A stretch of DNA of 64,000 bases, from assembly GCA_027593235.1 (NCBI GenBank), contig JAQCIU010000010.1, positions 1 through 64,000 on the forward strand. The letters run 5' to 3'. Numbering within the stretch: position 1 is the stretch's first letter; every line of letters starts with the position of its first letter. The stretch comes from Chloroflexota bacterium (GTDB taxonomy: Bacteria; Chloroflexota; Dehalococcoidia; UBA2979). The notes under the pieces are model-generated. The model had not been told where the DNA came from and did no database searches. It saw only the letters and a list, made by a program, of their open reading frames with translations. The position numbers were made by a program, and so were the translations under genes. Shown in pieces: positions 1 to 64,000 of this stretch.

Positions 1-33
1 CGCCACCGGCGACGGCCGAAGGAGAGCGAGTTC

Positions 34-1017
34 GTGACGAACGCTCCCAGCGCCCACGGCGCTTCCTCGGATCAAGGCGCCCATGGCGCTTCCTCGGATC
101 AGGACGCCATCGGCGCTGAACCGAACGACGGCGCCGCTGGTGCTGCCGCGGATCCGTCGGCGCAGCCAGGCTCCGGCGGCAGCGCGCCGTCCGTCGCGCA
201 GAGTGACCGCGCAACGCAGACGCTCGCGCTTCCGACCGAGAGCGAGCAGCCCGACGCGGCGCGCCTCGGCAACCCCAGTTTCGTCTGGCGCTTCGGCCAG
301 GAGCGCCGGCTCGCGATGGTCGAGCGCTACGTGAACCTCGAGGGCCGGCGCGCCCTCGATCTAGGTTGCGGCGTCGGCGAGTACGTGCGCGCATTCGCCC
401 GCCAGGGTGCGCGCAGCATCGGCCTGGACGTCGATCCGCCGAGGCTCGCGGAGGCACGCCAGCGGTCCGCCGACGGCGGCTGGAATCGCACCGACTTCCT
501 CGCGGGCGCGGGCGAAGCGCTCCCGTTCGTTGATGGCTCGCTCGACGTCGTCGTGCTCAACGAGGTGATTGAGCACGTGACGGACGACCGCGCAACGCTG
601 CGCGAGGTTGCGCGCGTCTTGACCGACGACGGCCGCTGCGTGATCTTCGCGCCGAACCGTCTCTATCCCTTCGAGACGCACGGCATCTACTTCCGTAAGC
701 GCTACATCTTCGGCAACATCCCGCTGATCAACTGGCTCCCGCGCCGGATCCGCGACCACTTCGTGCCGCACGCCCGGGTCTACGGGCACGGGGACTGGCG
801 GCAGTTGATCGACGGGTCGGACCTCGAGATTGTCGACCACGGGTACGTCTTCGCCGGGTACGACAACATCGCCGCGCGCTGGCCGCGTGCTGCGCGGATC
901 GTCCGTAGCGTCTCCTACTGGGCCGAAGGCAACGTCCTGGGTCGCTTCGGTCTCTCCCACCTCGTGATCCTGCGCCGCCGCCCAGATGCGCGGCGCAGCG
1001 ACGGCGGTGCCGCATGA
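34..1017 (+). CDS. Class I SAM-dependent methyltransferase
   Basis: Motif I LDLGCGVG, 'GEALPFVDGSLDVVV' and 'VIEHV'; GGAG RBS upstream; low-complexity N-terminus; ATGA overlap with the next gene. Confidence 0.85.
   Translation: MTNAPSAHGASSDQGAHGASSDQDAIGAEPNDGAAGAAADPSAQPGSGGSAPSVAQSDRATQTLALPTESEQPDAARLGNPSFVWRFGQERRLAMVERYVNLEGRRALDLGCGVGEYVRAFARQGARSIGLDVDPPRLAEARQRSADGGWNRTDFLAGAGEALPFVDGSLDVVVLNEVIEHVTDDRATLREVARVLTDDGRCVIFAPNRLYPFETHGIYFRKRYIFGNIPLINWLPRRIRDHFVPHARVYGHGDWRQLIDGSDLEIVDHGYVFAGYDNIAARWPRAARIVRSVSYWAEGNVLGRFGLSHLVILRRRPDARRSDGGAA
51..104 (+). repeat. 27-bp in-frame tandem duplication (AHGASSDQ x2)
   Basis: cgcccacggcgcttcctcggatcaagg / cgcccatggcgcttcctcggatcagga. Confidence 0.85.
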
Positions 1018-4000
1018 GCCGCGCCCGTCACAGCGCAATGCGGCGGCGCATCCGCGCCCGCGCCGAACTGCAGTCCAGCGCGAAGAGGAGCAAGGGCCGA
1101 TCGAAGCTACTGATCATCCTCGGAGGGGTGTTCCTCTTCATCGCCCTCGCTGGCGGCGCGACCGCTGGCGGTACCGCGATCTACGGCATGAACCGCTACA
1201 ACGAGGTCGCCGACACCGTCGTCCCGCCCGAGCAATTGATCGCGGCGCTGCCGAGCGGTGGCGCCCGCATCTACGACCGCAACGGCGAGCTGCTCTATGA
1301 ATTCGTCGACGAGTTCACCGGGCTCCGCCGTCCCGTACCGATCGAGGAGATCTCCCAGTTCTTGATCGACGCGACCGTGTCCGTGGAGGATCCAACCTTC
1401 TACGAGAACAACGGGCTCAACACCCGCGGCCTCGCGCGCGCGGCGATCGAGAACCTCACGCCCTACGGCGGGGAGTTCCTCGAGGGATCCGGCGGTTCCT
1501 CGATTACTCAGCAGCTCGCGAAGAACGTCTACATCCCGTTGGACGAGCGCGCCGAACGATCGGTCGATCGCAAGATCCGCGAGACCGTGATCGCCCTCGA
1601 GCTGACGAAGCAGTACGACAAGGACCAGATCCTGAGTTGGTACCTGAACTCGATCTCGTACGGCGGCATTTACACCGGCATCGAAGCGGCGGCGCAGGGG
1701 TACTTCGGGAAATCCGCCGCCCAGCTCAACCTCGCCGAGGCCTCGTTGCTTGCTGGCATCCCGCAGTCACCAGCCCTGTACTACCCCTTCGATCACATCG
1801 ATCCGCTCACCGGTCAGCTCGCGATCGGTAGCGCGCCCCGTATCCGCCAGAGCCAGGTCCTCGATCTGATGGTCGACGCCGACGCCATTACACCGGCCGC
1901 GGCGGAGGCCGCGCGCAGCTCGTCGCTGACCTTCAAGACGAACCGCTTCGACATCCAAGCGCCCCACTTCGTGCTCGGCCGCGTCGCCGACGAACTGCGC
2001 GCCCGTTTCGGGGAGAAGGCCCTCGTCTCGGCCGGCCTCGAGGTGATCACCACCATCGACATGAACCTCCAGCGCGAAGCAGAGCGGATCATCGAGGAGC
2101 AAATCGTCGCGGGCGCCGAATCGGCGGGGGGGTTCAACGGCTCCCTCGTGGGCATGGACGTCCAGACGGGCCAGATCCTCACCTACGTCGGCAGCCGCGA
2201 CTACTTCCGCGAAGACATCGAAGGCCGCAATGACAACGCCGTCGCCCCCAACTCTCCCGGATCGACCCTCAAGCCGTTCACGTTTATGACGGCGTTCATG
2301 CAGGGCTGGGGCACCGGTACGGGCATCGTTGACGCGCCGTACACAATCATCGATGCAGGGAGCGGCGCCGCCTTCTCCCCGCGCGACCCGATCGGGACGT
2401 TCCAGGGCCCGATGACCGCCGCGAGCGCTCTGGGGAACTCGCTCAACATCACCGCGATCAAGGCGATCGAGTTCGCCGGCGTCGACAACACCGTGAGCGT
2501 GCTGAAGCAAATGGGACAGACCGCCCTGGACACCGAGGGTGGCTATGGGCCAGCACTGACTCTGGGCGGCGGCGAAATCACGCTGTTCGACCAGGTGATC
2601 TCCTACGGCGTGCTCGCCGCCGATGGCGTGATGCGCGGCCAGGAGGTCGTCGTGTCGGACATCGACCCGGGCGAGCGCACGCTGGAGCCAATCGCGTTGC
2701 TCCAGGTGACGAATGCCGCGGGCGAAACGCTCTACAAGTACGAGGCGCCCGTGGAGCGCCGGGTGGTCGCCGCGGAGTTCCCGTCGCTGGTCACCTCGAT
2801 CTTGTCGGACGGCACCAACCAGTGCCTCACCTACGGCGTCTGCCACGCGCTCTCGCTGCCGGACGGCCGCCCGTCCGCCGCCAAGACGGGCACCTCGGAG
2901 CCATACGACGATTCGCGCGAGATCGGTGAGACGTGGACGCTCGGCTACACGCCGCACCTCGTCGCCGGCGCGTGGATCGGCAACGCGAACAACGACCCGA
3001 TGGTCGGCATCAGTTCCGCGGGCGCGTCGCTGCGCTCCTGGAAGGAGTACATGGTCTTCGCGTCGGCGTACCTCGAGCTGCCGCCGACGCCGTTTACGCG
3101 CGCGCCGGGCGTGGTGGAGCGCGAGGTCTGCTGGCCGTCCGGCAAGCTCCCGTCCGACATCTGTCCGCAGATCAATCGCTACAAGTCGTTGTTCGGCGAG
3201 TCCGTGCTGCCCCGCAGCGACGAGGACCTTGCCGACTTCGAGGACGACTGGTGGCAGACCGTGAAGATCGACACCCGGACCGGCCTCCTCGCGCGGGACA
3301 ACACGCCGGCGACCTTCGTCAAGGAGGACGTCCGCCTGGTGTTGCCCCCGGATGAGGTCAAGGACTGGGGCGGCGGGCTTCAGGCCTGGGCGGCGTCACG
3401 CGGCATACTGAGCCTGCTGGCGCCGAGTGAGCAGGAGAGCACCGGCCCGCAACCAGTACTGGTCACCTCCCCCGCACAGAGCGACCTGATTCAGGGCACC
3501 GTCCAGATTCGCGGAACCGCCCGTTCTGAGGACTTCCTCAGCTACTCCGTTGAGTGGGGTCGTGGGAGCAATCCCACAAGCTGGGTCCAACTCATCAGCG
3601 CGACGCGGCAAATCGCCAACGGCCCGCTCGCGCAGTGGGACACGACGTTCGTGCCGAACGGGCCGTACACCATCCTTGTGCTGCTCCAGGACGCCAAGCT
3701 CGGCATCCGTGAGTACAACGTGGCGGTCAACGTCAACAACGGCGAAACCGGGATCGTCGACGACCTCGCACCGGTGGTCGAGATTCAGAGTCCGATCGCC
3801 GAGGCGGCGGTCAGCGGTGAGATCCAGATCATCGGGACGGCAGGTTCATTCGACTTGCAGGACTTCGTGGTCGAGGTCGGCGCCGGCATCACCCCCACCG
3901 AGTGGGTACCGATCGAACGGCGGACGACCAGCGTGGCGAATAGCCGGCTGGCGACCTGGGACACCAGCGCGCTGGCCAACGGCATCTACACGATCAGGGT

Positions 4001-4073
4001 CACGGTGAAGGACTCGATCTTCGGCGAGGCCCAGGCACAGGTCTTCGTGATCGTCCGCAACGAAGACGAATAG
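1014..4073 (+). CDS. Class A penicillin-binding protein (transglycosylase/transpeptidase) with two C-terminal Ig-like repeats
   Basis: N-terminal TM anchor; GT51 motifs EDPTFYEN and GGSSITQQLAKN; transpeptidase motifs STLK, SLN, KTGT; duplicated C-terminal ~95-aa unit ending WDT...NGxYTI. Confidence 0.93.
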   Translation: MSRARHSAMRRRIRARAELQSSAKRSKGRSKLLIILGGVFLFIALAGGATAGGTAIYGMNRYNEVADTVVPPEQLIAALPSGGARIYDRNGELLYEFVDEFTGLRRPVPIEEISQFLIDATVSVEDPTFYENNGLNTRGLARAAIENLTPYGGEFLEGSGGSSITQQLAKNVYIPLDERAERSVDRKIRETVIALELTKQYDKDQILSWYLNSISYGGIYTGIEAAAQGYFGKSAAQLNLAEASLLAGIPQSPALYYPFDHIDPLTGQLAIGSAPRIRQSQVLDLMVDADAITPAAAEAARSSSLTFKTNRFDIQAPHFVLGRVADELRARFGEKALVSAGLEVITTIDMNLQREAERIIEEQIVAGAESAGGFNGSLVGMDVQTGQILTYVGSRDYFREDIEGRNDNAVAPNSPGSTLKPFTFMTAFMQGWGTGTGIVDAPYTIIDAGSGAAFSPRDPIGTFQGPMTAASALGNSLNITAIKAIEFAGVDNTVSVLKQMGQTALDTEGGYGPALTLGGGEITLFDQVISYGVLAADGVMRGQEVVVSDIDPGERTLEPIALLQVTNAAGETLYKYEAPVERRVVAAEFPSLVTSILSDGTNQCLTYGVCHALSLPDGRPSAAKTGTSEPYDDSREIGETWTLGYTPHLVAGAWIGNANNDPMVGISSAGASLRSWKEYMVFASAYLELPPTPFTRAPGVVEREVCWPSGKLPSDICPQINRYKSLFGESVLPRSDEDLADFEDDWWQTVKIDTRTGLLARDNTPATFVKEDVRLVLPPDEVKDWGGGLQAWAASRGILSLLAPSEQESTGPQPVLVTSPAQSDLIQGTVQIRGTARSEDFLSYSVEWGRGSNPTSWVQLISATRQIANGPLAQWDTTFVPNGPYTILVLLQDAKLGIREYNVAVNVNNGETGIVDDLAPVVEIQSPIAEAAVSGEIQIIGTAGSFDLQDFVVEVGAGITPTEWVPIERRTTSVANSRLATWDTSALANGIYTIRVTVKDSIFGEAQAQVFVIVRNEDE

Positions 4074-4140
4074 CGGCGCGGGCCCGACCGAGTTGTCGCT
4101 CGAGCCCGCGATCGTGCCGTTGTGATACTGTCCGCCTACT

Positions 4141-4156
4141 TGTGACGTACGTCACA
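4141..4156. promoter_or_regulatory. Perfect CRP/GlxR-type palindrome TGTGA-N6-TCACA
   Basis: TGTGACGTACGTCACA is a fully self-complementary 16-mer ending 18 nt before the ATG at 4175. Confidence 0.6.
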
Positions 4157-4174
4157 GGTAGGCGAGGGGCTGCC

Positions 4175-5041
4175 ATGCGCCCGACGACAACCGACACCGC
4201 CCGTCACGAACAACTGATCGCCGACCTCGAGGCCCACGCCCGCGCCGATCCTCGTGTGCGCGCTGCGTGGCTGGAAGGCTCGTTCGCTCGCGGCACCGCG
4301 GACAGCTCGTCGGACGTGGACCTGCACGTCGCCGTACCAGCCGAGGACTTCGAATCGTTCTGCGATGGCGCACGCGCGTGGCTGACCGAGGTGCGCGAGC
4401 CATTCGGCTACCTGACCTTGAACTTCGGGCCGCGGCGGATGTTCGCGGTGACGCTGGATGATTGGGTCCGCCTCGATCTGTTCGTCGAGCCGGCGAGCGG
4501 CGTAGCGGGGCCACCGCGGCCCGTCGTACCGCGGGTGCTCTTCGACCTCGATGGCCTCACGAGCGACTTCAGATTGGCGCCGGTGCCGGGCTCGGACGCC
4601 GCAACCCGGCTCCGCGAGGTGATCGCAACGCTGCTGTTTGGCTTCACGTTCCCGGCGCGGCTGAGCGGCCGGGAAGAATGGGGCTCGCTGCATCTCAACG
4701 CGCTGATGATCGTCTACCAGTTCCTGGTGCCGGCGATGCTCGCGCAGCGGCACCCGGAGCACACCTACCGACCGCAACTCCACAACGAGCGGTTCCTCGA
4801 TCCGGATCAGCGGGAACGCGTCGATGCCCTCGTCGTCGACCTCGCTCGTGCATTCGCGACGATCCAGCCGAACGAGAGCGCGGTCCGTGCGAGCTATCGC
4901 GGGCTGACCCGCACGCTGTTCGCGGAGATCTCCGCGGCGGCGAGCCTCCTTGACGTCGAATGGCCGGCCGAGGCCGAGGCCGAGGCGGCGGTGCGGCGGT
5001 TCTATCTGGAGGAGCTACGCATCGACCTCGACGGGGCCTGA
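4175..5041 (+). CDS. Pol-beta-superfamily nucleotidyltransferase (Lnu/ANT-like architecture)
   Basis: hGSxxRG-x5-SDxD motif (WLEGSFARGTADSSSDVDL), a third Asp in 'VRLDL', helical C-terminal domain. Confidence 0.75.
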   Translation: MRPTTTDTARHEQLIADLEAHARADPRVRAAWLEGSFARGTADSSSDVDLHVAVPAEDFESFCDGARAWLTEVREPFGYLTLNFGPRRMFAVTLDDWVRLDLFVEPASGVAGPPRPVVPRVLFDLDGLTSDFRLAPVPGSDAATRLREVIATLLFGFTFPARLSGREEWGSLHLNALMIVYQFLVPAMLAQRHPEHTYRPQLHNERFLDPDQRERVDALVVDLARAFATIQPNESAVRASYRGLTRTLFAEISAAASLLDVEWPAEAEAEAAVRRFYLEELRIDLDGA

Positions 5042-6126
5042 TGCCCTCGCTCGACCCACCCGGCGGCCTGATCCCCGAGCGCCCGGACCAGCTCACCCCG
5101 GCGTGGCTCGCGACGGTCTTCACGCGGCACGGGTTCAGTGCCGCGATCGAGTCGATCGACTTCCGTCCGATCGAGGGCGGCGGGCTGACCTCGGAGCTGC
5201 TTCGCGTGGTCCCGCGCGTTCAGGACGAGACGACCGGGTTTGCGCCGCCGCTGATCTGGAAACGGTCGTCGGCGGACGCGACCGCCCGCGCATCGTTCCA
5301 GCGCGGCTACGAGGCAGAGGTGGAGTTTTATCGGGCGATCGCGCCGAGAAGCGGAGTCGCGGTCCCTCGCAGTTTCGTGGCGGCTTACGAGGAACGCACT
5401 GGCGCGCATGTGCTCGTCCTCGAAGACCTGAGCGCGAGTATGTCGAGCGGGCTGATGCGTGAGGTGGCTGTTGAGGAAGCGGCGGCCGTCCTCGACGAAC
5501 TCGCCAGGCTCCACGCGAGCGAATGGGCCACCTCGGGCGCGCTGCAGGCGGCCGAGGACTTCGCGCGACTACGCCCGTTCGTCGAGGAGCACGCGGCAGC
5601 GGGCAGGCCGTACCTGAGCGAGCACGTCGACGATCGTGTGCGCCAACGGACCCGGCGCTATGCCGACGAGGTGGCGGGCTACTTCGCGGCGCTCTCGGCC
5701 GGACCGCAAACGCGAACGCACGGTGACGTTCATCCCGACAATGTGCTGCTCCCACACTCCGGCAACGCTAACTCCGGTGACGCGCGCCCGGTCCTGATCG
5801 ACTGGCAGGGCTCGCGGATCGACGCGCCGATGCGCGATGTCGCGCGTTTCCTCGTGCTAGCGCTCACCGTCGAGGACCGGCGTGAGCACGAGGACGAATT
5901 GCTCGATCACTACCTGGCGACGCTCGGACACCACGGTGCCCACTACGACCGGGACGCCGCCGCCCGAGACTTCCGCACCGCGTCGCTGCTCCAGTGGGGG
6001 TGGGCGGTCATCTTCTTCCGCCACGAGCCAATCTGGGACACCGGTACTCGCGAAGCGATGCCATCGCTGGTGCGGCGTGCGGCAGCCGCGTTCGACGATG
6101 CCATCACCTCGCGGGGCAAGTCGTGA
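5041..6126 (+). CDS. APH/choline/ecdysteroid-kinase-like phosphotransferase
   Basis: Brenner motif HGDVHPDNVL, LIDWQ, 'EVEFY', 'LVLEDL'; TGATG overlap with the upstream gene. Confidence 0.82.
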   Translation: MPSLDPPGGLIPERPDQLTPAWLATVFTRHGFSAAIESIDFRPIEGGGLTSELLRVVPRVQDETTGFAPPLIWKRSSADATARASFQRGYEAEVEFYRAIAPRSGVAVPRSFVAAYEERTGAHVLVLEDLSASMSSGLMREVAVEEAAAVLDELARLHASEWATSGALQAAEDFARLRPFVEEHAAAGRPYLSEHVDDRVRQRTRRYADEVAGYFAALSAGPQTRTHGDVHPDNVLLPHSGNANSGDARPVLIDWQGSRIDAPMRDVARFLVLALTVEDRREHEDELLDHYLATLGHHGAHYDRDAAARDFRTASLLQWGWAVIFFRHEPIWDTGTREAMPSLVRRAAAAFDDAITSRGKS

Positions 6127-6212
6127 GTCGCTTGTGACGGGATTGGTGATTCGCCGACTTGATCCTGAGTCGCGGTGGATCGACAGTGGCACTCGCAGGG
6201 AGATTGTTCAGG

Positions 6213-6380
6213 ATGTCACAAGACGTTCGAGAGCGAGTCTTGAAGAGCGAGACGCCCGTCGTTCACTGTGGTGATCGGCCCGGCGATCTGCGCGTAAAGG
6301 TTGAACGTCGTTCGCGAGGTCGCCTCGAGCAGGCATCCGTTCGCGTCCGCGCCATGTTCAACCGCGTCAAGCCCCGCTAA
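6213..6380 (+). CDS. Small basic hypothetical protein (55 aa)
   Basis: ATG preceded by GGGAGA; fills an otherwise empty gap; no recognisable motif. Confidence 0.35.
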   Translation: MSQDVRERVLKSETPVVHCGDRPGDLRVKVERRSRGRLEQASVRVRAMFNRVKPR

Positions 6381-6462
6381 CCGTCACCAACCGCCGCGCC
6401 AGCAAGGTGCGGCACCGGTTCAGCTCCGCCCCGCGCGACCGCGGGATCGTCCGCACGCACCG

Positions 6463-7629
6463 TCACTCGCTCGACGTCACTTCCGCCGCCAGCGCTTCGA
6501 CGTCGGCACGCGATCCCGCCCCGCGCACGCGCTTGAGGAACGCCGCCAACGACCCGCTCTGCTCGCGCAGCGCAATGATCTGCGGGCCCAGCGGGTCGGT
6601 TGCGTCAGGCCGCGCCGCGTAGGTTCCGTACCAGGCGAAGTAGGCCTGATTGATCCGACGCTGGCAGAAGCCGGTGTCGCACAGCTCCAGCCGAACCTGC
6701 TCCATCCGTGCCTCGGCATCGTCGATCCGACCGTCGGCCAGCAGCGTATCCACCTCGAGGCGTAGCTCGCGCAATACTTCGTTGCGATCGAGGACCGGCG
6801 CCGATGTGGCCGCAGGCTCCGGGGTCGCCTCGGGGGTGGCCGTCGGCTCCGCCGTCGCGGTCGGCGGGGCGATCGTCGGATCGCCCCAGCGTTCGAGGAT
6901 GATCGCCGCGACCTCGTCGCCGACCACATCCGCGACCGTCTCATTGATCGTCTGCAGGTCGCTTGAATCGAAGTAGTTGCGACCGAGTGGGTAGAACGAC
7001 AGGTAGTGGTGCACCCACTCGTGCGCCGAGGTCTCAACCGTCCGCCGGTAGCTGCGCCCAGTCGCGACAATCGCCGGGTAGGTCGCAACGCCGCCCGTCC
7101 CAACGACCAGCGCGGACAGTGACTCATCCCGCTCGGTCCGCTGCTCGATCTCGTTTACATCGGTCTCGGTGAGATCGGGGCGAAGGAGGTTGCCGGAGAT
7201 GCGCTCGATCCGATCCCGTGGCGAGATGATGAGGACCCGCGGCGAACTCGCCAGCTCGACATCGACCGGTGGGAATACGGAGGCGGGGATCGGGAAGCGA
7301 CCTTCGATCGCAAGATCCGCGAGGACCGCATCGATCCGGCCTTCGATCACCGCCTCGACGGTGTTCTCCAGCTCGCCGGCTTCCTCGGAGGCCGGGTCAT
7401 CGAGGCTGAAGTAGCGGCGGATCGCCTCGTCGTCGCTCAGGTCGTCACGGAGCGGAGCACCGAGCGCGTACAGCCACTTGTTGACCAGCGTGGTCCGCTC
7501 CCAACGGACGACATCGAACGCGTCGCCAGCCCGCGCATCACGCAGCGCGAAGATTCCGAGGCTCGCAAGGAAGGTGAGGAGGAGCGCTGCAGGGACCACG
7601 AACCGGCGCCAACGACTCGGATTCCGCAT
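6463..7629 (-). CDS. Membrane-anchored zincin-like (HExxH) putative aminopeptidase
   Basis: N-terminal signal/TM; SAHEWVHH followed by 'INETVAD'; Pro/Thr linker. Confidence 0.6.
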   Translation of the reverse strand: MRNPSRWRRFVVPAALLLTFLASLGIFALRDARAGDAFDVVRWERTTLVNKWLYALGAPLRDDLSDDEAIRRYFSLDDPASEEAGELENTVEAVIEGRIDAVLADLAIEGRFPIPASVFPPVDVELASSPRVLIISPRDRIERISGNLLRPDLTETDVNEIEQRTERDESLSALVVGTGGVATYPAIVATGRSYRRTVETSAHEWVHHYLSFYPLGRNYFDSSDLQTINETVADVVGDEVAAIILERWGDPTIAPPTATAEPTATPEATPEPAATSAPVLDRNEVLRELRLEVDTLLADGRIDDAEARMEQVRLELCDTGFCQRRINQAYFAWYGTYAARPDATDPLGPQIIALREQSGSLAAFLKRVRGAGSRADVEALAAEVTSSE

Positions 7630-7691
7630 CGATCCACCGTACGGCGAAGGCCCGGCGCGCGCCCGACTTCGATGCACCAGCCTCGACCGCT

Positions 7692-8309
7692 ATGATCGAC
7701 GCCATGGTGAACACCGGCTCCTCCGCGCTCGATGGTCACGCTGCCTCCCGGGTCGGCGAGGCGCGACCGTTGACCTCGGAACGGTCGGGTGCCGGTCGAC
7801 GCGCGAGCCGGTCCGATCGCTTCTCTGCTGCCGTCTCGGATCTGCTGAGACTGGCCGGCGGCAGCGTGTTCGCGTTCCTCGTGGCAGTCGCTTACCTCTT
7901 CTGGCGCACGGCATGGGGCGCGACCGACGCCGGTGCGACGGACACGGCGATCGCCACCGCGCTAGTACTCGCGCCAGCACCGGTCTGGAGCGCCTGGCTA
8001 CTCGCGGCCGCGATCGATAGCGGCGCGACGCCGGGGCAGTCGCGGCACGGGCTCGCTATTCGCACCCTCGGCGACGCCGGGCGGCGCGCCCGCATCGGGC
8101 GATTCGCCGCGCACCCGCTGAGACTGCCCGTCTGGCTCTGGCTCGCCGCGCTCGCCTTCCTGGGTGGTGCGGGCTTGCTGAGTTGGATCTTCGCCGTGAC
8201 CGCGCTGCTGATCGGACTCGCCGGCCTCGGATCGGCGATCCTAATCGCGGTCGGCCGCCGTCCGTTCCATGATCTGATCGCGCGCACCACCGTTGAGGAA
8301 CGCCCGTGA
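7692..8309 (+). CDS. RDD-family-like membrane protein
   Basis: 'RFSAAVSD', 'GATPG' and C-terminal 'RPFHDLIARTTV'; several TM segments; start uncertain. Confidence 0.55.
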   Translation: MIDAMVNTGSSALDGHAASRVGEARPLTSERSGAGRRASRSDRFSAAVSDLLRLAGGSVFAFLVAVAYLFWRTAWGATDAGATDTAIATALVLAPAPVWSAWLLAAAIDSGATPGQSRHGLAIRTLGDAGRRARIGRFAAHPLRLPVWLWLAALAFLGGAGLLSWIFAVTALLIGLAGLGSAILIAVGRRPFHDLIARTTVEERP

Positions 8310-9259
8310 CATCCGACGATCGCTCCGCATCCCAATCCCCGGACGAAGCCGATACACCCGCCCCGGTGATTACGGATTCAGGGAGTTATGGGCGGCTGCC
8401 CCCCGCGCCGGCGATGGACATGTCGCAGTTCGAGAGTTCCACGGTCTCCGCGCGTTCCGGCATTACCTGGCTGGCCGGGCTCGCGTTCACGCTGGCGGCG
8501 GCGCTGTGGCTCGCGACGCTTTCCGCCAGTCAGGCAACCGATCGAACCGTCGCGCTTCCGGCGCAGGAGCAAGGCGTGGCGGTGCTGACGTCGCTGGACG
8601 ATCTGCTGCGCCTTCACATGGCGGAGATCACGGAAGCGACGCCCACCGAGAATGGCGGCGTCGCGGTCCCCGGTTTTCTGACCCCCGGGATCGAACTGAC
8701 CGCCGCCGAGGCTGCCAGCGGCGATCGCGCATTGATGCGCGCCGCCCTGCTGGAACGTGCGGGACTGGCGATCTACGAGCAGGGCATCGAGGCGCTCCAG
8801 GTGCCGGACGGGCCCCCGATTGAGACCTCGACTTTCTCCACCCCGGGCGGCACGCGGCGGGTGATGGACGGCCTGACGCAGGCCAACCATGACCGCGCAA
8901 CCAACCTGCTGCGCCCGCTCGCGATCGCGGCGCTCATCCTCGGTGGCATCGTCGTGCTCCTGGGCAACGGGTTCTCGCGATTCACCGCGCTGGGACTGGC
9001 GATGGTCGGCGCGGCGGGGCTCGTGTTCCTCGGGGCACTGCTGCTGCAGTTCGCGATCGCGTTCGTGGGGTCAGACGGAACAGCCGTCGCCGACGAGTAT
9101 TCGCGGCTGATCGATGCGATCGCCTGGACACCGGCTCGCAACGCGATCACTTTCGGAGTCGCGGGCGCGGCGGTGCTCGTTCCCGCGTGGCTGCTGAACT
9201 GGTTCTTCGATCGATCGCTGGTTCGCCCGGCGCCGGTGATCGATGGCCGGTCTGCCTGA
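8306..9259 (+). CDS. Hypothetical membrane protein
   Basis: One N-terminal and three C-terminal hydrophobic helices; GTGA overlap with the upstream gene. Confidence 0.65.
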   Translation: MTSDDRSASQSPDEADTPAPVITDSGSYGRLPPAPAMDMSQFESSTVSARSGITWLAGLAFTLAAALWLATLSASQATDRTVALPAQEQGVAVLTSLDDLLRLHMAEITEATPTENGGVAVPGFLTPGIELTAAEAASGDRALMRAALLERAGLAIYEQGIEALQVPDGPPIETSTFSTPGGTRRVMDGLTQANHDRATNLLRPLAIAALILGGIVVLLGNGFSRFTALGLAMVGAAGLVFLGALLLQFAIAFVGSDGTAVADEYSRLIDAIAWTPARNAITFGVAGAAVLVPAWLLNWFFDRSLVRPAPVIDGRSA

Positions 9260-9384
9260 TCGAGCGACCCACGACCGACGAGGACCGTTGACGCCGCCCG
9301 ACAGCGCTCGCTAGCGTCGAAGGACGTCCCGCGATGGGGCGTGTCCGCGGGACGCCAGTGGCGCACCCGCCAGAGGAGAAGGCC

Positions 9385-10440
9385 ATGCTCCGCAGCCCTC
9401 GAGATTTCTTCCAGCCGCTGGCGATCGGTGCGCCGGAGCCGCTCCGCGAGATCCCGGTCACGCCCGGCCGGATGATCCACTTCCTGAACGCCGCGAACCC
9501 GAAGATGGTGGACAAGGTCCCGGACATGCTGAAGCAGGTTGACGTCCTGCTGGGCAACCTCGAGGACGCCGTGCCCATGGACCAGAAGGTCGACGCTCGG
9601 CGCGGCTTCATCAAGGTCGTCAAGGACAACGACTTCGGCAGCACGGGCTGCTGGACGCGGGTCAACAGCCTCGACAGCCCCTGGTTCCTCGACGACGTCA
9701 TGGAGTTCGTCGCCGAGATCGGCGACCGCCTGGACGTCATCATGATTCCGAAGGTGCTCGGTCCGCAGGACATCACCTACGTCGATCGACTGCTCGCACA
9801 GCTCGAGGCACGGCACAACGTCGCCAAGCCAATCATGGTCCACGCGATCCTCGAGACCGGCGGCGGCGTCGCACAGGTCGAGGAGATCGCAATCGCGAGT
9901 CCCCGGCTGCAAGGCATGAGCCTCGGTCCCGCGGACCTCGCCGCGTCGCGGCGGATGAAGACCACCCGCGTCGGCGGGGGCCACCCTGGTTATGTCGTTC
10001 GCGCCGACCCAAATCCGGATGCCCCTGACGCCGAGCGCGCCTGCGTCCAGCAAGACCTCTGGCATTACACGATGGCGAAGATGGTCGACGCCTGCGTCAA
10101 CGCGGGCGCGCTGCCGTACTACGGTCCGTTCGGCGACATCAGCGATCCGCTGGGCTGCGAGGACCAGTTCCGCTCGGCGTTCTTGCTTGGCTGTGTCGGT
10201 GCCTGGTCGCTGCACCCCAGTCAGATCGCGATCGCCCGCAAGGTCTTCAGCCCCGCGGTGGACGAGGTGAAGATGGCGATGAAGATCCTGGAGGCGATTC
10301 CGGACGGCTCCGGCGTCGCGATGGTCGACGGCAAGATGCAGGACGACGCGACCTGGAAGCAGGCGCAGGTGATGGTCAACTACGCGCGGATGATCGCCCA
10401 ACGCGACCCGGAGCTGGCCTCCCAATACGGAATCGAGTAG
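9385..10440 (+). CDS. mcl: Malyl-CoA/beta-methylmalyl-CoA/citramalyl-CoA lyase (CitE family, Chloroflexus type)
   Basis: [52 protein letters not shown] and [11 protein letters not shown] match Chloroflexus Mcl as recalled; GAGGAG RBS. Confidence 0.88.
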
Positions 10441-10451
10441 CCGTCCCCACC

Positions 10452-11051
10452 ATGTCCGAGCCCGCACGGCTGCGCATCGGTATTGATTTCGACGGCACAC
10501 TCGCCGATTCGATCGGTGCCGCGGCGCGGTACCTGCGAGACTTGGAGGGCATCGAACTCGAGCCGGAGGAGATGCGCTGGCCGCCGGGACGGGAGCGGAT
10601 CGGCGCGAAGCGGTTCGCGGCGATGATCAAGGATCCGCGGTTTTTCCAGCGTCTTGAGTTCGTGCCCGGCGCCGAGGCGACGATGCGCACCCTTGGACGC
10701 GACGCCGACCTCTACATCGTGACCGCGCGGACGCCCGAGCAGGCGGAGCCGGTGGAGCGCTGGCTGCAGCACCATGAACTCGAGGTCAACGGCGTCGCCA
10801 CCACCTCGTATGAGTCGAAGGTCGCGGCCTGTCGCAAGCTACAGCTCGACCTGCACCTGGACGACATGCTGGCCCACACCGCGGACCTGATGCACGAGAC
10901 CGAGACCGTCCTCGCGTTGCTCGCCGCCCCTTGGAACGACCTTCGGCCCAGCGGCCCCGCCGAGAACAACGGGCCACGGATTCATGCCGACTGGCACGCC
11001 TTCCACGATTGGGTGCACCGCACCTTCGAGCATCGGCTGCGCGCGAACTAG
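10452..11051 (+). CDS. HAD-family 5'(3')-nucleotidase-like protein
   Basis: IGIDFDGTLAD motif I, IVTAR motif II, HLDD motif IV, 'APWN'. Confidence 0.78.
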   Translation: MSEPARLRIGIDFDGTLADSIGAAARYLRDLEGIELEPEEMRWPPGRERIGAKRFAAMIKDPRFFQRLEFVPGAEATMRTLGRDADLYIVTARTPEQAEPVERWLQHHELEVNGVATTSYESKVAACRKLQLDLHLDDMLAHTADLMHETETVLALLAAPWNDLRPSGPAENNGPRIHADWHAFHDWVHRTFEHRLRAN

Positions 11052-11893
11052 CTCGCGCGGGCGGTGTAAGCGACCAGATCACCCTCGTGTGCCGCGGCCG
11101 AGGGCCAGTCCGCGCGCAACGCCACTTCGCCAAAACCGGCGGCGCCGAGGAGTGCGCGGTACTCCGCGTCGCTGTAGGCCTGCATCGCGTCCCCATGAGG
11201 GGAGACGTGGCCGGTGGCGGCGTCGACGATGAACCAGCGATGCCTGGCGATCGAAGCGGCCTGATCCCAGCCCGCTTCCTCAAGCACCAGGTGCGGACGA
11301 TCCGACCAGAGGCCGGACTGGTGCGTGGACCAGCGCGGTGCCGCTGCGCCGATCCGGCGCACGGCCTCGAAGGTGTGTGGCTCGATCAGTAGCAGGCCAC
11401 CCGGCGTCAGCGCTGCGTGCGCGCGCTCCAGGAGCACCCGCACCTCGGCGCGGCGGAATACGTTCAGCTCCCCGTAGAGGAAGGTGACGAGGTCCATGTG
11501 CTGCCCGAAGGGCGTCTCGCGCACGTCGCCCAGCTCATACGACACCTCGAGGCCGGCGCGCTCCGCCTCGGACCGGGCATGGCGTATGGAGGCAGGGGAG
11601 AAGTCGATCCCGCGCACGCGGTAGTCCAGGCGAGCGAGCCGATTCGCGTAGAGCCCGGGGCCGCAGCCGAGATCGAGGATGCGCGCGCCCTCGTCCGGCA
11701 GTTCAGCCGCAATCCAGGCGACCTGCGCCTCGATGGTCTCGCTGCGCCGGCTCGCGGCATCGTGGGCCTGGGAGAGGTGTTCAGCGAGCATGCGCTCGCT
11801 GAACGCCGGGTCATTCCACGGGATCTTTTCGCCGTCAGCCCAGACGGCTGGATCGCTAGCGCGGGTCACGATCGCGTCCAGGCCGCGCACCAC
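11048..11893 (-). CDS. Class I SAM-dependent methyltransferase
   Basis: KIPWNDPAFSERML, ILDLGCGPGLY, GIDFS; start approximate. Confidence 0.85.
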   Translation of the reverse strand: MVRGLDAIVTRASDPAVWADGEKIPWNDPAFSERMLAEHLSQAHDAASRRSETIEAQVAWIAAELPDEGARILDLGCGPGLYANRLARLDYRVRGIDFSPASIRHARSEAERAGLEVSYELGDVRETPFGQHMDLVTFLYGELNVFRRAEVRVLLERAHAALTPGGLLLIEPHTFEAVRRIGAAAPRWSTHQSGLWSDRPHLVLEEAGWDQAASIARHRWFIVDAATGHVSPHGDAMQAYSDAEYRALLGAAGFGEVALRADWPSAAAHEGDLVAYTARAS

Positions 11894-11901
11894 GCGCGGT
11901 G

Positions 11902-12975
11902 CTACCGGACGCCGAGCGCGAGGCCGGGACCGGTGACGAAAAAGTCCCCCTCGCCGGTCCTCGCATCGATGGCGTAGAGGATGTCGTCCTCTGAGTTCTG
12001 GGCGAGGACGTGGTCTCCCGCGGCAATCAAGGTGACGGAGCCGGTGGTTCCCTTTCCAACCGAGGTCTTGCTGGCCACCGTGTTCGTGGCCGGGTCGATT
12101 CGGTAGAGCTGCGCGCCCTCGCCATCCTCGCCGAACGTGTCGACCGCCCAGATCCACCCGCGATGCTCCAGGAGCCCGCCGAGGTAGTCACCGACCTCGA
12201 TGGTTGCGAGCACCTCGCCAGTGGTTGGATCGAGGCGGACCACGGAGGAGCCCGAGCCGCCCTCGAAGGCGTACTCGGTGCCGCCGGCCCAGACGCTGTT
12301 GGAAGCCGCCAGCACCTCTTTCACGACGAGGCCGACATCGTGGATCCCGAGGACGCTGCCGGTCGCGGGATCAACGTGGGAGACCGCGGCGACGGTCTCG
12401 GGATCGCCGCCGATCACCCAGAGACCGGTCGCGCCCACCGAGAAGTCGGCGTACCGCACGCCCTCGGGCGGCGTCAGGGTGAATTTCGTTTCGCCGGACG
12501 CGCGGTCGATCCCCAGCAGCACGGCGTCGGCGTAGGCGAACCCAACCTCGACCCAGATGAGGTCCCCGACGAGGTAGTAGTCCGTGACCTGCTGCGTGGA
12601 GGCGAACGTCAGCTCCGTGGCATCGCCCGAGTCGAGGTCGACCGAGGTGAGTTGACCGGGTCCGCGTGAGAACCAGATGTCGTCATCGATCAGTTTCACG
12701 GGGAACGGCGTTTCGCCGAATGACAGCCCGTAGTCGGTGAACACGATGACGGGTTCCGGATCGCCGCCGTCGGGCTCCACGTCGTCGATGCCGCCGAAGT
12801 TCAGGGCGAGGAAGCGAAACTTGCCGTTGCCTCGATCGTTCGAATCCGAGGACTGACCGCCGCCGGACGGGCCATCGTGGTTGTTGCCGCCCCCGTCACC
12901 GCCGTCGTCCGATCCACAGGCGAGCAGGAGACCAGCGAACGCGAACGCGAGAAGACCAAACAGGTAACGGCGCAT
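11902..12975 (-). CDS. Lipoprotein with beta-propeller (YncE/Vgb-like) repeats
   Basis: Lipobox LLLAC; repeats of the type 'VWxx...vvRIDPATn.v.atI.VG'; GGAGG RBS. Confidence 0.75.
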   Translation of the reverse strand: MRRYLFGLLAFAFAGLLLACGSDDGGDGGGNNHDGPSGGGQSSDSNDRGNGKFRFLALNFGGIDDVEPDGGDPEPVIVFTDYGLSFGETPFPVKLIDDDIWFSRGPGQLTSVDLDSGDATELTFASTQQVTDYYLVGDLIWVEVGFAYADAVLLGIDRASGETKFTLTPPEGVRYADFSVGATGLWVIGGDPETVAAVSHVDPATGSVLGIHDVGLVVKEVLAASNSVWAGGTEYAFEGGSGSSVVRLDPTTGEVLATIEVGDYLGGLLEHRGWIWAVDTFGEDGEGAQLYRIDPATNTVASKTSVGKGTTGSVTLIAAGDHVLAQNSEDDILYAIDARTGEGDFFVTGPGLALGVR

Positions 12976-13130
12976 CTCGCCTCCATGCCTTGAGAAAGGT
13001 GGGAACAAGTCTGGACCCGGACCGGCGGGCATTCAACGCGACCCGCAGATCCCTCGTAACCTCTCCGCATGGCATATTGCCCGCCGGAACGGCGACTCTG
13101 GGAGTAGCGCTCCCGGGCAGGAGGACGCGC

Positions 13131-14333
13131 GTGCGGTTCTACGAGTACGAAGCGAAACAGGTCCTAGCGGGGTATGGCGTCGCACTCCCGAAGCGCAGGT
13201 TCGTCACCACCGCCGACGAGGCCGCGACCGCGACCGCCGAGATCGGCGGGTCGGTCGTGATCAAATCGCAGGTCCTCAGCGGCGGCCGCATGAAGGCGGG
13301 CGGCGTGAAGTTCGCCGACACACCCGAGGAGGCGCGTGGCCATGCCGCGAACATCCTCGAACTGACGATCAACAACCTCCAGCCCGTCGGCGTCCTCATC
13401 GAGGAAAAGCGCAACGTGAAGCAGGAGTTCTTCGCTGCAGTCACCTACGACGGTCGCGCCAAGCGCCCGGTCATCATCTTCAGCGACATGGGCGGCATCG
13501 ACATCGAGGAGGTCGCGGAGCAGTACCCAGAGCACCTCTCGCGCACGCACTTCTCCGCCAGCCGCCCCTTCTCCGACTACATCGCCAAGGTGGCTGTCGC
13601 CTCGGTCGGCGTTACTGGCAGCGAGCTGAACCAACTCTCGAGGATCGTCGCCGGGCTCGCGCGGCTGTTCCTCGAACTCGACATGACGCTCGCCGAGATC
13701 AACCCGATCGGCAAGCTCGAGGACGGTTCGATCATCGCCCTCGACTGCCACCTCGACATGGAGTCGGAGGCGCGCAACAGCCACCGCGCGCTGCTCCGCG
13801 AAATCGGCGTCCCGGACGAGGACAGCCGCCAGGCCCGTCCCCCGACCCAGTTCGAGATCGACGCCGCGATCGTGGATGGCGCCGACCCTCGAGGGGTTGC
13901 CGGCAACCTCACCGAGTTCGACGGCAACCTCGGCCTGATCATTGGTGCCGGTGGTGGTTCGCTCACCCTCTTCGACGCGGTCCGTGCCGCTGGCGGCAAG
14001 CCTGCCAACTACTGCGAGATCGGCGGGAACCCCTCCGTCTCGAAGGCCGCCGCCCTCACGAAGCTCATCTGCGAGCAGCCCAAGGTCGACAAGATCGCCG
14101 TGATGATGAACGTCGTCTCCAACACGCGCGTCGACATCGTCGCGCGCGGCGTGATCAAGGGCTGCATCGAGGCGGGGTTCGACCCGGCCGACAAGATCGC
14201 CATCTTCCGCATCCCCGGTTCGTGGGAGGAAGAGGGCTTCGCACTCCTCGAGAAGTACGGCGTCGAATACGTCGATCGCACGGTGTCGATGCACGAGGCC
14301 GCCGGTCGCGCGGTCGCGAAGATGGAGGCCTAG
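13131..14333 (+). CDS. SucC-like ADP-forming CoA ligase beta subunit (ATP-grasp); substrate uncertain
   Basis: RFYEYEAK, KSQVLSGGRMKAGGVKFA, AEINP, PANYCEIGGNP; GGAGG RBS. Confidence 0.88.
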   Translation: MRFYEYEAKQVLAGYGVALPKRRFVTTADEAATATAEIGGSVVIKSQVLSGGRMKAGGVKFADTPEEARGHAANILELTINNLQPVGVLIEEKRNVKQEFFAAVTYDGRAKRPVIIFSDMGGIDIEEVAEQYPEHLSRTHFSASRPFSDYIAKVAVASVGVTGSELNQLSRIVAGLARLFLELDMTLAEINPIGKLEDGSIIALDCHLDMESEARNSHRALLREIGVPDEDSRQARPPTQFEIDAAIVDGADPRGVAGNLTEFDGNLGLIIGAGGGSLTLFDAVRAAGGKPANYCEIGGNPSVSKAAALTKLICEQPKVDKIAVMMNVVSNTRVDIVARGVIKGCIEAGFDPADKIAIFRIPGSWEEEGFALLEKYGVEYVDRTVSMHEAAGRAVAKMEA

Positions 14334-14335
14334 CG

Positions 14336-15235
14336 ATGTCGATCCTCGTCGACGAGAACACGACCTTCATCATTCAGGGCATCACCGGCCGCGAGGCCGT
14401 CACCATGGCGCGCGAGGTGCTGGACTACGGCTCCAAGCTCCTCGGGGGCGTCACCCCCGGGCGCAAGGGCCGCGACGTGCACGGCGTGCCCGTCGAGGAC
14501 ACCGTCCGCGCCTTCACCGAGCGTGAGCGCGTCGACGCCTCGGTGGTGTCGGTACCGCCGGCGTTCGCGGCGGACGCCGTCAACGAGGCGATCGAGGCCG
14601 GCATCAAACTGATCGTCGTGGTCACCGAGCGCATCCCGCGCAAGCAGGTCGCGCAGTTCGTCGAATACGCCCAGCAAGAGGGCGTCCGCATCATCGGCCC
14701 CAACTGCCTCGGCGTGATTTCGCCGGGCAAGTCGAAGGTCGGGGGCGTGGGCGGCGCGGTCGACTCGTGCCGCCGTGCGTTCGTTCCGGGGTCGATCGGC
14801 GTGATGTCCCGCTCCGGCGGCATGACCGTCGAGATCGCCAACTCACTCTCCGTCGCCGGTCTCGGCGTCAGCACCGCCGTCTCAATCGGCGGCGACGCCA
14901 TCATCGGCTCCACCTACGCGGAGCTGATGCCGCTCTTCGACGCCGACGAGCAGACGAAGGGCATCGCGATCTACAGCGAGCCCGGCGGTCGCGCCGAGTA
15001 CGAACTGGCCGACTACATGAAGGAGAGCGGCAGCAAGCTCCCGGTCGTCGCCTTTATGGCCGGTCGCTTCATGGACGAGATGCCCGGCATGCGCTTCGGC
15101 CACGCCGGCACCATCGTCGAGGGCAAGGCCGACACCACCGCCGAGAAGATCGCCAACCTCGAAGCGATCGGCATCTCCGTCGCCGACCGCATCGAAGACA
15201 TCCCGCGCCTGCTCAAAGAACGGATCGGGGGCTAA
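14336..15235 (+). CDS. SucD-like CoA ligase alpha subunit
   Basis: IIQGITG, GGVTPG, IIGPNCLG, SRSGG, phospho-His motif RFGHAG. Confidence 0.9.
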   Translation: MSILVDENTTFIIQGITGREAVTMAREVLDYGSKLLGGVTPGRKGRDVHGVPVEDTVRAFTERERVDASVVSVPPAFAADAVNEAIEAGIKLIVVVTERIPRKQVAQFVEYAQQEGVRIIGPNCLGVISPGKSKVGGVGGAVDSCRRAFVPGSIGVMSRSGGMTVEIANSLSVAGLGVSTAVSIGGDAIIGSTYAELMPLFDADEQTKGIAIYSEPGGRAEYELADYMKESGSKLPVVAFMAGRFMDEMPGMRFGHAGTIVEGKADTTAEKIANLEAIGISVADRIEDIPRLLKERIGG

Positions 15236-15237
15236 CG

Positions 15238-15462
15238 ATGGCCGCGATGTTCATCCGCGTCGACATCGCCGACTCGGTCCAGGAGGACCCGGCGGTCTGC
15301 AAGCAGCTCGTCGAGGTCTGCCCCGTCGACATCTTCGAACTCGACGACGCGGGCCGCGTCCGCACCGTCGAGGGCAACCTGGATGAGTGCACGCTCTGCG
15401 ATCTGTGCATCGACGCGACCCAGCCGGGCCAGATTGACGTCGTCAAGCTGTACCGGCAGTAG
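15238..15462 (+). CDS. Small 4Fe-4S ferredoxin
   Basis: EVCPVDIF...ECTLCDLC; starts 2 nt after the alpha-subunit stop. Confidence 0.8.
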   Translation: MAAMFIRVDIADSVQEDPAVCKQLVEVCPVDIFELDDAGRVRTVEGNLDECTLCDLCIDATQPGQIDVVKLYRQ

Positions 15463-15506
15463 CGGTCGGTCGTTGCCGGGAGACTGATAGCGAGACTGAT
15501 CCTTTA

Positions 15507-15535
15507 TTGCCGGTGATTTCGCCCGATGGTACGTT
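15507..15535 (+). promoter_or_regulatory. Putative sigma70-type promoter of the polyferredoxin
   Basis: TTGCCG-17nt-TACGTT with extended -10 TG; GAGACTGAT direct repeats at 15480 and 15492 just upstream. Confidence 0.45.
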
Positions 15536-15567
15536 TGGGCGGAACTGCACCACGAAAGGCTTTCTCC

Positions 15568-16074
15568 GTGGCCTACAGCATTGTTGAGACCTGCATCGGC
15601 TGTACCGCCTGCACGAAGAAGTGCCCGGTGGAGGCGATCACTGGAATCCGTAACGAACTCCACGTCATCGACGCGGAGTTGTGCATCGACTGCGGCGCCT
15701 GCGGCGCGGTCTGCCCGCCGGAAGCGATCCTCGACGAGGTCGGCGACATCGCTCGCACGTTCCCGCGCCGGGAACTGCCGCTGGCGAAGGTTGCCGAGCA
15801 GAACTGCATCGGCTCCGGCTGCGAACTCTGCATCAACATCTGCCCGTTCGACGCGCTGTCACTCTCGGACGCGCCCAACTCATTCGACTTCTATGGCATG
15901 GCCACGGTCGACGAGAAGAAGTGCGTCGGTTGCCGGCTCTGCGAGCAGGCCTGCGGCTGGAACGCGATCTACATCGACCCGCCGCGCGAGTTGTTGAAGA
16001 AGGCCATCTACCCGATGGAGATCCTCACCCCGAAGAAGGGGAAGGGGCTCCAGAAGGCCCGGGCAAACGCGTAG
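15568..16074 (+). CDS. Polyferredoxin (four CxxCxxCxxxC-type motifs)
   Basis: CIGCTACTKKCP, CIDCGACGAVCP, CIGSGCELCINICP, CVGCRLCEQACG. Confidence 0.88.
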   Translation: MAYSIVETCIGCTACTKKCPVEAITGIRNELHVIDAELCIDCGACGAVCPPEAILDEVGDIARTFPRRELPLAKVAEQNCIGSGCELCINICPFDALSLSDAPNSFDFYGMATVDEKKCVGCRLCEQACGWNAIYIDPPRELLKKAIYPMEILTPKKGKGLQKARANA

Positions 16075-16124
16075 CGAAGCGACGAGGGCGAACACGTAGC
16101 GCTCGCCCCGTCAGCCAGCTTCAT

Positions 16125-16156
16125 ACGGCCTCGCCTGGCGGGGCCGTTCTGTCTCT
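16125..16156 (+). terminator. Putative intrinsic terminator
   Basis: acggcctcgc-ctg-gcggggccgt followed by tctgtctct. Confidence 0.45.
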
Positions 16157-16171
16157 CGGAACGGACACCCC

Positions 16172-16612
16172 GTGCCCACGATCGAACTGCGCTGGCGTCG
16201 CCTACGCCCGAATGCGCGCCTCCCTGAACGCCAGACCGAACTCGCCAGCGGCTACGACCTGCACGCCTGTATCGAGGACGGTCCGCTCCTCCTCGGCACC
16301 ATGCCCACCCGCGTACCGACCGGCATCGCGATCGCCGCCCCACCCGGCACTGACGTCCAGGTCCGACCCCGGTCTGGCCTCTTTTCGCGAGGCGTCATCG
16401 GTATGGTCGGCACCCTCGATGCCGACTATCGAGGCGAAATCCACGTCACCCTCTACTGCTTGCCCGACCTCGGCAGCTTCGCGGTGCATGACGGCGACCG
16501 CATCGGACAGTTGATCGTCAGCCAGCTCGCCGAAGCCGACTGGATGGAGGTCGACACGCTGGAGGACACGGCGCGCGGCGCCGGCGGGCACGGCTCAACC
16601 GGCATTCGTTAG
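16172..16612 (+). CDS. dut: dUTP diphosphatase
   Basis: Five trimeric dUTPase motifs: ASGYDL, RPRSGL, GTLDADYRG, GDRIGQ, RGAGGHGSTG. Confidence 0.95.
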   Translation: MPTIELRWRRLRPNARLPERQTELASGYDLHACIEDGPLLLGTMPTRVPTGIAIAAPPGTDVQVRPRSGLFSRGVIGMVGTLDADYRGEIHVTLYCLPDLGSFAVHDGDRIGQLIVSQLAEADWMEVDTLEDTARGAGGHGSTGIR

Positions 16613-16715
16613 CGAAACCGCGACTCCGCCCCTTCGGCAGGTGGCCGACGCCTGGGGCATCCGGATCTCCCCTGATTCGCACTACCGTCGAGTCCGCTTT
16701 CGTCGACGATCAGGC

Positions 16716-17159
16716 ATGCGCGCTGATTTCGAACTGCGCCACTCCACCCCCACTCGCGTCGCGGCAGTCGTCGCGCCAGCGGTCGAATTCTTGCTGTTCG
16801 GCATCCTCGTCACGTACGGCGACACGACGACAGAATCTGCCGCGGCGATCGCCTCGTTGCTGATGGCGGTGTCGTTCATCCACTCGTGGTGCGTGCTTGG
16901 GTCGCGCTACGAACTCAGCGACGAGTCGCTGTGGATCGTGCATGGCCCATGGCGACGGCGGTTCGGCCTCGGGGATGTGCTCGCGGCGCGGCCGATTCGG
17001 ACGCTGGACCGCGGTCCGGTGGTGCAGGTACGCCTGGCGTACGGCCGCCAACTGCTACTGACGCCGGATGACCGCGGCGCGTTCCTCGATGCGTTGCAGG
17101 CGCACGTCCCGCACCTGCAAGTCGATGCGGCCGAGGCCGCCACTCGCGCCGCCGGATAA
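16716..17159 (+). CDS. Membrane protein with bacterial PH domain
   Basis: Two TMs, then 'RYELSDESLWIVHG' and 'LLLTPDDRGAFLDAL'. Confidence 0.65.
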   Translation: MRADFELRHSTPTRVAAVVAPAVEFLLFGILVTYGDTTTESAAAIASLLMAVSFIHSWCVLGSRYELSDESLWIVHGPWRRRFGLGDVLAARPIRTLDRGPVVQVRLAYGRQLLLTPDDRGAFLDALQAHVPHLQVDAAEAATRAAG

Positions 17160-17294
17160 CGCCACGGGCCCAGCCACAACGGTTAAAGCGAGAGCGGACC
17201 GTGAGGTCCGCTCTCTTCCATCATCTGCCGTGCGGCGGGGGTATTTATCGGCAAGATGGTGGCATGACTGCTGCGGCCTCCTGGGCCGCCGGGA

Positions 17295-17990
17295 TTAGTG
17301 CGCGGCCGCCGCTTCCGCTTCCGCCGCGTCGTCCGAGAAGACGTAGTGGTAGAGGAGGGCTGCCGCCACGGCGCCGACGATCGGTCCGATCCAATACACG
17401 AGGTGGTCATCCCAGCTGGAGTTCATCAGGGCGGGACCGAAGGCGCGCGCGGGATTCATCGCCGCACCGGTGAAGCGACCGGCCGCGAAGATGTCCATGG
17501 TCAGCACGAGGCCGATGCCGAACCCACCGACGTTGGGGCCACGCTTGTCGAGCGCCGTACCGAACACCGCGAGCATGAGGAACATGGTGAGGATGATTTC
17601 GATCCCCACCCCTTGAGCGAAGGTGACGCCGCTCAACATCGGCGTTCCCAGCATCGCGTTGTCACGCAATGATTCGGGGAAGAGCACCACCAGTGCGAGT
17701 GCGCCGAGCACTCCACCGATCAATTGAGCGATGATGTACCCGATGGTGTTCATCGTATCGAGGCGGCGTGTCACCCAGAGGCCGAGGGTGAGCGCTGGAT
17801 TGAAGAGACCGCCTGAGATGTGGCCAAGCGCTGAAATCAACAATGCGATCGCCAAGCCGTGGGCGAGCGCGACCGCGACGAGTTCCTGGCCGGAGGCAAT
17901 GATCGAGCCCGCGCCGATGAAGATCAGCGCGAAGGTACCCACCATCTCGGCGATCAATTTGCGAGGGTCGACAGCCATGGATTTCGACAT
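17295..17990 (-). CDS. Aquaporin (MIP family)
   Basis: HISGGLFNPA and AMNPARAFGPA; six TMs; start approximate. Confidence 0.93.
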   Translation of the reverse strand: MSKSMAVDPRKLIAEMVGTFALIFIGAGSIIASGQELVAVALAHGLAIALLISALGHISGGLFNPALTLGLWVTRRLDTMNTIGYIIAQLIGGVLGALALVVLFPESLRDNAMLGTPMLSGVTFAQGVGIEIILTMFLMLAVFGTALDKRGPNVGGFGIGLVLTMDIFAAGRFTGAAMNPARAFGPALMNSSWDDHLVYWIGPIVGAVAAALLYHYVFSDDAAEAEAAAAH

Positions 17991-18074
17991 CAACCGTCCC
18001 GACCGCACCGCGGAGACGACACCGTCCCGCTGCGGTGGCAATAGAATCACCATTCGGCTAAAAAGTCAACACAC

Positions 18075-19352
18075 ATGCTCAATTCTTTGAGGTACTTATC
18101 AACACGGCGAATTGCCGCCCTGAGCATCGCATCGGTGCTGCTGTTGCTTGCCGCTTGCGGCGGTGGCGAACCTGACGTGCGGCTCCGCCCGGTCGGCGGA
18201 GCCGGGACCCCAGATCCGGCCGGGACCCCGGACCCGAACGCGACCGCCAGCGGCACCACGGTGAGCGAGCCGGTCGAACTCCCCTTCGCCCCGTCGAACC
18301 GGGTGGGCGGCGGCCTGCTGGTTGCCACCTACCTCGCGGGCGGAATGGCCGACATCCCCGACTGCCTGCCGGAACTCGTACAGGACTGGGAACTGGAGCC
18401 GGTCGCGGGAGAGCGATGCGCCTCGTTCGACATCGATGGCGACGGACTCGATGAGCTGATCTACACGGTGAGTGTTGCGGGCGATCCGGCGCCGCCCGGA
18501 GATGTCTGGTTCTTCGACGACGCGGAGAAGGACTACCTCCTCTTCACCTCGGCGCGCGCCCTCGCCAACGAGATCCTTGCCGGTGTGAACATCGAGGCGG
18601 TACTCGACCTCACCGGTGACGGGGTGCCGGAGGCCGTGATCTCGATGCAGAGCTGCGACGGCGATCGCTGTACGACCCGCTTTGTGATCGCGAGCGCCCA
18701 TCGAGGATTCGCGGTCGAGGACCTCGCCCCGGACGACCTCGTCGCCAACTCCACCGAGGGGCTGAGTTTCGAAGACGCCAGCGACGATCAACTCGCCGAC
18801 CTCCAGATACGTCGCGAAGCAGAGAGCGACGATCCGGCAGCCGGACCGCAGCGCGCGTCGACGCTGGTCGTCTCATGGTCAGGGTTGCGGTTCCACGCAG
18901 ACGAGGTGCCCGATCCGGCGGAGTTCCTGATTCACCTGATCGCGGATGCCGACGTGGCGTACGCGTCGGGCGACCTGGCGGTCGCGTCGGAGCTGTACCT
19001 GCAGGCAGCGAGCGATCAGGCGCTGCGGGATTGGAAGGCGGAGCAGGGCCAACGCGCTGGGCGAGCCGAACTGCAGCCGTACGCGCTGTTCCGCGCGGCG
19101 CTGGTCGCGCAGCGACAGGGCAATCCGGCCGGCGCTCGACAACTCCTCGATCGCGCTTTCACGCAGCACCCCGATTCGATCCACGGGCTCGCCGCCGGGA
19201 TCTACTTGCAAGCGCTAGACAGCGGCAACTCGACGAGTGCTGCGTGCGCCGCGAGCGAGTCCTACCTCGAGCGGCTCGCCACCGTGTACACGGACGCCTG
19301 GAACTACGGCTTCGCGAACCCGCAACACACGGTCACGGGGCTCTGCCGCTAG
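18075..19352 (+). CDS. Lipoprotein with DxDxDG loops and a TPR-like helical C-terminus
   Basis: Lipobox LAAC; DIDGDGLDE and DLTGDGVPE; Cys pairs. Confidence 0.7.
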   Translation: MLNSLRYLSTRRIAALSIASVLLLLAACGGGEPDVRLRPVGGAGTPDPAGTPDPNATASGTTVSEPVELPFAPSNRVGGGLLVATYLAGGMADIPDCLPELVQDWELEPVAGERCASFDIDGDGLDELIYTVSVAGDPAPPGDVWFFDDAEKDYLLFTSARALANEILAGVNIEAVLDLTGDGVPEAVISMQSCDGDRCTTRFVIASAHRGFAVEDLAPDDLVANSTEGLSFEDASDDQLADLQIRREAESDDPAAGPQRASTLVVSWSGLRFHADEVPDPAEFLIHLIADADVAYASGDLAVASELYLQAASDQALRDWKAEQGQRAGRAELQPYALFRAALVAQRQGNPAGARQLLDRAFTQHPDSIHGLAAGIYLQALDSGNSTSAACAASESYLERLATVYTDAWNYGFANPQHTVTGLCR

Positions 19353-19370
19353 GCTCCATCGCTCGCGCGG

Positions 19371-20597
19371 TCATACCTCGGTTGCTCGCGTCGGGCGCGC
19401 CGGCACCGGGGCGAGCACGAGCAGGAGCGCGGCGGCGAGCAGGCAGGCGCCGAAGGCGAGAAACGGGACTCGGTACGAACCGGCCCAGTCGACCCAGAGC
19501 CCGGTCAGGAGCGGTCCCGCCGCGTTCAACGCCAGTTGCACGGGTTGGAACGACCCGCGGATGACCCCCAGCGACGTACGCCCGAAGTAGTCCGCGTAGA
19601 TCGCCTGGTTCATCGCCACTGTCGATCCGAAGAACGAGCCATAGACGACCGCGAAGATCAGCGCCGTGGAAAAGGTGTCGGTTTGCAGCAGCAGCAGTGA
19701 CCCGGCCGCCATCCCCACCAGCGACACCGTCATGGTCCAGCGAGCGGTCACCCGGGTCGCGCAAAAGCCGCCGACCAATCCGCCACCGGCACCGACCAGT
19801 GAGAAGACGGTGACGATGAACGCGGCCTCGTTCCGCCCCAGCCCTTGATCGCGGAGATACGGGATCTGGTGGAAGTTCACCGATCCGCCCGTGAAGAGCA
19901 GTAGCCCAATCGCGATCCCCATGAACCAGTAGGCACGGGTGGCGACGGCCTCGCGGAGTGTGAAGTCGAACTCGGCGGACGGCGGCGGCAGGTCGCCGCC
20001 TGCCTCCACCGACGGCGCGCGGTCGCCGTCGGGGCGCAGGCCCATGTCTTCCGGGCGACGGCGCACGAAGAGTGCCGGCGGAACGACGCCGAACAGCAGC
20101 GCGACCGCGCCGAGGGCCAACCAGCCCGCGCGCCAGTCCCCGGCGGCGGAGATCACGACCGCCGCGAACACCGGCAACGTCGCCATCCCGGCGCGCTGCG
20201 CGACAGCGACGAACCCGATCACCATCGACCGTTTCCGGACGAACCAGTTCGAGACGGCGATGAACCCGACATTGCTCACGGCGCTCATCGCGAGCCCGCG
20301 GCCGATCGCATAGAAGAGATAGAGCTGCCAGAGCGAGTGGAGCCCGGAGAGGAACGCGAGGGCGATCGCCATCCCCAGTCCCGCAGCGCTCATCACCCAG
20401 CGTCCACCGAACCGATCGACGACCCAGCCCATTCCGGGCGACAGCACCGCCGCGGTCAGGCTGCCGATGGTGATCGCCGCAGCCACCGAGGCACGCGACC
20501 ACCCGAACTCCGCTTCCAGCTCAGGAGCAAAGACGCCCAGGATCGGGTTGAAGAACACCACGGCGGTGAAGTTGGTGAGGCAGACGGTACCGACCAC
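19371..20597 (-). CDS. MFS transporter (OFA/monocarboxylate-like)
   Basis: 12 TMs, GWVVDRFGGR, WFVRKRS, PEDMGLRPDG, ADYFGR; the true start is probably further upstream (in-frame FYGW precedes the GTG). Confidence 0.88.
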   Translation of the reverse strand: MVGTVCLTNFTAVVFFNPILGVFAPELEAEFGWSRASVAAAITIGSLTAAVLSPGMGWVVDRFGGRWVMSAAGLGMAIALAFLSGLHSLWQLYLFYAIGRGLAMSAVSNVGFIAVSNWFVRKRSMVIGFVAVAQRAGMATLPVFAAVVISAAGDWRAGWLALGAVALLFGVVPPALFVRRRPEDMGLRPDGDRAPSVEAGGDLPPPSAEFDFTLREAVATRAYWFMGIAIGLLLFTGGSVNFHQIPYLRDQGLGRNEAAFIVTVFSLVGAGGGLVGGFCATRVTARWTMTVSLVGMAAGSLLLLQTDTFSTALIFAVVYGSFFGSTVAMNQAIYADYFGRTSLGVIRGSFQPVQLALNAAGPLLTGLWVDWAGSYRVPFLAFGACLLAAALLLVLAPVPARPTRATEV

Positions 20598-20851
20598 CGT
20601 CCACCCGTAAAACCAGCGCGACTCCAGGGGATTGCGTGATCCCGAGGCGGCGCCATCGTCCGCAGCATCTCGGGGAGCAGCGGCGTCTTCGGACGAGGGC
20701 GATGGTGGGCGGGGACTCAGGGGGGCTCCGGACGTGGATGCGGGCCATCAGTCCCCGCGATCGGTGCCTGAGTCTACGGTGTGTTGACCGCGGCCCCAAC
20801 CGCAATCTACGGTCAGAGCGCCGCGCCCCCCGGTATCCCGAGGACCACCAC

Positions 20852-21430
20852 ATGTTCCGACGCTCGCGCAATCTGATCTTGATTCTGCTGGCGGCCGCGG
20901 CCGGGGCGATGATCGGTCGTTGGGTCGCCGAGGCCCGCTCCCGCATCGATGCCGGCGAGGATCCGCTCGCGGTCGACCTCCACGATCTGCAGATCCGGCC
21001 GCAGGACTTCATCCCTGGCGTCGTAGCGGCGTTCCGCGTCGGCGAGCCACCATGGTCGTGGCTGCACATCCCGAACTGGGTCGCCGCGTTCGGCACGAAC
21101 TTCGCCGCGGCGGCCGTTGGCGGCGACCTCGATCGGTTGCGACAGATGGCCGAAGACCGCGCGATGAGCGCGCTCGGGCTCGACCGCGACACAGAGATCG
21201 AGATCGAGGACATCCCGCAGCCGGCCGAGTCGCACTCCAGTCCCTTTGGCGCGCCGCAGCCACCACCACCCTCACCGCCGCGCCCGGCGGCAGCACCGCC
21301 ACCCCCGCCTCCATCGGCCACCCAGCCGGTGTGGACACGCGAGAACGCCACCCCTCCGCCGACGAACGGCAACGGCAACGGCGCGCCACACGCGACGGAG
21401 ACGCCGGGGTTCACGCCGCTGTCGGACTAG
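20852..21430 (+). CDS. Hypothetical protein with TM anchor and Pro-rich tail
   Basis: GAGG RBS, N-terminal hydrophobic helix, poly-Pro C-terminus. Confidence 0.6.
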   Translation: MFRRSRNLILILLAAAAGAMIGRWVAEARSRIDAGEDPLAVDLHDLQIRPQDFIPGVVAAFRVGEPPWSWLHIPNWVAAFGTNFAAAAVGGDLDRLRQMAEDRAMSALGLDRDTEIEIEDIPQPAESHSSPFGAPQPPPPSPPRPAAAPPPPPPSATQPVWTRENATPPPTNGNGNGAPHATETPGFTPLSD

Positions 21431-21439
21431 CGACCGCCC

Positions 21440-21850
21440 GTGGACGAACGCGAGTTCACGCTCGCCGAAGCCCAGCGCGCCCTCGACGCGATCCGCGCCG
21501 ACATCGAGGTACTACGCGGCGTGCAGGGTGAGTTGCGCGCGGTGAAGGCGCGGCTGAACGCCCTCAATCGCCTGCACCTCAACAACGGCCACCTGGGTGA
21601 CGCGCAACAACGCGCGCTCCGCGCCGAACAACGCCGCCTGGGCGAGGAAGCGAGCCGCCGGATCAGCGCGATCCATGCGACGGGTGCGGTGATTAAGGGC
21701 ATCGACGATGGCCTCCTCGACTTCCCGGGAATGATCGAGGGCATCCGCGGCTACTGGTGCTGGAAGGCCGGGGAAGGCGCCATCGCCTGGTGGCACCCGC
21801 GCGGCACGGGTTTCGCCGACCGGCGACCGATTCCGGACGGCGCCGACTAG
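21440..21850 (+). CDS. DUF2203 family protein
   Basis: FTLAEA...IKGIDDGLLDFP...WCWKAGE..IAWWH...GFADRRPI. Confidence 0.85.
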   Translation: MDEREFTLAEAQRALDAIRADIEVLRGVQGELRAVKARLNALNRLHLNNGHLGDAQQRALRAEQRRLGEEASRRISAIHATGAVIKGIDDGLLDFPGMIEGIRGYWCWKAGEGAIAWWHPRGTGFADRRPIPDGAD

Positions 21851-21939
21851 GGCGCGGACCGGGGACCGAGGCTGGATCGAGACACACCCGAAGATCGAGC
21901 GCCGCTTTGCTATTCTGCATGCGTCATCGGAGGCAAGCA

Positions 21940-22518
21940 GTGACGCTCGTGATCGTCCTCGCTCTCTCGTACGTACTCGGCGCCATCCCCACCTCGTACA
22001 TCGTGGTCCACTACCTGACCGGGCGGGACATCCGCACGCTGGGCGACGGCAACCCCGGGATGATGAACGTCTGGGACAGCGTCGGCATTCGCGCGGCGCT
22101 GGTCGTCGGGTTCGGTGACATCGGCAAGGGCATGGCGGCCGTCTCGATCGCATTGATCGCTGACATCCACGAAGCCGCTCCGATGCTCGCTGGGCTGGTC
22201 GCGATCCTCGGGCACGACTACTCGATCTTCTTGATGCTGGACGGCGGGAACGGGATGGCGACGGCGGTCGGCGCGATCTGCGCGCTAGCACCGCTGGCGG
22301 CGCTGCCGGCGATCGCCGCGGCCGTCGCGGTATCGCTGATTGCCAGTTCGCGACGCCTCGGCGGAATCGTTGGGCTGCTGCTGGTCCCGGTGCTCGCGTA
22401 CATCGCCTCCGCGGATCGCGCGGTGATCTCCGGGATCGTGCTGCTGATGACACTCGCGGCGCTCAAGATCATCAGTTTCGAGGGGTTCACCCCGGCTCGC
22501 TCGAGGCTCGATCGTTGA
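21940..22518 (+). CDS. plsY: Glycerol-3-phosphate acyltransferase PlsY
   Basis: SYVLGAIP, DIRTLGDGNPG, DIGKG, ILGHDYSIF, GGNGMAT. Confidence 0.85.
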   Translation: MTLVIVLALSYVLGAIPTSYIVVHYLTGRDIRTLGDGNPGMMNVWDSVGIRAALVVGFGDIGKGMAAVSIALIADIHEAAPMLAGLVAILGHDYSIFLMLDGGNGMATAVGAICALAPLAALPAIAAAVAVSLIASSRRLGGIVGLLLVPVLAYIASADRAVISGIVLLMTLAALKIISFEGFTPARSRLDR

Positions 22519-23405
22519 CCACGATCGATTCGATTCGGGATCGCCTCGCCCGCCTCACCTCCGGTCCGTCCGAGGAAGTCCCGCTCGCCCGCACGGCGCT
22601 GCTGATCGCGCAGAGCGAGTACCCGGACATCGATATCGATGAGTACGAACGTCGCCTGCAGACGATCGCCGACACCCTTGAGGAAGAGCTGAAGGGCAAG
22701 CGCGACGCGCATTCGCCGCTGCGGGTGCCGCTGGCCGTCAACCGGCTGCTCTATCGCGAGCTGGGCTTCCGAGGCAACGACACCGCCTACGATGACCCGC
22801 GCAACCTCTACCTGAATCACGTGCTGGACGAGCGCACGGGCATCCCGGTGACGATGGCGATCGTCTACACCGAGATTTGCCAGCGCGCCGGGTTGGACGT
22901 GCGCCCTGTGGGTCTGCCCGGTCACGTGATCTGCCGCTATCAGCCGGCCAACTCCACGGACGAGCACGACAGCATCCTGCTGGATGTCTTCAACCAGGGC
23001 CGCGTCTTGAGTGAACGCGACTGCCGCGTGCTGGTGCGCAACATCTTTGGAAACGGGGAACCGTTCCGCGATCACTACCTGACCACCATGACCCCGCGGC
23101 AAGTCGTGCAACGGCTGCTGCACAACCTGAAGGTCGGGTACCTCCGCCGTGGCGACGAGGAGCGAGCCGCGCGCATCATCGATCTGACGCTGACGCTGTT
23201 CCCGTGGGACCTCGACGAGATTCGCGATCGCGGGATGCTACGCGAGCGACTCGGCGACCTGTCGCTGGCCCTCGAGGACCTCGAACGCTACGTCGCGTAC
23301 CGACCGGGTGCGCGTGACATCCAGACGGTCACCGAAACCGTGCGTTCGCTCCGCCGTCATGCCGGCGCGGATACGGATGACCCCACCGCGGACCCCGCGA
23401 TCTGA
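22515..23405 (+). CDS. SirB1-family protein (transglutaminase-like core + TPR)
   Basis: LGFRGN..AYDDPRN.YLN.VL.ERTGIP, GLPGH, RLLHNLK, EIRDRG. Confidence 0.88.
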   Translation: MTTIDSIRDRLARLTSGPSEEVPLARTALLIAQSEYPDIDIDEYERRLQTIADTLEEELKGKRDAHSPLRVPLAVNRLLYRELGFRGNDTAYDDPRNLYLNHVLDERTGIPVTMAIVYTEICQRAGLDVRPVGLPGHVICRYQPANSTDEHDSILLDVFNQGRVLSERDCRVLVRNIFGNGEPFRDHYLTTMTPRQVVQRLLHNLKVGYLRRGDEERAARIIDLTLTLFPWDLDEIRDRGMLRERLGDLSLALEDLERYVAYRPGARDIQTVTETVRSLRRHAGADTDDPTADPAI

Positions 23406-23458
23406 CCAGCCTCAATACCACCAACGTGGCGGCAGCACGCTACGAGCACAGCGCGGCC

Positions 23459-24121
23459 GTGACGAGCCCGGTGACCCGCATCCTGCATCGCGCCGGCAAT
23501 CTCCGTGACCTGCTGCCGCTGGCGGAACACCCCGCGGTCGATGCGATCGAGGCCGCCATCTGGGTGCGCGGCGACCGATTGGTCGCCCATCACGATCGCC
23601 CGCTCCAGCCGCTCCCGTTCACCCTCGGTCGCGGCGGGATCCGCCGTGGCGCGCCGGACCTGGTCGACCTCGGCGAGATTCTCGAGGCGGTTGGCGCGCT
23701 GGTTCCGCACACACAGGTAGTGCTCGATCTCCATTCCTGGATCGCCGATCCGGCGCCGGACCTCGCCCGTGCGCTGCTCGCGCTGCCCAATCGCGACCAC
23801 CTCGTGGTCAGTTGCGAGGCGTGGGCGATCGCCGATCGGCTGCGCGCGTGGGTCCCCGATCTCCGTGTCGCGTACTCGGTCCGCTACGAACCGCAGCTCC
23901 GTCGCTACGTCCACGAGGCGAACACACTGCAGCTCCCACCGCGCCCGATCGCGATCCGTCATAGCCTCCTGCACAGCGCCGAGGACGTGCGTGCCCTGAG
24001 GCGTCACGCCGGCACGATCGCCGCGTGGACGGTCGATGACGTCGATCGCGCGCTCGACCTCGCGGAGTGGGGCGTGGACGCGATCGTCAGCAACGACCTG
24101 ACGGTCCTGAACGCGCTCTAG
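23459..24121 (+). CDS. Glycerophosphodiester phosphodiesterase-like protein
   Basis: HRAG, VAHHD, AWTVDD, GVDAIVSN; start approximate. Confidence 0.78.
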   Translation: MTSPVTRILHRAGNLRDLLPLAEHPAVDAIEAAIWVRGDRLVAHHDRPLQPLPFTLGRGGIRRGAPDLVDLGEILEAVGALVPHTQVVLDLHSWIADPAPDLARALLALPNRDHLVVSCEAWAIADRLRAWVPDLRVAYSVRYEPQLRRYVHEANTLQLPPRPIAIRHSLLHSAEDVRALRRHAGTIAAWTVDDVDRALDLAEWGVDAIVSNDLTVLNAL

Positions 24122-24127
24122 GCTGCG

Positions 24128-25318
24128 GTGATGACCCAGCCGCCCGCGGATGATTTCGCGCTCGCCGCCGCCGACACGCCCATCGCGCCGATGATTCGCG
24201 CGGAGATCGAGGCCGGTGGCGGTCGCATCACCTTCGCGCGCTTCATGGACCTCGCCCTCGCGCACCCGGAGCATGGCTACTACAGCCGCGAGCAGCTCGC
24301 GTGGGGCCGCGACGGCGACTACGAGACGTCGCCGGAGGTGCATCCGATCTTCGGGTACCTCTGGGCGCGCCAGATCGAGGAGTGCTGGGACCGGCTCGGA
24401 CGCCCCGCGCGGTTCGACCTCGTCGAGGTCGCGGCGGGCTCCGGAGCCTTCAGCGCCGCGATCCTGACCTGGCTGCGCGACCGCAGCCCCGACTGCTTCG
24501 CCGCCACGCACGCGACGCTCCTCGACGGCCACCCGCACCGCCTCGAGGCACAGCGCCGCACGCTCCGCGCGCGGAACCTCCCGGCGCAGCACCGGCTCCT
24601 CGCGGACTGGCTCGACGACGCCGATCCGATCAGCGGCGTGGTGATCAGCAACGAGTTCTTCGACGCGCTGCCGATCCACCTCGTGGAGCGACGGGGAGAC
24701 GCGCTCGGCGAGTGGTACGTGGAGGCGAACGGCGCGGGCTTCCGGTTCGCGTTCGGCGACGCCAGCACGCCCGCCCTCGATCGTTACTTCGGGCGCCTCG
24801 GGCTGACTCCCGGCGACGAATGCCGCGCCGAGGTGAACCTCGCCGCCGCCGAGGTGATGCGGCGGATCGCCTCACGGGTCGAGCGGGGCTACGTGCTCTC
24901 GATCGACTACGGACACGAGGCGCGCGACCTGTACGCGAGCTGGCGACGGATGGGGACGCTGATGGCGTTCCGCAACCACAGCCCACAGCCTGACCCCCTC
25001 GCCTCGCCGGGCCTCCTCGATCTCACCGCGCACGTGGACTTCACGACGCTGGCCGCCGCTGCCACGGATCTCGGGTTCGAGGCCGCGCCGACGGTCTCAC
25101 AAGCCGAGGCGCTCACCGTCCTCGGACTGCCGGCGGCGATGCAGGCGGCGGAGGCACGCGCGCACGAGGATGTCGCGCGCTTCGCCGAGGAACGACGAGC
25201 CGCCACGGCGCTCACGAACATGGAGGGGCTGGGCCGGATCCGCGTGCTCGCCCTCGCGAAGGGCGCACCCCTCGAGGGCCTGCGCTGTCTGCGATCGATG
25301 GCGGAGCACTATGGCTAG
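24128..25318 (+). CDS. MidA/NDUFAF7-family SAM-dependent methyltransferase
   Basis: FARFMDLAL.HP.HGYY, GDYETSPE, SNEFFDALP, IDYG, DLTAHVDF. Confidence 0.92.
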   Translation: MMTQPPADDFALAAADTPIAPMIRAEIEAGGGRITFARFMDLALAHPEHGYYSREQLAWGRDGDYETSPEVHPIFGYLWARQIEECWDRLGRPARFDLVEVAAGSGAFSAAILTWLRDRSPDCFAATHATLLDGHPHRLEAQRRTLRARNLPAQHRLLADWLDDADPISGVVISNEFFDALPIHLVERRGDALGEWYVEANGAGFRFAFGDASTPALDRYFGRLGLTPGDECRAEVNLAAAEVMRRIASRVERGYVLSIDYGHEARDLYASWRRMGTLMAFRNHSPQPDPLASPGLLDLTAHVDFTTLAAAATDLGFEAAPTVSQAEALTVLGLPAAMQAAEARAHEDVARFAEERRAATALTNMEGLGRIRVLALAKGAPLEGLRCLRSMAEHYG

Positions 25319-25359
25319 CGGTCACGCCATGCGCAGGCGCAGCGTGAGAAGATGCGCGC

Positions 25360-25767
25360 ATGGTCAACGAAACCGTCCACTACTCGGAAACGGTGATCGA
25401 GCACTTCAATCACCCGCGGAACGCAGGTGAGATGGCCGACGCCAGCGTGGACTATTTCGTGACCAATCCGATCTCGGGCGACTCAATCCGGCTGTTTCTC
25501 CACATCGACGACGATCGCATCGATCGCGCGTCGTTCCTCACCACCGGTGGTCCTGCCTCGATCGCGACGGCTTCCATGGCGACCGAGCTGGTGATCGGTC
25601 GCACGCTAGACGAGGCGAGCGAGATCACGAGGGAGCAGCTCGTCGAAGCCGTCGGTGGACTCCCGCCCTCGAAGATCCAGTGCTCGGTGATCGCGGCGGC
25701 GGCGATCCGGAACGCAATCGCGACGTGGCGGCGACAGCAAATCGCTGCCGAGGAGAGCGCCGGATGA
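25360..25767 (+). CDS. IscU/NifU-N-like protein lacking two of the three conserved Cys
   Basis: YSE.VIEHFNHPRNAG, NPISGD, GGPASIATAS, GGLPPSKIQCS. Confidence 0.85.
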   Translation: MVNETVHYSETVIEHFNHPRNAGEMADASVDYFVTNPISGDSIRLFLHIDDDRIDRASFLTTGGPASIATASMATELVIGRTLDEASEITREQLVEAVGGLPPSKIQCSVIAAAAIRNAIATWRRQQIAAEESAG

Positions 25768-26375
25768 CCGTCGCGGCGATTCTGCTGGCGGCCGGGCAGT
25801 CGCGCCGAATGGGCTCACCCAAGGCGCTCATACCGTGGGGCGATCAGTCGCTCCTCGCCTGGGAGATCGACCAACTGATGGCCTCGCAGGTCGACGAGAT
25901 CATCGTCGTCCTGGGCGCGCACTCCGAGGCGATCCGCCGCTCGCTGGGAGACGGCGCTCGCTACTGCGTCTTCAATCAGCGCTGGGCGCACGGCCGCTCG
26001 ACGTCGCTGGTGAAGGGCGTGACGGCGCTGCTGAGCGGCGGCCGCGGGGCGCCCGAGGCGACCGTGATACAGAACGTCGACCAGCCGACGCGGAGCGACA
26101 TCATCGACCGATTGGTCGATGAGCTGCGTCGCGCGCGGGTGGATGCCGTCCAACCGCAGCGCCACGGGCACGGTGGTCACCCGGTAGTCCTCGGCGGTCG
26201 CGTGCTTCCGCTGTTGTTGCGCGCGGACGAGCGGACGCTGGGGCTCCGCGGCGTGCTCGAACAACACCCGCCGTACCGGCTCGAGATGGACAGCGAGCCG
26301 GTGGTGTCGCTCGACCTCGACACGCCGGACACGCTGCCTGCTGCCCGCGTGTTGCTTGGGATCCCGGAGGCCTGA
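25764..26375 (+). CDS. MocA/MobA-like nucleotidyltransferase
   Basis: ILLAAGQSRRMGSPKAL, DQP, GHPV, DLDTP. Confidence 0.85.
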   Translation: MTVAAILLAAGQSRRMGSPKALIPWGDQSLLAWEIDQLMASQVDEIIVVLGAHSEAIRRSLGDGARYCVFNQRWAHGRSTSLVKGVTALLSGGRGAPEATVIQNVDQPTRSDIIDRLVDELRRARVDAVQPQRHGHGGHPVVLGGRVLPLLLRADERTLGLRGVLEQHPPYRLEMDSEPVVSLDLDTPDTLPAARVLLGIPEA

Positions 26376-26449
26376 CCGTCGGAACCGCCCCCGGCAATGC
26401 TGCTGGCAGCGGTGATGGCAACCGGACGTCGATTCGCTAGACTGCACAA

Positions 26450-26464
26450 TCAAACACCGTTTGA
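26450..26464. promoter_or_regulatory. Inverted repeat, candidate repressor operator
   Basis: TCAAAC-acc-GTTTGA, 30 nt upstream of the MaoC pair. Confidence 0.35.
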
Positions 26465-26494
26465 ACATCCCATCTCGCAGGCTCGGAGGACAGC

Positions 26495-27082
26495 GTGCCC
26501 AAGGCCGTCGAAGGCGCATACGACATCGAGCAGGTCCGCGCCGAGTGGATCGGCAAGAAGACCGCTCGCAGCCACGGGCGCTACCCGGTCGAGTACGACC
26601 CGATCCGCCGCCACTGCCACATGGTCGAGGACGAAAACCCGCTGTTCCTCGACCCGGAGTTCGCCGAGGGCACCGGTTACGGCGGCGTGATCTCCCCGCC
26701 TGTGTTGATTGGCTACTTCGCGGGCGACGGCGCCTGGCCGCCCACCGGCGGGCCGACCCAGGGCAAGCGCGCCGGCCAGCAGGTCGAGGCCGACGATTCG
26801 GAGAACCCGATGGCGAACGTGCCGACGCGCGGCGAGCGGCTGATCAACATGAACGTCGCCTGGGAGTTCTTCGCTCCGGTCCGCATCGGCGACACGCTCT
26901 CCTCCGAGACCGTGCTTGCGGACATCTTCGAGAAGTCGATTCGCCTCGATCCGAAGGCCGTCTGGGTCGTGACCGAGCGCCGCATCTTCAACCAGCGCGA
27001 CGAGCTTGTCGCGACCAACACGAACACGCTGCTCACGCATCGACGACCTGACGTCGTCGCCGCGGAAGCCGAAGGGAACTAG
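26495..27082 (+). CDS. MaoC/FAS1-like hotdog dehydratase, N-terminal-type subunit
   Basis: 'IRRHCHMVEDENPLFLDPEFA...YGGVISPP', 'WEFFAPVRIGD', 'NQRDELVA'. Confidence 0.85.
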   Translation: MPKAVEGAYDIEQVRAEWIGKKTARSHGRYPVEYDPIRRHCHMVEDENPLFLDPEFAEGTGYGGVISPPVLIGYFAGDGAWPPTGGPTQGKRAGQQVEADDSENPMANVPTRGERLINMNVAWEFFAPVRIGDTLSSETVLADIFEKSIRLDPKAVWVVTERRIFNQRDELVATNTNTLLTHRRPDVVAAEAEGN

Positions 27083-27084
27083 CG

Positions 27085-27531
27085 ATGACCACGCAGATCG
27101 CACAGCGCACCTGGGAAGACGTCACCGAGGGGGACGAGCTGAGTGGCTTCGAGATGAAGCTGACCGCCACCAAGATGGTGGAGCAGGTTTCCGGGTCGCA
27201 GGACTTCTACCCGGTGCATCACGACACGGCCTTCGCACGCGAAGCCGGTCACGCCGAGATCTTCTACAACACCGGCTTTACGCAGGCCACGCTGAGCCGC
27301 CTCCTCACCGACTGGGTCGGCGTGGAGGGCTGGGTGAAGAAGATGTCATTCCAGATGCGGAAGATGAACATCCCCGAGGATGTCGTCCACGCGAAGGGCG
27401 TGGTCACCGGCAAGTCCGAGGGCGACGGCGGCATGGGCGAGGTCACCCTCGACATCTGGCTCGAGAACGATCGTGTCGGCATCACGACGCCGGCCGAGGC
27501 GACCGTGCTGCTCCCCCACCGCGCCGGGTAG
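27085..27531 (+). CDS. MaoC-family (R)-hydratase, catalytic-type subunit
   Basis: SGSQDFYPVHHD hydratase-2 motif; 'WEDVTEGDEL'. Confidence 0.85.
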   Translation: MTTQIAQRTWEDVTEGDELSGFEMKLTATKMVEQVSGSQDFYPVHHDTAFAREAGHAEIFYNTGFTQATLSRLLTDWVGVEGWVKKMSFQMRKMNIPEDVVHAKGVVTGKSEGDGGMGEVTLDIWLENDRVGITTPAEATVLLPHRAG

Positions 27532-27606
27532 ACGCGCAAGCGGGCGGGAGCGGTTGTCGCTCCTGCCCGATATCCTCGGCGACCTTACCTGCGAGGAGGT
27601 CGCCCG

Positions 27607-28293
27607 ATGCCCACGCTTCACGTCGTCAACGTCTTCACCGCGCTCGATGGCTCCGAGGGCAACCCGCTCGGCGTGTTCCTCGATGGCGCGGCCATCCCCG
27701 AGGCCCTGCGACAGGCCGTCGCCGCCGACCTGGGATACAGCGAAACCGTCTTCGTCGACGACCGCATCAGCGGTCGGCTCGAAATCTACACCCCCACCCA
27801 GCGACTCCAGCTCGCGGGCCATCCGCTCGTCGGGACGTCATGGGTGCTGCGACGGGAGGGGGCGCCCATCGAGGTGCTCCGCCCACCCGCGGGCGACGTC
27901 CCGACGTGGGTCGAGGGCGAGCTGACCTGGATCCGCGGGCGCGCCGAGTGGTCGCCACCCTTCACCTACGTCCAACTTGGTTCCGCAGCGGAGGTTGCCG
28001 CGCTGACCGAGGCACCCGACGGCATGGGCGACGCCTATTGCTGGGCCTGGCAGGACGAGGCGGCCGGCATCGTCCGCGCCCGCAACTTTGTCCCTTCGCA
28101 CAAGATCGCCGAGGACCAGGCGACCGGCGCCGCGACGATGGTGATGGTCGACCGCATCGGTCGACCGATCGTGATTCACCAGGGTGACGGCTCCGTGATC
28201 GAGGCGCGCCCGGGCCCGGGCGGCTCCTCGGATGTTGGCGGACGGGTCGTGCTGGACGCGGTGCGGGACTACGCGGTGACGGTCTCCGCGTAG
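27607..28293 (+). CDS. PhzF-family epimerase/isomerase
   Basis: VFT...GNPLGV, GYSETVFV, LAGHP, EDQATG. Confidence 0.88.
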   Translation: MPTLHVVNVFTALDGSEGNPLGVFLDGAAIPEALRQAVAADLGYSETVFVDDRISGRLEIYTPTQRLQLAGHPLVGTSWVLRREGAPIEVLRPPAGDVPTWVEGELTWIRGRAEWSPPFTYVQLGSAAEVAALTEAPDGMGDAYCWAWQDEAAGIVRARNFVPSHKIAEDQATGAATMVMVDRIGRPIVIHQGDGSVIEARPGPGGSSDVGGRVVLDAVRDYAVTVSA

Positions 28294-29075
28294 CGGCGGA
28301 TGTTGATGCGCAGCTCGTCGCCAAACATCGTTCGCGTCTCTGGGTCCGCGTCGGCGACGATCTGCTCTTCGGGAACGCCCGCGGCGCACTGCTCGATCAG
28401 GTGTTCGTGCAGCGCCGCCTGGCGCTCGATGTAGCGACGGTCGACGAGCGGGTCGTGCCCGGAGGCGAAGACGGTCTCGGGGACGGCGGCGAGCGCGCGC
28501 AGGGTGGCGGCCCACTCCGCCGGGAAACCGCCGACGCACACCAGCGGTTCGCCGATGATGTCGCCGGCGAACGAGACGCCGGCCTCCTCCACGCCGATGG
28601 CGATATCGTTGTCCGTGTGCGCCCGTCCGAAGTAGTCGAGGCGGAGGGTGACGCCGCCGAGGTGCAAGCGGAGGCGTTCCTCGAAGGTCACGTCCGGCGG
28701 ATCGATGACGACGGTTCGCATCCGCTCCTCAGCCTCGGGCAGGTACTTCGCGAGGCCGATTCGATGGGCCTCGCCAGTGTCGCCCAGCAACCACGCGCGG
28801 CAACGTTCGTGCCCAACAACCGCCGCGGGCCGGAACAGCCAGTTCCCGAAGCTGTGATCGCCGTGGTGGTGCGTGTTCACCGCGTAGCGGATCGGTCGAT
28901 CGGTCAGCGACGCGACGGCATCGAGCAGGATCCGCGCGTCGTCGGCGAAGGTGCAGGTGTCGATCACCGCGACGGCGTCGTCGCCGATCACGATCCCGGA
29001 ATGCGCGGACAGCCCGCCCGGGAACTCCAGGCGGAACACGCGGTCCGCGATCTGACTCAGGCCCTCGATCGCCAT
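28269..29075 (-). CDS. MBL-fold metallo-hydrolase (cyclase-like)
   Basis: THHHGDHSFGN, AHTDND, FAGD, SGH. Confidence 0.88.
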   Translation of the reverse strand: MAIEGLSQIADRVFRLEFPGGLSAHSGIVIGDDAVAVIDTCTFADDARILLDAVASLTDRPIRYAVNTHHHGDHSFGNWLFRPAAVVGHERCRAWLLGDTGEAHRIGLAKYLPEAEERMRTVVIDPPDVTFEERLRLHLGGVTLRLDYFGRAHTDNDIAIGVEEAGVSFAGDIIGEPLVCVGGFPAEWAATLRALAAVPETVFASGHDPLVDRRYIERQAALHEHLIEQCAAGVPEEQIVADADPETRTMFGDELRINIRRYAETVTA

Positions 29076-29142
29076 CGCGTCACCCCCGCTCGCACATGCT
29101 CCCCCGGACCGGGGCGATTGGCATGCGCGTGCGGGCGTCAGT

Positions 29143-29361
29143 CTAGGCGACGAACCGCTCCCGCCGAGCACGACGTTCACGGAACCGCTCGGCGCGTGCA
29201 TGCCAGCGACGCTTCCAGGTGAGCCGCGCGTAGATCATCCAGAGGCCGACGCCGATCACGGAGACCGCACCGATCGTCTCTCCGCTCAAGTCGTGGACCA
29301 GGCCCAGCGAGCGCAACAACAGCATCACGCCCAGCACTACGATCAGGAATCCCAGCGCCAT
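29143..29361 (-). CDS. Small two-TM membrane protein (LiaI/DUF5668-like)
   Basis: GFLIVVLGVMLLL..LG and a second TM, basic tail. Confidence 0.6.
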   Translation of the reverse strand: MALGFLIVVLGVMLLLRSLGLVHDLSGETIGAVSVIGVGLWMIYARLTWKRRWHARAERFRERRARRERFVA

Positions 29362-29424
29362 CGTTCACTTCCGATCTCCCCGGCAATCTCCCCGGCGAGC
29401 GCGCCGGGGATACCTGCCATCACA

Positions 29425-29445
29425 TTGACCTTACCCTAGGGTCAA
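29425..29445. promoter_or_regulatory. Inverted repeat whose arms are -35-like hexamers (MerR-type operator candidate)
   Basis: TTGACC-ttaccctag-GGTCAA. Confidence 0.4.
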
Positions 29446-29483
29446 ACCTGAGGGTTTGCTATCACCCGTTCGGGTAGGTCGGG

Positions 29484-30173
29484 CTAGCGCTCGCCCCCGC
29501 CGGAGCGGTCGATATCCGCCGCGGGCACGTCGGACCACCACTCTGGCAGCTCCGGTACACCCCACGAGGGGTCTGGCCGCCACGAGGGCCAGTCGCCGCC
29601 GAACGGCTGCGCACGTCCCTCGATCAGCGCGGTCACCCGCTCGCCTTCGGCGCGTACCGCCGCAGCGAAGGCGGCGCTGTCGATGCCGTGCTCAACGCGC
29701 GCCGCTGCTTCGTCCTCGTCCTTCCAGTGCCAGTCCAGATCCGGCGACGCGACGATATCCAGCGTGTGATCGCGCGTGTCGATGCCCACCGCGGTGCGGA
29801 CGAATGGGGCTTCGAGGTTCACGTACCAGTGGGAGAACTGCCACGAGCCCTCGCGCCAGACCGCCCAGACCTGGAAGGCGCGGCCAGGTGTGAAGAAGCG
29901 GAGCATCGTGTTCTGCCAGACGAGTGGACCGCGCTCCCGTCGTGGCCGTGGGGGCGCGGCCACCCGGCGCCCGACGCCGTCGGCGCGCCCCTCGGTCGGG
30001 AGGTGGGGGAATCCGAGGTAGGGCGTTCCATGCCGGAAGAAGAGGACGAGGCGCTCGTCCGTGTCTTCCACGCAGATCATCGGGTAGCCGCTGGCAATCA
30101 CGTCGTGATCCCGTGCGAGGTAACGCACCACCACGGTCTCGCCGGGTTCCCACCGCTTCAGCGTTTCCGTCAC
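29484..30173 (-). CDS. DUF402 family protein
   Basis: WYVNLEAP..RT..GIDTRDHTLDIV...WKDEDE. Confidence 0.85.
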   Translation of the reverse strand: MTETLKRWEPGETVVVRYLARDHDVIASGYPMICVEDTDERLVLFFRHGTPYLGFPHLPTEGRADGVGRRVAAPPRPRRERGPLVWQNTMLRFFTPGRAFQVWAVWREGSWQFSHWYVNLEAPFVRTAVGIDTRDHTLDIVASPDLDWHWKDEDEAAARVEHGIDSAAFAAAVRAEGERVTALIEGRAQPFGGDWPSWRPDPSWGVPELPEWWSDVPAADIDRSGGGER

Positions 30174-30859
30174 CGTGCGATGTCCCCGTAGGCCCAGACG
30201 CGTCGCGGCCACAGCCGCACCGGCTCCGTCTGCCACTCGGGCGGCAACGAGGGTGCGTCCCATGCGGCCGGCGGCTGCCACGCGCCCCAGCCATCGCCGA
30301 ACGGGGATCCGCGCGCCTCGATCGTCTCGATCACGCGCTCACCCTCGGCCCGCACGAACTCGGAGAACTCGGCGGGGAAGACTCCCTGCTCGACCCGCTC
30401 AGCCAGCTCATCCTCGTCCTTCCACTCCCAGACGAGGTCTGGCGTTACGACGATGTCGAGCGTGTGATCGTTCGTGTCGAAGCCGATCGCCGTGCGGCGG
30501 TATGGCTCCTCCATGTTCACGTAGTACGCCGAGTGACGGCGCGCGCCGTCCTCGATTTCCCAGAACACCCAGATCGAGTGGTGCGCGCCCGGGTACATCA
30601 GCCGCACCACATCGCGTCGCCACTCGGTGTCCTGCAGCTCCACGACGTATCCGCGTCCGCCGAGTTCCGAGGTGGGGCGCCGGGCGAATCGCTTGTAGAT
30701 CGCGCCCTTCGGGATGCAGAGCGCCAGTAGATCCTCGCGGTCCTCCACCACGGTGAAGGGCCAGGACATCCCCGGCCGTCCATCGCGCGTGATGTAGCGC
30801 AAGACCGCTGTCTCACCGCTGTTCCAGCGACGCTCCGCGGGCGGTGGGCCATCCGACAT
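30170..30859 (-). CDS. DUF402 family protein (tandem paralog)
   Basis: YYVNMEEPYRRT.IGFDTNDHTLDIV...WKDEDE. Confidence 0.85.
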   Translation of the reverse strand: MSDGPPPAERRWNSGETAVLRYITRDGRPGMSWPFTVVEDREDLLALCIPKGAIYKRFARRPTSELGGRGYVVELQDTEWRRDVVRLMYPGAHHSIWVFWEIEDGARRHSAYYVNMEEPYRRTAIGFDTNDHTLDIVVTPDLVWEWKDEDELAERVEQGVFPAEFSEFVRAEGERVIETIEARGSPFGDGWGAWQPPAAWDAPSLPPEWQTEPVRLWPRRVWAYGDIAR

Positions 30860-31034
30860 TCGTTCCCCGATCGTGCTGCGTCGACGGTCGATCTTACGCA
30901 TGGATGACGCCCTCGGCCCCGACGGACCCTTGTGCTAGCATTCACGCAATTCGGCCCGGTGTGACCGGGGCGATTGAGGCGAAACTAGACGCCACGCGCC
31001 GCGATTCGCGCGCGAGGCTTCGAGAGCAGGCTGC

Positions 31035-31592
31035 ATGGCCTACGGCATGGGCGTCGCAAAGGGCATGCTGCTGACGTTGCAACACGTCATCAAGCCACCG
31101 ATCACGGTCAACTATCCGGAACAGCAACGCGAAGTTCCGGTCCGCGCTCGCACCAATCTGCTGTGGTTCGAAGAGCGCTGCACCGGCTGCTCCACCTGTG
31201 CACAGGCCTGCCCCGACGGCTGCATCCTCGTCCAGACCTCGCCTCGCGACGACGGCACACTGGAGATCGAGCGTTACGAAATCGACTTCCGGATCTGCAT
31301 GTACTGCGGGCTCTGCACCGAAGCCTGTCCGTACCAGGCGATCCAGGCCGGCGGGCGCTATGACGACGCGGTCTACGTGTTCGAAGACATGTACCGCGAC
31401 CGCGACGCGCTGACGCGCGAGGCGCGCAGCTACCTGGACACCACCGACGGCCGCTATCCCAACGGTCAAACTCAGGACGAGAACCCGCTGATCACCGCTC
31501 TCCCGACCGCGCGTTCGCGCGTCGACGTGGCGGGCACTGACGGTCCGCTCGGGCCGCAGCGCTTCGCGAAGCGCGAGCGCGGCCAGGGGTAA
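31035..31592 (+). CDS. nuoI: NADH-quinone oxidoreductase subunit I
   Basis: TVNYPE, ERCTGCSTCAQACP, YEIDFRICMYCGLCTEACP. Confidence 0.88.
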   Translation: MAYGMGVAKGMLLTLQHVIKPPITVNYPEQQREVPVRARTNLLWFEERCTGCSTCAQACPDGCILVQTSPRDDGTLEIERYEIDFRICMYCGLCTEACPYQAIQAGGRYDDAVYVFEDMYRDRDALTREARSYLDTTDGRYPNGQTQDENPLITALPTARSRVDVAGTDGPLGPQRFAKRERGQG

Positions 31593-31699
31593 CGCAAGGA
31601 CGAGCCGGGGTCACCGGCGCCGCCTCACCGCCAGTCGCGGGAGCGTGGAACTGAAAGCATCCGTCCCCGGCGGGCCGTGGGCGGGAGGGGGAGACACCC

Positions 31700-34258
31700 G
31701 TGGCGATGATCTCGCTCAACGGCGAATCGCTGGAGGTCGCTGAAGGCCTGCCTTTGATCGAGGTGATCAAGGAGCAGGGCGTCACGATCACCAACCTCTG
31801 CTACATCGATGGCCTGGAGCCCTACGCCGGCTGCCGCACCTGTCTCGTGGAGATCGAAGGCGGGCGTCCCACCAACATGCAACTCGCCTGCACCGCGAAG
31901 ACCGCGGACGGCATGGTGGTCCAGACCGAGACCGAAGCGGTGAAGCGCTCCCGCCAGGGCGTCATGTCGCTGATCCTGGCCAACCACCCGGACCGCTGCC
32001 TCACTTGCCACCGCCGCGTGCACTGCATGCCGGGCGACATCTGCCTGCGTGATGACGTGGTCACCCACCGCTGCCTCACCTGCTCCAAGAACTACCGTTG
32101 CGAGCTGCAGACCAGCTGCGAAATCGTCGACATGGGCGACTTCGCGGAGCCCTGGGTCGGTGAGTCGCGCTCCTACTATGAGACGCCGCCCCCGGAGCCG
32201 GACCGCGGCAACCCCTACCTCGAGTTCGATCCGCAGATGTGCATCATCTGCACCCGCTGCGTCCGTGCCTGCGATGACCTGCGCCACACCGGCGCGCTCA
32301 CCCTCTCCGGCAAGGGCCACACGACGATGATCGCCTTCGGGACCGGCGGCCAGATCCACGAGTCCGACTGCGACTTCTGCGGCGCCTGCATCGATGTCTG
32401 CCCGACGGCGACGCTGATGGAGAAGCCGAACAAGTGGCGCGGTCTGGCCGAGGATTGGACCAATTCGGCCTGCAACGGCTGCGCCGTTGGCTGCACGCTC
32501 ACCTACGGCATGACCGACGACCAGCCCGTGATCGTCCGCCCCGACCGGATCAACCCGGTGAGCCGCGATCAGATCTGCGCGCGCGGCCGGTTCGGCTACA
32601 CCGAGGTCGGCGACCGCGAGCGCCTGTCGCGTTCGCTGGTTCGCACCGGCGATCGGCTGCTCTCCGCCAGCCCCGAGCACGCGCTCGCCCGCGCGGCCGA
32701 GTCGCTGACCGCCGTCAAGAACTCCGCAGGCGCCGGCGCGATCGCCGTCCTCGGATCTCCGCTCGCGACCACCGAGGAGGCCTACCTGCTGGCGCGTCTC
32801 GCGCGCGAGACGATCGGTACGGAGCACCTCGACTTCTCGCACGGCCCGTTGCACCGCGGCGTCGCCGCCGCGTTCAACGCCGCATTTGGGACGAACCGGC
32901 TCCCGTCTGATCTCACCGCCGTTGAGCAGGCACACACGATCGTCGTGCTCGGTGGCGACATCGAGGAATCGCACCAGGTCGTGTCACTCCGCGTGAAGGA
33001 CGCCGTCACGAAGCGCGGCGCGAAGCTCGTGCTGATCTCCAACCGCTGGAACGAACTGGTCCCCTTCGCCGAAGCGTGGCTTCGCCCCACCCCGGGGTCC
33101 GAAGCCGCCGCCGCGCAGGCCCTCGCAGACGGTCTCGCCGCCAGTCCGGCCGATGTCCCCGGCGTTGCGCCGGAGACGATCGCTGCCGCGATCGCCACGT
33201 TGCGCGCCGCGAAGGATGGCGACGCCAACGACACGGCCGTGATCTTCGCTCCGGCCGGCGGTCATGGCGCTGCGCGAGCCACTGCCGAGGCCACTGCCGC
33301 CGCCAACCTCGCGATCGCGTCACACGGCGCGGCTGCCGCGCAGCACCTGCACTACCTGCCCACCGACGCGAACGTCCTGGGCATCGCCGACGCGGGCGTC
33401 GCCCCGGGCGAGCGAGGCCACGATTTCACCGCGATCATCGAGGGCGCGAAGAACGGTTCGATCAAGGCGATCGTCCTCCACGACGACAACCCGCTGCTCA
33501 ACGCACCGGGCACCGCCGACATCGAGACGGCGCTCGCCAACCTCGAGGCGCTCGTCGTGATCGACTCGCTGCGCTCGACCGCCGGTGAGCACGCGACGGT
33601 GATCCTCGCGGAGCTGCCCTTCCACGCGAAGGACGGCACGCTGACCAGCGCCGATCGGCGCATCATTCGGCAGCGCCCGGCCGCAGTGGCGCAGCGCGAC
33701 GAGCGCGGTGGTGTCGCCATCCTCGTTGCCCTCGCCGCGGCGCTCGGCGGCCCGCTCAGCTACGACGGCCCCGCCGACGTGATGCGCGACATGGCGTCGC
33801 GTGTCGCTGGTTATGTCCCGTACAGCGAACTCGATCGCACACCGGGTCAGGTGCGCGCGTTGCCGACCTCGCAGTCGCTGAGCGCGAACGCCCAGCCGTT
33901 GCCTGCGGCCGGCGCTCCGAGCGGAGACGGGCTGGCGATCATCACCGGTCGATCGCTCTTCACCTCGTGGGCCGGCGCATCGATCCGTTCCGACGAGGCC
34001 GACAAGCTCCACCGCGAGGAGTCCGCGCTCGTCAATCCGCGTGACGCCGAGGCCCTCGGCGCGCGTGACGGCGATCAGGCGGTGCTGTCGAACGGGACCG
34101 CCGAGGTCCGCATTCGCATCAAGCTCGACGACGGCGTCGCCCCCGGCACGGTGTACGTTCCGCACTACTACGACGGTGGTGCGGTGATGCGCCTGCTGCC
34201 GCTGAGCGGCGACGGATCCGCCGTCGCGGTGACGTTGCGGACGCTCCAGCCGGCCTAG
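31700..34258 (+). CDS. NuoG-like / FdhA-like molybdopterin-family iron-sulfur protein
   Basis: 2Fe-2S (LC...GCRTC...AC), HxxxCxxC, CIICTRCVRAC, CDFCGACIDVCP, CNGCAVGC...ICARGRFG; C-terminal dinucleotide-binding domain (NPRDA); no Cys/Sec Mo ligand seen. Confidence 0.85.
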   Translation: MAMISLNGESLEVAEGLPLIEVIKEQGVTITNLCYIDGLEPYAGCRTCLVEIEGGRPTNMQLACTAKTADGMVVQTETEAVKRSRQGVMSLILANHPDRCLTCHRRVHCMPGDICLRDDVVTHRCLTCSKNYRCELQTSCEIVDMGDFAEPWVGESRSYYETPPPEPDRGNPYLEFDPQMCIICTRCVRACDDLRHTGALTLSGKGHTTMIAFGTGGQIHESDCDFCGACIDVCPTATLMEKPNKWRGLAEDWTNSACNGCAVGCTLTYGMTDDQPVIVRPDRINPVSRDQICARGRFGYTEVGDRERLSRSLVRTGDRLLSASPEHALARAAESLTAVKNSAGAGAIAVLGSPLATTEEAYLLARLARETIGTEHLDFSHGPLHRGVAAAFNAAFGTNRLPSDLTAVEQAHTIVVLGGDIEESHQVVSLRVKDAVTKRGAKLVLISNRWNELVPFAEAWLRPTPGSEAAAAQALADGLAASPADVPGVAPETIAAAIATLRAAKDGDANDTAVIFAPAGGHGAARATAEATAAANLAIASHGAAAAQHLHYLPTDANVLGIADAGVAPGERGHDFTAIIEGAKNGSIKAIVLHDDNPLLNAPGTADIETALANLEALVVIDSLRSTAGEHATVILAELPFHAKDGTLTSADRRIIRQRPAAVAQRDERGGVAILVALAAALGGPLSYDGPADVMRDMASRVAGYVPYSELDRTPGQVRALPTSQSLSANAQPLPAAGAPSGDGLAIITGRSLFTSWAGASIRSDEADKLHREESALVNPRDAEALGARDGDQAVLSNGTAEVRIRIKLDDGVAPGTVYVPHYYDGGAVMRLLPLSGDGSAVAVTLRTLQPA

Positions 34259-34320
34259 CCGTCCTGCCCGGAGCCGCCGCCGACGTCAACAAGGCTGCGC
34301 GGCCTTGCTACGATCGCGCG

Positions 34321-34731
34321 ATGAGCGAGACGCGTACGCCTCAGAGCGCCGCGACAGACGATCGCTGGGTGATGCTGGCCGTCGCACGCGACATCGACAC
34401 CGCCGAGGACTGGCAGGCAGCCCTCGAGCGAGCGTCCCTCGTCGCCGAAATCCGCATCGAGGACGCCGTGATCACCGGCCGGTCCAGCGCCACGAACTAC
34501 GCCAACGGGCCAGGAATCGATCAGCTCTTCGCGTACGCGCTCTGGGTCCGTGCATCCGAGCGGGACCGCAGCGCCGCGGTCCTCATCGAGTCCGGTTGGG
34601 ACGGTCGCTACGGCACGAATAGCGACGACGACGAGTCCTCGATGTCCGCTCGCTACGTGATCACCGGCACCATCGTGGCGCTGGCGGCGTCTGCGCTCTT
34701 CATTGCCGCGCTGTTGCGAGCGAGTTCCTGA
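34321..34731 (+). CDS. Hypothetical protein with C-terminal TM
   Basis: TGATG coupling to the downstream gene; C-terminal hydrophobic helix. Confidence 0.6.
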   Translation: MSETRTPQSAATDDRWVMLAVARDIDTAEDWQAALERASLVAEIRIEDAVITGRSSATNYANGPGIDQLFAYALWVRASERDRSAAVLIESGWDGRYGTNSDDDESSMSARYVITGTIVALAASALFIAALLRASS

Positions 34732-35390
34732 TGACGGAACAGCTCCGCCTCTTCCTGCTCAATACCGTCCTGTTCCCTCGGATGGAGCTACCGCTCCACG
34801 TCTTCGAGGAACGCTACAAGCGCCTCGCCGCGGAATGCCTGGCCGCCGAGGAGCCATTCGGCGTGCTGCTGATCGAGCAGGGCAACGAGGTCGGCGACGC
34901 GAACGCGCAGGCCTACCGGATGGGCTGCACAACGCGGATCGAAAACGCGGCACCGGTTGAGGGCGGCCGACTGATGATCCTGACCCGCGGTGAGCGGCGA
35001 TTCCGGGTGCTGGAGTTCCAGGACGATCAGCCGTACCGCACCGCGACCGTCGAGTACCCGGTCGACGAGCTGACCGAGGTACCCCCAACGCTGCGAGAAC
35101 GTGCCGCCGAGGGCTATCGCCAGATCGCCAGGCTGCGCGCGATGACTGAGGGTGGGTTCGCGCGCTCCGTTACGATCCCGTCATCGGCGGGCGTCCTCGC
35201 CGATCGCATCGCAACGGCCGCTGCGGGCATGGTCGAAGCGACCGACCTCCAAGCGATCCTCGAAGCATTCGATGTCCACCGCCGGCTGGAAGCTGCCGCC
35301 GATCTCCTCGATCGCGTCATCGCCGGTCATCACCAGCAGGCAAAGACGGCGATCGCGGAGCGCTACGGCGGCATGGAGCGGCTCAATTGA
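34731..35390 (+). CDS. Lon N-terminal substrate-binding domain protein
   Basis: LF.LNTVLFP..ELPLHVFEERY, FGVLLI, GERRFRV. Confidence 0.88.
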   Translation: MTEQLRLFLLNTVLFPRMELPLHVFEERYKRLAAECLAAEEPFGVLLIEQGNEVGDANAQAYRMGCTTRIENAAPVEGGRLMILTRGERRFRVLEFQDDQPYRTATVEYPVDELTEVPPTLRERAAEGYRQIARLRAMTEGGFARSVTIPSSAGVLADRIATAAAGMVEATDLQAILEAFDVHRRLEAAADLLDRVIAGHHQQAKTAIAERYGGMERLN

Positions 35391-36055
35391 GCGCGAATGG
35401 TCATCGCCGCTCCGTCACTGCCGCGATCTTTGACCTCGACGGGCTGCTGCTCGATACCGAGCCGTTCTACCTGGATGCGACCACCACCGTGCTCGCCCAA
35501 CACGGGCGTGTGCTCGAACGCGACGTCTTGCGCCGCCACATCGGCATCCCCAGCATCGAGACGATGCAGCGACTTGCGGAGCACTACGAGCTGACTGTCT
35601 CGGGCGCGCAACTGACCGAGGAGAGGCAAGCCCTCCTCGACGCCCTGTTGCCGACCGCCGCACCGCGTCCGGGCGCGCGTGAACTCACGGCGGCGCTGCG
35701 CGCTGGTGGTGTGCCGATCGCGATCGGGACCAGTTCCACCCGCCACACCTTCGCGCTGAAGGCGGCGAATCATCGCGAGTGGTTTGGTGAGTTCGATGCC
35801 GTGGTCACCAGCGACGACGTGGCGCGCGGAAAACCGCACCCCGACATCTTCCAGCGCGCCGCGGAGCTCCTCGGACGACCGGCGGCGGAGTGCGTCGTCT
35901 TCGAGGACGCGCGATCCGGTGTGGAGGCGGCGCAAGCGGCCGGCATGGCCGTCGTGATGGTGCCGACAATCGGCGTCGATCCGAGCGGGCTTGAGCCCGA
36001 CGAACTCCTCGATTCGCTCGTTGATTTCGACCCGCAACGCTGGGGCCTGCTCTAA
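35387..36055 (+). CDS. HAD-IA phosphatase (beta-PGM/pseudouridine-5'-phosphatase-like)
   Basis: FDLDGLLLDTE, GTSS, GKPHPDIF, FEDA. Confidence 0.9.
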   Translation: MSANGHRRSVTAAIFDLDGLLLDTEPFYLDATTTVLAQHGRVLERDVLRRHIGIPSIETMQRLAEHYELTVSGAQLTEERQALLDALLPTAAPRPGARELTAALRAGGVPIAIGTSSTRHTFALKAANHREWFGEFDAVVTSDDVARGKPHPDIFQRAAELLGRPAAECVVFEDARSGVEAAQAAGMAVVMVPTIGVDPSGLEPDELLDSLVDFDPQRWGLL

Positions 36056-36186
36056 GCTCGGAGCTGCGATCCGAGGACGGGCGCCCGCCTGCCCGTTTTC
36101 CGGTGTTCAGCCGAAGATCAGTGGAGAATCAGGCGCGATAGCGCCCGGTCCGTCGCGCGCGGAATCTGGGCGCTCCTTGAGGAGCC

Positions 36187-37869
36187 ATGGTGGGACCTCC
36201 CTCCGCGGATATGACCGAACGAACCGGCGATGCCTCCGGCTGGCTGATCGTGCGCGAGGACGGTGTGATCGTCGCGGCCGATGAGCGCGCGATGACCCTC
36301 GTCGGCGCGGGCGCGATCGCGACGCTGGTTGGCCGTGCCTGGCCCTCGCTGGTCGCTGCAAGCGATGCCCCGCTGCTCGCGATGGCAGTCACCGCCTTCG
36401 AGCACGGCGAGGCATGGTCGGGCGCCCTCGCGTTCCAGTTCGACGAGGAGCCAGTCGCGCTCGCCGTCTCGCTGATCCCGCGCGTGCCCGGTCGCGGCGA
36501 AGTCGCGGTCATCCACCTCGCGCCCGTTGCCCACGAGGATCACCAGCCGATCCGGACCGCCACCGCCGCCGGGCAGCGTGACGACCTCGAGGTGCTCGTC
36601 GACGCGATCGAGGCCAGCGCGGAGCTGCAGGATCCGACCGCGATCGCGCGGGCGGTACTGCAGGCGATCCGGCCCGCGATCCGCTTCGAATGGGGCATGG
36701 TGCTGCGCCTGTTCCACCAGGATCACTTCGGCACGCCACCAGCCGCCGAAGTCGTCGCGACCTATCCGACCGGTCTCGCCGGCATCGACGCTGGCGCGGC
36801 CTGGACACCGATCGATGCCGCGGAACATGCCCTCCTCGAGAGCGGCGAACCGTCGCTCGATGGCCGTCTGGCACGCGCCGAGAACGAGCGTTCGCCACTG
36901 CGGCGCCTGCCGGCGTTCGGCATGCGCTCGCGGCTCGTTGTGCCGCTGTTCGCACCCGCCGGTGGCGGCGTGAACGGCGCCGTCGCGCTCTACAGCACGC
37001 AGCCGGTCGCCTTCAGTCCGGCGGATGGCCTGCGCCTCGAACGGTTCGCGCGCCGCCTCGGTCACTTCGTCGGCGCCGCCGTCGAGTTGGCCGCGCCCGT
37101 GGACCGAGAGCCCGCAGGCACGCCGACCGCCGAGGAGCCCGTTGCGCCCTCGGAGCACACGCCTTCGGAGCCCACATCCTCGGAGGCCGCGGCCCCGAGC
37201 GATCGATTCGATCGCCTCGCGGACTTCGCCGCCGGGGTCGCCCACGAGCTGAACAACCCGCTGGCCGCCGTGCTCGGCTACGCGCAGCTCCTACCGCAGC
37301 TCGGCGACGACGACCGCGCCGCGGCGCTCGCGGCGATCGAGGCGGAGACGTTGCGCGCGAGCGAGGTCACGCGGGATCTCCTCGCGTTCGCACGCCAGCA
37401 GCCCTCGGCGCGTCGTGACGTACACCTCGCGGCCGTCGCAAGCCGCGTACTGGACGTGCTGCACCATGACCTGCACGCAGCCGGGATCGAAGTCCAGACG
37501 GCCTTCCTCGCGACCCCCGTGCTCGCCGCCGACGAGCCACAGCTGGAACAGGCGATCCTCCACCTGCTTCGCAACGCCCTCGATGCGATGCCCGATGGCG
37601 GAACGCTCGCGCTGGCCATCCGCCCGATCGACGGCGCGGTTCGGCTGGAGGTCACGGACAGCGGCCCCGGTGTGCCCGAGATGATCGCGAGCCGCATCTT
37701 TGAGCCGTTCGTCACCACCCACGATGACCCCGCGCACCGCGGTATGGGCCTTGCGATCGTGCACGGCATCGCCGGGGCGCACGGTGGTCGAGCCTGGTTT
37801 GAGCCGGTCACACCGCACGGCGCGCGCTTCATCCTGGAACTCCCGGCAGGAGCGCAGCCCGCGATCTAG
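36187..37869 (+). CDS. Cytoplasmic sensor histidine kinase (PAS-like + GAF + HisKA + HATPase)
   Basis: H-box GVAHELNNPL, N-box LLRNALDA, DSGPG, IFEPF, GMGL; start may be 36211. Confidence 0.88.
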   Translation: MVGPPSADMTERTGDASGWLIVREDGVIVAADERAMTLVGAGAIATLVGRAWPSLVAASDAPLLAMAVTAFEHGEAWSGALAFQFDEEPVALAVSLIPRVPGRGEVAVIHLAPVAHEDHQPIRTATAAGQRDDLEVLVDAIEASAELQDPTAIARAVLQAIRPAIRFEWGMVLRLFHQDHFGTPPAAEVVATYPTGLAGIDAGAAWTPIDAAEHALLESGEPSLDGRLARAENERSPLRRLPAFGMRSRLVVPLFAPAGGGVNGAVALYSTQPVAFSPADGLRLERFARRLGHFVGAAVELAAPVDREPAGTPTAEEPVAPSEHTPSEPTSSEAAAPSDRFDRLADFAAGVAHELNNPLAAVLGYAQLLPQLGDDDRAAALAAIEAETLRASEVTRDLLAFARQQPSARRDVHLAAVASRVLDVLHHDLHAAGIEVQTAFLATPVLAADEPQLEQAILHLLRNALDAMPDGGTLALAIRPIDGAVRLEVTDSGPGVPEMIASRIFEPFVTTHDDPAHRGMGLAIVHGIAGAHGGRAWFEPVTPHGARFILELPAGAQPAI

Positions 37870-37969
37870 TGCCGGGTAATGCTCAGGCGCTCGCTCACAT
37901 GACCGATATCTCACGCCGTGATAACGTCACCGGCGACCAAACAGCGCTCCACCACGAAGGATCAACCAC

Positions 37970-38434
37970 TTGCAAAACTGGCGCCGAGCGGCGTTCGCCC
38001 TCAGCCTCCTTGTTGCCACCAGCGGCCTGGTCGCCGCCTGCGGCGGCGGCGGTGGCGGTGATGGCAACGACGAAGATTACGTGAAAGCACTCTGCGAATC
38101 GGGTGACATCCTGGAGGAGGTGATCACGGTCGCCTTTACCGCGGCCGCCGACGGCGACGAGGACGCAGCCCGGGACGCCGTTGTCGAAGTCATGGAGAAG
38201 TGGGCCGACGCGCTCGACGATGCGAACCCGCCAGCCGACGCGGCTGACGCTCACAACGCGCTTGTCGACGGCCTCCGCGACGGGATCCAGCGACTGAAGG
38301 ACGGCGATTCGGATCTGGACACCGTCTTCGAGGGCATCGATCCGTCGATCGATATGCCTCAGGCAGTCCAGGACCGGCTCGAAGTGGTCGCCAACAACAC
38401 CGCTGAGTGCGAGGACGGCGGATTCTTCGACTAG
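37970..38434 (+). CDS. Helical lipoprotein
   Basis: Lipobox VAAC-GGGG; two further Cys; acidic. Confidence 0.7.
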   Translation: MQNWRRAAFALSLLVATSGLVAACGGGGGGDGNDEDYVKALCESGDILEEVITVAFTAAADGDEDAARDAVVEVMEKWADALDDANPPADAADAHNALVDGLRDGIQRLKDGDSDLDTVFEGIDPSIDMPQAVQDRLEVVANNTAECEDGGFFD

Positions 38435-38459
38435 ATCGAACAGACGGCTTCGGGTGTTG

Positions 38460-39128
38460 CTAGCCGAGCAGCACTCGAAGCCCGACCGCCAGTTCCGCGA
38501 AGCTGGGCAGCGTGGCATCCGCGCCCGCCGCGTTGAGCTGATCCTCGGTCCAGCTTCCGGTTGCCACGCCGATGCCGATCGCACCGATCGCCGCCGCGCC
38601 GGTGATGTCGTGCTCCGAGTCCCCGATCACCACCAGCCGCTCGCCCGCGCTCCAGCCCAGCGCCTCGGCGCCCTCGCGCAGCATGTCTGGCCGGTTGTCG
38701 TGTCGGTCGCCGAAGCCGCCGGTCTCGAAGTACTGCGCGAGTCCCACGTGTTCGAGCTTCATGAAGGCGGTGTCGCGCCAGTTCCCGGTGCCCAGCCCCA
38801 TCACGACGTCATCGCGACCGCGCAGCGCCTCGAGGAGCGCGACCACCCCGGGGAGGACGCGCGCGTCGCGCTGCGCCAACTCCTCAAGGAGTAGCGGCGG
38901 GTACTGCTCGCGGTAGGCAGTCATCAGCGTGGCCTCGGGGACGCCGCTCGCCCGGGCGACCTCGCGCACGATCCACAGGTCCGTGCGGCCCTGGTAGTTC
39001 AGTCCCGCGAACGCGCCCTCGGCTCCGGGGACGCGATCGAAGGCGCGTCCCAGCGCGGCGCCGCCGGCGCTGTTGCTCGCCATCAGCGTCTGGTCGAGGT
39101 CAAAGAGCAGGTGGGTGCGGCTCGTCAC
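38460..39128 (-). CDS. HAD hydrolase (phosphoglycolate-phosphatase-like)
   Basis: LFDLDQTL, LGTGN, GGFGD, IGDSEHDI. Confidence 0.85.
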   Translation of the reverse strand: MTSRTHLLFDLDQTLMASNSAGGAALGRAFDRVPGAEGAFAGLNYQGRTDLWIVREVARASGVPEATLMTAYREQYPPLLLEELAQRDARVLPGVVALLEALRGRDDVVMGLGTGNWRDTAFMKLEHVGLAQYFETGGFGDRHDNRPDMLREGAEALGWSAGERLVVIGDSEHDITGAAAIGAIGIGVATGSWTEDQLNAAGADATLPSFAELAVGLRVLLG

Positions 39129-39156
39129 TGGTGCGCGCCGGTCTTCGCTGCGCGGT

Positions 39157-39498
39157 TCAGTCTTGCTTCTCCATCGGGTAGCCGGCCTTCGCCCACGCGT
39201 CGTGGCCACCTTCGACGTTGTACAGGTCGGTCAGGCCAAGCGCCGCCGCGAACTCGGCGGCGACCGCGGAACGCTGCCCGGACTTGCAGATGAAGAGGAT
39301 CGGCTTGTCCGTCGCCAGATCGGCGGCGCGGGTCAGCGTCGCCATGTGCTGGATGTTCAGGGATCCGGGAACGTGGCCATCGGCGTGCTCGTGCATTTCG
39401 CGCGAGTCGATCACCTGGACGCCGCCACCATCGATCAGCTCTTTGGCCTCGTGGACGTCGATCCGCGTGAACGGCTCGCCCTCGTTCTTCACTGCCAC
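39157..39498 (-). CDS. Rhodanese-like domain protein
   Basis: IDSRE..E...GHVPGS, CKSGQRS, NVEGG..AW; GGAGG RBS before GTG. Confidence 0.88.
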   Translation of the reverse strand: MAVKNEGEPFTRIDVHEAKELIDGGGVQVIDSREMHEHADGHVPGSLNIQHMATLTRAADLATDKPILFICKSGQRSAVAAEFAAALGLTDLYNVEGGHDAWAKAGYPMEKQD

Positions 39499-39583
39499 CG
39501 TCGTATCCTCCGGATCGGGCACCGGATCGCCGCGAACAGACGGCTCCGAGATTGCCTGTGTTTGTTGGGTGGATTGGTCAGAA

Positions 39584-40288
39584 ATGCCGAACAATCCGAG
39601 CATACCAGAGCTTCGCGAGGCCGCAGCCATCAACCTTGTTGGCGCACGCTCACCCGGCGACTCGCTGCTCACCGTCGGCATCGACCTCCGCAGCGGTCCG
39701 CGCTACCCGACCGGCCTCGCCGTCCTCGATGCGACGAACCGGCTGCGGCGCCTCGAGGTGGTGCGCGAAGACGCCGCGATCTTCGAGGCGATCGAGGAGG
39801 CGCGTCCCGCCCTGATCGCGATCGATGCGCCGCTCGGCCTCCCCGAGGGCCGTTGCTGCACGGATCAGGCTTGCGAGTGCGCACGGTTCGGGATCATGCG
39901 CGACGCCGATCGTGTCTGCGCCGCCGCCGGCTACCGGCCGTTTCCGACGCTGCTGCCCTCGATGGTCAAGCTCACCGAGCGGGGGATTCGACTCCACGAC
40001 ACCCTCACCGCAGCGGGCTATCCGGTGATCGAGGTCTATCCCGGCATGGCACAGGACATCCTGGGCATCCCGCGCAAGGGCGAGAGCGTCGACGCGCTCC
40101 GCCGCGGTCTCAAGCGCGGCGGCATCCTCGGCATCCCGCGCGGACGGCGGGTGACGCACGACGAACTGGACGCGGTCACCTGTGCCCTCGTCGCCCAGCT
40201 TCATCTCGCGGGAGCGACGGAGACGATGGGCCCCGGCGTCCCGGTGCCGCTCGTGCTTCCACGGCGAGCGCCCGCGGGGACCAGCTGA
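39584..40288 (+). CDS. DUF429 family protein (RNase H-like predicted nuclease)
   Basis: VGIDL, IAIDAPLGLP, VIEVYP, HDELDA; start approximate. Confidence 0.8.
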   Translation: MPNNPSIPELREAAAINLVGARSPGDSLLTVGIDLRSGPRYPTGLAVLDATNRLRRLEVVREDAAIFEAIEEARPALIAIDAPLGLPEGRCCTDQACECARFGIMRDADRVCAAAGYRPFPTLLPSMVKLTERGIRLHDTLTAAGYPVIEVYPGMAQDILGIPRKGESVDALRRGLKRGGILGIPRGRRVTHDELDAVTCALVAQLHLAGATETMGPGVPVPLVLPRRAPAGTS

Positions 40289-40371
40289 AGCATCAGGCAC
40301 CTCGGTAGCGCGGTTCGGCGCACGGCTACAATCGCAGGTGTGAACCGCCGTCCAGCCAACCCGCGCGCCCA

Positions 40372-41376
40372 ATGAGCGCCGCCGCCGCGTCGAGCCGCTC
40401 GACGGAGCGTGTGTTCGTCACCAGGATTCTTCCCGGTGAACCGTCGCTCGCGCGCCTCGCGGCGCGCTGCCATGTCGATGTCTGGCCGGATGCCGACCCG
40501 CCCCCCGGTGCCGTGCTGCGCGACCACGCGGCTGGTTCCAGCGCGCTGCTCACGATGATCAACGACGTCGTCGGCGCGTCACTCCTCGATGTCGCGCCAC
40601 GGCTCAAGGTCGTGGCGCAGATGGCCGTCGGCTACGACAACATTGACGTCGACGCGTGCAGCGACCGAGGTGTGCTGGTGACCAACACGCCGGGAGTCCT
40701 AACGGATACAACCGCCGACATGACGTTCGCGCTCCTCATGTCCGCCGCGCGGCGGCTCCCACGCGTCGAGCGCGCCGTCCGCGATGGCGAATGGGGCGAA
40801 TGGAACCCGACCTGGATGCTGGGACACCAGGTGACGGGAGCCACCCTCGGCATCGTCGGGCCCGGGCGCATCGGTCGCGCCGTGGCCGAACGTGCGCGCG
40901 GCTTCGCGATGACCGTGATTTACGCCGGTCACCGGCCGAACGCGGACTTCCCCGGCGAGTACGTGACCTTCCAGGAATTGCTCGCCCGGTCCGATTTCGT
41001 TTCGATCCACGCGCCGCTCACCGCCGAAACCCAGCACCTCTTCGACGACGCGGCGTTCGCCGCGATGCAGCCACACGCGATCCTCGTCAACACCGCACGC
41101 GGCGGGCTCGTCGACCAGTACGCCCTCTGCCGAGCGCTCAAGACGGGTGCGATTGGCGGCGCCGCGCTGGATGTCACCACCCCGGAACCGTTGCCACCTG
41201 ACGATCCGCTATTGTCCGCGCCAAACCTCACGATTGCGCCCCACCTCGGAAGCGCGACACTACAGACGAGGATCGAAATGGCGGAACTCGCGGTGGACGG
41301 CGTCCTGGCCGTGCTCGACGGCATCCGACCGCAACACCTCGTGAATGCCGAAGCCTGGGAGCGTCGCCGCCCGTGA
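40372..41376 (+). CDS. D-2-hydroxyacid dehydrogenase (glyoxylate/hydroxypyruvate reductase)
   Basis: VGYDNID, TNTPGVLT, GPGRIG, NTARG, ALDV..PEP, PHLGSAT. Confidence 0.9.
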   Translation: MSAAAASSRSTERVFVTRILPGEPSLARLAARCHVDVWPDADPPPGAVLRDHAAGSSALLTMINDVVGASLLDVAPRLKVVAQMAVGYDNIDVDACSDRGVLVTNTPGVLTDTTADMTFALLMSAARRLPRVERAVRDGEWGEWNPTWMLGHQVTGATLGIVGPGRIGRAVAERARGFAMTVIYAGHRPNADFPGEYVTFQELLARSDFVSIHAPLTAETQHLFDDAAFAAMQPHAILVNTARGGLVDQYALCRALKTGAIGGAALDVTTPEPLPPDDPLLSAPNLTIAPHLGSATLQTRIEMAELAVDGVLAVLDGIRPQHLVNAEAWERRRP

Positions 41377-42053
41377 ACGAGAAACGTGATCTCAGCCAGC
41401 TGCATGGACGGCTCTGGCTCGCCGAGGCGCTCTGGAAGCTCGGCTCCATCCAGTTCGGCGACTTCAGCCTCGGACGGACCGTCCGCAACTCCCCGGTCCA
41501 CGTCAACGCGAAGCTCCTGATCTCTCGACCGTCCGATCTCCAGCGCACCGCGCAGCTCATCGCGGACGAGCTGCGCATGGGTCAGGCGATGCGCAACCGG
41601 CAGGTCGAGCCGTTCGACAACATCGCCGGGGTGCCGATCGGCGGTCTCCACATCGCCACCGCGCTCTCCCTCGAAACGGGCAACCCGCTGCTGTACGTCC
41701 GCCCGCCGCGGACCGGCAGCGTCGAGCACGCGCCGCACATCGAGGGCATCTACACACCGGGACAAGGCACGGTGATCGTCGACGACCTCGCCGCCGGCGG
41801 TGGGTCGCTCGTCGAAACGGTCGAACGGCTACGCGAGGCCGGTCTGCGCGTCCACGACGCGGTCGTGTTGATCGATCGCGAGCAGGGAGCGGCCGGACGC
41901 CTCGGGATGCTCGGGGTCAGCCTGCATTCGGTGCTGACCCTGGATGTTGTCCTCCAATACCTCCACTCGGCGGGACACGTGGACGACGAGGACTACGAGC
42001 GCTCACGGCTCTACCTTGGTCGTGAGGGACAGGTCCGCTCCGAATTCGACTAG
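41373..42053 (+). CDS. pyrE: Orotate phosphoribosyltransferase-like protein
   Basis: QFGDFSL, IAGVP.GG, PRPP loop VIVDDLAAGGGS, LIDREQG. Confidence 0.72.
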   Translation: MNEKRDLSQLHGRLWLAEALWKLGSIQFGDFSLGRTVRNSPVHVNAKLLISRPSDLQRTAQLIADELRMGQAMRNRQVEPFDNIAGVPIGGLHIATALSLETGNPLLYVRPPRTGSVEHAPHIEGIYTPGQGTVIVDDLAAGGGSLVETVERLREAGLRVHDAVVLIDREQGAAGRLGMLGVSLHSVLTLDVVLQYLHSAGHVDDEDYERSRLYLGREGQVRSEFD

Positions 42054-42297
42054 CGCGCCGGACCACGCCTCTTACGATTCACCCCGGCGATCCCCGCCTG
42101 ATCGGCACCTGACATCGCCCGAACCGCCGGGGATCCTCGCGGGTGGCCTCGGTGACCGCTCGAGACTGCAGCGCTTATTCCTCTCCGCCGCTGCGCCGAT
42201 TCTTACCGGTCCTGCCGTAGCACCGCGCTGCTCGCGGCAATTCCTCTAGCAACGAAGGAGCGAGCGGCGCCGACAGCGACGCCAGGAGGAGACCACG

Positions 42298-43129
42298 ATG
42301 TGGGGAGTGCTGATCGGTACCGCGGCTGCGCATAAGGCCGCCGCGGTTGGCGTCGGATTGTCGGTGATACTTGGCACGGCAGGGACCGCCGAGGTCACCG
42401 GCATCGGCCCAACCGTTCGAGACATCGTCCGGCATGAGGCCGTGCAGGAGAGCGCGTCAGACGCGATCGACGAAGGCGTCACCCGCGAGGACGAATCAGC
42501 GCTCGCCATGCTGGACGAGGACGAGAGCACGATCTCCGAGTTGGCGCTCGAATCCGAAGCCACGAGCGAGGACGAGAGCGCCCTGGATGAGGACGGGGAA
42601 CGGGAGCACTTCGCGCTGGCGGCCGAGGACGGTCCCGGGAACCTAGTGTGGCATCTGAAGGACGGCGTCTTCCACCTCCGCGGCACCTTGATCGATGCAG
42701 GCGACGGGCTCGCGATCCGAACTGCAGGACCTGACGGGGAAGTGCTCGACCTGCTCGTGGATGAGGACTCTGTCGATCTCAGGATCCCCGGTGGTCACGC
42801 GAAGGACGGTGATATCGCGCTCGATGACTACCTGGGCGCGATGGTTCGCGCGACCGGAACCTGCGTCGCATCCACCGACGCCGAGGCCGCCCCGGATTGC
42901 ACGGTAGAGACGCTGCGAATCCTCGGAAACGCCGGGCGGAACGATGCTGGCGGACGACTCGTCGATCGACGAGTCGTCCGCCAGCATCGATGAGCACGAG
43001 TCGGTCGACGGTGAGGACGGCGAGGACCTCGATGACGAGGACGGCGAGAAGGACGGTGGACACGGACAAGGTCACGGTAAGCCCGACCACGCCGGTGGAC
43101 CGCGATCGCACGACGAGTCGGATGACTAA
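42298..43129 (+). pseudogene. Exported paralog of the anti-sigma-like protein, apparently frameshifted at ~42942-42989 (ORF 42298-42993, tail in +1 frame to 43129)
   Basis: Aligns to 43990-44952 (AAAHKA...GTAEVxGIGPxVRD; PGNL...FxLRG; C..C.V....LGNAG); the acidic/HGKP tail lies in another frame; may be an assembly artefact. Confidence 0.55.
42942..42989. repeat. Perfect 48-bp loopless palindrome
   Basis: CGATGCTGGCGGACGACTCGTCGA|TCGACGAGTCGTCCGCCAGCATCG. Confidence 0.95.
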
Positions 43130-43157
43130 GAGCCCCCCGCACGCCCGCGGTCTGACC

Positions 43158-43201
43158 GAGCAGCATCAGGGCCGGTAACGTTGCCGGCCTCGATGCTGCT
43201 C
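43158..43201 (+). terminator. Long imperfect hairpin, candidate terminator
   Basis: GAGCAGCATC-AGGGCCGGTAAC|GTTGCCGGCCTC-GATGCTGCTC. Confidence 0.45.
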
Positions 43202-43297
43202 CTCTGCGATCCCCCGAACGGGGACGATTTGACCTGGCATCGAGGGGCGCCCCGGTCGCGGGATTCGACGGTCGACCGATGATCCTTGAGAACCAGG

Positions 43298-43324
43298 CGT
43301 CACAAACCGAGACATCACGGCAAT
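43298..43324 (+). promoter_or_regulatory. Putative ECF promoter, copy 1
   Basis: CGTCACAAAC-N12-GCAAT before the sigma gene; same motif and spacing at 43897. Confidence 0.6.
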
Positions 43325-43349
43325 GCCCGATCTGAGCGCCGGCGAGAGG

Positions 43350-43877
43350 ATGGCAGTCAACCGCGTGGATCCGCACGCCCGTCAGACCGTGGAGCGTGCC
43401 CGCGCCGGCGACGAGGCCGCCTGGCGGGAACTCTTCGACGAGCATTACCCCCGGCTCTTCAAGTTCTTTCGCAGTCGCGTCGATTCCGACGCAACGGCGG
43501 AGTACCTGGCGGCGGAGACCTTCACCGAGGCCGTGCGTGGCCTCCCGCGCTTCCGCTGGCGAGACCGCCCCTTCGGTGCCTGGTTGTTCGGAATCGCGCG
43601 CAATCGCTTGAGGATGCACTACCGCTCGCGCCGCGTTCATGCCGAATTGCCTGAGGAAATCGGCTATGCGCGCGATGACTACCTGGAGATAGACATCCGC
43701 GACGCGCTGGAGCGGATCGAACCGGATCACCGGCTGGCGATTGAACTGCGATACCTCCTGGGATTGAGCGGCGAGGAGGCCGCTGCAGCGATGGGCCGTT
43801 CCCACGGCGCGTTTCGCGCCCTGCTCCACCGGGCGACAGCCGCCTTCAAGCGGGAGTACGGGAGTCCGTCACCGTGA
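43350..43877 (+). CDS. ECF sigma-70 factor
   Basis: RARAGDEAAWRELFDEHY, region 2 F.AWLFGIARN, region 4 LS.EEAAAAMGRS.GA.R..LHRA; GAGAGG RBS before ATG 43350. Confidence 0.93.
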   Translation: MAVNRVDPHARQTVERARAGDEAAWRELFDEHYPRLFKFFRSRVDSDATAEYLAAETFTEAVRGLPRFRWRDRPFGAWLFGIARNRLRMHYRSRRVHAELPEEIGYARDDYLEIDIRDALERIEPDHRLAIELRYLLGLSGEEAAAAMGRSHGAFRALLHRATAAFKREYGSPSP

Positions 43878-43896
43878 CCCGGCTCATCACAGGGCC

Positions 43897-43923
43897 CGTC
43901 ACAAACGGGCCAGTGCCTGCAAT
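43897..43923 (+). promoter_or_regulatory. Putative ECF promoter, copy 2
   Basis: CGTCACAAAC-N12-GCAAT between the sigma and anti-sigma genes. Confidence 0.6.
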
Positions 43924-43989
43924 TCCATGGTTAGAGACCGACCCGAGCAACCGCGTCGCAGCCGGTGGCGTGCGTAAACGAGATGTCCG

Positions 43990-44952
43990 ATGATCCGCAT
44001 CCGATTCTGGCGGCAGCCACAGCCCGAAGCCCTGGACCCGGAGATCCTGGCGGTGTTCGAGCAGCACGCGCACGCGCCGATCCTCCACGAGGCGCGCATC
44101 ACGGCCGTACGTGCGCGCGTCGCGATGCAGCTCGAACGGGAGGCGCCCCGCGGCGCTGGCCTGCGACAACGCCTCGCGTACGCGGCGGTCGGCGGGGGTG
44201 GCCTCTGGGGTACCGCGATCGGCGTCGCGGCGGCCCACAAGGCCGTCGTGGTGGCAGCCGGCGTCGGCCTGCTGTTAGCCGGCGGCACGGCAGCCGAGGT
44301 GTCCGGCATCGGTCCCGCCGTACGTGATGCCGTGCGGGCACCGCAGGCGACGACGCCCCATCCAACGCAGTCAGCGATCGATCCAACATCGTCCCCGACC
44401 GCGACGGCAGTCGCCGCGGTGGTCGCGTCCAGCGCAACGCCACGACCGGGGAACGGCGCCACGGTGACCGATGCACCTGAGGACGTTCCGGGAAACCTGT
44501 CTACACACGTCAATTCCAAGGGCGAGTTCACGTTGCGCGGGGTACTGGTCGCCGTCGGCCCCGGAACGATCGACGTCCAGACGAGCGTCGACGACGTGCC
44601 AATCCGGTTCCTGCTGGGCGACGCCCGCGTGAAGATCCCGGGGAACGCGACGAGTGGCCTCGATGCATACGTCGGTCACCTCCTGGTGGTGAGCGGGCAA
44701 TGCGAGACGATCGGCGGGCAACTGACCGAGGACTGCGACGTCGATTCGGTCACGGTGCTGGGCAACGCCGGGCAGAGCAATTCTGGTCAGGGGAACCTGA
44801 ATCAGAGCAATCCCGCAGCAACCGGCACCGCAGAGGCCGAGCCCAGCGCGACGCCGAACGCGCCGGGACAGTCGGGCCAGCATGGCAAGCCGGAAGACCC
44901 CGGTGCGTCGGAACACGCCGGCAAACCCGACGACGAGTCCTCCGAGGACTAG
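43990..44952 (+). CDS. Putative transmembrane anti-sigma factor with an extracytoplasmic beta domain
   Basis: Directly after the ECF; short cytoplasmic N-terminus, TM, Pro/Thr linker, beta-rich domain with a Cys pair, HGKP-containing acidic tail. Confidence 0.65.
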   Translation: MIRIRFWRQPQPEALDPEILAVFEQHAHAPILHEARITAVRARVAMQLEREAPRGAGLRQRLAYAAVGGGGLWGTAIGVAAAHKAVVVAAGVGLLLAGGTAAEVSGIGPAVRDAVRAPQATTPHPTQSAIDPTSSPTATAVAAVVASSATPRPGNGATVTDAPEDVPGNLSTHVNSKGEFTLRGVLVAVGPGTIDVQTSVDDVPIRFLLGDARVKIPGNATSGLDAYVGHLLVVSGQCETIGGQLTEDCDVDSVTVLGNAGQSNSGQGNLNQSNPAATGTAEAEPSATPNAPGQSGQHGKPEDPGASEHAGKPDDESSED

Positions 44953-45040
44953 GCGCGAATCGTCACCCGAGCCGTATCAAACAGCGGCACCACGGCAATA
45001 CCAGAGACGGGGGCAAGGATGGCTGCCCACCTCAATGCGG

Positions 45041-45075
45041 GACCCCCGGCTTCACGGCCGGGGGTCTTGTCGTTT
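45041..45075 (+). terminator. Intrinsic terminator
   Basis: gacccccggc-ttcacg-gccgggggtc followed by ttgtcgttt. Confidence 0.7.
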
Positions 45076-45158
45076 CCAGCCACATCGGGCGTCGCTGAGC
45101 CTCGGCGGACCGGGACGCGAGGGCCGGAGCGCGCTACGCTGCGGCCCGGAGGTCGCCC

Positions 45159-45941
45159 ATGGATGAGCTGATTGCCGATCTGGTCGCAGAGCAGGACTAC
45201 CTGGACGCCGCGATCCGCGACGCGCCCGAGGCGCGCTGGAATGCTCCGTCGCCCGCCGACGGCTGGCTGATGCGCGACTGCGTCGCCCACCTCGCCGAAC
45301 TCGATCGCACTGCCGCCATCATCGCCGAGACCGGCGCCTATCCGGACGGCGATCGACGCCCCGGCGACGGTGTCGTAACAGCCGGACAGCTCGACGCGCG
45401 AAGGCTTTCGATCGCGGAGTTGCTGTCCTTCTGGCGCGAGTCGCGCGCTCGCCTCGCCACAGCGCTGAAGCCGCTCGACGGACGGGACCGGCTGCCGTGG
45501 GCCGGCAACACGATGAGCGTGCGTTCCTTCACCACGGCCCGACTGATGGAAGCGTGGTCGCACGGGTTGGACGCGATCGAGAGCGCGGGAGTGACCCCGG
45601 TCGATAGCGACCGCCTGCGCAACATTGCCCACATTGGCTACGCCACCCGCGACTTCGCCTACCGAAACCGCGGTCTCGAACCGAGCGCCGAGGCCCTCCG
45701 CGTGGAGCTGACGGCACCCTCCGGCGCGATATGGTCCTGGGGACCGGATGACGCGACAGCGCGCGTCACCGGAACCGCCGGCGACTTCTGCCGCGTCGTC
45801 ACCCAGCGCATCCACTACACCGATACCGGTCTGGAATACACGCCGGGCGCGGCGGAGGAGTATCTGCAGATCGCGCAGGCCTTCGCCGGACCGACCGGCG
45901 CGGGGCGCCCGCCTTCCGGCACGCCCGAGGGCGCGCGCTAG
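45159..45941 (+). CDS. MDMPI/DinB-superfamily protein (TIGR03084-like)
   Basis: PSPADGW..RD.VAHLA, TARLMEAWSHG.D, DFCRVVTQR, AQAFAGPTG.GR. Confidence 0.85.
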   Translation: MDELIADLVAEQDYLDAAIRDAPEARWNAPSPADGWLMRDCVAHLAELDRTAAIIAETGAYPDGDRRPGDGVVTAGQLDARRLSIAELLSFWRESRARLATALKPLDGRDRLPWAGNTMSVRSFTTARLMEAWSHGLDAIESAGVTPVDSDRLRNIAHIGYATRDFAYRNRGLEPSAEALRVELTAPSGAIWSWGPDDATARVTGTAGDFCRVVTQRIHYTDTGLEYTPGAAEEYLQIAQAFAGPTGAGRPPSGTPEGAR

Positions 45942-46870
45942 ACCGCCTGAACCTCGGCGATCTCGGCGGCGGCGGTGCGGCCCTCGAGGCGGAGCACGAC
46001 CTCGTTGATCGCCAGCACGAGCGCAAAGCCAACGACGGCAAGCAGCGCGGTCACCAGCACCGCGCCGTCCGGTGCGCCGAGGGCGGTGTCGTCCAACCCG
46101 TTCGGCCACGGCCAGAGCACCCGCGTCGAGCCGATCATCAGCCCGATTAGCGCGGCCATGACCGTGTCGTAGTGATGCTCCAGCGCCCAGTGCAGCAGTT
46201 GAGAGAACAGCGCGAGACCCAGCGTCGCTCCGAGCAGGAATACCGCCAGGAACCCAAACTCGCGGTTGGTCACGGAATCGAGCACGGGGCCGTACATCCC
46301 CAGCAGCACGAGGATGAGCGATCCGCTGATACCGGGCAGAATCATCGCGCAGATCGCGATCGCGCCTGAGAAGAAGTAGGCCCAGATCGCAACGTCGGTC
46401 GCCTGCGACACGGAGTCCTCGGAGGTCCCGCCGCGGAGTCCCATCGCGACGAAAACCGCCACCCCAACGGCGACCATCACCAGCACGCGAGTCACGTCGC
46501 GGCGCTCGATCAGCCACCAGGCGACCACGATCGAACTGCCGACCAGGCCGAGGAAGAACCCGGCGACCTGAACCGGATGGTCATTCAGTTGGGTTTCGAT
46601 GAGATGGGCCAGCGAGATCACCGCGAGACCGATTCCCGCGAGCAGCGGCACCAGGAAGAGCCACTCAACCCGGCGCAGCCATTCGATGCCGGCTGTCACG
46701 TCGCCACGCGCGAAGCGCCCCAACGCGGAACTGCCGGAGCGAACCGAGGAGACGAGGCGGAGGTAGAACCCGAGCACCAGCGCCACGGTGCCGCCAGAGA
46801 CACCCGGTACCACATCGGCGGCTCCCATGAGGAAGCCGCGAGCCACCGTCACGAGCGCGGAAATCATCAT
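45938..46870 (-). CDS. DUF368 family protein (putative undecaprenyl-phosphate translocase)
   Basis: MGAADVVPGVSGGTVA and AICAMILPGISGS. Confidence 0.92.
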   Translation of the reverse strand: MMISALVTVARGFLMGAADVVPGVSGGTVALVLGFYLRLVSSVRSGSSALGRFARGDVTAGIEWLRRVEWLFLVPLLAGIGLAVISLAHLIETQLNDHPVQVAGFFLGLVGSSIVVAWWLIERRDVTRVLVMVAVGVAVFVAMGLRGGTSEDSVSQATDVAIWAYFFSGAIAICAMILPGISGSLILVLLGMYGPVLDSVTNREFGFLAVFLLGATLGLALFSQLLHWALEHHYDTVMAALIGLMIGSTRVLWPWPNGLDDTALGAPDGAVLVTALLAVVGFALVLAINEVVLRLEGRTAAAEIAEVQAV

Positions 46871-46968
46871 CGAGCGAGTCTAGAGCCGCGCCCGGTTGTG
46901 GGCCTCAGCGTCCACCCGACGCCTCGCAGGGCGCGCCGAAGCGTCCAAGCACCGAGCACCGATCGGAG

Positions 46969-47742
46969 CTACTGTCCCCGCATTCGCCCGACGAATCGCG
47001 CCGCCGCGCGCGGGTTTCGCAGCACGCGGAGCACCGAGGGCCCGGGCGCCGGTGGCATCCCCGCCAGCTTCCGGATCCAGTCACCGAACACCTCGGTCAG
47101 TGGTGCGCCGTGCCCCGGAGCGCCGTGGCTCGGGGCACGCGCGGCGATGGACGCGAGCGATCGCTCCTGCATCGCGGTGTCGTCGTTGGCCATCGGCAGC
47201 GGCCGGCTGAGCCGGTCGCCCGAGTTCAGGGTCAGATCGCCGACGAAGATCAGGGCGCGCGCCGGTAACAGGAAACAGAGGGAGCCCGAGGTGTGTCCCG
47301 GCGACGGGATCGCCCAGATACCCGGAGACACCTCGGTGTCGTGCTCCATCGACACCGGTTGGTCGACCGCGGCCGGATGCGGGAGCGGGCCACCGCGATG
47401 CATTACCCGCTGGAGCCAGCGTGGCGGCTTCTGATCAGCTCGGATGCGGCCGTCGGCGACGTCCCCCGCGCCGGCGACCACGCGCAGGCCCAGGCGCGCG
47501 CGCAGCTCCGAGGCGCCACCCGCGTGATCCCAGTGCCGATGTGTCAGCAGCAACATCGAGGGGGTCACGCCGAGCCGCTCGAGGGCAGCCGCGATCACCG
47601 GTGCGGCACGCGGCGTGCCGGCGTCCACCAGTGCGTACCCACCCTCGTCCAATGTCAGCAGGTAGCAGTTGGCCCCGGGGATCGAACGCAGGCGCCAGAC
47701 GCCATCGATCACAGGCTCGGCCACGGTCGAATCGAAGTCCAT
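46969..47742 (-). CDS. MBL-fold metallo-hydrolase
   Basis: LVDAG, THRHWDHAGG, PGHTSGS, FVGD, PGHG. Confidence 0.9.
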   Translation of the reverse strand: MDFDSTVAEPVIDGVWRLRSIPGANCYLLTLDEGGYALVDAGTPRAAPVIAAALERLGVTPSMLLLTHRHWDHAGGASELRARLGLRVVAGAGDVADGRIRADQKPPRWLQRVMHRGGPLPHPAAVDQPVSMEHDTEVSPGIWAIPSPGHTSGSLCFLLPARALIFVGDLTLNSGDRLSRPLPMANDDTAMQERSLASIAARAPSHGAPGHGAPLTEVFGDWIRKLAGMPPAPGPSVLRVLRNPRAAARFVGRMRGQ

Positions 47743-47824
47743 GTACCACCAGTTGACCTGAGCCGCGGAGAAGCCCAGCGTATCTGTTGCACGGATTACA
47801 GCGAGGACGAAGGGGACGCGCGCG

Positions 47825-48586
47825 ATGCTCCAGGGTTCAGGCCGTCACCGACTTGTCGCGATGATCACGGTCGGACTGCTGGTGGCCGTCCTCGGCGCCT
47901 GTTCAGGTGGCGGGGGATCTGATCCGTTGACGGCCGCTCAGGCCGAGCAAATCGCCACCGACGCGCTCCTCGTCCGCGCCGACCTGCCCGAGGCCGACTG
48001 GAAGCAGGAGGAATCTCAGGCAGGTTTGGAAGGTCTCATTCCTGGCGGGGGCGGTGGCGCGGGGATCGACATCCTGCCCGAGGCCTGTCAGTCGTTGGAG
48101 GATGCGATCGGGAACCTGCCGGCCGTGCTCGGCGATGCAAACCCGCTGGCGACCAGCAGCCGTACGTTCAGCGCAACCGGCACGCTGCTCAATCTGAAAG
48201 CCGTCAGCACCTCGGTCGTGGTGTTCGCGGACGCCGACGGAGCCGCCGCGGCGGCGGGCGCGCTGGGCGACGCCATCTCCGCGGACAACCTGGAGGGCTG
48301 CATCCAGGCGGCGTTCGTTCCGGCGGGCGACAACGACATCCAGATCATCGAGTTCACGTTGGCGCGGCCGTCGTACGCCCTCGAAGGATCGACCGCGCTG
48401 TCCGCGCAGATCGATGCGATCGCACTGATCTTGCCGATCAACCTGACGCTCGACCTGCACGCGTTCCAGCGCGACAGCGTGCTGGCGCTCTACGTCGCCG
48501 TGCAGATCAACACGAGCGACCTCACGGACGAACACGCCGCCCTGCTCGTCGCCTTCGCCAATCGGGTTGGCGAGGCGCAGCAGTAG
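47825..48586 (+). CDS. Lipoprotein, PknH-sensor-domain-like
   Basis: Lipobox LGAC; 'ALLVRADLP..DW'; two Cys; start may be 47861. Confidence 0.65.
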   Translation: MLQGSGRHRLVAMITVGLLVAVLGACSGGGGSDPLTAAQAEQIATDALLVRADLPEADWKQEESQAGLEGLIPGGGGGAGIDILPEACQSLEDAIGNLPAVLGDANPLATSSRTFSATGTLLNLKAVSTSVVVFADADGAAAAAGALGDAISADNLEGCIQAAFVPAGDNDIQIIEFTLARPSYALEGSTALSAQIDAIALILPINLTLDLHAFQRDSVLALYVAVQINTSDLTDEHAALLVAFANRVGEAQQ

Positions 48587-48639
48587 CGACACTCACCGCC
48601 GGTTGACGCGCCGTTCGGGCAGTCGCAGGCTGTCAGGCA

Positions 48640-49425
48640 ATGGTGAGTTCCGGCGTCCGGCCGTCCGCAGTGACCATGTTCGGCCTGGTCCTCGTTGTTG
48701 CGCTCCTCGGCGCCTGCAGCGACGCCCCCGACCGCGGACCGAACGATGCGCAGGCGCTTGCCCTCGCCGCGTCGCTCACGCGCGAGGACGTGCCGCGCGA
48801 TGGCTGGCGCGCGACCGAACAGGCATTCGAGGATTTGCACCCGACCCCGGATCCTGATGCCACGCCGTTCGCGCTGCCGCCCGGCTTCGAGGCGTGCGAC
48901 CTCATTCAGGAGGCTCTCGACCACCCCCCGACTCCGCCGCAGGCGATCGAAGCCGCGGCAGGCCGGTCATTCTTCGAGGGGGCGCCAAGCGGGACGACGG
49001 CCTTCGTCATGACATCAACCCTCGTCTTTTCCACCGCCGAGCAGGCGGAGGGCTATGTCGAGGAAACTTGGGGTCCCGCTCAGGCTTCGGCATCCGATGG
49101 ACTCGACGGAGAGTGCATGCGAGCGTTCGCGGCTGCGGCGACCGATGTCCACGACGGCAGCGCGATGATCGTCCGCCGCAAGCGCGATCCGGGTTTTACA
49201 CTTCGCGGACTCGAGATCTCGCAGTTCAAGATGACGGTGAGTTCATCAGCTGGCATCGAGGCCAGTGTGAGCACCAGTGCAGTGTTCACGCGCGGTCACG
49301 TCGTCGCGACCTACAACGCGAACGAATCCGAGGAGGGCGCGATCGACCACGAGGCCGTGCTACGCGCCTTCATCCAGCGCGTCACTGACGCGGAACTCGC
49401 CGATCGCGAAGCGACCGAAGACTAG
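48640..49425 (+). CDS. Lipoprotein, divergent paralog of the upstream gene
   Basis: Lipobox LGAC; 'ASLTREDVP..GW'; two Cys; C-terminal 'H.A.L.AF..RV..A'. Confidence 0.65.
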   Translation: MVSSGVRPSAVTMFGLVLVVALLGACSDAPDRGPNDAQALALAASLTREDVPRDGWRATEQAFEDLHPTPDPDATPFALPPGFEACDLIQEALDHPPTPPQAIEAAAGRSFFEGAPSGTTAFVMTSTLVFSTAEQAEGYVEETWGPAQASASDGLDGECMRAFAAAATDVHDGSAMIVRRKRDPGFTLRGLEISQFKMTVSSSAGIEASVSTSAVFTRGHVVATYNANESEEGAIDHEAVLRAFIQRVTDAELADREATED

Positions 49426-49637
49426 AGAAGGCGGCGGATCGGCTTCCGACCGGGACGCGGGTCGTAGCTGGACTTGAACATCTCCAGCTTGTCGCGCTCG
49501 ATCAGGTACTTGCCCGCGAACAGTGTCGCCGGCACTCGCCCCTGCTTGATCAGCCGGCGCAGGCTCTGGGGGTGAATCCCCAGTTCCCGGGCAGCCTCAA
49601 CCAGGTCTAGATAGTCGTCAAACGGGGAGTCAGACAC
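49422..49637 (-). CDS. Small excisionase/BldC-like helix-turn-helix DNA-binding protein
   Basis: YLDLVEAARELGIHPQSLRRLIKQGRVPA...GKYLI; GAGG RBS. Confidence 0.85.
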   Translation of the reverse strand: MSDSPFDDYLDLVEAARELGIHPQSLRRLIKQGRVPATLFAGKYLIERDKLEMFKSSYDPRPGRKPIRRLL

Positions 49638-49786
49638 AGTGGGGTCCCTCGCATCAGAGTGTCCGTTCGCCTCGCTGCCCGTCGGCGGAGCAGCGTGTCG
49701 GCAGACGGCCGAACACGTCATATTGCTGAACTGCGTAAGCGAGGTTACCCAAAACGACGTGATGATGTAAAGCGCGTACGCATTTC

Positions 49787-49795
49787 TTGTCCACA
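49787..49795 (+). promoter_or_regulatory. DnaA-box-like 9-mer
   Basis: TTGTCCACA in an AT-enriched divergent intergenic region. Confidence 0.3.
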
Positions 49796-50018
49796 GTCCG
49801 TCAACCCAACCAAGAAATCCGCGCCCGATCGGACCGGCTCTCGAACGCGCAGCCGCTCACGCGGATTCGCGAATCCCGATTGTCTCGGGGTCGCGCCATG
49901 TCACGGCTGAACGAGTGAGGGGAACAATTTGGGAGCTCGCGGCGTCTTCCATGACATAGCGCCGCTGCGGCGATCGGCTCAGATCCGGTTCGAGCAGTGC
50001 GCCCGGAGAACACCAATC

Positions 50019-50537
50019 GTGAAAACGACCGTCCTCACAATGATTGCCGCCGTCTCGTTCGTCGTCGCCGCATGCGGCAGTGACAGCGGCACGACACCCC
50101 CGACGCCAACACCGGCCAGCGAGGTCCCCACCGATACGACGGTGGCTTCGGGAGCCGCCTCAACGGCCCTCGAGGGGAGCAGCATGGCAATGTGCGTCGA
50201 GAGCTACACCATGAGCACGCTGCCGGCGCGGACCTTCGCCTTCGATGGCACCATCACCGCGATCACGCCGACAGACGACCCGGTGTACGTGAACGTCACC
50301 TTCGAGGTCAGCGAGTGGTTCACAGGCGACGGCGCCGCCGAAGCAACCGTCGGCATGTTCCCCGCCGGCACCGCGCTCCTCGGCGGGCCGGAGTACGAGG
50401 TCGGCACGCGCCTCCTCGTCACCGGCGAACCGCGCTTCGATGACACCCGGCTCGAAGACCTCGTCGCCTGGTACTGCGGCTTCACCCGCACCTACGACGA
50501 CGCCACCGCCGCCGAGTGGCGCGCCGCGCTCAGCTAG
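50019..50537 (+). CDS. Lipoprotein with TIMP/NTR-like OB-fold pattern
   Basis: Lipobox VAAC; C...FAFDGT...VTFEV.EWF.G...VGTRLLV...CGFT. Confidence 0.65.
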   Translation: MKTTVLTMIAAVSFVVAACGSDSGTTPPTPTPASEVPTDTTVASGAASTALEGSSMAMCVESYTMSTLPARTFAFDGTITAITPTDDPVYVNVTFEVSEWFTGDGAAEATVGMFPAGTALLGGPEYEVGTRLLVTGEPRFDDTRLEDLVAWYCGFTRTYDDATAAEWRAALS

Positions 50538-50673
50538 CGAAACGCCAGCGCCCGCAGAGACGTCGACGGCTATCCGCTCCCCGGCCTCGGCATTCCGCAA
50601 GCACGGTAAACGTCGTGACGAACCAACGGTGCCGCTCAGACAGGCGCGAAGCGTCGGTGAGCCTCGAAGAGGC

Positions 50674-51903
50674 TTAGATGGTGGGGACGGCGGTGGCGCG
50701 GAGGTGGACGACCGCGGCCGGGAGCTCCTGCGCGATGTAGTCGATGTCCGCGTCCGTGTGTGACGGCGACAGCGTCATCCGCAGCGAACCGATGGCCAGC
50801 TCAAGCGGCACGTTCATCGCCAGCAGTACGTGGCTCGGCTCCCAGGTTGCCGAGGTGCAGGCCGCGCCGGCAGAGCACTCGATGCCACGCCGATCGAGGG
50901 CTTCGACCATCGCTTCGCCCTCAACACCGGGGAAGCACAGGTGCAAGTTGTGCGGCAGGCGCTCAGTCGGGTGTCCGTTCAGCCGGGCGTCCGGACAGGC
51001 CGCCATCACCTGATTGAGCAGTCGATCGCGCAGGCGCGCGGTCTGCTCGTGGAAGTCAGCTCGCTCGGCCTGTGCCAGCCGTAGCGCGGTCGCCATTCCG
51101 ACCACCCCTGACACGTTCTCCGTACCGGATCGCCGCTGGCGCTCCTGCCCGCCGCCGGAAGCCTGCTCCAGGAACGGCACGCCTCGGCGGATGTAGAGGA
51201 CGCCGGTGCCTTTCGGGCCGCCGAACTTGTGGCCGGACAGCGACAGCAGGTCGACGCCCAGCAGATCGACGTTGAGCGGTAGCGACGACGCTGCCTGCAC
51301 GGCGTCCGTGTGGACGGGGATGTGCCGGCCCAGTTCCGAGGCGCGCGCCTTCACCGCGTCCGCGATCGCGGCGATCGGCTGGATCGTGCCGACCTCGTTG
51401 TTGGCATAGCCGATCGAGACGAGGACCGTGTCGTCGCGGACCGCCGCCGCGACCTGTGCCGCGGTCACCCGTCCGTACTCGTCCACCGGAAGCAACTCCA
51501 CCTCGAAACCGAACCGTTCGAGGTAGTGCGACGAGTGCAGGACCGCGTGATGCTCCACCTCGGTAGTCAGCACGTGGCGCCCGACGCCCGCGTCCGCCTG
51601 CGCGAACGCCACACCCTTCAGGGCGGCGTTGATGCTCTCGGTACCGCCGGAGGTGAAGACGACCTCCTCGGGCAGACCACCCAGCACCTCGGCGACCAGC
51701 TCACGGGCGCGATCGAGCGCCTCGGCGGCGCGCCGCCCGCCGGCGTGATGAGCGGATGGATTGGCGAAATCCTCGGCGAATAGGGGCAACATCGCCGCCA
51801 GCGCCTCGGGGCGCACGGGTGTGGATGCCGCGTTGTCGAGGTAGATGTGGCGGGGTGGTTCCGAGGCCGCGGTGCCGGGGTCCGGCGCTGGGGATGAGGT
51901 CAT
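50674..51903 (-). CDS. iscS: Cysteine desulfurase (group I, IscS/NifS)
   Basis: IYLDNAAST, FTSGGTESIN, HTDAVQ, SGHKFGGPKG, CSAGAAC. Confidence 0.92.
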   Translation of the reverse strand: MTSSPAPDPGTAASEPPRHIYLDNAASTPVRPEALAAMLPLFAEDFANPSAHHAGGRRAAEALDRARELVAEVLGGLPEEVVFTSGGTESINAALKGVAFAQADAGVGRHVLTTEVEHHAVLHSSHYLERFGFEVELLPVDEYGRVTAAQVAAAVRDDTVLVSIGYANNEVGTIQPIAAIADAVKARASELGRHIPVHTDAVQAASSLPLNVDLLGVDLLSLSGHKFGGPKGTGVLYIRRGVPFLEQASGGGQERQRRSGTENVSGVVGMATALRLAQAERADFHEQTARLRDRLLNQVMAACPDARLNGHPTERLPHNLHLCFPGVEGEAMVEALDRRGIECSAGAACTSATWEPSHVLLAMNVPLELAIGSLRMTLSPSHTDADIDYIAQELPAAVVHLRATAVPTI

Positions 51904-51964
51904 ATCAAAACGCTACCCCTCGGGGGTATCACCGGTCAATGTGAGCAGCCTCACCTGCGGGCGA

Positions 51965-53338
51965 TCATCGTGCGAGCCACTCCGGTGGCGCCGACCCGAT
52001 CTCCGAGGGCGCTCGATCCCAACGAGGTGGGCTCGCGGGCAACTCGCCGATTGCCCGTACCGCGTGCATCCGCCCGAACTCCGAGTCGACCTCGTGCATG
52101 TACCGCTCGAGGTCCACTGCCGCCTCGGGCGCGCCGCCGCTTCCGAGGCCGACGAGCCAGTTCCGTGTCCGCAGTAACGCCAGCCGCGCCAGCCAGCTCC
52201 CGCCCTCCTGCTGTCGCCGCGTGAGCCCTCGGATCGCCGCGAATGCGCCAAGAAAGCCGGTCGCGTGATCGAGGGCCTGCACCGGGAGGTGAGCCGGCCG
52301 CCCGTCCGCGCCCGCCGCTGCGAGCGCGATACCGGTCGTCGATTGGATGATCGAATCGAAGCCACGGCGACCGCCCCAGGGGCCGGTCCATCCGAACGCG
52401 CAGATCTGCACGATTACGATGCCGGGGCGGATCCGCGCTACCTGCTCCGGCCCGAACCCCAACTTCGCCAGCGATCCGGGCCGAAACGCATCGATCAGCA
52501 CGTCCGCACTTCCGAGGAGTCGCGTGAACGTCGATTTCCCCTCGGGCGACCGCAGGTCGATGTTCGTGTTCCGCTTCCCGAACCCCGTCGTCTGTGCCCC
52601 GCTCGCCGTCCACGGCAGATGGTCCGCGCCAACGCGCAGCACGTCCGCCCCGTGCGACGCCAGCGTCATCCCCGCGACCGGCCCCGCCAGCACGCGCGAA
52701 CAATCGAGGACCCGCACACCCTCGAGCGGTCGCGCCGCCGAGAGGGATGGCAGCGGCCCGCCCCCGTCGCCGATCCGCTCGAAGTCGAGCACCGGCCGCT
52801 TTGCCGTGGCCTGCGCGTGCGGATGCGCGTCCCATTCGTCCAGGGTGCGGTATGCCGCCGCCACCATCCCCGCCTCGATCAGCGCGGTCTCCAGCTCGAC
52901 CGCGTCCCACTGCGCGATCGCCGCCTCGAACGCAGCGCGCTCCTCCGCCACCTCGAGGCATTCGGCAATCCCCGAGGCGTGATGCGGGAAGTTGCAGTGC
53001 AGTTGGATGAAGCGCTCGTCGCGTGTCTGGTACGCCCCCGACAACGTCGCCCAGGCATCCACCGGGGCTCCGTTCACCCGGAGCACCCGCTCCGCCGAGA
53101 ACGCTGCGGCCGCATGCGCCCGGTCCACGCCGACCCGCTGTCGCGCTCCGCCCCGCGCCGCCAGCAGGTCGGCCGCCGCCAGGGTCGCTGCTCCGACCGA
53201 CGCCGCCGCCGCCTCGGTGACGGCAAACTTCGAGGCCAGCACGTGCTCAGGTCCGCTGACGTCGAAGCCGTCCGTTGCCGCCGGCTCACCGCCGCTCAGT
53301 GCCCAGAGCGCTTCAACGTGTGCGCGTGTGTCGACCAC
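51965..53338 (-). CDS. Family III CoA-transferase (CaiB/BaiF)
   Basis: PLEGVRVLD.SRVLAGP, GADVLRV, GKR, FRPG, RRGFDS. Confidence 0.9.
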   Translation of the reverse strand: MVDTRAHVEALWALSGGEPAATDGFDVSGPEHVLASKFAVTEAAAASVGAATLAAADLLAARGGARQRVGVDRAHAAAAFSAERVLRVNGAPVDAWATLSGAYQTRDERFIQLHCNFPHHASGIAECLEVAEERAAFEAAIAQWDAVELETALIEAGMVAAAYRTLDEWDAHPHAQATAKRPVLDFERIGDGGGPLPSLSAARPLEGVRVLDCSRVLAGPVAGMTLASHGADVLRVGADHLPWTASGAQTTGFGKRNTNIDLRSPEGKSTFTRLLGSADVLIDAFRPGSLAKLGFGPEQVARIRPGIVIVQICAFGWTGPWGGRRGFDSIIQSTTGIALAAAGADGRPAHLPVQALDHATGFLGAFAAIRGLTRRQQEGGSWLARLALLRTRNWLVGLGSGGAPEAAVDLERYMHEVDSEFGRMHAVRAIGELPASPPRWDRAPSEIGSAPPEWLAR

Positions 53339-53429
53339 CGATCACCCCCACCTTCCCGGGAAGTATCGCAGTTCAGTCGCAGCGCATTGCCTCGTGCGTT
53401 ACATTCGTCGTCACGAATGGATGGCGCCT

Positions 53430-54365
53430 ATGCACCCCTTCCGATTTGGCCTCAGCGCACGCGGCCTTGAGGGCCCGGCCGAGTGGACCAGCCTCGCCCG
53501 CCGCGTGGAATCGCTCGGCTACGACACGTTGTCGGTCGCCGACCACCTCGTCGACGGCCTGCTCCCGCCGTTCGTCGCGCTTGCGACCGCGGCTGCGGCG
53601 ACCGAGCGCATCCGGCTCGGCACGCTGGTGCTCAACAACGATCTGCGCCACCCGGTGATGACCGCGCGGGAAGCCGCTGCGCTGGACGTGCTCAGCGGCG
53701 GCCGGGTCGAACTGGGGCTTGGCGCCGGTCACTCGAAACCGGAGTACGAGGCGATCGGCCTCCCCTTCGACGACGCGTCCACGCGCGTGGAGCGCCTCGA
53801 AGAATCCGCCGCCATCGTCAGCCGCCTGCTCCGAGGCGAGACTGTGAACTTCGAGGGCGCGCACTACCAGGTCCTCGCACACCAGCTCTGGCCGCGACCG
53901 GCACAGGAGAAGCTGCCGTTGTTGATCGGCGGCAACGGTCCGCGCCTGCTGCGCCTCGCCGCGCGTGAAGCCGACATCGTCGGGTTCACCGGGATGGGCC
54001 GCACCCTCGAGGATGGCCAGCGACACGAGCCGACGGGCTTCGGTCCGACGGCGGTCGATCAGCGCGTCGCGCTCGTCCGATCCGCCGCAGGGGAACGCTC
54101 GGCACGCCTCGAGTTCCAGGCACTCGTGCAGTCAGTCGTCATCACGGACGACCGCCAGGGCGCAGCGGCCGCGATGGTCGGCGAACTCTCGCCGCTCAGC
54201 GGGGCGGACATCCTCGGATCGCCGTTCCTGCTCATCGGAACACCGGACGAGCTCAGCGAGGAGCTGCGCGGGCACCGCGAGCGGTTCGGTATCTCCTACT
54301 ACACGGTCTTCGAGAAAGACCTCGAAGCGTTGGCCCCGGTCGTGCAGGCGCTGACCGGGACGTAG
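53430..54365 (+). CDS. LLM-class F420-dependent oxidoreductase
   Basis: HPFRFG, ADHL, GTLVLNNDLRHP, LSGGRVELGLGAG, IGGNG. Confidence 0.88.
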   Translation: MHPFRFGLSARGLEGPAEWTSLARRVESLGYDTLSVADHLVDGLLPPFVALATAAAATERIRLGTLVLNNDLRHPVMTAREAAALDVLSGGRVELGLGAGHSKPEYEAIGLPFDDASTRVERLEESAAIVSRLLRGETVNFEGAHYQVLAHQLWPRPAQEKLPLLIGGNGPRLLRLAAREADIVGFTGMGRTLEDGQRHEPTGFGPTAVDQRVALVRSAAGERSARLEFQALVQSVVITDDRQGAAAAMVGELSPLSGADILGSPFLLIGTPDELSEELRGHRERFGISYYTVFEKDLEALAPVVQALTGT

Positions 54366-54416
54366 CCCGCGGCAGGTCCTTCGCGTCCCACGCGCCTCCA
54401 CCGAGGGCGACCATGG

Positions 54417-55829
54417 CTATTCGCGTGTGTAGTGGTCGACCACCCGGCCGAGCCCCTGAGCGCCGCGCTCGAACGAGGGATACACCGCGAACCCTCGCTC
54501 CGCGACGCGATCGCGGACACTCGCCACCTCGGCGACGTCGCCGGTCATCACACCGTGGGTCGGCATGACGAGAATCACCGGCTGCTTCGTCTTGGCGCGA
54601 TACGCGTCGAGCAGATCGAGGATCTCCTCCAGATCGCCGGGCTTCTCGAACCCGCGCGAGCGGAACTCCAGCGCCACGCCGCCGGTGATGATCGGCTCAT
54701 CGGCGAGGATTTCGAGGATCTTCTGGAGGTTCTCCGCCTCGCTGCGAATCGTCGACGCCGCGTCAAACGGGTTCCGGTACGAGCCGCCGACGGTCATGAA
54801 GAACTCGGCGAAGCGGTCGTAGGACCGCTGGCTCAGCTCCGGAACGTTGAACCCGAAGCGCTCGAACTGATCGGTGATCGCGACTGATTGACCGCCGGTC
54901 ATCGCGATCAGCGCGATGTCGCGTCCGGTCGGCTGCTCCGTGTGCACGAGCGCGGCGATCGCGTCGATCGCCTCCTCGATGGAGCCAACCGCGATCGCGC
55001 CCGTCTGCTTGAGCATCGCGTCCCAGACGGACTGCGAGGAGGCCAGGGACCCGGTGTGGGAGTTGACCGCGCGGGAGCCGGCGGTGGAACGCCCGCCCTT
55101 CCAGACGATCACCGGCTTCTTCTTCGTCGCCTCACGCAGCGTGTTGAAGAACCGCCGCCCGTCGCGCGTCCCCTCCAGGTACATCGCGATCGCCGGGGTC
55201 TCCGGGTCGTTCACGAGGTATTCGAGGTAGTCCGACTCATTGAGGATCACCGCGTTGCCGAAGGAGATCGTGCGGCGCACCTTCACGCCAACAGACTGGG
55301 CGCCGTTGGTCATCCCGATGCCGTGCGTCCCGCTCTGCGAGATCACCGAGACGTCGCCGCCCTCGCCGTGCTCCAGACCGCCGCCGAACTTCACGCCCAG
55401 CTTGCGGTTGTAGACGCCCATGCAGTTCGGGCCAACCAGCGGCATGCCGGCATCAGTGCACATCTGCACCAGCTTCGCCTGCAACTCGATCCCCTGCGGC
55501 TCCTTCGTCTCGGCGAAGCCGGAGGTGAACATGCTGATCCCACCGACGCCCTTCTCGATCGCGTCGGCGACGACGAACGGCGTGACCTGCCGGGGCACCG
55601 CGCAGATGACGAGGTCCACGTCGCCCGGAATGTCCTTCAGCGACTTGTAGTTGGTGATCCCCTTCGCTTCGATGCCGGGGATCTCCTTCTCGTCGAGTTG
55701 GACCGAGTAGAGCTGCCCGGTGAAGTGCTCCTGGTTGGAGAGCCACTGGTACTGCGGTCCCTTGTCGCCCACGACGGCAACACTGGATGGGTTGAGTGCG
55801 CGGTGCAGCCGCGCCTGGTCGATCGGCAT
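54417..55829 (-). CDS. ADP-forming acetate/acyl-CoA ligase alpha subunit
   Basis: NPSSVAVVG, SGFAE, GPNCMG, SQSG, SFGN, phospho-His SHTGSLA. Confidence 0.88.
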   Translation of the reverse strand: MPIDQARLHRALNPSSVAVVGDKGPQYQWLSNQEHFTGQLYSVQLDEKEIPGIEAKGITNYKSLKDIPGDVDLVICAVPRQVTPFVVADAIEKGVGGISMFTSGFAETKEPQGIELQAKLVQMCTDAGMPLVGPNCMGVYNRKLGVKFGGGLEHGEGGDVSVISQSGTHGIGMTNGAQSVGVKVRRTISFGNAVILNESDYLEYLVNDPETPAIAMYLEGTRDGRRFFNTLREATKKKPVIVWKGGRSTAGSRAVNSHTGSLASSQSVWDAMLKQTGAIAVGSIEEAIDAIAALVHTEQPTGRDIALIAMTGGQSVAITDQFERFGFNVPELSQRSYDRFAEFFMTVGGSYRNPFDAASTIRSEAENLQKILEILADEPIITGGVALEFRSRGFEKPGDLEEILDLLDAYRAKTKQPVILVMPTHGVMTGDVAEVASVRDRVAERGFAVYPSFERGAQGLGRVVDHYTRE

Positions 55830-55832
55830 CGC

Positions 55833-56525
55833 CTAGGCCTCCGCCAGCACGATGTGCGCATCCGCCGCCATCGCGCCGGTGGGCGAGGCAAAGATCGGGT
55901 TGAGGTCCAGCTCCGCGATCTCCGGGTTCGCCTCAACGACCGCGGAGACCTTGAGGATCAGCGCCTCGAGCGCATCGAGGTCGGCTGGCTTCGTCCCGCG
56001 CGCGCCCTGCAGCAGCGGGAAGCCCTTGATCTCGCGGATCAGCTGGTGCGCATCGCGCGGCTCCAGCGGGACGATCCGGAACGCGACGTCCTTCATTACC
56101 TCGACGAACACGCCGCCGAGGCCAAACATCATCACCGGACCGAACTGCGGGTCGGTCGTCGCGCCGATGATCACCTCGGTGCCGGGAGGCGCCATCGCCT
56201 GGACCGCGATGCCATCGATGGTCGCCTTCGGTGCGGCGGCCTTCACCGCGGTGTTGATCTGCTCGAAGGTCGCGCGCACACCCGCGGCGTCTTTCACACC
56301 GACGACGACGCCGCCGATGTCCGACTTGTGGGCGATGTCGGGCGACACCACCTTCATCACGAGCGGGAACCCGAGCGCCTCGGCAGCCGCGACGGCTTCG
56401 TCGGCGGTGGTCGCCAGGCGCGTCTCCGCCACCGACACGCCGGCCGCGCTCAACAGTTGTCCGGCCTCAACCTCGGTCAGTTGCGAGCGCCCTCGGGCAC
56501 GCGCAGCCGCGATTACTTCGTTCAT
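55833..56525 (-). CDS. ADP-forming acetate/acyl-CoA ligase beta subunit (ATP-grasp)
   Basis: GFPLVMKVVSPDIAHKSDIGGV, DPQFGP.MFGLGG, ELDLNP. Confidence 0.9.
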   Translation of the reverse strand: MNEVIAAARARGRSQLTEVEAGQLLSAAGVSVAETRLATTADEAVAAAEALGFPLVMKVVSPDIAHKSDIGGVVVGVKDAAGVRATFEQINTAVKAAAPKATIDGIAVQAMAPPGTEVIIGATTDPQFGPVMMFGLGGVFVEVMKDVAFRIVPLEPRDAHQLIREIKGFPLLQGARGTKPADLDALEALILKVSAVVEANPEIAELDLNPIFASPTGAMAADAHIVLAEA

Positions 56526-56856
56526 CGGTGGCTCCGTTCAATCAGGTAGTCGCCGCCCGGTCGCCCCATCAGTGGACGCCGGACCCAGGGCGCCGCAAGC
56601 ATAGGAGGGCCCCACGCGCCGGGCAATAACAAACGCCGGTTGGCGCCATCCGCGATGGACGGCGCTCCGGCGGCACGAGCAAGTGGTGGGACCGGGGAGA
56701 TCATGCCCGCCGCCACCTGAGGGCGATCGAGCAGAGCGTTCGACCGGCTTCGAATTCCACGCTTCACCCGTGCTGCGTCTAGACGTCGCGAACGGCGAAT
56801 GTAGCGGAGCGATGCGTCGCCATCTGGCAACGGGCCTCGAACCGGCCGAACATGCA

Positions 56857-56893
56857 GAGACGCCCGCCTCTCGTACGAAGAGGCGGGCGTCTC
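56857..56893. terminator. Strong 15-bp hairpin
   Basis: gagacgcccgcctct-cgtacga-agaggcgggcgtctc. Confidence 0.65.
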
Positions 56894-56894
56894 C

Positions 56895-57060
56895 TGAGCC
56901 CCATTGGTGCCTGCTCGACCCGTAACCCCGCAGACCGGGTTGCGAATCGACCCCCGCCAAGGCGTAGTCAGAGGTTAGGCGCGCCACCCTCGCCCAAGCC
57001 CGAGTTGCGAACATGGTCGTGCACATGACACGCACATTGCCGCCCGCCGCCAGTGGATCA
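56895..57060. ncRNA. Candidate structured RNA (unassigned)
   Basis: Ends are complementary (ccattggtg / cgccagtgg); internal hairpin 56915-56950; adjacent strong hairpin; lies in a ~630-bp gap without a convincing CDS. Confidence 0.3.
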
Positions 57061-57155
57061 CCGGTGGAAATCGCGAGCATCGAGGGCCAACCACCCCACG
57101 GCCGGCCGGTACACCCGCTTGCGCTCCCCACCGGCGCGCGTGAACCATGGGAGCC

Positions 57156-57845
57156 ATGTCTCTCAGCAGCTGCTTCACCGGATTCCGTGGCGCGCGTAAG
57201 CGCACCGCGAACGAAGCCCTCGAGGAGCCCACACGCCTCGAGGCAGCATTCGATGGCCGCCCGCTGCTCGTCGTTGGCCTTGGCAATCCCGGGGGCGAGT
57301 ACGGGAACACGCGCCACAACATCGGCGTCCGCGTCATCGCGCAGCTCGCGAAGCGGCACGGCGTTTCGCTCGAACGGCACGGCAAGATCGATCGCGTCGC
57401 GGTCACGGTCGATGGCCGCGAGATCACGCTCGCGCGCCCGCGTGCGTTCATGAACGTGAGCGGTCCACCGGTCGCCGCGGAGCTGCGCCGGTTGCAGCTT
57501 CAACCGGAGGCGCTGCTCGTTGTCTATGACGACCTCGATCTGCCCGTCGGCCGGTTGCGGCTGCGGCAGACCGGGAGCGCGGGCGGCAACAATGGCATGA
57601 AGTCGCTGATCGCCTCGGTTGGAACGAAGGACTTTGGGCGCGCGCGGATCGGCATCGACCGCCCCTACGAGGACGGCAAGGGCGTCCGTGACCCCGATCG
57701 GATCGCTGAGTGGGTGCTGTCCGCGCCCAACCCCGATGACCGCCGTCTCCTCGAGGACGCGATCACCCGCGCGGCCGACGCGATCGAACTGGCGCTCCAA
57801 CGCGGCCTCGAGGTTGCCATGGGGGAGTACAACCGGATCGAGTGA
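57156..57845 (+). CDS. pth: Peptidyl-tRNA hydrolase
   Basis: VVGLGNPG.EY..TRHNIG, FMN.SG, VYDDLDLP.G, GSAGGNNG, RIGI.RP. Confidence 0.95.
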   Translation: MSLSSCFTGFRGARKRTANEALEEPTRLEAAFDGRPLLVVGLGNPGGEYGNTRHNIGVRVIAQLAKRHGVSLERHGKIDRVAVTVDGREITLARPRAFMNVSGPPVAAELRRLQLQPEALLVVYDDLDLPVGRLRLRQTGSAGGNNGMKSLIASVGTKDFGRARIGIDRPYEDGKGVRDPDRIAEWVLSAPNPDDRRLLEDAITRAADAIELALQRGLEVAMGEYNRIE

Positions 57846-57865
57846 GCAGGCGCCGGGAGGCCACC

Positions 57866-59227
57866 ATGTCCGTGCTTCGAAGTTCGATCCTCCTTGGGAT
57901 CCTCGCCCTCGCCGGAGCGCTCGGCACCGCCTGCGGCGGCGGATCGGCCACCGAGGCGCCCTCCGCGACGCACCTCGAAACCAACTTCGCCGTCACCCCG
58001 CAGGACGGCGTCGCGATGCTGGACGCAGATACCGTCGAGGCGCGACTCGTCTCCGCGGCTCCTGCCACGGGCGAGTATCGCTTCAAGGCTGGGACGGATC
58101 TCGGCAGTGTCACCGTCGGACAGCCGATCGTCGTCCCCGGCGAAGGCTTCGGCATCGTCCGCGAAGTGGTGGACGACGGCGGCGATGTCGTGCTGCGCCT
58201 CGACGAGGCGACCCTCGCCGATGTGATCCAGGACGGCGAACTCTCCTGGGATTACGACGTCGCCTGGGACGACTTCGACATCACCTACGACCAGGTCGCC
58301 TCGATCCCCGGCATTACGAACGTCGTCATTCACCGCGATGTCGACGCAAGCGGCTATCAAGACATCGCCTACCAGACGCCGACCCCTCGAAAGATCGAGC
58401 TGTCGTTCGAGCACGAAGGCTGGACCTTCAAGATCGAGTTCGAGCCGAAAGACAGCAAGCTCAATTTCAAGCTCACCGCCGGTCTGAAACGCGGCGGCTC
58501 CGAGCCGGCCGCGATCAGCGGTGAGGGCTGGATCAGCGGCTTCAACTACTCCTCGATCGCACACTTCAGCGATGGCTCGCCGTCCGACCTCGATACCCAG
58601 ATCAACGGGCTGCAGGGCGAACTGGAATTGAAGTGGGCGGCGTTCACGGACCCGGGCACGACGGTCGCCGAGATCGTGCGCTTCAAGGTGCCGGTCTCCG
58701 TTCCCTTCGCGCTGCCGGGACCGTTCGGGATTCCGTTCGTCCTCCAGATCAAGATGGCCGGGCGCATCGTCCCCGAACTCTCCGTGCCGTCGGCCTCCAG
58801 CGGTGGCAGTTGGAAGATCAGCTACTCCAGCGACCAGGGCTTCAACGTGGATGACGGCATCGGGAAGCCGACGGGCAGCGCCAGCTCGCAGAAGATCGAC
58901 ACCTCGGGGGATACCGTCAGTGCGGGACAGGGACCGGTCGGCTTCGGGCTGGGTTTCGAGTTCCCACGGTTCGAACTCGGGGTCGCGGGACTCGACCCGT
59001 TCGCGTTCATCACGCTGGACATGTACAGCACGAGTCTCTGGACGCCGGGAACGCTGCTCACCGGCGACATTCCACCGTGCCAGTACGGTTACACGAAGCA
59101 TTCCGCGGTCGCCGGCTACGAGTTGAAGATCATGGGTTGGGGCGGGCTGTCCGACCAGTACACGTTGTTTGAGCAGCAAGTCGACAAGTACCTCGACGGG
59201 AAGAAGTGCACGCTGACCGGCAGCTAG
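57866..59227 (+). CDS. Beta-rich lipoprotein of unknown function
   Basis: Lipobox GTAC; GGAGG RBS; C-terminal Cys pair. Confidence 0.7.
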   Translation: MSVLRSSILLGILALAGALGTACGGGSATEAPSATHLETNFAVTPQDGVAMLDADTVEARLVSAAPATGEYRFKAGTDLGSVTVGQPIVVPGEGFGIVREVVDDGGDVVLRLDEATLADVIQDGELSWDYDVAWDDFDITYDQVASIPGITNVVIHRDVDASGYQDIAYQTPTPRKIELSFEHEGWTFKIEFEPKDSKLNFKLTAGLKRGGSEPAAISGEGWISGFNYSSIAHFSDGSPSDLDTQINGLQGELELKWAAFTDPGTTVAEIVRFKVPVSVPFALPGPFGIPFVLQIKMAGRIVPELSVPSASSGGSWKISYSSDQGFNVDDGIGKPTGSASSQKIDTSGDTVSAGQGPVGFGLGFEFPRFELGVAGLDPFAFITLDMYSTSLWTPGTLLTGDIPPCQYGYTKHSAVAGYELKIMGWGGLSDQYTLFEQQVDKYLDGKKCTLTGS

Positions 59228-59334
59228 TGGGTCGTGTCGCCGCGAAGGACTGCCGCCGGCGCAGACGGCCCAGCTTGACCCTCGATCAGCGTCGAACACA
59301 GCGGTCGCGATACACTCGCTGAGCACAACGTCGA

Positions 59335-59365
59335 GGGCCATTCCGCGAGGAACGGCCCCCTTTTT
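59335..59365 (+). terminator. Terminator-like hairpin with GNRA loop and U-tract
   Basis: gggccattcc-gcga-ggaacggccc-cc-ttttt. Confidence 0.55.
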
Positions 59366-59380
59366 GCGTGGGAGACGCGC

Positions 59381-62300
59381 GTGGACCTCAGCTCGGCGCT
59401 GCCCCTGCTCCAGGCGGTCGAACCACTGACCGAGGTGTACTCGCGCCTTGATGCGGGTGAGCGCGTCACGCTCGGCATGCCGGACTCGGCCAAAGCGGTG
59501 ACCGCCGCACTGCTCTGGCGGCGCCACCGCAAGCCCACGCTGTTGATCGTCGCTCGCGAGGTGGACGCCCAGTCCTACGCCGAACAGCTCTCCGCCTGGA
59601 CCGGCGGTCGCGCCATGCTGTTCCCCTCCCACGGCACGATGCCGTACCAGCGCGAAGCGCCGGACGCCGGGATCACCGCGGAGCGGCTCCGTGTCCTCGC
59701 CGAGATCTCGAATCCGACCGCCGGTCCGCCGCTGGTGATCGCGTCGGTCGCCTCTGCCGTCAGTCACACGCTGGCGCCGGCGGACCTCTCTCGAGGTGCC
59801 GGAACCGTCGCCAGCGGCGAGTCGATCGGCCTCGATCAGCTCGCGCGGCGCCTCGTCGCCGCCGGCTACGACATCGGCCCGCTGGTCGAGCTTCCAGGAC
59901 AGGCCGCCCGCCGCGGTGGACTCGTCGACGTCTTCCCGCCGATCCTCCGTTTCCCCGTCCGCATCGAGTTCTTCGGCGACGAGGTGGAATCGATCCGGGT
60001 GTTCGACCCGGACACCCAGCGCACCGTGGAGCACCTCGATCGCATCGCGATCGGTCCCGCGCGCGAGTGGTACGCCGAGGCGGGCGACCTCGTGCGGCTC
60101 GCGGCGCGCCTCGGTCGTGTCGACACCGACGCCGCTGAGGAGGAAGTCGCGTCGCTCCGGCGCGGGCAGCTCGCGGCTCCCGATCGCTACGGCCCGCTCG
60201 CCAGCGAGGCAACCCTGCTCGATCACCTCCAGCGCGACGCGTTGGTCCTGATCGACGAGCGCGAAACGGTCGAGGCGGCCGCCTCGGACCAGGACGACCT
60301 CACCGAGGAACGTCGCGCGGACCTCGCGAAACAACAGGACCTCGATCCCGACGCTCCGCTGCCGCACGCCACCCGCAACGAACTGGTCGCGGCGATCGAG
60401 GGCCACCCCCGCCGCGTCGAACTCGCGCGCTGGGCAACCGGCCGCGAACCGGGCGCGTTTCGACTCCCATTCGGCACCGCCGATGCCTACGCCGGGCGGC
60501 TACCAGCGGCCGCTGGCGACCACGCACGCCAGCTCGCCCGCCGTGATCGCGTTGTCGTCGTCACCCAGCAGGCACAGCGCTACACCGAGGTCCTCGCCGA
60601 GAACGGCGTCCCCGCCGCGGTTCAGTCCGTACTACCCGAAGCCCCGGACGGTGGTTCGCTCTCGCTCCTCCAGGGCGCATTGCCCGAGGGCTGGACGATC
60701 GCGACGCCGCGCGGGATCGTCTCCCTCACCACCGATCGTGAGCTGTTCGGTTTCGTGAAGCAGCGCCGCCAGCTCCGTAAGCGCGCCACGCACCGTTCGC
60801 AGTTCCTTGCCGAGGTTCGCCCCGGCGACTTCGTCGTCCACGCCGATCACGGCATCGCCCGGTTCGGCGGCATCGTGCGCCGCCCCGTTGGCGACGAGGA
60901 TCGCGACTACCTCGAACTGCGCTACGCCGACGAGGATCGCATTTACGTTCCGGTCGAGCAGGTCGACAAAGTCTCGCGATACAGCGGACCGTCCGGCCAC
61001 GCGCCCCGACTGACCCGCCTCGGCACCCAGGAATGGACGCGGGCGCGGGCGCGAGTGAAGGCCGCCGTCTCGATCGTCGCGGCCGACCTCGTGCGCCTCT
61101 ACGCTGCGCGTCAGATGCTGCAGGGCCACGCCTTCGGCGAGGACACCGCGTGGCAGGGCGAGCTCGAGGCCGCCTTCCCCTACGAGGAGACCGAGGACCA
61201 GCTCGCGGCGATCGTGGCCGTGAAGGCCGACATGCAGTCGGAGCAGCCGATGGACCGCGTCATCTGCGGCGACGTCGGCTTCGGCAAGACCGAGGTCGCG
61301 GTGCGCGCCGCCTTCAAGGCGGTCCAGGAGGGTTACCAGGTCGCCGTCCTCGTCCCCACGACCGTCCTCGCGCAGCAGCACCTCAATACCTTCCGCGAGC
61401 GGGTCGCCGGGTTCCCGGTCACCGTCGACGTGCTGTCGCGGTTCCGCACCGACAGCGAGGCTGCCGAGGTGATCGCGCGCACGGGTCGCGGCGAGATCGA
61501 CATCCTGATCGGCACGCACCGCATGCTCGATCCGAACATCCAGTTCCAGAACCTGGGTCTGGTGATCATCGACGAAGAGCAGCGCTTCGGTGTCACCCAC
61601 AAGGAACGCCTCAAGCGGATGCGGCTCGAGGTGGACGTGCTCACACTGTCTGCCACACCGATCCCGCGCACGATGCACATGGCGCTCAGCGGCATCCGCG
61701 ACATGTCCACGATCGACACGCCGCCCGAGACACGGCAAGCGGTTCAGACCTACGTCACCGAATGGGACGAGGCGATCGTCCGCGAGGCGATCCTCCACGA
61801 GGTCGAACGCGGCGGGCAGGTCTACGTCGTACACAACCGGGTGCGCACCATCGATGCGTTCGCGGATCACATCCGCGAGATGGTTCCGGAGGCGCGCGTC
61901 GTCATCGGGCATGGGCAGATGCCGCCGTCGATCCTCGAGAACGTCATGAGCAAATTCGCGGATGCCGAGTTCGATGTCCTCGTCTGCACGACGATCATCG
62001 AGTCCGGAATCGACATCGCAAACGTCAATACGATGATCGTCGATCGCGCGGACCGCCTGGGCCTCGCGCAGATGTACCAACTCCGTGGCCGCGTCGGCCG
62101 TGGTTCGAATCAGGCGTACGCCTACCTAATGCACCCGAAAGACTCGGTACTCAACGAGGTCGCCCAGCAGCGCCTCTCGACGATCTTCGAGGCCAGCGAG
62201 CTGGGCGCCGGCTTCCAGGTCGCCCTCCGCGACCTGGAGATCCGAGGTGCCGGCAACCTCCTCGGCGCCGAACAGAGCGGCAACATCGCGACCGTTGGCT

Positions 62301-62848
62301 TCGACCTCTACACGCAAATGCTGGCCGAGGCCGTCGAGGAGCTGAAGGCCTCCCACGAGAACCGCGAGCGCGCACCACTGCAGCACGAGAAGCAGCGCGA
62401 CCTGCGCCAGGTGGTGATCGACCTCCCCGTCGCCTCGTTCATCCCCGAGCCCTACATCGAGGAGATCGACGGTCGGCTCGCCCTCTACCAGCGCATCTCG
62501 GCGCTCACCGACCGGGCTGCGGCGGATCTGCTGGAGCAGGAGACCGCGGATCGCTTCGGCGAGATCCCGGAGCCACTCGCCCACCTCTTCCAGCTCGTCA
62601 GGCTCCGGCTGGCCGCGGCCGCCGCCAATCTCGGCTCGATCCGCATGGACGGCGACGAGCTGGTGCTGACTGCCGCCGGCCGTCCCTTCTCCTCCCGCAC
62701 GCTGCCCCGCCTGCCCTCGGGCGTGCGTCGCGGCGCGACGCAGCTCCGCCTCGAACGCCGCGCGCTCGGCCGCGAGTGGCTCGAACCCCTCGATGCGCTC
62801 GTGCGACTCCTCGGCGATGACGCCGCGCTCGCACCCACCGGCGCCTGA
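59381..62848 (+). CDS. mfd: Transcription-repair coupling factor
   Basis: UvrB-homology region, RID (GDFVVH..HGI), CGDVGFGKTEVA, DEEQRFG, SATPIPRT, QLRGRVGR, DLEIRGAGNLLG. Confidence 0.97.
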   Translation: MDLSSALPLLQAVEPLTEVYSRLDAGERVTLGMPDSAKAVTAALLWRRHRKPTLLIVAREVDAQSYAEQLSAWTGGRAMLFPSHGTMPYQREAPDAGITAERLRVLAEISNPTAGPPLVIASVASAVSHTLAPADLSRGAGTVASGESIGLDQLARRLVAAGYDIGPLVELPGQAARRGGLVDVFPPILRFPVRIEFFGDEVESIRVFDPDTQRTVEHLDRIAIGPAREWYAEAGDLVRLAARLGRVDTDAAEEEVASLRRGQLAAPDRYGPLASEATLLDHLQRDALVLIDERETVEAAASDQDDLTEERRADLAKQQDLDPDAPLPHATRNELVAAIEGHPRRVELARWATGREPGAFRLPFGTADAYAGRLPAAAGDHARQLARRDRVVVVTQQAQRYTEVLAENGVPAAVQSVLPEAPDGGSLSLLQGALPEGWTIATPRGIVSLTTDRELFGFVKQRRQLRKRATHRSQFLAEVRPGDFVVHADHGIARFGGIVRRPVGDEDRDYLELRYADEDRIYVPVEQVDKVSRYSGPSGHAPRLTRLGTQEWTRARARVKAAVSIVAADLVRLYAARQMLQGHAFGEDTAWQGELEAAFPYEETEDQLAAIVAVKADMQSEQPMDRVICGDVGFGKTEVAVRAAFKAVQEGYQVAVLVPTTVLAQQHLNTFRERVAGFPVTVDVLSRFRTDSEAAEVIARTGRGEIDILIGTHRMLDPNIQFQNLGLVIIDEEQRFGVTHKERLKRMRLEVDVLTLSATPIPRTMHMALSGIRDMSTIDTPPETRQAVQTYVTEWDEAIVREAILHEVERGGQVYVVHNRVRTIDAFADHIREMVPEARVVIGHGQMPPSILENVMSKFADAEFDVLVCTTIIESGIDIANVNTMIVDRADRLGLAQMYQLRGRVGRGSNQAYAYLMHPKDSVLNEVAQQRLSTIFEASELGAGFQVALRDLEIRGAGNLLGAEQSGNIATVGFDLYTQMLAEAVEELKASHENRERAPLQHEKQRDLRQVVIDLPVASFIPEPYIEEIDGRLALYQRISALTDRAAADLLEQETADRFGEIPEPLAHLFQLVRLRLAAAAANLGSIRMDGDELVLTAAGRPFSSRTLPRLPSGVRRGATQLRLERRALGREWLEPLDALVRLLGDDAALAPTGA

Positions 62849-62868
62849 CCGGCACCGCGAGGTCAGAC

Positions 62869-63630
62869 GTGCGTTTCCGCCCCTGCATCGATCTCCACGA
62901 CGGCGCCGTGAAGCAGATCGTTGGCGCCACGCTCACCGAGTCCGCCGATCACCTGGAGACGAACTTCGAGGCAGAACACCCGCCCGAGTGGTTCGCGGAG
63001 CGCTACCGACAGGATCGCCTCCCCGGTGGCCACGTCATCCAGCTCGGCTCCGGAAACGAGCGCGCCGCGCGCGCAGCGCTCGCCGCGTGGCCCGGCGGGA
63101 TGCAGCTCGGTGGTGGGGTCACCCTCGACAACGCCGCCGACTGGCTCGAAGCCGGCGCCAGCCACGTGATCGTCACCTCGTGGGTCTTCCAGGGCGGCGT
63201 GATCCGCACGGACCGCCTCGAGGCCCTGCGCGCCGCAGTCGGTCGCGACCGTGTCGTCCTCGACCTCAGTTGCCGCAAGCGCGGCGACGAATACCTGGTG
63301 GCCACCAACCGCTGGCAACAACTCACCACCGAGGCCGTCACCCACGCCCTCCTCGTCCGCCTCGCCGAGTACTGCTCCGAGTTCCTGATCCACGCCGTCG
63401 ATGTCGAGGGACTCGTCGCCGGCATCGATGCCGATCTGGTCGCGATCCTCGGAAGCTGGGATGGGCTCCCGCTCACCTACGCGGGCGGCATCCGTTCCGC
63501 GGACGACATCGCGCAAATCGAGACGCTCGGCCACGGCCGCATCGACTTCACCGTCGGGAGCGCCCTCGACATCTTCGGCGGCACCGCCCTCCGCTACGCC
63601 GACCTCGCCTCCCGCTACCGCGCGGACTAG
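62869..63630 (+). CDS. hisA: ProFAR isomerase, HIS6 (eukaryotic-like) type
   Basis: RFRPCIDLH.G.VKQIVG.TL, GHVIQLG, VIVTSWVF, LDLSCR, HAVDVEG, TVGSALDIFGG. Confidence 0.92.
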   Translation: MRFRPCIDLHDGAVKQIVGATLTESADHLETNFEAEHPPEWFAERYRQDRLPGGHVIQLGSGNERAARAALAAWPGGMQLGGGVTLDNAADWLEAGASHVIVTSWVFQGGVIRTDRLEALRAAVGRDRVVLDLSCRKRGDEYLVATNRWQQLTTEAVTHALLVRLAEYCSEFLIHAVDVEGLVAGIDADLVAILGSWDGLPLTYAGGIRSADDIAQIETLGHGRIDFTVGSALDIFGGTALRYADLASRYRAD

Positions 63631-63721
63631 GAGGCGACGTCGGGTTCAACGAGACCTCACCTAATCCGCGGAACCGCGCGACCCTCTCTGGCGTCTTACC
63701 GTCGACACCTCGGAGCCCCCC

Positions 63722-64000
63722 ATGCACCGCCCCCTCTTCGTCATCCTCGCCTGTGCGACCCTCCTCCTCGCCGCCTGCAGTGCCGAGGAACACCCAACCT
63801 CGACGCCCACACAGACCACGGGACAGACCGCCACGCCGGCTGTCTCACCCAGCCCCGAGCCGACGACCCGCGCTCCGTTCGTCCTCCAAACGCCGGCGCC
63901 CACCCCAGAACTCCTCCACCTGTACGCCACGGTCTGGCTGGTCGACATCCGCGACGGGACACAGACGACGCTCACGGGATTCCTCGGTACCGCCCCGTAT
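63722..64000 (+). CDS. Lipoprotein (truncated by the window end)
   Basis: MHRPLFVILACATLLLAACS + Pro/Thr linker; open to the end of the window. Confidence 0.7.
   Translation, partial: MHRPLFVILACATLLLAACSAEEHPTSTPTQTTGQTATPAVSPSPEPTTRAPFVLQTPAPTPELLHLYATVWLVDIRDGTQTTLTGFLGTAPY

Follow-up and report, generated by a model that had tools for sequence, protein, structure and literature searches.

ECF sigma/anti-sigma pairs are a major mode of bacterial signaling, and the feedback known for them consists mostly of sigma autoregulation and coexpression of the anti-sigma. A locus in a Dehalococcoidia genome raises the question of why such a pair should be accompanied by a second copy of the anti-sigma that has its membrane and outer parts but not the part that would hold the sigma. 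The window analyzed here is a stretch of 64,000 nucleotides (contig JAQCIU010000010.1, positions 1 to 64,000) of a 3.39-Mb assembly, called G000; G001 is its sister genome, and labels of the type L028 denote the compared loci. The initial annotation had proposed a three-gene ECF unit, and the genes for the sigma, the anti-sigma-like protein, and a paralog of the latter were all confirmed (Table 1).

Table 1. Features of the ECF locus and its neighbors (positions in the window)
Feature	Positions	Strand	Basis or remark
Phosphoribosyltransferase (PRTase) gene, orotate PRTase-like	41373..42053	+	Pfam Pribosyltran, 2.1e-08
Promoter-like site 1, CGTAGC-N15-GCAATT	42216..42242	+	56 nt before paralog start
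Headless paralog as assembled, 231 aa	42298..42993	+	BLASTP, alignment, AF2 model
Perfect 48-nt zero-spacer palindrome	42942..42989	.	At the paralog's frameshift point
+1-frame continuation, acidic/His tail ..GHGKPDHAGGP..	42944..43129	+	23 D/E in 61 residues
Inverted repeat, 22-nt arms, 86% complementary	43158..43201	+	After the paralog's tail
Promoter-like site 2, CGTCAC-N16-GCAATG	43298..43325	+	PWM 26.1 bits, rank 2
ECF sigma factor, 184 aa from annotated ATG	43323..43877	+	Pfam, NCBIfam; true start uncertain
Promoter-like site 3, CGTCAC-N16-GCAATT	43897..43924	+	PWM 27.5 bits, rank 1
Anti-sigma-like protein, 320 aa	43990..44952	+	Models, alignment, neighboring sigma
Promoter-like site 4, CGTATC-N16-GCAATA	44973..45000	+	PWM 25.7 bits, rank 3
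Conserved ~70-nt stretch, 5' hairpin and GC-rich terminator hairpin	45007..45077	+	RNAalifold
TIGR03084-family DinB/MDMPI-like metal-binding protein	45159..45941	+	Conserved downstream neighbor

Sequence comparison gives good support to the sigma as an ECF factor most similar to BldN and ShbA. The product matched Sigma70_r2 (PF04542, 2.6e-13), Sigma70_r4_2 (PF08281, 8.7e-10), and PF07638 (3e-06) in Pfam and scored 67.3 bits against TIGR02937 (cutoff, 42.9). ECF (group IV) factors are defined by sigma2 and sigma4 domains, no region 3, and a length of about 170 to 200 aa, and the two domain matches at 184 aa bear out the ECF identity given in the initial annotation. The closest solved chain is 6dxo_A, Streptomyces BldN (E, 3.3e-24). 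Among the specific NCBIfam models, the BldN family model TIGR02952 was the best, with 95.6 bits, and ShbA was second, with 68 bits, far under its cutoff of 209. The proposed classification into an ECF group thus yielded BldN as the nearest family with a score under that family's cutoff (206.45), which indicates that the sigma is a relative and not a member of the BldN family/ECF121. By description, too, membership in ECF121 (actinobacterial, with a pro-extension of 30 to 130 aa) was rejected for this sigma, which has a Dehalococcoidia host and about 20 residues before region 2.

The gene downstream of the sigma encodes a predicted single-pass anti-sigma whose short helical N terminus would clamp sigma regions 2 and 4, an assignment that the models support. 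The protein consists of a helical N terminus, a hydrophobic segment (residues ~72 to 101; 19-residue Kyte-Doolittle maximum, 1.95), the AEVSGIGPAVRD motif, a Pro/Thr/Ala linker, an OB-like domain (residues 168 to 262, with invariant C238 and C249), and a Pro/Gly/acidic tail. Its AF2 model contains N-terminal helices at residues 17 to 26, 34 to 51, and 58 to 68 with moderate pLDDT. The sigma binding claimed for this protein is predicted for its N terminus, whose modeled complex with the sigma reached an ipSAE of 0.66 (0.66, 0.63, and 0.73 in the runs), against 0.02 for the best of three controls, with contacts agreeing by at least 67% across runs and a partner pLDDT of at least 64; of 80 solved complexes, 58 attained the mark used, as did 2 of 110 mismatched pairs. 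In the predicted interface, residues 13 to 51 lie against sigma residues 35 to 72 and 120 to 179. This result may stem from resemblance to sigma/anti-sigma complexes of known structure, 6DXO among them; the N terminus itself had no sequence match at an E value of ≤10 among all solved chains. The whole product had no Pfam match at an E value of ≤0.1 and no NCBIfam match. A class I anti-sigma domain, for which the Pfam anti-sigma models (zf-HC2, RskA, etc.) were the yardstick, was rejected, with no match in 13 family members at an E value of ≤10, as was the ZAS type, which is recognized by an HxxxCxxC zinc motif, residues 1 to 72 containing no Cys. A class III (RsbN-like) anti-sigma has three helices, of which a long one is held between sigma2 and sigma4, while the first ones dock on sigma4. 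By function, an anti-sigma is a membrane-tethered protein that binds the cognate sigma and whose gene neighbors that of the sigma; here the sigma gene is adjacent, and the binding and the membrane segment are predicted.

The anti-sigma-like protein and the paralog have in common a conserved post-TM motif, AE(V/M/I)(T/S)GIGPxVR(D/E), and a beta domain with two Cys residues, and the early observation that this domain and its Cys pair are shared was upheld by the family alignment, in which they are conserved. The Cys spacing of 8 or 10 residues originally given was not, the two Cys being 10 residues apart in the anti-sigma (C-x10-C) and 11 in the paralog (C-x11-C). The shared domain is confidently modeled as an OB-like beta-barrel with a Cys pair, with a pLDDT of about 90 over the barrel of the anti-sigma and of about 70 to 92 over the strands at residues 117 to 211 of the paralog (AF2 model of residues 1 to 214). 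In an OB fold, five strands form a closed beta-barrel and a helix lies between the third and fourth of them; the top Foldseek and VIA matches were all OB folds but were weak (best E, 0.013; best VIA Z, 6.6, with an rmsd of 3.0 over 67 residues; 39 chains at a Z of ≥5 and none at a Z of ≥8). The initial guess of DUF5666 or an OB fold is supported as far as an OB-like domain goes and falls for DUF5666, since the 13 family members matched no Pfam family, including DUF5666, even at an E value of ≤10. The His-Lys pair described as unusually conserved within the membrane segment proved variable, with His in 9 and Asn in 4 of the 13 aligned sequences and Ser or Gln at this position in further loci. 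The Lys, present in 11 of the 13, probably sits at the cytoplasmic edge of the TM core and is less likely to be a membrane-buried residue.

The paralog is well supported, on the basis of alignment and substitution rates, as a long-conserved protein without the sigma-binding head. It shares 58 of 190 aligned residues with the anti-sigma-like protein (BLASTP E, 7e-15), and the two are the only copies in the assembly. As was first noticed from the letters, the paralog begins where the TM region of the anti-sigma begins; its Met1 aligns one residue ahead of the invariant juxtamembrane Trp73 of the long protein, at the onset of the hydrophobic segment, and this start is supported by an in-frame TAG at 42247 to 42249 and a Shine-Dalgarno (SD) sequence, AGGAGG, at 42283 to 42288. 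The juxtamembrane/TM segment is followed by the AEVTGIGPTVRD motif, an acidic linker with 24 D/E in 68 residues (versus 4 in 53 in the anti-sigma), and the OB-like domain (residues ~113 to 213). Judged by hydropathy, with a borderline 19-residue Kyte-Doolittle maximum of 1.52, the paralog would be inserted into the membrane or exported. Orthologous ORFs were intact in all seven cases checked (243 to 293 aa), at synonymous distances at or near saturation, and the acidic-linker paralogs form one clade with 100/100 support. The dN/dS values were 0.12 to 0.24 for the TM and motif part and 0.18 to 0.34 for the OB part, so the claimed loss of the sigma-binding N terminus with retention of the TM segment and outer domain is accompanied by purifying selection.

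The sequence indicates that the paralog of G000 is deprived of its C-terminal tail by a frameshift that arose inside the palindrome, with the TM and OB parts left intact. The palindrome is the longest perfect one in the genome (the runner-up has 32 nt), its RNA fold has a predicted energy of -56.2 kcal/mol (z, -6.47; none of 200 shuffles was equally stable), and contigs from three runs break just as a real palindrome would predict. The assembled ORF ends in an 18-residue basic out-of-frame tail with a stop at 42991 to 42993. The acidic HGKP tails reported for both proteins are thus only partly confirmed, since that of the paralog lies in the +1 frame in G000 and is in frame in all of the orthologues. 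A variant allele, with four substitutions in the left arm and two extra bases, restores the tail to the frame; this allele occurs alongside the frameshifted one in run X3, and it alone was seen in run X4. The frameshifted allele was found at 8 to 26x word depth in three runs. The frameshifted paralog may be impaired. The inverted repeat after the tail is a possible terminator without a T-run.

The gene order PRTase-paralog-sigma-anti-sigma-TIGR03084 is the same in G001 as in G000, and the paralog is followed by the sigma and anti-sigma genes in all four metagenome loci whose DNA extends 700 nt or more downstream (L028, L030, L031, and L034). Conservation of the trio, which had been suggested as a check, was therefore found within a clade, in G001 and in metagenome loci. 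A PRTase gene lies upstream of the paralog in G001 and six metagenome loci (L028, L029, L030, L031, L036, and L037); the matches of its product in the window to the NCBIfam orotate PRTase models were all under cutoff. The downstream neighbor, with 268.9 bits against TIGR03084 (cutoff, 247.95) and a Pfam MDMPI_N match (2.2e-21), adjoins the anti-sigma gene in L003/L011, L005/L012, L028, L030, and L035. In each of the 15 sigma-bearing loci examined, the sigma gene adjoins an anti-sigma family gene, with the pair pointing in divergent directions in G024. The protein family, which carries no name so far and is defined by this analysis, was present in 10 of 99 genomes of one taxonomic family, was absent from 400 other genomes of the class-wide sample, and formed 62 clusters among 1.84 billion representatives, with headless forms accounting for 15 of the 51 near-full-length cluster representatives. 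Among the 10 genomes, only G000 and G001 contain a headless copy; no copy was found in G002 and G003, sister genomes of the same genus that are 86% and 90% complete. The locus may tentatively be viewed as a self-contained ECF signaling module of one Dehalococcoidia family, and it offers a first handle on signaling in this uncultured, high-GC family.

The motif CGT(C/A)AC-N15/16-GCAAT occurs ahead of each of the three genes and ahead of the terminator-bounded ~70-nt stretch. The pattern CGTNNCA-N12-16-GCAAT was found 18 times in 6.8 Mb (both strands), and 4 of these occurrences lie within 2.8 kb at the locus, on the coding strand and intergenic. When the genome was scored with a PWM built solely from 16 sites of other genomes, sites 3, 2, and 4 took the first three ranks genome-wide, with the next score at 21.5 bits; site 1, the weakest and most divergent copy, ranked 17th with 16.8 bits, and its -35 element deviates from CGT(C/A)AC. 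All four sites are retained in G001 and L030, the spacing is 15 to 16 nt at every site, and in 8 of 15 loci, some of them distant, the sigma gene is preceded by a similar motif. The site 1 motif is at the same place in L011 (G001), L028, L029, L030, L031, and L033, as well as in L032, L036, and L037, three loci with the same upstream DNA as L031, L028, and L029; a conserved GATTCTTAC block lies just upstream (42199 to 42207), and the SD sequence and upstream motif blocks of the paralog are conserved in every locus with upstream DNA. Site 2 is preceded by a conserved block, CCGAYRATC, and its -10-like hexamer overlaps the annotated sigma ATG, so the start site or else the start codon must be other than it seems; 7 nt past the hexamer, there is an ATG or GTG in G001 and L031 and a CTG in G000. 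Site 3 is located in the 112-nt gap between the sigma and anti-sigma genes and is kept in L011, L028, L030, L012/L005, and L038, and site 4 is located 20 nt past the anti-sigma stop codon and is kept in L011 and L030. The terminator proposed for the end of the locus was recovered as a hairpin at 45041 to 45066 with a T-rich tail. For the ~70-nt stretch, RNAalifold with three sequences predicted 25 pairs, 5 of which show compensatory changes; no Rfam family was matched, and no RNA run contained the locus. The stretch may represent a small RNA dependent on the sigma or just the 3' end of the operon.

We propose that the sigma would recognize the CGT(C/A)AC-N15/16-GCAAT motif and, from the four sites, would transcribe itself, the anti-sigma, the paralog (from a variant and weaker site), and a short RNA bounded by the terminator. 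The paralog would be unable to hold the sigma and would have every membrane- and outside-facing part of the anti-sigma, by which it could compete for the ligand, for a site-1 or intramembrane protease, or for the anti-sigma dimer interface; being induced by the sigma, it would provide negative feedback or buffering. Such a decoy role is plausible from the sequence features, and we favor it as a working idea that falls somewhat short of being probable. The earlier claim that the sigma induces the paralog is indirectly supported by the motif with BldN/ShbA geometry that precedes the gene and is weakened by the 17th rank of that site; because site 1 is weak and has a divergent -35 element, coregulation is least secure for the paralog, where the hypothesis needs it. 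It seems unlikely, if conceivable, that the four promoters form a closed circuit whose only targets are the sigma, the anti-sigma, the headless decoy or protease substrate, and the ~70-nt RNA, with the decoy setting the threshold and ending the response. If the decoy reading is true, the feedback principle is one not described for ECF systems in the literature found, a selected sensor-only copy of the anti-sigma would add a new layer of control, that is, titration outside the membrane, and the headless forms would represent a general design of the protein family. Since the module is small, with three proteins, one motif, and apparently no further targets, it could be rebuilt in Escherichia coli as an orthogonal switch.

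Two other roles for the paralog appear rather unlikely. It may be the output of the regulon, an envelope protein that binds or buffers the molecule sensed by the OB domain of the anti-sigma, such as a cation or an envelope component. The strict motif is essentially confined to the locus, which leaves no other obvious target genes for the module; the far more acidic linker and the presence of the periplasmic metal/heme chaperones CusF, SilF, and CcmE among the fold matches (Z, 5.0 to 5.5) also point in this direction. However, these matches are weak and generic for OB folds, and conservation in the paralog is highest over the TM/post-TM segment that the anti-sigma also has, so a shared membrane partner fits better than a pure ligand sink. 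Accessory proteins act as anti-sigma partners in other ECF systems, and the paralog could likewise be an obligate partner that forms a hetero-oligomeric sensor through its TM and OB parts and is needed to keep the sigma off or to receive the signal, in which case it would be no competitor. The invariant TM-flank/post-TM residues (W, G, and AE..G.GP.V) and the OB domain common to both proteins, together with the strict gene order within the clade, are consistent with this role, but most family members work without a paralog, and the frameshifted allele of G000 persists.

It is improbable that the motif serves another regulator or acts at the RNA level rather than as the promoter of this sigma, in which case the three genes would not form one regulon. 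The site-specific conserved blocks upstream of sites 1 and 2 and the overlap of the site 2 hexamer with the sigma ATG would suit such a role; against it, the motif agrees in its -35 hexamer and 16-nt spacer with the promoters published for BldN and ShbA, the closest characterized relatives of the sigma, it accompanies the sigma gene in distant loci, and its spacing is fixed at 15 to 16 nt. That the paralog is a decaying, functionless partial duplicate with a relic motif, as the frameshift and a site 1 score within the genome background might suggest, is very hard to reconcile with the selection on seven intact orthologues, the conserved SD sequence and upstream blocks, the in-frame allele, and the fact that the frameshift takes away only a disordered tail.

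Several known systems resemble parts of the module. YgiW/BOF, CusF/SilF, CcmE, and YobA are extracytoplasmic five-stranded barrels like the shared domain (Foldseek E, 0.013 to 0.08; VIA Z, 5.0 to 5.5), but their matches are no better than those of the cytoplasmic SSB, RPA, and aaRS N-domains, no sequence family links them to it, and the Cys pair is specific to the family described here. In the PhyR/NepR/EcfG partner switch, a cytoplasmic sigma-like decoy domain titrates the anti-sigma. The likeness to this switch, as far as it is described in the sources found, is one of concept only, a paralogous domain mimicking one partner of a sigma/anti-sigma pair, whereas the putative decoy here mimics those portions of the anti-sigma that lie in and outside the membrane, with no homology.

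Other parallels involve promoters. Those given for ShbA/SigD (ECF40), CGTAAC-N16-CGATGA for ShbA and GTAAC-N17-18-CGAT for SigD (PMC12019637), have the same -35 element and spacer as the locus motif, and the regulon of ShbA is described as very small, with the gene for ShbA among its members (PMC12019637); unlike the present sigma, ShbA has no anti-sigma in its gene context, and its -10 element is unlike GCAAT. The BldN promoter, given as CGTAAC-N16-CGTTGA, resembles the motif in the -35 element and N16 spacer and differs in the -10 element, CGTTGA versus GCAAT (PMC2375139). ECF121, to which BldN belongs, is listed as 100% actinobacterial with N-terminal pro-extensions, and BldN as not autoregulated (PMC7826278 supplement). 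RsbN, the partner of BldN, is the founding class III anti-sigma (PDB 6DXO). Its N terminus is given as 117 aa, versus ~70 aa in the anti-sigma here, and no headless paralog is described in the RsbN literature found. The pairs are alike, according to the accounts available, in that the anti-sigma gene is at position +1 and its product, by prediction in the present case, spans the membrane once and has a short cytoplasmic domain that consists of helices and is unlike class I anti-sigma domains (PMC6101532, PMC7826278). The rsbN gene is itself a BldN target (PMC6101532) with its own sigma-dependent promoter (PMC6101532, PMC7826278), and the anti-sigma gene of the present locus likewise has a candidate promoter of its own, site 3.

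The paralog encoded upstream of the ECF sigma gene and the anti-sigma encoded downstream of it are homologous (BLASTP E value of 7e-15, 58 of 190 residues identical) and are the only copies of their family in the source genome, a 3.39-Mb assembly of 78 contigs that is 89.7% complete. In a 13-sequence alignment, Met1 of the paralog falls one residue ahead of the invariant Trp73 of the anti-sigma, the position at which an Ala/Gly/Val-rich hydrophobic segment begins, and the paralog lacks the N-terminal head predicted to bind the sigma. Two features fix its start at 42298: an AGGAGG placed 9 nt before it and a TAG in the same frame at 42247-42249. The initial annotation had claimed both the paralogy and the coincidence of this start with the beginning of the anti-sigma's transmembrane (TM) region, and both are confirmed.

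Genes and promoter-like sites of the sigma/anti-sigma locus (window positions)
Feature	Position	Strand	Placement
2-Hydroxyacid-dehydrogenase-like gene	40372-41376	+	
Phosphoribosyltransferase (PRTase) gene	41373-42053	+	
Site 1	42216	+	before paralog
Paralog ORF, 231 aa	42298-42993	+	
Site 2	43298	+	before sigma
ECF sigma gene	43323-43877	+	
Site 3	43897	+	between sigma and anti-sigma
Anti-sigma ORF, 320 aa	43990-44952	+	
Site 4	44973	+	after anti-sigma stop
TIGR03084-family DinB/MDMPI-like gene	45159-45941	+	

The sigma contains regions 2 and 4 (Pfam), and its nearest solved chain is 6dxo_A (E value of 3.3e-24), which is labelled as an ECF-subfamily sigma factor; 6DXO is the RsbN-BldN complex. 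Among NCBIfam models, that of the BldN family scored best at 95.6 bits, against a cutoff of 206.45, followed by ShbA at 68 bits against 209. Since both scores lie under their cutoffs, the sigma is, by these tests, a relative and not a member of the BldN and ShbA groups. The main text of the ECF classification paper mentions neither Chloroflexi nor DUF5666 nor a GCAAT motif, and a matching group in its supplement could be missed.

Neither the anti-sigma nor the paralog matched any Pfam or NCBIfam model, including DUF5666, which had been suggested for their shared domain; a profile search of PDB sequences with the anti-sigma gave no match at an E value of ≤10, and a feature search of the ESM Atlas gave no usable match. 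In an AF2 model of the anti-sigma built on the 13-sequence alignment, residues 168 to 262 form a beta-barrel with a pLDDT of about 90, and the N-terminus has three helices modelled with moderate confidence. Foldseek and VIA-align searches with this barrel returned OB folds only, all of them weak matches (best Foldseek E value of 0.013; best VIA Z of 6.6, with an rmsd of 3.0 over 67 aligned residues, and none at Z ≥8), in agreement with the OB-like fold that had been guessed, and the modelled paralog barrel has an identical strand order. The linker of the anti-sigma is Pro/Thr/Ala-rich, with 4 D/E in 53 residues; that of the paralog is acidic, with 24 D/E in 68. A His-Lys pair in the membrane segment had been described as unusually conserved, a claim that fails: the His is present in 9 of 13 aligned sequences, replaced by Asn in 4 and by Ser or Gln in further loci, and the Lys is kept in 11 of 13.

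Binding of the sigma by the anti-sigma, claimed earlier, is supported in silico for the N-terminus. The predicted complex of the sigma (13-row alignment) with anti-sigma residues 1 to 72 (10 rows) reached an ipSAE of 0.66 (0.66, 0.63, and 0.73 in separate runs) versus 0.02 for the best of three controls, with at least 67% of contacts agreeing between runs and a partner pLDDT of at least 64. The predicted interface joins anti-sigma residues 13 to 51 with sigma residues 35 to 72 (region 2) and 120 to 179 (region 4). Of 80 solved complexes, 58 attained the pass mark, as did 2 of 110 mismatched pairs; the pass obtained here may be due in part to the existence of solved complexes between sigma and anti-sigma factors.

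A word-index search recovered just 11 proteins of the family; when 1.84 billion cluster representatives were searched exhaustively with a profile, 62 matched at an E value of ≤1e-3, 57 of them at ≤1e-10. Among the 51 representatives covering nearly all of the shared region, 15 are headless, beginning at profile positions 1 to 5 with MW.. or ML..W. Explaining the headless label on a maximum-likelihood tree takes eight changes, of which well-supported branches force at least six. Five headless forms with acidic linkers, including that of the window, compose a clade with 100/100 support. The other ten (cluster representatives P0010, P0021, P0028, P0029, P0033, P0036, P0040, P0042, P0045, and P0048) nest among full-length proteins and start at the same juxtamembrane position; each may be an independent headless gene or the product of a truncated gene call. 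The shared-domain profile also matches 11 separate stretches of P0053 (995 aa), apparently a multi-repeat OB-like form.

The family was found in 6 of 41 relative genomes with a single-protein query, in 10 of 99 genomes of the same taxonomic family with a profile query, and in the source genome only within a class-wide sample of 401 genomes. Among whole genomes, the headless copy occurs only in the source genome and its congener G001, where the order dehydrogenase-PRTase-paralog-sigma-anti-sigma-TIGR03084 is identical; no family copy was found in G002 and G003 of the same genus, which are 86% and 90% complete, respectively. A metagenome scan with a 7-sequence alignment of the acidic clade yielded 15 loci. 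The sigma and anti-sigma lie 3' of the paralog in all four metagenome loci with at least 700 nt downstream (L028, L030, L031, and L034), so the trio is conserved within a clade, and a PRTase match lies upstream in six (L028, L029, L030, L031, L036, and L037). The TIGR03084-family gene, encoding a metal-binding protein, is a conserved downstream neighbor in at least five loci. The paralog is also under selection: against seven orthologues, dN/dS is 0.12 to 0.24 for the TM segment and following motif, 0.18 to 0.34 for the OB domain, and 0.16 to 0.97 for the linker (one value undefined), figures that are rough because dS is near saturation.

Several loci depart from this arrangement. In G023 a different ORF of 186 aa, GNAT-like by eye, occupies the paralog's slot between PRTase and sigma (L012, 1100-1660), and in G024 (L004) the sigma and anti-sigma homologues are divergent, not tandem. 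G014 and G041 (L009, 250-2049; L026) each encode an additional sigma/anti-sigma pair belonging to the family, its anti-sigma being an open frame of about 600 aa in which large acidic low-complexity insertions split the OB-like domain. In L028 (2128-3688), the sigma and anti-sigma each align in pieces in different frames, possibly through frameshifts or assembly errors.

The acidic HGKP tail that the initial annotation ascribed to the paralog is absent from the ORF; ..GHGKPDHAGGP.. sits in the +1 frame (42944-43129). An uninterrupted ORF of 243 to 293 aa is found in all seven orthologues examined, six of which carry the (H/R)GKPxH..GP tail. The frame change falls at 42942-42989, within a perfect zero-spacer palindrome whose 48 nt exceed every other perfect palindrome of the genome, the second longest measuring 32 nt. 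The 48-nt palindrome folds as RNA at -56.2 kcal/mol (z of -6.47) and gave only spurious hairpin matches in Rfam. That it is an inserted element was rejected, since aligning the DNA to that of G001 reveals no clean insertion of 46 to 48 nt. Contigs of the public runs X1, X2, and X3, which are perhaps the source samples and hence not independent of the assembly, stop at 42971 and resume at 42960-42978, none spanning the palindrome center. Such breaks would be expected of a real palindrome in a 31-mer graph, and because the contig ends and starts match those predicted, an assembly artefact is judged unlikely. The region is bridged by one minor X3 contig and by the sole contig there of X4, a run from another study and a diverged strain. 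These contigs differ from the source genome by four substitutions that fall in the left arm only and by two extra bases behind 42949, and their allele, which coexists with that of the source genome in X3, restores the tail to the paralog's frame. Quasi-palindromes can be "corrected" by template switching, a mutation mechanism, and since all allele differences are confined to one arm and jointly perfect the repeat, the source allele looks like such a correction caught as a polymorphism. It loses only the disordered tail of the paralog.

A scan for sigma-70-type promoters gave no site, and alignment of upstream regions revealed conserved blocks. Counting both strands, the whole genome contains 18 copies of the motif CGTNNCA-N12-16-GCAAT, which is enriched at this locus, with four of them. 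All four are kept in G001 and L030, and subsets in L028, L031/L034, L012/L005, L038, L029, and L033; in 8 of 15 loci, some of them distant (57 to 63% sigma identity), the motif stands upstream of the sigma gene. A PWM trained on 16 sites from other genomes only, themselves chosen by the regular expression, ranked site 3 first in the genome at 27.5 bits, site 2 second at 26.1, and site 4 third at 25.7, ahead of a next hit at 21.5, and site 1 17th (16.8 bits). Three of the lower hits were inspected (C32:92694, C67:16955, and C30:112249), and they lie in apparent coding regions.

Read as CGT(C/A)AC-N15/16-GCAAT(N), the motif matches published BldN and ShbA promoters in its -35 hexamer and spacer; the published sequences are CGTAAC-N16-CGTTGA for BldN (PMC2375139), CGTAAC-N16-CGATGA for ShbA, and GTAAC-N17-18-CGAT for SigD (PMC12019637), and rsbN, the anti-sigma gene adjoining bldN, is a direct BldN target (PMC6101532). 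From this geometry, the motif's place 5' of the sigma gene in distant loci, and the precedent of rsbN, sites 2 to 4 are probably the sigma's own promoters, a reading that is only slightly favored for site 1. Separately, the motif might not be this sigma's promoter at all, which is considered quite unlikely. A different reading, in which CGT serves as the -10 and the -35 is supplied by the blocks GATTCTTAC and CCGAYRATC that lie upstream, was rejected because its spacing would vary between sites from 8 to 18 nt, while CGTNNC-N15/16-GCAAT is constant and fits the BldN/ShbA geometry. Each conserved block is specific to its site: GATTCTTAC (42199-42207), directly 5' of site 1, is kept wherever a locus includes upstream DNA, and directly 5' of site 2 stands CCGAYRATC (43276-43284). 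Both may be UP-like elements or sites of a second regulator.

The -10-like hexamer of site 2 overlaps the annotated ATG of the sigma gene (43320-43334). At exactly 7 nt past this hexamer, G001 (L011, 5322-5340) and L031 (3718-3735) have an ATG or GTG, which suggests a leaderless sigma mRNA; the source genome has CTG there. L030 carries a 12-nt tandem duplication at the sigma-start region. Site 4 is followed by a conserved stretch of about 70 nt comprising a 5' hairpin and a GC-rich terminator (site and stretch together: window 44973-45077; L011, 7012-7120; L030, 7572-7685), in line with the terminator that had been placed at the end of the locus. RNAalifold on three sequences gave 25 pairs, 5 with compensatory changes, and Rfam holds no family for the stretch, which may represent either a small RNA made under control of the sigma or no more than the 3' end of the operon. 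A small ORF at 45019-45171 was rejected as a gene, its start codon being ACG in G001.

The tentatively preferred account, possible although far from assured, is a negative feedback induced by the sigma. The sigma would transcribe all four units from the motif, and the paralog would be inserted N-in/C-out as the anti-sigma would be. Having the anti-sigma's TM flank, post-TM motif, and OB domain, yet being unable to hold the sigma, the paralog would compete for the signal, protease, or partner acting on the anti-sigma, and such competition by a sigma-induced protein would constitute negative feedback. Two other roles, each regarded as unlikely, are that the paralog is the output of the regulon or that it is an obligate co-sensor. 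That it is a relic seems highly improbable.

A literature search turned up no paper on a headless copy of an anti-sigma or on a decoy acting outside the cytoplasm. The closest known system to this module is the BldN/RsbN pair of Streptomyces (ECF121). The sigma described here differs from it in failing the BldN family cutoff and in the taxonomic and architectural descriptors of ECF121, and the anti-sigma gene, if transcribed by the sigma, would resemble rsbN as a target of BldN.
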